The translations under genes were made by a program, and so were the position numbers. The notes below the pieces were generated by a model. The model was given only the letters and a program-made list of their open reading frames with translations, was not told the origin of the DNA and made no database searches. From Eledone cirrhosa (taxonomy: Eukaryota), in NCBI GenBank assembly GCA_964016885.1, contig OZ024744.1:62992001-63056000 (forward strand): DNA of 64,000 nucleotides, written 5' to 3'. Positions 1 to 64,000 of the stretch are shown here, piece by piece. Each line of letters starts with the position of its first letter. Position 1 is the stretch's first letter.

Positions 1-69
1 TATATACATACATACACATATATACATACATATACATATATACATACATACATATACACACACACATAT

Positions 70-118
<49 letters not shown>

Positions 119-974
119 TCACACCGCTGGAGAGAACTCGTCCATGGATCTCGGGGATTTTACCCGCACTATAGATATATACATATACATATATGTGTGT
201 GTGTAAGTGTATAATGAGAGAGATTGCCTGTATGTGTGTGAGTGACAAAGAATACAGGAGAGGAATAACCATTCCTCTATTCCTCTCCATCAAATAAAAA
301 CTATTATGGTTCAGTCAGTTCTATTTTCCAATTGTCGTTCGTCGTCAAGTTTCCCTACACACACACAAACACAACACACACACACATACACACTTTCTCT
401 TCGGTTGGATTCGAACACGGATCCATAAAGACTGAATGATGTAGCAAGATGACGTTAACAACAAAACACAAAAAAAAAAACGCTTCACATTCAGATCTCA
501 TTAAATTTTAAATATTAATAAATCATTATTATTTTGAATGCATTCCTGCTGCCGGAGATTTCTTCATCCTCGATTCTTTCCTTATTTTACCAGAATACAC
601 ATTTTTCACTTATATGTATCGTGGAAACAAAGAACCGAATTATTGAAGAATCTACAAAAGGATTGTCGTCGCAGTCATCTTTACTTTACCTTAAACAGAC
701 TTTCAGTTTTTATTTGGTGGAGAGGAACGATTATTAATTTTTCTTTCTCACTTCCACATACATACACATACCTATACACATGTATACAATATAACATTTC
801 CTTGTTAGTTTTTCAAGAGCCGTGATATACAAAGCTGGTACTAGGAGCATCATTTGGCCAGGATATTAATTTTAGCTTTGATCAAGCAAAGACTGCAGTA
901 TGTATGTGTGTTTTTATATAAATATATACAATATGCATTTATAAATATACATTAAACTCTCTCCTTAGTCTGGA

Positions 975-1150
975 GGCTCATCAGGCCAGAGTTTATTCCA
1001 GTTCCATTGGCGTTAAGCGACTGGAGATTAACCCTGCGGTGAACTGTTCTCCTGTCCTGGGGGAGAACAGTTCACAGGGTTAATCTCCAGCTGGTACTTA
1101 TTCTGTATAGATTGGTGCAATGCAAAATTAAGTGTCTTGATCAAGAATCG
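975..1150 (-). mobile_element. SINE fragment with internal 70-bp hairpin (1021-1090)
   Basis: AAGTGTCTTG-TCAAG motif shared with other SINE copies in the window; CTGGAGATTAACCCTG..CAGGGTTAATCTCCAG inverted repeat. Confidence 0.5.
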
Positions 1151-2797
1151 AACCTATATATGTGTGTGTGTAGAAAAAAATAGAAGGTAATAAACTAAGA
1201 GAAATGAATAAGAAAGAATAAGAAAAAAACACTAGTTTGTACAGCTTCATAGCTGAAGAATATGGAAGGAAGATAATAGTTACGGAATATATAAATAGAC
1301 ATATATAAGCGTATGAATTCGTTAAATAAGATAAAATACACACTATCTTCTTTTCTTTCCCTATCTATATATGTATGTGTTTATCTCTAATATATAAATA
1401 AACACAATATAGCACACACACAAACGCTTAATCAGTCTCAATGGTTGAATGGAAACCTTAGGATTTACATACATTAAATAATATCTACACTATATTTTCT
1501 TGAAAGAGTGGAGTGCTAAATTGACTGTGAATAATGATCTTACTAGTATTTTAATTTGTAATATCTTACACACATTATTTTATATATATATATATTTGTT
1601 ACGTGCATGAACTTATATGTATATATAAAATGTCAACAAGGAAAAATTATACAGTGTAAGACTGGCAATACAATACAATAACAATGGTACATTAGTTTAA
1701 GGAAAAGATTTTCAACGACATTTCAGACGCTACATATATATAATATATATGTAGCGTCTGAAATGTCGTTGAGAATTTGTGCGTGTGTGTAAGAAAAGGG
1801 AATCATGGAATATTTACCTTGATGAAGGTTTATTTTCGCTATAACCCTGTCTTATTTCGGTGGAAGTCATATTCCGTTTTTACCTTTTCGATCCAGGCAA
1901 AAAGAAGTAACTATATATATATATGTAATATAGAATATAGTTATATGTGTGTATTGCGATGGGTTTGAGTTGGTTTGCCAAAAACGGTCAATCAAGATCT
2001 GTGACTGTATTGACAATGTCTGTCTTTGATGAGGGAAGCGATATATATATATATGTAGAGAGAGAGCAAGTGTGTGTATGTATGAATATAAGTATATATG
2101 TGTGTGTTCGCCTATACTAAGCAAAATAACAGTTAGTGTTGCGGCAACAAGGTCGGAACTGAATCTGCGATTAGAAAACGTTGTTTCTTGCTAAGACTGC
2201 CACCGCTGCTGCTGCTGATTACTATTGTTGTGTTGTTGTTATTACGATGGTGTTGCTGTTGATGATTGTAGTTGTTGTTGTTGACGATGGTAGTGATGGT
2301 GATAGTAGTGATGGTGATAGTAGTGATGGTGATAGTAGTGATGGTGATGATCGTGCGACCCAAACGAGCTCAGGTCACGTGACATTATTATATGGATGAC
2401 GCGAAGCAGCAACAATTATATCCATGTAAAATGTATTGAAACAAACGCCAATGAAGTGAATTATTGACAAGTAGGATTTTTAATAGGAACTGAACAGGCA
2501 ATAGTGTTTTGAGATCAGAGGGAATTCTTCTTTCTATTTGTGTTTGTTTTGATAGTGACCCAGTTATGTAATCAAATGCATGGAAGATAGGTGTAGTGGT
2601 GGGAAATATTGCAAAAAATGAGGCATTTCTCTCATTATATATATAAATATATATGTATGTATATACGTATTTGTTCTCTATCGATTTATCTATCTCGATT
2701 ACTTACTGTTATATATTACACACACACATTTTATGACAATACACACATTCATACAAACATATATATATATATTTGGAAACACTGCTTCGTAGAATCG

Positions 2798-2894
2798 AGA
2801 CGTATCTGACGACCTTACGATTTCAGAGTCAGGTTCGATCATTACATCGATCGAGTCTCGAGCTGGTCGCCAGAGAAACGATTGTAATATGTCT
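2798..2894 (+). ncRNA. Type I hammerhead ribozyme with long stem II
   Basis: Stem I AGACGTAT(2798-2805)/ATATGTCT(2887-2894), 8 bp with one G.U. Core CTGACGA 2806-2812, long imperfect stem II, GAAA 2875-2878, stem III A-C[GATT]G-T, GTA cleavage triplet 2884-2886. The first stem II pair is a C.A mismatch. Confidence 0.7.
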
Positions 2895-2931
2895 AATAAA
2901 TTTTATTCGTTGCAAAACTGATTCTCCGTTT

Positions 2932-3001
<70 letters not shown>

Positions 3002-3074
3002 CGTTTCTGAATTTGTTTAGCAAGATTCTTTATCTGAAATCGTGTGTTGAAACCGATATTGTTATACTTTGTAT

Positions 3075-3117
<43 letters not shown>

Positions 3118-3213
3118 CAAAATATATGTTTTATTATATATATTTCGTAGTACTGCCAATACTGGAATTGAACCATCAAGACCGTTGAGGTATGTCATAC
3201 ATCAATCCATGTA

Positions 3214-3275
3214 TTTTATCTGACGAGGACGTACTGAAAAAACAACACAGTACCTTCGAAATATATATAATAAAA
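3214..3275 (+). ncRNA. Type I (minimal stem III) hammerhead ribozyme
   Basis: TTTTAT-CTGACGA-GGACGTACTG..CAGTACCTTC-GAAA-TATATA-TA-ATAAAA: 6-bp stem I, 9/10-bp stem II, palindromic minimal stem III, ATA triplet. Confidence 0.75.
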
Positions 3276-3591
3276 CATATATATGTGAATGTCTTCATTT
3301 ATTAATATTCTGAATAATATTAATAACTCCAGAAAACTTTTTGTAGAGTGCTTTTAATCTATTGTAAAACTATATTCATTGAGTAATCAATGAACCATAT
3401 TAATCTTTGGTTATATATATATATATATATTTTTTTTAATCGATCGACTTTCGTCGGTCACAACTCCAGGTAGAAGGAACAACGTGAAATAAAGTGACTT
3501 GCCCAAGGACATAACGCATCGCCCGGTCCACGAATCGAACTCGCAACCTCAGGATTGTGAATCCAATTCTCTAACCACACGCCTTCACACG

Positions 3592-4309
<718 letters not shown>

Positions 4310-4878
4310 GTTGTATCCAGTAACTTAACGGTACGACATATTTAAATTTATAAAATAAGTTCTGGCGTTTAATATGACCGACTTAAGCCTTTGGCCAGTC
4401 AAATGAAAGACACACACACACGCGCGAAGGAAAATACTCTATGAAATAGATTATTTTTTCTACTTTAGGCTCAGAATTTGAGGAGAGGAGTTAGAGATCA
4501 GTACTGATGGAAGGCAAAGTTGACATCGGTAGTATTTGAACTCGCAACGTGAAGAGCCGAAACATATAATGCTAAACATTTGCCCGAAGCACTAATGATC
4601 ATCCAATCCGCCGCCTATAGAATAAATAATAATTGTTTCTAACAGGCATAACTCTATAACATTTCAGCGAGCTTAATTGAGCCCCGAAGAATGACAAGCA
4701 ACGTTGACCTCGGCCCGATTTGAACGCGGGGTGCAGAGAGCGGGAGAAATAATGCAAGCCATTATATCCGATGCCCTACAACGTTTTGTACCAAGTGTAT
4801 CTGAGTGTAACATATATAAATATATTAATATATATACATGTATAATAACAGCAATTACGACCACTCCCCCCCCCCCCT

Positions 4879-4961
<83 letters not shown>

Positions 4962-4967
<6 letters not shown>

Positions 4968-5955
4968 TAAAATAACAGATTAAAGTTTAAGCAAAGAATC
5001 GCTGCTTTCACCCTTAACGGGATCTTCTGAAACTAACTATTCTGGTACATAGGGTTTGGCTATGTGTATACGGTAGTTTTGCGTCTGTGTGAGTATGCGG
5101 GTTCGTACGTATGGTGGGTGTGTGTATTGTGTACTTCTTGTTTTAGTTGACCTACGTCTCCGAACATTCGTGTATTTATATGTAGGTATGCGTGTGCGCT
5201 TGTTATATACGTATTTATTTATTTATATACGTTTATATAATTATTTATTTATTTGTATACACGCATACACACACACACATATTTATATGTGCGTGGTTTT
5301 GTATACCTATGGTAAGGTTTTGCGTATGCTCGTGTATGTACGTATTTGTTTGCGTGTATGTATTTATTTATTTCTATTACTTCTGTATTGTATTTATTTA
5401 CTTGTTCTTAACTCTGTAGCGGAGATTCATTCGGTCTCCTAGTTAGAATTTTAGTCTACGACTTCTGCTATACCATTTACGTGGTTTTGTTTTTGCGTGC
5501 TATTGTTCTCAACGCTCCACATATGACGTATTATCTTCGTTTTTTCCGTTCATTGCCAGAGAAGGTCTCTATGCACCACCTAAGAGAACATTAGTCTACG
5601 ACCTCTTTTATACCATAAACGTGGTTCTGTCTTTGCGCGTAATTGTTTTTCACCGCTCCTATTAATGACGTATTATTCGTTTTTCCCCGTTCTTTGCCAG
5701 CAAACGTTACCACGAACCAAAGTATCGTCTTCCTGTCTTCCTCCAGCTGCAACGTTTTTTGAAATATCCAGTTCTGCGTTTACAGATTGACTTTGTTAGT
5801 TTCAGAAGATCCCGTTAAGGGTGAAAGCAACGATTCTTTGCTTAAACTTTAATCTGTTATTTTAATAAATATTTGCTCTACGGTTCTTATATATTTGATA
5901 TATATTTATCCTTATCGAGCCCTCTTTGGATTTTAGTCTTCAAATTTATTATTAT

Positions 5956-5960
<5 letters not shown>
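4962..5960 (+). mobile_element. Non-coding element with ~76-bp inverted repeats (Penelope-like inverted pLTR or MITE)
   Basis: 4962-5037 is the reverse complement of 5795-5871 (1 mismatch); internal ~140-bp duplication (5451-5560 / 5591-5700); TA microsatellites on both sides. Confidence 0.6.
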
Positions 5961-6017
<57 letters not shown>

Positions 6018-6172
6018 CAATATATTAATAAATGGAAACTAATCCCAACAAATTAAATATAACCTCTGCATATATATATATATATATATACGTTATTCCG
6101 GGTTGAATCGGAGGTAACCACAGTAAGTAAGGTACTCAATACATTGCAGAGTATAAAAGTTTTAATATAGAT

Positions 6173-6225
6173 GAGATTCTACAGGACTAGAACTGTTTCA
6201 TTCTTTAGAAATCATCAGGAATCTC
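6173..6225 (-). ncRNA. Type I hammerhead ribozyme (left arm of a 115-bp palindrome)
   Basis: Minus strand reads GAGATTC-CTGATGA-TTTCTAAAGAAT-GAAA-CAG ttctagtc CTG-TA-GAATCTC: perfect 7-bp stem I, 4-bp stem III, GTA triplet. Confidence 0.8.
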
Positions 6226-6272
6226 CTGATGATTTCTAAAGAATGAAACAGTTCTAGTCCTGTAGAATCTCA

Positions 6273-6312
<40 letters not shown>

Positions 6313-6442
6313 GAAGTTCTATTTATAATTGTTGGGATACAACAAGCAAATATTTTTATAACTGATATAAAGCACTCAACAAATTATTGGAGTAAAAATA
6401 CGATATATTAAAAAATGGAAACTATATTTATAAAACCATATT

Positions 6443-6507
6443 TATTTCATTATACATATTTCAAGGACACCAAGTTAAATTATGATGTGCTTTCATCAGA
6501 TAAAATA
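6443..6507 (-). ncRNA. Type I hammerhead ribozyme (same family as 3214-3275)
   Basis: Minus strand reads TATTTTAT-CTGATGA-AAGCACATCA..TGGTGTCCTT-GAAA-TATGTA-TA-ATGAAATA: 8-bp stem I, 9/10-bp stem II. Confidence 0.75.
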
Positions 6508-6560
6508 TAATATAGATTAGTTTTATAAATAAATATTGACATACCCTTAAAGAATGCAAC

Positions 6561-6790
6561 CATTTCTGTTGGAAGCTCCCGGATAACCAGTGTCTGTCCT
6601 TAGGGCATCAACATACGTTAACCTTGGTCTTCCTCTTCTAGTGTGTCCATGTAGGGGCTCCCACAGGAGCACTGAGTGCAATGTCAACTCTGGATGTCGG
6701 TGAGCATGTCCAGCTAACCTCAGTCTCCTCTGTGTAACTTTTGAGTTGCATTTTCGATTTCATCTTTTTTTCTTTATACTTTCACTCGTG
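6561..6790 (-). mobile_element. RTE/RTE-X LINE C-terminal fragment
   Basis: Manual minus-strand translation: RRLRLAGHAHRHPELTLHSVLLWEPLHGHTRRGRPRLTYVDALRTDTG. Confidence 0.75.
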
Positions 6791-6831
6791 TAGGACACCT
6801 CGGTTATTTTTCATTTTGTAAAAAAAACCAC

Positions 6832-6870
<39 letters not shown>

Positions 6871-6939
6871 TATACACATATATATATACACACATACATA
6901 TATATACATATCATCATCACCATTTTACGTACATTTATA

Positions 6940-7745
6940 TATGGCCATGTTCGATATGTAGAAAAGGAGTTGGCATAAACTTTATAGAATGTACATAATT
7001 CAGATCTTGGGTACACAAGAGACGTAGTGGGATAGCAGGCAAATTAACAGGTAGGGAAAACTACATATGCAGTAGATGTTTAGGGAAATTTGATAGTAGA
7101 AGTGGCAGTAATAGACACATTTTTTCAAATGTAGGTAGGATCTATAGAGGTGGTTGATAGCTTCCGAAACCTAGGTGATCAGATTAGCATGGGAGGGGGG
7201 TGTTCTGAGGCCATAGTATCTAGAATACGGACAGGTTGGAAGAAGTTTAGGGAGCTGTTTCCTCTGTTGACAAAGAAGGGTTTCTCCCTATGAACGAAAG
7301 GCCAGTTATATGATGCCTGTGTGAGATGCGTGATGCTGCATGGTAGTGAGACATGAGCAGGAACTACGGAGGATATGCGATAGCTGGAAGAAATGAAGCA
7401 AGCATGCTCCAATGGATGTACGTGAATGACCAAAAATAGACGAGTTGAGAGAGAAACTGTGTATAAGAGGGATAGGCTGTCGTATGCAGGAGAGAAGACT
7501 GCATTGGTATGGACATGTGATGCACATGGAGGATGACTGTTGGGTAAAAAGTGCCAAGAAATCCCAGTGGAAGGAAGACGCAATAGAGGAAGTCCTTGAA
7601 AATCATGGGCGGAGGTGGTGAGAACTGACCCTAGATCGCTGAAGCTCACAAAGGAAATGACGAATAGAGAGATGCTGTGCTGAAAAGGACCTGTCCCACT
7701 CTTGCAAGCAAGGAAAAGCGAACATATAGTGATGATGGTGATGAT
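6940..7745 (+). mobile_element. Degenerate RTE LINE 3' fragment (PHD-finger family)
   Basis: WPCSICRKGVG..WVHKR..GGCSEAIVSRIRTGWKKFREL, homologous to the ORF at 37170; stops and frameshifts; (GAT)n tail. Confidence 0.85.
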
Positions 7746-7998
7746 ATATATATAATTATTAAGTCTAATTACTACAACGGAGCCATACCAGGAACGTATT
7801 TTTCGTTGGCTTAGAGGACCATCTTTTTCAGCCTGTATCAGTGGAAAGAAAACTTGAATATTTCTACCTAGTTATTACCACTATATACATATAGGGAGAG
7901 AAACAGGTAGACAGAGACAGAATAAGCTAGTTAAACTATTTTTGAATTAATAGACGTCTGCTTTTAAACCTTATACGTTAGTAAATTCTGGCTGCGAT

Positions 7999-8328
7999 GG
8001 AGGCACATGGATTAGTGGTTAGAGCATTGGCCTTGCAATCGAAAGGTTGTGAGTTCAATTCTCAGACCGGGTGATGTGTTGTTTCCTTGAGCAAGACACT
8101 TTATTTTACATTGCTCCAGTTTACTCAGCTCTAGAAATGAGATGATAGGGACTGGGGTCCCTATCATTCCACTGCAAAGTGGTTGTGGAGGTGCCACGGC
8201 AAAAACCACCCAGCACTCACTGTAAATAAGGTTGGTGTTAGGAAGGGCATCCAGCTGTAGAAATCAAGCCAGAATCAGTTCCCGTCCCACCCTTGCAAAC
8301 AGGGAAAAGTGGACGTAAAATGATGATG
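7999..8328 (+). mobile_element. tRNA-derived SINE with RTE-derived 3' tail
   Basis: A/B boxes (TGGATTAGTGG, GAGTTCAATTC); 3' part GGTTGGTGTTAGGAAGGGCATCCAGCTGTAGAAA shared with the RTE LINE 3' UTR; (GAT)n tail. Confidence 0.85.
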
Positions 8329-8482
8329 AGTCCATCTTTCATTTCCCAGCAGTTTCACCAACGGCCTTGAAAAAAGCTTTCATATTATAATGTTCCCATC
8401 TCCTACACCTTTTACAACTATCTAAGAAACGGAAAAGATTAGAAAGGGTAAATCCCATTTTCCTTCCATTAATTGTTCCACA

Positions 8483-8861
8483 GGCCATGTCTTGCGCCTG
8501 AGCGACCCTAGGATGCCAAAGGCAGTTTTCTATGGCGAACTACATCAAGGCAAGCGAAACCATGGGGCCACCTGAAAATGCTTCATGGACCAACTCAAGC
8601 ACCAGCTGGTCCAAGGCAATGTTGATCACAAGGAATAGGACTACCTGGCAGAAGACAGAAAGAAATGGAGAGCAACCATCAAAACAGCTGCAGCCAGCTT
8701 TGAGGAGGGCAGGAAGATGGCAGCTGAAAACAAATACCAAAGAAGAAAGTTGTCTGCCACCCAACCACCAACTGACTAAGTACATACTTGCTCCAACTAT
8801 ACCAGATCCTGCGAGTCCAGGATTGGCCTCTACAGCCACCTTTGGGTGTGCCACTGCTTAG
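8483..8861 (+). mobile_element. RTE/BovB-like LINE C-terminal fragment
   Basis: GHVLRLSDPRMPKAVFYGELHQGKR...SRIGLYSHL in shifting frames. Confidence 0.75.
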
Positions 8862-10671
8862 AACAGGACAACAATTCTTCCCATTGTTTTTCGTAAGGGA
8901 ATAATTCGCCATTCGTAATTGCTCCACAACACATGGTGCAATATAAAGTCTCACATTGTGCTCAGAGTCGGAACCTGTGTCTGCGGGGTATATAAATGTC
9001 ATTATGGGGTGTCTTACAAACTGAATGATGTTTGCTTTGCTCGCTATACTGAGCTGAACCCAAATTATCAAGTGGCCTCCTGACTTGAGTCAATATCTAC
9101 TAAATTCTGGAACCAGCTCGATGTCCGGTTATGGGAGCTAGGCTACTGACAATGAGGTTCTTGTCATTACTGGCATCTTACATTAATGATGAATCAGTTG
9201 ATGCCCATGAGGGTATTTGATTATTCCAGCATCTTAGTCTCAATATTACCTGAGGTAATGCTGTATGTTTATTGGCTCAATGGTTATTAAAGAGAAACTC
9301 CAGCACCGTTGTGGCATGTGATTGAGTGTGTGGAGTTTTCTCCCACATTTTTTCTGTTCTATTTTTTATATAAATAAATTTTTTATATAAATTCTTCTTA
9401 TATATAATTGTTTCAATTTTCCATATAATAAATAATTTCATCAGTGTATATATACAAGTTGAACCTCTTAAATCTGACAGCCTTGGGGCATGACATTGCT
9501 TGACCTTGGAAGAATGCTGGAAAACAGAAAGCGATCACCTAAGTAACAGAAGCTATCAACTACTTATATGGAGCCTTCCTTGGATTAGAAGGACAGTATT
9601 TCAGTAGGGCACTTAATATTAACTATCCCTGTGCATTTATTGATGAAAAAAAGCCCTCTAAAACTAATTGTGATGTACCCTGTGAAGGACATGTGTCTAA
9701 TTTATAAATGTATGTATATATATATTAGACACATGCTTCACAGGGTACATCACAATATATATATGTATATATATATTATATTACATTATATTACTTAATG
9801 TACATTGCAACTAAGCATATGTTTTCTTGATTCTCAGTTTCCTTCTGGGATCTGATTAATTATAGTTGAACCCATCATGAAACTCTGAGTACTTAAAGAA
9901 GCATATGCTTAGATGCCATGTAAATGAAGCAATATAAAATACCTTTATGTTTGCATATTAAGAGCTCATCCTTTCGTAATTACAATTCACACTCAGACAA
10001 TGATGATGATTATATATATATCAAATAAAGCTTTTCTTTTTTGTTTTGTGAAGCAAGAAACCCCTATTCTTCATTCTTCATTAAGACATCTCTCTAGGAG
10101 AAGGTCACTCCCTGCTACTTCATTTGCATCCAATGATGTAGATCAGTTCTTCTTTTTGGGCAAATGCATTCAATGTTCAGAGAGTGGGATTGGCCATATG
10201 CAAAGCCTTTCCTCCCTTAAAAAAGCTTCATGCACAGGCATCGCTGGTATGTGACATTTTTTTATGATGCATGGTATTGCTGGTCATAAAAAATATCATC
10301 AGTGATGTTCATGCTTAAGTATCAAGTGATGGCATTAGTCAAAATCGAGTTGTAGCCATCATATATATACACTAGCATAGTGCCCCCAAAAAATAATGTG
10401 GTTAATAATAAAAAAATATTTAGTTTAATAAAAATGCTTGAATCCTAGATTTTCCTTGCCTTTTCTCCTTGTCATTCCAGCCATCACTGTATTTCATTTT
10501 ATATTCATTTAAATCAATTACAATAATTTTCTTCCATATTTTCTTTAATCATTATCAAAAATATATTCATAAATTATGGTGACTTTGTTCTACTTATGTA
10601 TCTATCTATGTATTTGTCCCCTTCTTTTGTGCTCCTGTGGCTAATAAAGAAATATATCTATTTATCTATCC

Positions 10672-11545
10672 ATCAGTGGAGACTCCACTTTGACATTAAA
10701 GGGTTAGTACGTCACAAGTGTGACAACGTGCTTGGAGAGACTCTGGGCGTCGAAGACGACAAGCTCTCCAGTCTGTTCGGAAGAACTTTCTGCCCGGGAC
10801 CTATGGACAACTTCCAAAGGTCCCTGGCCTGGCAGTGCTACCGAGGAGCTCTACCGGTTTGTGACAAGATCTACAGGCACGGACACCCCGGCAGGGATCC
10901 TTCCAAGAGGACGTGTCCAAGATACGCGCAGGACATTGAAACAGTCCTGCATGCAATTGTACACTGCCCGGGCGTAACCGACCTGTGGAACTATGCAGAA
11001 CAACTGCTGTCGCATATGGGACAAATCCAGTTGGCTGCTGAGTCCATAGTAAGGATCAAACCGCCAGCCTCTTTCAAAAACGAAAGAGAGGCGGTTTTCC
11101 TCTGTACGGTGGCTATGGTGAAAGAAGTTATATGGTGGACGAGGTTGAGAGGACTGAGGACAGATGCCTTTCTCTCCGGACAACAATTGATTCCATTCTT
11201 TAAGTATCACTTTAGAAGGAAAATCAGGGTGGAGTAAATTTACTGAAAGGTGGGTGAATGAAGCGAAAATGGCCCAAGTGATTGGGCCTTCTCTGTTTAT
11301 AAGCCTGTAGGTTGAAGAAGAGAGAAAAAGGAAGAAAGGAGCACTTGCACAGCACGCTCCTGGAGTTGAGGGTTGTTCTATCGACGGAGTATTAAACAAC
11401 CCATTTGTGGCGCCCCCCCCCCCCCCCCTATTGGGGATTTCGATTGTTGTAATTGTTTGTTTTTATATTTTTTACACGACTGTATATAAAATCCCTGGCT
11501 TGTCTTTGTATTTTCTTGTGCGCCCTTGTGGCTAATAAAGAAATA
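10672..11545 (+). mobile_element. L1/Tx1-like LINE 3' fragment (zf-RVT region and 3' UTR)
   Basis: LAWQCYRGALPV..CPRYAQDIETVLHAIVHC (degenerate CCHC knuckle); ends GTGGCTAATAAAGAAA; homologous to 59257-59903. Confidence 0.8.
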
Positions 11546-12176
11546 TATCTATATATCATATAACTGTTACAGGGTATATATAAATAGATAACTATAGATT
11601 GACAGTCAGGCAGACAGAAAGAGAAACAGGTAGTTAATTAGTTAGGTAGGTAGGTAGGTAGGAAGGTAGATAGATGAGTAGATAGGTAGGTAGGCAGACT
11701 GGCAAGTAGACAGACAAACAGATAGATAGATAAGTAGGTAGGTAGATAGATGTGTAAATAGATAGCTATTTAGGTAGATATGTAGATAGATAGACAGATA
11801 TAGATAGATAGGTGCTATTATGTTTAGTCCTAAGATAGATAGCTACACAGCTATATAGATGCTTCTCAACTACTGGCTATCTTGTCAACACTGTGCATGT
11901 GTGTGAGAGAGAGAGGAAGATATCAAATTACCATTTCCCAAACAAATCTAACACAAAGTGGTTGACACTGTGATAATAGTATTTTATTATAACTATATAT
12001 AAATATATATGTATATCCTGAAGAAGTGCTAAAAACCAACATGTCAAACTTTCTTTCCCCTTCTCCATATAAAGCATGAAACTAATAAGACTTTTTGTAC
12101 CTCTGTTTTGTCCTTTCCTTGAACTGTATCATCATCATCATCATTTTACGCCCGCTCTTCCCTGCTCGCAAGGGTA

Positions 12177-12660
12177 TCACGGAGTAGGCAGACCCAGAAA
12201 AACCTGGGACGACTTGATAAATTCCGACCTCACACACTTATACCTCTCCAAGACAATGTCACTGGACCAAGATCTTTGGCGCTACACAGTAATACAGAAG
12301 ACCCGCCTTACCTAAGTACAAAGTGAAACCTACTACAGTCAGTAGGCACCTCTAACAAAATACACCCCTGTCCCACTACCCCTACCTCATCCACACCACC
12401 CTTTAAATGTAAAGTTATGTTGGTACCACAACATCCAGTCCGAAACAAATGAAGTCATGTAGGTGTCACAACAAAAAAACACACACTCTACGCTGTAAAC
12501 GTGGTTGGTGTTAGGAAGGGCATCCAGTCGTAGAAAACCCACCAGACAGTCCTATGCGAGCAAGATAACCACTCTTGCCTCAAGTGGGAAAACTCCCGTC
12601 CAAACCCATGTAAGCATGGAAGATGGACGTTAAACGATGATCATGATGATGATGATGGTG
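12177..12660 (+). mobile_element. 3' end of the RTE PHD-family LINE
   Basis: HGVGRPRKTWDDLINSD..KTRLT plus a 3' UTR nearly identical to the 39000-39530 and 60128-60655 copies. Confidence 0.9.
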
Positions 12661-12676
12661 AGTGTGTGTGTATATA

Positions 12677-12751
<75 letters not shown>

Positions 12752-12876
12752 AGTAAGTATGTTTTGAAACAGCGAGCAAGTTTGAAATTAGAAAATAGAA
12801 GCTTTCACCGTATTTTTTTTTACTAAAGAAATTTTGCTAAGAATGTAGCTTCTAATTTGAATGGAAGGAGATGGGT

Positions 12877-12947
12877 GATGTGTTGGTGTAATGGTAGCAC
12901 AGTGGTCTGGATAACCAAAGATGTGTGTTCGACTCCCATGCACGTCA
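12877..12947 (+). pseudogene. tRNA-like cloverleaf (tRNA pseudogene or SINE head)
   Basis: Acceptor stem GATGTGT/GCACGTC, A-box TGGTGTAATGG, anticodon loop CTGGATA, T-loop TTCGACT. Mismatches in the anticodon and T stems. Confidence 0.6.
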
Positions 12948-26947: not shown

Positions 26948-27751
26948 CAGAGGTTCTCAAAGTGGGCGTTATGACCCCACCGGGGGGCATTGGGAAGGTA
27001 CAGGGGTCGCTGGGGCCTATGGGGCCTAAGATGGCAGTTGAGATGATATAATAGTATATTAAATATCAAATGATACATATTATATATAATTATAGTAAAA
27101 TAAAAAATATATATTATTTATACATAGTATACGTGTATATTATATTTATTTATTATATATAAATTATCGATTTTATTTATTATATATTACTAACAGAAAA
27201 ATATATAAGCATTATAGCTACTAGCAGAAAAACCACCCTACGGGTGGTTTTCTGCTAGCCTGTGTAGTGTGTATATTGATATTATACACAAGTATATATA
27301 CATGTAGATATGATACATCAAATAAAATCGTAATTGACAATATACACAGAAATTGAACGAAGTCTGTCTTATGTAATCAGTAACGTAATCCATTGACAGA
27401 AATATATGATTGTTTATTTAAGTGATCGCTAACCGGAAGTGTTGATATTTGAAAATTTTAAAGAAGTGAATCTTAAAATAAGTGACAAAATTATTTATAT
27501 TTAATCAATAATAATGAAATTTAGTAGATACATTATGTAATATTCATTCATTATTTATTCAAAGTAATCCAACTTATTTTACAAACGGAATAGAAAAATA
27601 TATTCTGGACTCTGTTCCACACTCCTCCCTTTATTATAGTTTAGATTAACAATTTGCGTGTAGGCAGGTCTCTCTGGAAATAGGCTTGGGGCGTTGAAGG
27701 TATTATGTGGCTGTGAGGTGGGCAGTGGCCCAAAAAGTTTGAGAACCTCTG
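26948..27751. mobile_element. hAT-type MITE
   Basis: TIR CAGAGGTTCTCAAA / TTTGAGAACCTCTG; 8-bp TSD GTATAAAT / GTTTAAAT; interrupts a SINE head. Confidence 0.85.
27221..27645 (-). mobile_element. Non-autonomous Helitron
   Basis: Minus-strand 5' end TCTAAACTATAATAAAG; 3' hairpin ending in CTAG; second copy at 39547-40029. Confidence 0.75.
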
Positions 27752-28523
27752 GTTTAAATGGTCATTTCGTAATCTTAAGGTCCCAGATTCGGTCACACTG
27801 CATGACATCTTGGGCAAGTCTCATTTACCATAGCCTTAGATCAGTCCAAGCCTTGTGAATGAAATTAGATGAAGAGAAACTGTTTGGAGGTCTAACAAAT
27901 GGACTGTACTTGTAATTCAAAAGGCTAGCCTTGTTATATACTATGTCATGCTGAGTCTCCCTAAGAATTATGTTAAGAGTAGATGTATATGGAATACTGA
28001 GCCATTTACACTATAATTGTTTCTACTTTTTGACACAAGGCGAGCAATTATCCCAGTGCATTACTGGTACTTTATTTTATCGATCCTGTAAGGATGAAAA
28101 GCAAACTTAACCTTGGCGTGATTTCAATTCAGAACGTAATGGGCCATAACTATATGTTGCATGGCATGGTGTCTGACATTCTACCAATACTGCCAATCTA
28201 TTGCCCTATACACTATAATTGTTTCTACTTTTGGCACAAGGCCAGCAATGGTACTTTATTTTATCGACCCCGTAAGGATGAAAGGCAAAGTTAACCTCAG
28301 CCGGATTTGAACTCAGTAATACATGATAGATTGTACCTGTAATTCAAAAGCAGTCATGTCACACAATGTGTCATCTGGAATCTCTTTGGGAATTAGGTCA
28401 AGGGTACACATGTCTCTGAAATACTCAGCCACTTACACTATCACACAAGATGGACATTACATGCTATTCAAAGGCCAGCCTTATCACACCACAGTGTCAT
28501 ACTGAATTTCCTTGAGAATTACA

Positions 28524-28730
28524 TTAACCCTTTATCATTTTCATTACTCCATATGCACTATTATATTTTCATGGTAAAGGCTTTATTTCATATAATTATC
28601 TCACATAATATTGAATCTACGATATGATTCATTTTAAGAACAATACCTTAACATCAGTATGAGTGGCCAGTTATGGCGGGTTTGAACAGAAAAAGGTGAG
28701 AGAATTCTGGTTTAAATGCTTAAGTGTTAA
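28524..28730. mobile_element. piggyBac-like MITE inserted in a SINE
   Basis: TTAA at both ends; the host SINE sequence GAGAATTACATTAA|GGGTACACAT is restored on removal. Confidence 0.8.
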
Positions 28731-30689
28731 GGGTACACATGCCTGTGGAATACTATCTATCTATCATTTTTTCTTTTCTATCTATCATTTTTTCTTTTCT
28801 CTATCTTTCTTTCCTTCTTTCTTTCTATTTTTTTTTAAAAAGCAGTGTTACAATAATTGGTTCCATTGCACCCAAGGCCCATGTGGTGATTTTAAACTGA
28901 GTGATAGATTAAAGCAACCATTGAAATAGACCATAAGGGGATTTGAACATGGAAACCAAAATGCTGATATTTTGAAACACAATTTTTAATGAAAGAGAAA
29001 GGAAAGACGAAGATTGACAGAGGGGGAAGATGTAGCTGAGTGTCAGTACGGGGTGGTAATAGAAAATAAATAGGAGTATGGTGGAGTAAACACACACACA
29101 CACACACACATACACATACACAGGGGCAGTGAAACTGGGGAGGGAGGGGAAGATCTCCCCTAATAATTATATTTCTCTCCACAAACTACCAAAACACACA
29201 TCTATTTGTATATACGATACAATTTATGTACATGTTATGTTTATCACATATCAAAGTTTTTTATATTTTGGTTGGTATTTGATAATAACAGCTAAACTAA
29301 TCACAACTAAATTTACCAAATTTGACCCCGCTCAAATTCAAAAATGCTTCCACTTCCCCTGATACAGACATGCATACATGCACACACAGACTGATGCTCA
29401 TGCACACAGACACATACTCATACATACACACACTCATACATACAGATATACACACTCATATATATACACTCTAATACATACAGACAAACACTCATACATA
29501 CAGACACACATAATAAATGCCTTGCCCTGTTATTAACCACAAACTGCAAATACCAGTGGCTTGCTTAAAGGCAAAATATTTTACTCAAGCTGAAAGCATA
29601 TACCTATTTAATCTGATACATCAGTTGAAACCATCGTTTGTTGTCTGCTTATTTGTTGTGTTATAGAACCACTCAGAAGGAAAATTTTGAACTGAAAATT
29701 TGCCAGATCATCTGAGATCTTATCATTATTATTGTTAGGACAGTGGGTTGGCAGTAATTACAGTGGAGAATCAGACTGTATCAGTACAGTGGGCTGGAAG
29801 TATTAGTAGAGCATTGGACAACATAAACTTACATCTTCCCTTTATGTTCTGTGTTCAAATCCCCCAAGTACCAGTAATGCATTGGGGCTGATTTTATCCA
29901 TTTTGTCCTCCACCCAAAATTGTTGGCCTTGTGCCTAAATCAGAAACCATTATTGCTATTATTAAAGACGGTGCATTGACAGTATCGGTAGGGTGTCAGA
30001 CAGCATAGAGTTATGGCCCTTTACGTTCTGAGTTCAAATCCCACTGAGGTTAGCTTTGCTTTTCATCATCCTTACGGGGGTCAATAAAATAAAGTACCAG
30101 TAATGCACTGGGGACCGATTTAATCCATTTTGTATGCCCCCACCCTCCACAAAAAAAAAAATTGTTGGCATTGTGCCTAAAAGTAGAAACAATTATTATT
30201 ATTATTACTAGTGTAACATTTATTGTTTATTTGATTTTTAAATATTTTTATTTTGTAAACCCCCACTATGTCTTGTAAATAATCCTTCTATTGTCCCCAA
30301 AGTCTTGAGCCCCTGTGGCCAATAAAAAAGATTATTATTATTGTATATATATATATCCATATATATGTATATTTTTTTTTACACCATTTATTCTTACCAA
30401 CAAGGTAAATACTGAGATCAGCATACTATAAATTATTAAAATGAAAAATGGTATATGTTGTAGAATAGAATTTTCTGCTCAATTTGACACTGGAATATAT
30501 CATGAATATACATTTAAGATGTTTTAATAATAGTAATGATAATAATAACTAGAATACAGTAAATATAAATCCTTTATTATCTATTATCATATATGACATA
30601 TATATATATAACATATATAAATATATATATTATTGTTAGCGTGGAAGATGGATGTTAAATGATGATGGTGATGATGATGATAAATATAC

Positions 30690-30754
<65 letters not shown>

Positions 30755-31368
30755 ATCCTGTAAAAGGTTATAGGTTATAGAATATAATACTCTGCTCAAT
30801 TTCACACTGGAATATCTTGTCTTCATAAATATACATTCAAGACAATAATTGGAATATGGTAAACACAAATCCTTTATCATTTTATTATTTATCTATTTAT
30901 TCTTTTTGATGATCATTATTTCTCATAAGAAAATTCCTTCGAATAATAATAAGAAAACCCCAGAAGGAAATTATATTATCTAGTTGGCAGAAACTGGCCT
31001 TGAGCTACATACAATTAATTAAACCTTCTGCCTGTTGTTCTCTTGTACATACAAACTTTCAAGTCGGTTATAACAACACTGCTCTTGGACATTTTGGCTA
31101 ACTTTCATTAAATTTGGTTTTATTGATGCTTTTTTGGAAATTGTCCATGGAAATAATAATCATTTGACTCTCATTTTATGATCATCTAACCAATTACAAT
31201 AGCTTTTATGTTTCTTTTTTTTTCCCATCTATTTTTATTCAATTTATTTTTTCTTTCCTTGCTACATTGGCGTGTGTATTGTGACTGTATGGACAATGGT
31301 CTATTTCTGATACACACACATACATACATATATACATTACCCTTCAATCTTTCTAATTTCACATTCTT

Positions 31369-31404
31369 TCTTCTGATGAAGGACTAGTGTCTGAAACGTT
31401 AAGA
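31369..31404 (+). ncRNA. Minimal Penelope-type hammerhead motif
   Basis: TCTT-CTGATGA-A-GGAC tagt GTCT-GAAA-CGTT-AAGA. Palindromic AACGTT replaces stem III (dimer type); 4-bp stem I. Confidence 0.5.
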
Positions 31405-31530
31405 CCCTCTTCCTGCTATTTCAAGCATTATACTAATATATTCCTTCCATATACTGTACCGATTGTGTTGTTATTTCTGTTTACCTTTTACACACACACA
31501 CATATATATATGTATATATACATATATATT

Positions 31531-32215
31531 CTAGCTGGGGTACCCAGCTTCGCACAGGAGAACAGTTAAGAGTAGTCGGATTAAAGAAAAAACGACTGTA
31601 TTGGATGTGTTGTCTGGTATGAGGTGAGACCGTAATGTGTGAGTGTGAGTGTGAGAGAGTGACATAAAAAAAATCAATCATAAAACTTCCTTATTAGGCT
31701 GGGGGATTAAACTGCTAATTAAATGGTAGCATTGGCCTTGGATTTTAAATGTGAAATAACAATAGTTAGTAGGATCTTTTTCAGCTCCAAAGGACGTCAT
31801 CTGAAACACAGCAATATACCGCATAACATTGCTTCTGAAGTGTTTAACCTCATTAGTACAGACTGTAAGTAGTATATGGATAAAAGCTGGAGGGTAAATT
31901 AATTTCAAATAGTATCAATTTTTCTTTGTTCTGTAAAAATCAAAGACTGTAAAACGATTTTATAAAAGCTAATGTAATATTGTTAAACCTTCCTATAGAT
32001 GAAAGGATCTATAGTTTAAGCCACTTCTAGACTTTTGTGGGACGTTACTCTCTCTCTCTGAATATCTAACACTTTAATTGTATCTCTCTCTGTATAACGA
32101 CCTCTCTCTCACTTTCTGCCTCTCTCTCTTTGTGTCTCTCTCTTTAGATGTGTGTGTAGTTTTTGTGTGATTTAACCAACCAACCAATCAATAAATATCT
32201 TTCTTATATATATAG
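31531..32215 (-). mobile_element. Non-autonomous Helitron
   Basis: CTAG plus degenerate GC hairpin at 31531-31560; minus-strand 5' end CTATATATATAAGAAAGAT..(TTGG)n. Confidence 0.6.
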
Positions 32216-32453
32216 TGGTAGAACACTGGAAGGTAATATCCGTAGTGGTAGAGCACTCAGTCCATGGGACGAGTTTGGTAGAAGTAGTAACACAACAGTT
32301 AGTTCACCATTCTGAGAACAATTGTTTCACCTTAGCGGATCTTCATCCGCTAAGGTGAAACAATTGTTCTCGGTATGGTGAACTAACTGTTGTGTTACTA
32401 CTTCTCTCTCTCTATATATATATAGTTATGTAATAAACAACATAAGGCAATTA

Positions 32454-32513
32454 TTCCATTTACCAGTGGTTTCTTAAAAGCAAAAAATTTTGCTTTCAAT
32501 CATCAGAATGAAA
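32454..32513 (-). ncRNA. Type I hammerhead ribozyme, copy 1 of tandem pair
   Basis: Minus strand reads TTTCATT-CTGATGA-TTGAAAGCAAAA tt TTTTGCTTTTAA-GAAA-CC act GG-TA-AATGGAA; all three stems pair and the triplet is GTA. Confidence 0.85.
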
Positions 32514-32666
32514 AAATCCTGGTCAATTTATTGATATTGGATTCTAAAAACAAAAATGCAATCTATATGAAAGTGAGGCTGGAGAAGGAAGAAGGAAAGG
32601 AAAAATAAAATAAAATAAAAACACACATGCAAACACACACACACACACACACACAATTATATACAT

Positions 32667-32757
<91 letters not shown>

Positions 32758-33575
32758 ATACAATAACAGAGAAAGCTTTAAGCTAAATTCCGACTGGTAA
32801 CCATCTCACTCAACAAACATTAGGTTATACGTTAGTATAATCCCAATTTAGTGTATGGGGTGCTAACTATATGTATTTTGTGGAAAGCCAGTTGTATTAT
32901 TTTATATGAGATATAATTAAAGTTAAAAATATATATATATACATACACTCATACATACACACACACATATACACATATATATGTGTGTATATATACACAC
33001 ATACACATACATATACATATACATACATACACACATAAGTATCAACATATCCATGCATACACATACATATATACAACCACACACACATATATACACACAT
33101 ATATATAGAAATATAAATATATATATATATATATATATGCATACACATACACATACATAGCCATACACACATACATATACATACATACACACAATCATAC
33201 CTATATACACACGTACATACATACACATACATAAATGCATACATATGTATGCACAAAATTAGAAAAATATACACACACCTCTACATATTCACACACGCAA
33301 ATAAATATAAGAAAAAATATATATAAAATAATAAAATAAAATAAAGACTGTTATAAAGTCGACAGCGATACAGGTAACAAATAAATAAACAAACACACGT
33401 GGTAAGCAATACACACAAATGCACGTACACATACATTCGTAAAAATAAATACATACACACACTCTCACACATAAATATACATATTACAAATACATAAACA
33501 CATACGTACGCATACACAAATACATACACAAACACACACACACACACATATACATATATACACACACATATACAT

Positions 33576-33618
<43 letters not shown>

Positions 33619-33860
33619 CACATATATATATATATACACATACACATATATATATATATACACACACATACATACATAGCCATACAATTATACACATACA
33701 AATACGTACATATCACAAACACGCACAACCAAATACAAACACACACACATATATATATATATGTGTGTAAAACTTAATCCTAGATAATTCATATGAACCT
33801 TATTTAACTCTAAAATATACATATATATATAGTTATGTAATAAACAACATAAGGCAATTA

Positions 33861-33920
33861 TTCCATTTACCAGTGGTTTCTTAAAAGCAAAAAATTTTGC
33901 CTTCAATCGTCAGAATGAAA
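33861..33920 (-). ncRNA. Type I hammerhead ribozyme, copy 2 of tandem pair
   Basis: Identical to 32454-32513 except CTGACGA (free N7 position) and an A>G change giving G.U in stem II. Confidence 0.85.
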
Positions 33921-34199
33921 AAATCCTGGTTTATCCATATATATATACACACATATATATATATACACATACACATACCTACACATACATTTTGGTATGT
34001 GAAGTGTAAGGCAAAAAAAAAAAAAAAAATAGGGGGAAAAGGAGGGGGGAAAAATGACATAGGAAAAGGTTAAATATAAGGGGAGATAAGGGAGAAAGAG
34101 AATACAAGAGTACAGAACGTGGATTCAGCAGGTAAAAAAACCATAGTAGAAGTAAAGAGCAGGAAAGGAGTTCAAGGCGGTTGAGTTATCATAGGAATG

Positions 34200-35228
34200 T
34201 CAATCCAGTTACAGATCAGATGTGATTTCAGATGAGGACAACATCAGAAGATCTCGGTCTTTGAATTCAGGCAAGCAGAAGTGGCTCTCAAGTTTAACAA
34301 AATCCTATATTTTTTTGTGGTACACAAAGAACAATTCTTTGTGCCCCTTTGGTACTCCCTCGAATGGTCTAAAATAGACCAATCGATAGAGTACGAGATG
34401 TTATTATCCTTGAATTCTCACACCTTACTTGCGAGGGCCGTTGTTGTTCATTTATCGGAGTGCTTAAAAGAAACGACATGTGAGTAAAACCTGGTTTTAA
34501 ACCTGTCCTGGGTCATGCCGACATATCGCTCACTCCTGGCTGGCTGGTTGTTGACTAACGGTGTTATTTTAGCCTCATAAACAACAGATTTGGTGTTACA
34601 TTTGCCCTGCAATAGGCATTCATCCGGTTTCCTGCAACTGCATCCTGGATTTGTTCTCGTATGATTTGAACTAGTGATCTTGGACTTCATAGATGGGCAA
34701 CAAGAGTAACTGATCTTAACTATGCTCCTATTAAATATCTTATAATATCTATGATTAGGAGGAAAATGTTTATCTAAGAGTTCAAGGAATTTCCTTCCTA
34801 CATTAGTTTTGACAGTTAGAGAGAAGGGGGTGTGAACCAAATAATTTTCCTTTTCCTGTTATTGTGGTTAGTATTTTTTTTTTGGGGGGGGAGTAGGTAA
34901 ATAAAAAATGTTTTCTGTAAAACCGCTGTTCTTAAGGGCTTTATTATAATAAGGGGCGGCTTTATTAAAAATGTCTATAGACGAAGATAAGGTAGAAATC
35001 CTACGGCTAATGTTGGGAATAAGATTATTAAAAACTATAGGGGGATGGCAAGACTCTTTGTGTATATACCTAAGATTTTCATTAGGTTTATGATAAGGTT
35101 TAAAAGAGGCGGTAAGTAGATCAAGATTAATATCAAGAAAGTTAGCATTGGTAAGGTTCGTATCTATCGTAATTTTAAGGTTAAGATTAGCAAAAGTATT
35201 GATTAAATCTTTACGGAATTTATCAAGC
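34200..35228 (-). mobile_element. Penelope-like element fragment (RT thumb + GIY-YIG endonuclease; Naiad-like)
   Basis: KISYSCCPSMK, CSCRKPDECLLQGKC, VVYEAKI, YVGMTQDRFKTRFYSH and C-terminal LNSKTEIF*CCPH; stops and frameshifts. Confidence 0.85.
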
Positions 35229-35639
35229 TATATATATACACATATATATATATATAGCTGACTAACAATATGTGTTTTCTCCTCTTTTCATTTTCCATGT
35301 TTTGTTTTTTGTCTCATCTATCTTCTTTCTCTTCTTTCTCTCAAACATCTCTTCCAATGAAGGACCTGCAGCCAAAATAGTAAGACTCTTTTTCTACTCT
35401 ATCAAGTTATAACTAATATACCATTATTGTATATTATTGTCCTCTTGAACTGTTTATCTCTTGTTGACTTTCCTCATACACGCACATATAAACACACATA
35501 CACACATACACACACACACATGCACACATATATATAGTTCAAAATGACAAACAAACAAACGCAGGAGTCAATGGTACATAGTGTTATTAGCTTCACACTT
35601 GGTGAGAATGGAGGAGGATGGGGATATATATATGTATAT

Positions 35640-36335
35640 ATCATCATCATCATCGCCCTCATCATCATCACCCTCATCATCTTCATCATTTTCATCATTT
35701 TCATCACTGTTTAATGTCCATTTTCCATGCTAGCATAGCTTAAACGAGTTGTTCTGTTGTGAGATGGGCCAGGTCAGGTGACCATGTCTTGCTCATACAG
35801 AACTGAGTTTGGCTTGGTTTCTACAGCTGGATACCCTTCCTAACACCAACCTCATTTACAGTGAGTACTGGGTGCTTTACAGTGTGGACTGGGCACCTTT
35901 TGTCGTGACACATACACAACCACCTCACAGTGTAGGCTTGGTATTTTTTGTTGTGACACCTACACAACCACATTACAGGAAAGGTGTGTGGGGATTAAGG
36001 TGGGAAGATAGGTGTGTGTGAGGGGTGGAGTGTTATGACGTGGAATGTTATGATGTCGATGTGTATGGCGGAGGGGTGAAGGTGGTGCATACCAAATGTA
36101 TACTTTAGCCTGTGCTCATAGGAAGGTGAGTCTTCTGTATTACTGCATAATGCCAGAGATTTTGGCCTTTCAGAGGTGCAATTGCGCAAGGTCAATTTTT
36201 ATCACCTCATCCCAAGTCTTCCTAGGTCTTCTGTCAACTTTGAGTGCTCTGCACCTTTTTATACAGCTGCCATCCTTCATACGCACCACATAACCATACA
36301 AACGCAATCTCCTCTCCTGCACAATATATCTGATT
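35640..36335 (-). mobile_element. Degenerate RTE LINE 3' fragment with tail
   Basis: ERRLRLYGYVVRMKDGSCIKRC..RPRKTWDEVI; shared 3' UTR motif; (GAT)n tail. Confidence 0.8.
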
Positions 36336-37136
36336 TCATTACATTTATCTTTTGCCATTCATGTATACTATTATATTAGAGGAAGGAGCTGACCAGCTCA
36401 TAGTACGACAGCCAAAAATACCAGAGTATCATGTTCATTGAAGCTACTCTTAAAGGTGAACTAGTATATCATTTTAAAAGAGCTTTAGAAAAAAAATTAA
36501 CCTTAGGATTAAAATAGTTGAAAAGCCAGTATCTACCATAAAATCCTGGATCAGTAGGACATATCCTTTTACGAAAACACTCAGACAAAGTACAGAGGCC
36601 ACACACATAATAGAAGACAGACCTATCCTGAACCGAAAACACGAGTTGAATAGTAACAACCCACAACTTAATGACTGAAGACAGAATAACAACACAAACA
36701 AACAAAAAAAAAAATTCACAAGCAGTAAAACAGCAAATGATACAAACCCACACATACATAAAACACACATAGATGTGACAAACACATACACACACTGAAG
36801 CAGGCGCAAACACAAAAGATGGAGTAGAAGTTTAAGACCAGCAAAAAGAGGCGGCACAAAACAGATAATCATTGAGGAGCTACAGAATTTGTTAGAAAAG
36901 AACTCTGATAAGCAAATGAATAATGAACAATAAAGATAAAGAGAAAATTATACAGTGAGTGTGCTTCATTGCGACCAGTGCTTTTAGAAAATAACACCAA
37001 ATTTCAGCGCTGAGTTTATAAAAAAATTGAAATAACAAAAGTAAGCTTTATTCCATAGTTATGCTTTTCTGTTTAAATTCATAATAGCGACTATGAATAA
37101 ACAAAGTTAATTTTAACCTGTTGATTTACACTTCTT

Positions 37137-37169
<33 letters not shown>

Positions 37170-37172
<3 letters not shown>

Positions 37173-39137
37173 GCCAGGAGGGAAGCTAGGAGACAAGTGT
37201 ACTTAGCAAGAAGGGAAGCTGAGGAAAGAAAGTTCAAGCATGTTCTACAACGCGATGACCAAAAACGTGAGGTGTTCAGGATTGCTAGGCAATGCGTCAA
37301 GGAAAACCGTGATATTGTCGGGGAGAAGTGTGTACTAAACGACGATGGCACACTTGCCATCACCGACGCTGATAAGAAGGTAGCTTGGAAGTGTCACTAT
37401 GAAAGGCTACTAAATGAGGAGAATAATTGGGAGAAAGGCAGTCTCCCCCATATCGACCCAATAGAGGGACCAGCAGTGTTAGTCGAGGGGAGTATAATAA
37501 GTAAGGCAATCAAGGATATGAAGACTGGTAAGGCGGCTGGGCCTTCGGAAATAGTTGCTGAGGTGCTGAAGGCATCTGGCACGGTGGGACACACCATGGT
37601 CACCCGCATAGTTAACCAAGTCGTACAGAATGGGGTTGTTCCGAAGGACTGGCATAGCAGCATCATCGTTAACTGTTATAAGGGTAAAGGAGACGCCCTA
37701 GATAGGAGTAACTATAGAGGCATTAAATTAATCGACCAGGTCATGAAGGTCACGGAAAAAGTAATAGCGCAACTAATCAGAGAGAGAATTGACCTAGATG
37801 AAATGCAGTTCGGGTTTGTGTCAGGCAAAAGTACCACAGACGCTCTTTTCATAGTACGACAACTACAGGAGAAGTACCTTGCTAAAGGTAAACCCCTCTA
37901 CTTAGCTTTTGTCGACTTGGAGAAAGCCTTCGACAGAGTCCCCCGCTCCATTATCTGGTGGGCTCTTAGAAAACTAGGCGTTGACGAATGGCTTGTGAGG
38001 GCTATACAAGCCATGTATAAAGAAACAGTCAGCAAGGTTAGAATTAACAACGAATATAGTGAAAAGTTTAGCGTAAAAGTTGGCGTCCATCAGGGCTCTG
38101 TTCTCAGTCCACTACTATTTATTATTGCCCTTCAGGCTATAACAGAGGAGTTCAAGACAGGCTGCCCATGGGAACTCCTATACGCAGACGACCTGACACT
38201 CATAGCGGAATCAATGGCCGAGCTAGAGAAGAAATTCCAAACATGGAAGCACGGCCTAGAGTCAAAAGGACTTAAAATTAACCTGGCTAAGACCAAAGTA
38301 CTAGTTTGTAGGAAAGAAAACAAGGCGGCGGTCCCTTCTGGGAAATGGTCGTGCTCGGTGTGTAGGAAAGGCGTAGGTAGAAACTCCATTTTATGTCCTA
38401 AATGCAAAGTATGGGTGCATAAAAGATGTAGTGGGATCAAAGGTAAGCTAACTAAGAACATAGATTTTACATGTGGCCGGTGCTCTGGTGCAATAAGTAG
38501 CAGCAAGTGCCCACAAACTACTAGCTCTTTCAATTGCGCAGAGGGTTCTATAGAAATAGTGGACAGCTTCCGTTACCTGGGCGATAAAATCAGCAGTGGG
38601 GGAGGGTGCTCTGAAAGTACTGTAGCTAGAGTCAGAACTGGTTGGAAAAAGTTCAGAGAGCTTATACCACTATTAGCTGCTAAAGGGTTCTCACTAAAAA
38701 TGAAAGGCAGGTTGTACGATGCCTGCATACGAACAGCAATGCTGCATGGCAGTGAGACCTGGGCATTGTGTGCAGAGGATATACGCAGACTAGAGAGGAA
38801 CGAAGCTTGCATGCTCCGCTGGATGTGTAACAGTAATATACGTGAACGGCAAAGCATAAACGAACTAAGGAAAAAATTAGAGATAAGAGGGATCAGATGT
38901 TGTTTACTCGAGAGAAGGCTACGTTGGTATGGACACGTGATGCGCATGAAAGTCGATAGCTGTATAACAAAGTGCAGGGCAATAAAGATAGACGGTAGTC
39001 ACGGAATAGGCAGACCTAGAAAAACCTGGGACGAGCTGATAAACTCCGACATCACACACTTACACCTCTCCAAGACAATGTCACTGGACCGAGACCTTTG
39101 GCGGTACTCAGTAACAGAGAAGACCCGCCTTACCTAA
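37170..39137 (+). CDS. Non-LTR reverse transcriptase with PHD-like finger (uninterrupted 655 aa, N-terminally truncated)
   Basis: NYRGIKL, QFGF, FVDLEKAFD, GVHQGSVLSP, LLYADD, CSVC..CPKCKVWVHKRC..CGRC, FRYLG. Confidence 0.95.
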
Positions 39138-39529
39138 ATATATAGTAAAACCTACTCCAGCCAGTAGGCATCTCTAACAAAATACACCCCGTCCCACCAC
39201 CACCACCCGATCCACACCACCCTGTTCTATGTAAAGTTATGTTGGTGCCGCGCCATCGAGGCCGAAACAAATGAGATCGTGTAGGTGTCACAACAAAAAA
39301 ACACACAGTCCACGCTGTAATGTGGCCGTGTAGGCAACACGGTAAAAACCTCCCAGACCCACACTGTAAATGTGGTTGGTGTTAGGAAGGGCATCCAACT
39401 GTAGAAAACCTGCCAGACAGTCCTATGCGAGCAAGACAATCACTCTTGCCTCAAGTGGGACTACCCCCGTCCAAACCCATGCAAGCGTGGAACACGGACG
39501 TTAAACGTTGATGATGATGATGATGATGA
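37170..39529 (+). mobile_element. 5'-truncated RTE-type LINE with 3' UTR and (GAT)n tail
   Basis: Starts at a (TA)n tract; open RT ORF; 3' UTR 39138-39529. Confidence 0.95.
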
Positions 39530-39546
39530 TATAAGCATTGTACCTA

Positions 39547-40029
39547 CTAGCAGAAAAACCACCCTTTGGGTGGTTTTCTGCTAGCATGTGTAGTGTGCAT
39601 ATAGATATTATACGCAAGTATATATGCATGTAGATATGATACATCAAATAAAATCGTAATTGACAATATACACAGAAATTGAATGAAGACTGTGTTACAC
39701 TGTCTTATGTAATCAGTAACGTAATCCATGATACATTTAAAAAAGACGATATTATATATAAACTGCATCAGGAGAAAATTAGTGACGGAAATATATGAAT
39801 GTTTATATAAGCGATCGCTAACCGGAAGTGTTGACATTTGAAGATTTTAAAGAAGTCAATCATTAAATAAGTAATAAAATATATTTAATCAAAAGCTTCG
39901 AAATTTAGCAGATAAATTATGTAATATTCATTCATTATTTATTCAAAGTAATCCAACTTATTTTACAAACGGGATAACAAAATATATTCTGGACACTGTC
40001 CTGCACTCCTTTCTTTATTATAGTTTAGA
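39547..40029 (-). mobile_element. Non-autonomous Helitron (copy of 27221-27645)
   Basis: Same 5' TC end and CTAG hairpin; ~55 bp of extra internal sequence. Confidence 0.75.
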
Positions 40030-42262
40030 TCACTGGTACATATATATAAGACAAATTGCTGTATACAACATACTTGTGTATAAAACATTTTGGTGTATGA
40101 TGTGGGCCACATATCTCACAATGCTTCATATAAGCTATCTTACCTTGTTATAGTGGTATTCAAAGTATTTTTATTTAACAGAAATTCAACTTGGTATAGA
40201 AAAGTATTGTTCAAAACACAAATGAGCTCAAACAAGTTATTTTACACCCCATTAAACAACACTTACCATATAATTACAAATGTTATAACACACAACTATT
40301 ACCTACAAATACCTATAATTACAAATATTTACACCTACATCTATTGCCTATAATTCAATTCATTTTTTTAAAAAGATTTATGTAGTAACTAGAAGTGATT
40401 GTTTTTTTTAGAAGTTATCAATATTCGTATTAATTAGGCATTAAAATATACTAAAAATATATATACCTATTTAAATATATAGATATACAGATGTAGGTAA
40501 CACGGTAAAAGGTTCCCAGTTCCACACTGTAAATGTGGTTGGCATTAGGAAGGGCATCCAGCCATAGAAAGCCTGCCAGATACTCCTATATGAGTGAGAC
40601 ATGGTCACCCGACCAACCTTGCCTCAAGTGGCACAACTCCCATCTAAGCCATGCTAGCGTGGAAGATGGACGTTAAACGATGATGATGATAACATATATA
40701 GGATTAGCATGTATCCAGGTTTTGTTGGGATTGTCTCAGTTTGACTAGGATTGTTCTGGTTTGAGCCTATCTGGTTTACTAATTTGTCCCAGTCAACACT
40801 GAATTATCCTGGAATGCCCCAGATGTTGAAGAAAAGGGATAAACCAAAAAGGGAGAAATGTGAATGGTTAAAATCTGCATAGAATTTTGACTGAGAAAAT
40901 AATTTTTTTTTGTGAATTTGGTCTATTTGATTGTCTAGATTAAAATTGTGAAACATGTCTCCTTATTCTTCACCCACTTATTCCTGGGAGGGTAGTCAAG
41001 AGGGCAGAGTCCTCAAACACTCCTTCCAGCAGGTCCTGTCAAAAGCAACCATCTCCAATTGATCCAGCTGGGTCCCCAAGCAAGACCAGCTGAACTCATA
41101 CATGTTATCCAACCATCTTGCCCTCTGACTACCCCTGGGATTGGCTCCTGCTGGTTGGTTTTACTCGTCGTCCCATTTGAGGAAAGTTGGGTCAGGTGAC
41201 CGTATCTTGTTCATACAGAACTGTTTCTGGCTAGGTTTCTACGGCTGGATGCCCTTCCTAACACCAACCCCATTTACAATGTACGCCGGGTGCCACCTAC
41301 ACAACAACTTTACAGTATGGTTTGGATATGTTTTGGGCTTAACTTTTCTTTTGGGTTTTTAATTATGACATATTTCTTGTACATAAAGTTCTTTCATTTG
41401 TCCTTCTGAAGTGCAAAACCTCAGGTGAATGCTGCCATTTGATCCCAGTGGACAGAATTGCAAATACCTAGAGGATACCAAGCGAGACACTAAAATAGTC
41501 AATTCAACTTACAGGGGCCATGTTCTTGTGGATAGTTACCTTCATCCCAATTGCAATAAGTAGGGATCCTTTCCACTATAAAAACGCAGTCCACCTTGCA
41601 GGGTTCATTCTAGCAGATTGTCATCTCCATTCTGATTCTTGTCAATGGCTGTTTCCATTCCAAGCACAGTAAATAGTAGTGAGGTGGTGTTTTAAGGGCC
41701 CAGGAAACAAGAAGACAGTCTTCCATGTGGAGACCATATATGCCAGAAATTACAATATACTAGAATCTTTGTAACACATTGATGCATATGTGTATATGTG
41801 CGTGTGTGTGTATGTGCATATGCATACATTTATATGTATGAGTATATAAATATAAAGGCACAAACACAGACGCACTTACAAAAATAAACACTTGCAGACA
41901 TACATTCACATAAATACACATACATTCACACAAACACACAAACACACATACATTTATTCAAACACACACATACATATATACTCACAGACAGTGTAGCAAA
42001 AGTAATGCCAGCCACTGTTTTGATATAGTTTTTTCACCACACCCTTCCTTCTTTTTGCACACACATACATTTCACACAAACACACACACATTGTGTGATG
42101 GATGGGTGGAAGTCGCTGAAATTTATATATATATATATATTAAGATGGCATCAAAATGCAGCTATGGTTGGTTCATAGACTTGTCTTGCCTTGAAATTAA
42201 TATCAGTTTCTAATGTTGGCCACAACGCCACAGATGTGAAGAGGTAAGAACAGCACGAACAG

Positions 42263-42490
42263 TTAACCCTTTAGCATTTAAACCGGCCATATCTGGCCAG
42301 AACTCTCTCACCTATTTCTGTTCAAACCGGCTGTAACTGGCTGTTCATACTTACATTAAGGTATTGTTTTTAAAATAAATAACATTAAAATCTCTTAGAT
42401 TCGCTATTATGTGAGATAATTACTTGAGATAAAGCCTTTACTGTTAAAATATAATAGTATATATAGAGTAATGTAAATGCTAAAGGGTTG
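42263..42490. mobile_element. piggyBac-like MITE
   Basis: TTAA-CCCTTTAGCATTTA...TAAATGCTAAAGGG-TTGA. Confidence 0.8.
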
Positions 42491-42874
42491 AACTGACCTA
42501 AGTATACATGACTGTTTAAAAAATACGAGATACATTGGATAATGTAGTCCTAGATATACTGTCTAAGAAAAATAAGCAACAGATGGTCATGGCTGGAACA
42601 CCTTTAATCATGTGGGCCAGATTGATCAGTGAAGATCTGGTACTAAATATTTATGAACTGGTATTTTTTAGTTTATTGGTGCAAAATAGATAAAAGGCAA
42701 TGAAGAATGTGATGGAATATGACTCAGAATATAAAGGGATGTAACTAAATATAGTAAGGAATTTTGTCCAAGACAAAGAAGGGGTGAGGAAAATGAGGAG
42801 CAAAAGTCATCACTTTAGTCACACCCTAATTTGATTTTCAGGTCAAGTCCTGAAGTTGAGTTTCTGTGTTTGAG

Positions 42875-42964
<90 letters not shown>

Positions 42965-43287
42965 GGAGGTGGAGGAGTGAGAGGAGGAGTCAGATAAAGG
43001 CAGGATAAGGGCAGGAGGAGGGAGTGAGAGATATGGAGAGGTGCGAGGAGAGAGAGAGTTAGGAGGAGGGAGCGAAAGAGAGAGAGAGAGAGAGAGAATG
43101 CTCACACTTTGACAGTTGAACACATTCCATTTCATTTTATACCTTCATAAATAATTCTCCAAGAAAAACTGCATGAATGCCACTTCATCTTTCACTTATA
43201 CACAATCTAAAATATAGACCCTTAACAAGAAGTTAATGTTGGAATTTAAATGCTATAGATTTTACGCACTAACTCACACACACATAA

Positions 43288-43329
<42 letters not shown>

Positions 43330-43940
43330 GCACACATACACACTGACACATTCTCTCATACATAGACACACACTTTAAACAGCAATGCCTCAAATTGCAT
43401 CACCTTAGCCCTGATTATTGGAATGAACTTAAGGTCACATACATATATATGTGCACACGTACACATGTACACATATACAATCTTACACACATACATGTAC
43501 ACATATACTACACACATATATATACACATATATGCACACATATACATATAAACCCATATATATTACATGCATTCACACACTCATATACATGCATATACCC
43601 ACACACATACACCCATATGTAGATATACATACAGACAGGCATACAAATCTGTTAAACTAATTATAATTACAGTGTCTTTAATTACTATGAGTGTTAACTG
43701 CTTGCAAATAATTAATTCTTAGCTGCCTGTTACTTCAAATAAAATATTTTCTATTATAATTCCATTCACATCTAGGATAGTTAGTATAAAATTCACCCCA
43801 GTATTTCATTGCTAATTTATTTTATCGACCTCAGAGGGATAAAAGATAAAGTTAGTTTTAACCTTATAGTATAATTCCATTCACATCTAGAATGTTTTAT
43901 AACAATATTAAATCTACCTCAGTATTTCATTGGTACCTTT

Positions 43941-44325
43941 TTAACCCTTTAGCATTTAAACCAGCCATATTCAGCCAAAATTCTCTCACCTCTTTCTGTT
44001 CAAACCACCCATAACCAACTACTCAGGTATTGTTCTCAAAATAAATAATTGTTTCTACTTTTGGCACAAGGCCAGCAATTATCCCAGTGTATTACTGGTA
44101 CTTTATTTTATCTACCCCGTAAGGATGAAAGGCAAAGTTAATGTTGGAGGGATTTCAACTCAGACCATAAAGGGTCGTAACTCTTTGCTGCAAATCCGCC
44201 ACCCTCAAAATAATTCTCAAAATAAATAATATCGAAATCTTATAGATTCGATATTATGTAAGGTAAAGTCTTTACTGTGAAAATACAATAGTAAATATAG
44301 AGTAATGTAATTGATAAAGGGTTAA
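43941..44325. mobile_element. piggyBac-like MITE carrying a SINE insertion (~44045-44205)
   Basis: TTAA/CCC termini; the SINE is flanked by duplicated CTCAAAATAA. Confidence 0.75.
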
Positions 44326-44399
44326 ATCAACCCCAGAGAGGAGAAAGGTAGTTTCAGTACATCATCAAGCAGGAGTTAGCCCCTCACCAACACCATGGT

Positions 44400-44700
44400 T
44401 TTTATTTCCTTCTCTATCCTCTTTAGCCATGTCTTTCTTGGGATTCCATTTCCTCTACTTTCTTCCACATTCATTTCCATCACACCTGTCTCTCAGTCAC
44501 TTTCATCCTTCCTCAACACATGACTTAACCATTACATTTCATTTCTCTTGAGAACATTCATCACTGGTTCTATCCCATCATCCTATGTAATTCATTGTTT
44601 GTTTTTCTCTCACTGAGTAATACTTTGTTCATCAATTGGACCACTCTCATTTCCATTCTTTCCAGCCATGTCTGTTTCTCCCCCTTCATATCTCACTCCC
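44400..44700 (-). mobile_element. Old RTE LINE C-terminal remnant
   Basis: Minus-strand translation LERMEMRVV..SHVLRKDE..PRKTW. Confidence 0.6.
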
Positions 44701-44726
44701 ATAAATCCATTCACAACCAAGATGTT

Positions 44727-44895
44727 TTAACCCTTTCGCATTTAAAACGGCTACTCATACTGCCATTAAGGTATTGTTCTCAAAATAAATAATATCAAAA
44801 TCTCATAGATTCGATAATATGTGAGATAAATACAATATTAAATATAGTAAATATACAATAGTAAATATAGAGTAATTTAAATGCTAAAGGGTTAA
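44727..44895. mobile_element. Short piggyBac-like MITE
   Basis: TTAA-CCCTTTCGCATTTA...TAAATGCTAAAGGG-TTAA. Confidence 0.8.
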
Positions 44896-46014
44896 AATAA
44901 TATTAAATCTAACCCAGTATTTCACTGGTACTGTATTTTATCAACCCTAGAAGGATGAAAGGTAAAGTTAGTCATAGTCATCATCATCACCAATCAATAA
45001 CGATTTTTCTTCGCTAGCTTGGGTTAGACCAGTTCTCCCGTTAAATCTACTTTATTATAATTCCATTCACAACTAACATTTTTTATAGCAAAATTTTATC
45101 TACCCAGTATTTCCCTGGTATGTGTTTTATCAACCCCAGAATGATGAAAGGTAAAGTTAGTTTTAGTCATCCATTATAATTCCACTAGCTGGCCCCATGC
45201 CATCAAAATTGATGGCTAATTGTAATATCTATACATAATATAAAAAAAGATGTGTTTGTTTGTTGGTTGGTTCCTTCGCGCTCACTCACACAAGTGATAC
45301 AAACATACAAACACACACCTGTGGCAAATCTTAGAACGCTGGACTTCTATAGTTTCTAACCCTCCTCTTTTCTCAGTCAACGTTATCACCCCTTCCTTCC
45401 TCAGTCATCTCTAATGTGTTCACAACTAAGATGTTTTATAGTAATATTAAATCTACCCCAGTATTTCACTGGTACTGTGTTTTATCAACTCCAGAATGAT
45501 GAAAGGTAAAATTAGTCTTAGTCTTCTGTTATAATTCCATTCACAACTAAGATGTTTAATAACGATATTAGATCTACCCCAGTTTTTCACTGGTACTATC
45601 AACCCTAAAAGGATGAAAGGGAAAGTTGACCTCATTGGGATTTGAACTCAGAACTTTAAGAACTGTAACTAAATACTTAGGGTGTTTTGTTTGACAGGCT
45701 AACTGTTTTGCCAATTCACCTATTCAGATTTTTATTTATTTGTTCTTTAGATTCATATTCTTGATAGGAATTTGAAAAGGGTAGAGGGATGAATTTTCAA
45801 AGTCTTCAGTTAAAGAAAGAATGTGCTTGCTGCTTTGGAGAGATCAGGAGAGAGAAAGGGTGAGAAATATAAAGAGAGAAAAATATAGAGAAAAAATGAG
45901 AAATATAGAGAAAGAGAGAAATGTAACTTAAATGTTGGTGAGGGGTGATAGATTGACAGCAAAAATAGTTGTTTTGAGTGGGGAAGCAAGGCTGGCCTGA
46001 TGTGAAATAATTTA

Positions 46015-46070
<56 letters not shown>

Positions 46071-46228
46071 TTGTGGTTGTGGTGGTGCTGCTGAGGGTGG
46101 AGGTGGTGGGAGAGAGGGGAGTTGAAATAAGTGTTGAAATGATGGAGAAGTATGTTTTGAAATTAATGGATGGAAGGAAGGGAATGTTTGAAAGTAGAGA
46201 CCGCTCTCTACTTAAAAAACTGAAGGTA

Positions 46229-46260
<32 letters not shown>

Positions 46261-46949
46261 AAAGAGAGAAAGAAAGAAAAGAAAGAAAGGGAAAGAAAGA
46301 AAAAAAAAGAAAAAGAAAGGAGAAAGAAAGAAAGAAAAGAAAAGAAAAAAGAAAAAAGAAAAAAGAAAAAAGAAAAAAAGAAAAAAGAAAGAAGTGATCT
46401 ATGAAAGAAAAAAGGACGAAAGAAAAGAAGAAAGAAGGAAAGAAAGTAGCACAAAATGGAAAGGAAAAGGAGAGAAAAAAGATAGAAAGGGAGAAAGAAA
46501 ATGAAGGAAAGTTAGAATGAGGGGGGGGGGGCGAAGAAAGATAGAAAGAAGGAATGAAAGAGAGGAATGAAGAAAAGAACATTACTTGGAAGTTTTAAAC
46601 AAAACAAAAATGTATCTAAATTACTGATGTATATATATCTACATGCCTAGATTGGAGAATGAGATTATGGAGGTGTGTGAATATGATGGATGTGTGTATG
46701 TGTGAGGTTGTGTGTGTATGTGTGAGTGTATGAGGTTGTGTATGTGTGTGTGTATGAGGTTATGTGAGTGTGTGTGTATGAAGTATAAGTTTGAATTTGT
46801 ATGTGTATGTGTATAGTTGGGTCTGTGGTATGAATGTTTATGCAAAAGGGTGGAAGAACTTATAAGAGTCAACGGCCATCCAAAAATGTGTAAATATGTA
46901 TATACACATGTACATATGTATGTGTATGTATATGTGTGTGTATATGCCT

Positions 46950-47152
46950 GGGGTGTCAGGGAGGGGCATGTCCCTCTGTTGGGGGGGGGGGGGGGGGGGG
47001 GGGGCTAGCCATGCCCTTTTCAGGACAGCTCGTCCTGCATTGGGTCCCACCTGACACTCAGCTCTCACCTGTGGCCCCAAGAAGCTGTAACATGTGACAG
47101 TGGCCACACCCCGGTAAACCACCTTGGCTGGTGGGCTGAACCAGGTTGAGGG
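46950..47152 (+). ncRNA. Candidate HDV-like ribozyme at the 5' end of the RTE LINE
   Basis: P1 GGGGTGT(46950-56)/ACACCCC(47106-12); P1.1 GG(47113-14) with CC in L3; P3 GGC/GCC; P4 CCACC/GGTGG; J4/2 gCTGAA; P2 ACCTG/CAGGT. J1/2 and L3 are unusually long. Confidence 0.45.
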
Positions 47153-49588
47153 TAGCCGGACGGGTTTGAAACCTCCCCGTGAGTTAGATAGGGGATGCCT
47201 GCCCCTGCATGTGAAGACTGGACCCTGCGGAGTGGAGGAGGACAACATTGTCCCAATGGTCACCAAGGTGGTGACAGCAAGTGGTGTGGAGTGCTAGGGC
47301 ACGGCAAGGCACTACAGACGTCGTGGCCATCCACTGCAGCCAAGGAAGTCCCTGGTCCTGACGGTCCTCCGTACCACCGGAATCTGGCTTCTGCGGCCGA
47401 GTGAGTGGGACCGTCCCTGTGCACTGGCCCTCCCACTATAGACCTTTCCCGCACAGGTTTATAGTGTGCACTCCCAAACCCCTGCGGCGATGGGCGAGAG
47501 GTGGGGGTAACAGGTGGAGTTAACCTCTGGGAGTTGCCAGTCACAAACCCACACGTAGGTGGCCTAGATGCGCAAGTTGTTCTCCTCCTGACCCTGGGAT
47601 GACAGAGGAGATCAGGCGTTCCACCGGGCAACTGAGAGCCCTTTTCAGGGGAGCACTGCTCACCCTCGCACGAGGGGAGGAGTGATAAAAGGAGCCCTAA
47701 CCAAATGCTCGTCCCACACAAAGCCTGCCAGTCTACTGCAGCTGGCAGTTTTACTCTTCCAAGTGGCCGAAACCAACATAATAATAAGAAGAACTTGATT
47801 GTTGGTGCATGGAATGTGTGCACGCTCATCGATAGGGAAACCTCCTTGAGGCCAGAGAGAAGAACTGCCCTCATAGCGAGGGAATTAGCTCGCTACCGGA
47901 TCAACAGTGAGATAAGACATAGTGAGATAAGACTCGCTGAAAAAGGATCAGTAGCAGAACCGAAAGGAGGCTACACCTTCTGGAAGGGCAATGCAAAGGA
48001 CGAGGACAGAATCCACGGGATAGGCCTGGCCATCAAGACTTCACTCTGCAAGCAGCTACCAGACCTCCCAACACCTGTGAATGAGCGGCTGGTGAAGCTC
48101 CGCTTCCCCCTTGACCCATCTCAGCATGTTACAGTCATCAGTGCGATGAAGCAAAGTACGCTTTCTACAGGGAACTCAACACACTCGTGAAGGGCGTCCC
48201 CCCAAGCGACAAACTCATCCTACTGGGGGACTTCAACGCAAGAGTCAGGTCTGACAGCAGCAACTAGAGAGGCGTGCTGGGACCTCATGGCACAGGGAAG
48301 CTGTTGAGTTTCTGCGCCGAGAACGACCTCACCATCACCAACACACTATTCCGCCAGGCAGACAAGTTCAAGACGACATGGATGCACCCCAGATCCAAAC
48401 AGTGGCATCAGATTGACTTTTCCATATGCCGCAGGGGGGACATCCGTGACGTCAGAATCACCAGAGCCATGCGTGGTGCAGAGTGTTGAACCGACCATCA
48501 CCTTGTCAGGACCATCCTGTCACTGCACATCACCCCGTCACATCGCAAGACTCCGAAAGTCTGTAGGCCAGCTTTCAAAGTTGCACGACTCAAGCAGCCA
48601 GAGCATCGTGATGCGTTCGCGGAAGACCTACACGGCCGGCTGACTGCCCATGGACCCCCAACTCAACAGTGGGACCAGTTCAGGTCGCTGGTGACAGAGT
48701 AAGCCAAGGCAACCATCGGGCCGAGGAAGAGAGTCTACCAGGACTGGTTTGATGAAAACTATGAGCTCATCAGACAACTCCTGGATGAGAAGAGGAGGGC
48801 TTTCATTGAGTGGCAGAATGACAGCTCCTCCACCTCGAAGTGCAGACCCAAGCAGCGCTACGCAGAATGCAGGATGAGTAGTGGGAGAAGAAGTCGAGAG
48901 ATACGCTGACACAAAGAACTCCAAGATGTTCTTCAGCGCCATCGGGAACGTCTACGGACCCTCAAGTCTGTCACCACACCACTCCTGTCTGCTGATGGCT
49001 TGATCCTGCTGAAGGAGAAGAGCAGCATCAACTCAGTGAAGAGAGCACTTCAGCAACCTGCTCAACAGGCCCTCCACTGTCAACCCTGCCACCCTCGACC
49101 AGGTCCCACAGAAACCCGTAGTTGGCAGTCTCGACCTCCCCCCCCACGTTGGATGAAGTCACGAAGCCAATCAACCAGATCAGCTCAGGAAAGGCCCCGG
49201 GAAGGACGGGATTCCTGCCGAGATCTTCAAGTCAGCCGGTCCAGCTGCCCTGGGGGCCTTCCACACCCTCCTCGTCAGCATATGGGAGGAAGAAGAGGTG
49301 CCCAAAGACTTCAGGGATGCCACAGTTGTCTCACTTTTTAAGAACAAAGACAGCAACACTGACTGTGGCAACTATCGGGGCATTTCTCTCCTGTCCATCG
49401 CTGGGAAGGTCCTGTCTCGGGTTATGCTCAACTGCCTCATCGCGGAGGACAACCTGCCTGAGGCCCAGTGTGCGTTCCGCCCAAACTGCAGCACGATCGA
49501 CATGATCTTCTCTGTACGCCAGGTGCAGGAGAAGTGTGTCGAGCAGAACATGGACCTCTTTGCCGTCTTCATAGACTTGACAAAGGCC

Positions 49589-50113
49589 TTTGATACTGTC
49601 AACAGGGAGGGCCTTTGACACTGTCAACAGGGAGGCCCTTTGACACTGTCAACAGGGAGGGCCTTTGACACTGTCAACAGGGAGGCCCTTTGACACTGTC
49701 AACAGGGAGGCCCTTTGACACTGTCAACAGGGAGGGCCTTTGACACTGTCAACAGGGAGGCCCTTTGACACTGTCAACAGGGAGGCCCTTTGACACTGTC
49801 AACAGGGAGGCCCTTTGACACTGTCAACAGGGAGGCCCTTTGACACTGTCAACAGGGAGGCCCTTTGACACTGTCAACAGGGAGGCCCTTTGACACTGTC
49901 AACAGGGAGGCCCTTTGACACTGTCAACAGGGAGGGCCTTTGACACTGTCAACAGGGAGGCCCTTTGACACTGTCAACAGGGAGGGCCTTTGACACTGTC
50001 AACAGGGAGGCCCTTTGACACTGTCAACAGGGAGGCCCTTTGACACTGTCAACAGGGAGGCCCTTTGACACTGTCAACAGGGAGGCCCTTTGACACTGTC
50101 AACAGGGAGGCCC
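49589..50113 (+). repeat. 21 x 25-bp tandem repeat inside the RT
   Basis: Unit TTTGACACTGTCAACAGGGAGG(C/G)CC; 525 bp in total. Confidence 0.97.
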
Positions 50114-51035
50114 TCTGGTCGATCCTGTCGAAGTTTGGATGCCCGACAAAGTTTGTGAACTTGATACGGCAATTCCATGACGACATGACCGGGCAGATGC
50201 GCTCGGGCGGAGAGGTATCGGAGCCGTTCAGAATCACCAACGGCGTCAAGCAAGGATGCGTGCTGGCTCCCGTCCTCTTCAACCTGTTCTTCACCTGCAT
50301 GCTCAATCATGCCATCAGGGACCTCGAGCACTGACTGTATCTGCGACACAGACTGGACGGCTCCTTGTTTGACTTGCGGCGCCTGACGGCCAAGACAAGG
50401 ACCGTGCAGAGGATTGTCCTGGAGGCACTTTCTGCTGACAACTGTGCCCTCATGGCCCACAGGGAGTCTGACCTCCAACTCATCGTCAACAAGTTCGTGG
50501 AGGCCTCCTCCCTCTTCGGTCTCACAATTAGCCTTGACAAGACTGAGGTCCTGTTCCAGCCTGCACCTGCCTCCGTCGCCCACCCTCCTTCCATCTCCAT
50601 CGGAGTATGTGTTTTGGGGTATGTGTGTGTAAATATATATTAATATATGTATATAAAAGACCTCCTTCGATCACTAATGACCATGGGATTTGCAGCTAGA
50701 AAGTTCCCCTCTGAGGCACAAGTCCAGGCAAGATTGTCTGTAAAAGACCACCAGTCACCCATACTGACCAGTCTCCGCTCTCCACGCCACCGCAATGACT
50801 GATGCAGCTTGTTACCAGTGACATCGCAATTCATTTCTACAGCTGAATAAAAAGGAGCAATGTGAAATATAGTGTCTTGCTCAAATGTATATAATATATA
50901 TATATATATACATATTGCATATATGTATACATATATATATACAAACACACGCACATGCGCACACACACACATATATATTATATATATATATATATATATT
51001 GTACCGATTATGTTGTTATTTCTGTTTATCTTTTA

Positions 51036-51089
<54 letters not shown>

Positions 51090-51131
51090 CATAAATATAT
51101 ATATATATATACATAAATATATATATATATA

Positions 51132-51762
51132 CTAGCAGTGGTACCCGGCGTTGCACGGGATAAGGTATTTTGGAACGTGAGCCACCAACAGACTTAATTG
51201 TGGAAAAACTGCATGCCTGGACAATATGTAAAGAAAATAAACCGAATACTCTGATGGCTGGATAATCTTTAAGATTTTCCTCGATGAAGCAGGAAAAATG
51301 CAAGTTTTCACCTAATGCGGGCTCTATGGGATCAAGAAAATTAACTTTTTTTATGTGCATAATATGCCTTGAAATTTGGGGATAATCGGCTAGACATAAC
51401 GCCTCAAAAAAGCCCTAAAAAGCTGAAAAAAGGAAGTTTTTCACCTAATGCCATAAAAAGTTGGATTTTCTTTGCTCACGGTATGAAGAAGAAACTGACT
51501 AATACATAGTTACAATTTCAAGGAAATCGGTCTGACGTAACGCCTAAAAAAAACCCCCATAAAAGCTGAAAAAACGCAGTTTTTCACCTAATGCGGGTCT
51601 TAGGGGATCAAAAAGTTGAATTTTTTTATGTGCATAACACTTCCTGAAACATAAGTAATACACATGTAAAGTTGGAAAAAAATCGGTTGGGTACTTCTCG
51701 ACTTTTAGGGATTCAAAATCACAGTCACACACACAGACAGACATCCTCAGTTTTATATATAT
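51132..51762 (-). mobile_element. Non-autonomous Helitron, in tandem with the autonomous one
   Basis: CTAG 51132-35 with CCCGGCGTTGCACGGG hairpin; minus-strand 5' end TATATAAAACTGAGGATGTC. Confidence 0.85.
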
Positions 51763-51763
51763 A

Positions 51764-64000: not shown

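Follow-up and report, generated by a model that had tools for sequence, protein, structure and literature searches.

Penelope-like elements of the Hydra clade, which includes Hydra-1_Obim, are defined by RWK and DKT motifs, a CxCX5C linker, and CxxC and CxH motifs around the end of the endonuclease, without a CCHH motif (Craig et al. 2021, PMC8557442). Reverse transcriptase (RT) and endonuclease are encoded together by one open reading frame (ORF) of about 706 aa, and the elements target (TA)n and show 5' truncation, inverted partners, and an optional tail (PMC8557442). The published Hydra table gives lengths of 2.1–2.7 kb for complete entries and one hammerhead per 3' end; in Hydra-1_Obim, this is a type I motif near the 3' end with a stem III of the kind ACCA-N-TGGT (PMC8557442). 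The Poseidon element PAc of Anolis, which belongs to another clade, has two fixed 3' ends with a tail between them, targets AT-rich DNA, and carries one hammerhead per pLTR that overlaps the ORF start (Frangieh et al. 2024, PMC11167929). The Anolis ribozyme required the protein of its element. The in vitro experiments reported there indicate that two internal priming sites explain the tail, that AT-rich DNA including the element's own pLTR is nicked, and that uncut RNA is the main template; for the Anolis element, nicking of AT-rich DNA in its own pLTR has been proposed (PMC11167929). The role of hammerheads in Penelope-like elements is described as an open question (PMC8557442; PMC11167929).

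Two type I hammerheads on the same strand that enclose non-coding DNA of low G+C content are typical of metazoan non-LTR retrozymes (PMC7229834; 10.64898/2026.07.22.740005), which are linked to Penelope-like elements and have a predicted dimeric folding (Cervera and de la Pena 2020; Li et al. 2026). An origin of animal retrozymes in Penelope pLTRs has been reported (bioRxiv 10.64898/2026.07.22.740005). Their published monomers comprise 170–400 nt (PMC7229834), and the published family consensus does not exceed 972 bp in a search that covered periods of up to 1000 bp (10.64898/2026.07.22.740005). In the known paired-hammerhead system with a long helix II, a short palindromic helix III, and an expected low activity of the monomer, the two motifs are placed either on both sides of the ORF, at a distance of about 3 kb, or on opposite strands. 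As a possible precedent for several hammerheads in one element, terminons were set aside: the passages on them deal with telomeric elements that lack the endonuclease and give no description of the layout presented below (PMC6431247).

A pair of hammerheads with a different arrangement, both on one strand and wholly downstream of an ORF, is present in a 64,000-nt stretch of the genome of Eledone cirrhosa (contig OZ024744.1; hereafter the window). As originally predicted, the pair resides in a direct repeat of about 110 bp (32414–32523 and 33821–33930), whose copies are identical at 108 of 110 nt (local alignment of 110 columns with two mismatches). A descriptor scan confirmed one complete type I hammerhead on the minus strand of each copy, with H17 at 33868 in the inner motif (A) and at 32461 in the terminal motif (B), so that the predicted cuts are 1407 nt apart; the two differences, a U/C exchange at N7 and the replacement of an A-U pair by G.U in stem II, are those that had been claimed. 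Both motifs have the core CUGANGA / GAAA / UH, three helices of 7/12/3 bp, open ends in stem I, and a stem III that is a near-palindrome with a one-base centre. An equally strong match was found in 0 of 100 dinucleotide shuffles of the window, and matches of any strength averaged 0.02.

Folding predictions for the 72-nt motifs alone return the hammerhead as the minimum-energy structure of both A and B (−13.4 and −13.7 kcal/mol). With 91-nt context or within a 1541-nt transcript, the minimum-energy fold keeps only stem II, and hammerhead activity is therefore not assured. When A and B are co-folded, a double hammerhead is the minimum-energy structure (−36.1 versus −27.1 kcal/mol for two monomers). 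The Rfam search that had been suggested as a check found no hammerhead, neither at the gathering score in the window nor at E ≤ 10 in the region 31500–36500; all sub-gathering matches were to miRNA models and driven by microsatellites. This result lowers no structural claim, given that the long stem II is atypical. A genome search with the hammerhead as query (genome size, 3.0 Gb) yielded 816 first-look candidates, which here and below are not copy numbers, with at least 41 at 100% identity among the matches listed.

Features of the window. A, inner hammerhead; B, terminal hammerhead; cuts are predicted.
Feature	Position	Strand	Remarks
Hammerhead B (terminal)	32414–32523	−	Core from 32506; predicted cut between 32461 and 32460
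Microsatellite-rich distal 3' UTR (spacer)	32524–33820	−	Conserved blocks at ~33770–33820, 33235–33420, and 32530–32620
Foreign repeat insertion	32757–32928	−	3' end, with 5' truncation, of a different TA-targeting repeat; lies within one of the spacer's TA runs
Hammerhead A (inner)	33821–33934	−	~105-nt copy of the element's 3' end within (TA)n; core from 33913
Predicted cut of hammerhead A	between 33868 and 33867	−	GUA in the window copy
Proximal 3' UTR ending in a TG/TA run	33935–34169	−	Recurs upstream of A in family copies
5'-truncated, broken ORF	34170–35227	−	End of RT, CxCX5C linker, C-terminal GIY-YIG-like endonuclease
LINE with RT and PHD finger	37125–39137 and 60516–63808	+ and −	Two inverted copies, 91% alike
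Broken Helitron	51764–56480	−	PIF1 helicase and Helitron N-terminal domains
tRNA-like matches	12877–12947 and 25659–25722	+ and −	Probably SINE heads
Tandem array, 49–53 bp	15012–17360		
Tandem array, 25 bp	49462–50242		

Judged by the sequence comparisons, the two hammerheads are part of the extended 3' UTR of a Penelope-like element of the Hydra clade that is present in many copies, targets (TA)n, and measures 3.8–4.0 kb. Module maps of 62 loci (9.9 kb in 20 cases) show a single arrangement, which begins with the 64-nt tail and the leader and continues with ORF, UTR, A, spacer, B, and an optional tail. The entire order is present in full-length relatives such as L074 (5860–9843) and L073, which measure 3822 nt from B to B and about 4020 nt from tail to tail, respectively. 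The latter contains an open frame of 706 aa with the RT motif YRDD and, towards the C-terminus, the VVY..YVG region of a GIY-YIG endonuclease, together with the motif set of the clade (RMRWKA, SDKT, CSCRKPDEC, CSLC, and CPH for RWK, DKT, CxCX5C, CxxC, and CxH). Pfam matched neither RT nor GIY-YIG in the ORF piece of the window, the intact relative, or three database homologues, so that the assignment rests on motifs read by eye. Relatives with a length similar to that of the 706-aa ORF number 911, and the ORF-piece query gave 50224 first-look candidates, other families included.

Other traits of the family agree with the clade. In the window and most of the loci displayed, the 3' ends lead into TA; B is a canonical hammerhead near the 3' end in the layout of the published Hydra table, 5' truncations and inverted partners occur among the mapped copies, and insertions have two fixed 3' ends, with and without the tail. 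As in PAc, the two ends are separated by a tail, but the tail has 64 nt and is non-coding. Hydra-1_Obim and the element in the window have a stem III of the same kind but, in a comparison by eye, are separate families. With 3822 and about 4020 nt, the full units exceed the tendency of the clade towards less than 3 kb, which is not a strict criterion, and in contrast to the Hydra entries, they possess a 1.5-kb microsatellite-rich 3' UTR with a second hammerhead on the same strand. In six loci (L074, L081, L085, L090, L091, and L092), copies form back-to-back inverted pairs, one arm with the 64-nt tail and the other without.

The Penelope-like ORF predicted upstream of the pair on the same strand is real, but it is broken by five premature stops, invisible to Pfam, and recognizable by its motifs. 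The piece (35227–34170) keeps CxCX5C, CxxC, and CxH (CSCRKPDEC, CSLC, and CPH as in L073), is 91–98% identical to full-length relatives at the DNA level, and adjoins a TA run at its 5' end. The window copy is likely dead because it has neither a 5' leader nor an intact ORF, the first half of which is missing. At the other end, the insertion stops about 37 nt beyond the predicted cut of B, in (TA)n and without the optional 64-nt tail. When contigs of four sequencing runs were compared with the ORF/UTR region 33995–35225, the family was present in two runs of unknown kind; the presumed RNA runs contributed a 36-nt scrap in one case and nothing in the other. No sequencing run recorded as RNA is listed as containing the stretch, a result that is uninformative about expression.

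Together with the window, 33 distinct units of A, spacer, and B were found. Their length between the predicted cuts, measured in all 33, ranges from 373 to 2432 nt (median 1222 nt). The UTR block is the next module upstream in 30 of the 33; the exceptions are an inverted partner (L085), a 5'-truncated unit (L025), and one with the UTR further up (L033, the same as L084). Spacer blocks follow each other in the same order across family copies, and the block at 33290–33420 alone had 1313 first-look candidates, the best 40 of which were 89–100% identical. On this comparison, the block of hammerhead, spacer, and hammerhead is inherited as one unit throughout the family, with no fixed length. The 1407 nt are peculiar to the window because they include a foreign insert of about 170 bp. 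The insert (32757–32928) had 2218 candidates at 97–99% identity, with unrelated flanks at all 11 other loci shown; it is absent from the other spacers mapped, its repeat is young, and translation of four loci revealed no ORF in the 1.5 kb upstream. The predicted unit has 25.5% G+C and lies to 43% in TG/TA runs. The original description of the spacer as mostly microsatellite is refined in two respects, by the conserved non-repeat blocks and by the foreign fragment.

The likely origin of inner hammerhead A is a short, 5'-truncated copy of the 3' end that the element inserted into its own UTR, at a TA run. Six copies have no A (L037, L039, L057, L059, L067, and L079); in these, an older-looking UTR segment is followed by a plain, empty (TA)n and then by the start of the spacer. 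The same segment precedes a B-like hammerhead set in that TA run in L056 and in two copies in L084, and the subfamily of the window has A without this segment. A is bordered by TA on both sides, its 3' end coincides with the end point of the tail-less insertions, and the 64-nt tail followed none of 76 TA-preceded hammerheads. Sister subfamilies carry no A, an A identical to B, a GUA A, or a GUG A, and the variants of A are nested, with B-identical forms at one extreme and the most diverged ones at the other. In L138, L143, and L148, A is joined to the older UTR segment in the opposite order, and these copies look recombinant. A GUG copy (L062) was placed inside the GUA clade in one tree; like the three recombinants, it indicates that subfamilies exchange parts. 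The UTR segment of copies without A (L037, L039, L057, L059, L067, L078, and L082) contains a captured piece, which resembles the end of another TA-inserted repeat present in L027, L128, and L131. The UTR seems to collect and carry the ends of other elements. Taken as a whole, the origin of hammerheads and spacer as the 3' UTR of a 5'-truncated Hydra-type Penelope copy, with A probably added by self-insertion, is held with good confidence.

The two hammerheads differ in their fate. From 224 overlapping loci, 252 distinct hammerheads were obtained (at least 170 nt upstream and 140 nt downstream within the locus), comprising 83 copies of A, 163 of B, and 6 unclassed truncations. In this sample, which consists of the best matches to window-like queries (best 40 of 816–1594 candidates) and not of random draws, the cleavage triplet of A is GUG in 51 copies, GUA in 30, and GUC and AUG in one each; that of B is GUA in 162 copies and GGA in one. 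Queries without the hammerhead core (the sp2 and 10-kb sets) returned GUA in all 47 copies of B. A G at position 17, as in GUG, violates the NUH rule (PMC9217987), and the inner GUG site would be non-cleavable. Among the 33 units, both motifs are intact in 15, and the inner site is GUG in 18.

The distribution of variants was compared in 94 copies of B and 55 of A after removal of 5'-truncated copies, with site classes drawn by the analyst and P values that are marginal. Variants of B common to at least three copies never fall in the core, stem III, or proximal stem I (0/8, versus 22/53 singletons; P = 0.04), whereas the corresponding difference for A is not significant (1/13 versus 7/38; P = 0.66). 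The common variants of A spare all 11 core positions (0/13), core changes common to pairs of copies do occur, and the core of A is intact in 52 of 59 copies. This is allowed by neutral decay over a short time and is predicted also by a helper role of A.

When the GUA and GUG subfamilies are compared, B has a net divergence of 0.015 and A one of 0.041, with 0.023–0.097 in neighbouring non-coding blocks. Private substitutions in the endonuclease region, counted on an unrooted tree with 8 of the 42 copies left out as unclassed, amount to 1.18% in GUA copies (n = 10) and 0.77% in GUG copies (n = 20; P = 0.048); copies without A (0.73%, n = 4) are not older than GUG copies (P = 0.94). End branches are shortest in the GUG clade that has diverged most. 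In unrooted trees, copies without A group with GUA copies (98/98), and almost all GUG copies fall outside this clade. A subfamily order of no A, GUA, and GUG is likely; with unrooted trees and copies without A that are not older, a gain of A and its loss by slippage between TA runs would both fit. Whatever the order, the family has spread in forms that lack A and in forms whose A is cleavable or uncleavable, which implies that it can dispense with cleavage at A.

Short, hammerhead-only insertions of this Penelope-like family are common and both copies in the window adjoin TA runs, as would be expected if two unrelated fragments had landed there by chance with host DNA between them. At 32 further places, however, A and B enclose these spacer blocks, which refutes a chance landing, leaves it with a negligible probability, and bears out the expectation of a single unit that recurs in the genome. 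The original prediction went further in suggesting that both ribozymes could cut and that the Penelope RT could re-insert the released and circularised unit of 1.2–1.4 kb as a retrozyme. The intact motifs of the window copy and of 15 of the 33 units, the recurrence of the spacer as a unit, a near stand-alone piece from A to B in TA runs (L025), and the reported ancestry of animal retrozymes would fit such a process. However, L025 neither begins nor ends at the cut sites, and the junction of a circle (spacer end, hammerhead, spacer start) was found in none of 79 hammerheads followed by the start of the spacer (0/55 in an earlier set). A circle of the ORF part (UTR, hammerhead, tail) was likewise absent (0/76, and 0/30 with a query blind to the downstream side). 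Copies extend past the cut of A in 29 of 30 cases and past that of B in 29 of 30, in agreement with the in vitro finding of uncut RNA as the main template (PMC11167929); re-joined full-length circles would look the same at B. Two copies that begin within a few bases of a cut, L182 (one of 30 tail-bearing copies) and L217 (one of 30 copies of A), were discounted as evidence of cleavage, being within chance by estimate given the many short truncations. Head-to-tail arrays of the spacer unit are absent from the loci mapped, where only 110 nt are repeated. The family also departs from retrozymes in that its units are neither tandem nor non-autonomous and separate from an ORF, with 30 of 33 directly following the element's UTR and the rest truncated or interrupted; in that they have at least three times the typical monomer length and a median above the published consensus; and in that the inner site is often uncleavable (GUG in 18 of the 33 units and 51 of the 83 copies of A). 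A rare circle-derived subfamily could be missed in samples of best matches, of which 40 were scored per search. Nevertheless, a separate mobile circular RNA comprising the stretch from A to B is unlikely, and mobilisation as a retrozyme is largely refuted, with only a slim probability left to it.

The remaining alternatives concern the history and function of A. In the reverse order of events, a diverged, GUG-type A would be old, template switching or conversion would have renewed the GUA form from B, and the subfamily without A would be a product of slippage loss between TA runs. The placement of copies without A next to GUA copies, their unremarkable age, the existence of recombinant UTRs, and changes at N7 that are common to A and B within some GUG elements are compatible with this order. 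It is nonetheless unlikely, because the variants of A are nested, the UTR type with the empty site is also the one that harbours the B-identical A, and end branches are shortest where GUG copies have diverged most. More doubtful still is that A serves as a built-in dimer partner, its core cutting the substrate strand of B in a double hammerhead, with its own GUG site silent, which would keep the ORF attached to the priming end. The near-palindromic stem III and the predicted gain in co-folding energy speak for such an arrangement, as do co-folds of natural GUG/GUA pairs (from L074 and L003), which keep the half formed by the core of A and the site of B, and the sparing of the core by the common variants of A. 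Motifs of this type are reported to be poor as monomers and better as dimers (PMC4209133; PMC6765202). By contrast, the constraint test was not significant for A, whose core changes in pairs of copies, and a stem II change in L073, from the youngest GUG clade, misfolds A in the co-fold. Moreover, subfamilies without A also spread, and the co-fold ignores the 1.2-kb spacer, whereas the prediction for the whole transcript forms neither ribozyme. An equally doubtful extension of this idea holds that self-insertion gave rise to an asymmetric double hammerhead, in which A lost its own cut site (GUA to GUG) and still supplies the core that cuts B; the GUA/GUA pair of the window would then be a transient form able to release a microsatellite RNA of 1.2–1.4 kb. 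If true, the pair would represent a retrozyme in the making that was later suppressed by the element.

Under the preferred reading, in which A is a self-inserted copy of the element's 3' end, reverse transcription would start 37 or about 100 nt downstream of the cut site of B, and the protein would copy through B, spacer, and A, usually stopping early. The template would be uncut (or re-joined) at B and uncut at A, and the spacer would travel as a passenger. A may be a passenger as well, whose cleavage is dispensable and probably costly because it would part the ORF from the priming end; this cleavage may have disappeared, through a change from GUA to GUG, in the most recently expanded subfamily, and B may have been kept under purifying selection. 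If a 1.4-kb cut product forms at all, it would do so as a by-product of read-through.

By itself, the locus is ordinary, a probably dead transposon copy. The presence of the same ribozyme in a terminal and an internal position of one element, however, constitutes a natural experiment on the purpose of Penelope hammerheads, and the retention of the site in 162 of 163 copies of B against GUG in 51 of 83 copies of A points to a position-dependent value of cleavage. Copies with no A, a GUA A, and a GUG A provide natural constructs for a single assay. The family also illustrates how self-insertion may produce a retrozyme-like module with two hammerheads that is not a retrozyme, which calls for caution with descriptor-based counts of retrozymes. 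In a literature search with most subscription papers and Repbase outside its scope, no account turned up of a second hammerhead that had inserted itself in this way and lost its cut site.

Of 211 candidate frames outside the large transposons of the window, 140 were compared with Pfam and had no host-gene match, with one weak match to an RT zinc finger. The descriptor scan of the window also detected three more type I hammerhead-like motifs that belong to other families, at 3220 (+), 31373 (+), and 6499 (−). A TA-flanked repeat on the plus strand (~35240–35500) adjoins the 5' end of the element and contains a decayed hammerhead-like stretch (~35355–35390), on the strand opposite to that of the element. 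Directly past the 3' end of the element lies a near-perfect hairpin of 131 bp (32280–32410), whose arms recur next to TA runs in six other loci (L001, L005, L020, L045, L075, and L083) and which is therefore a fold-back piece of another repeat.
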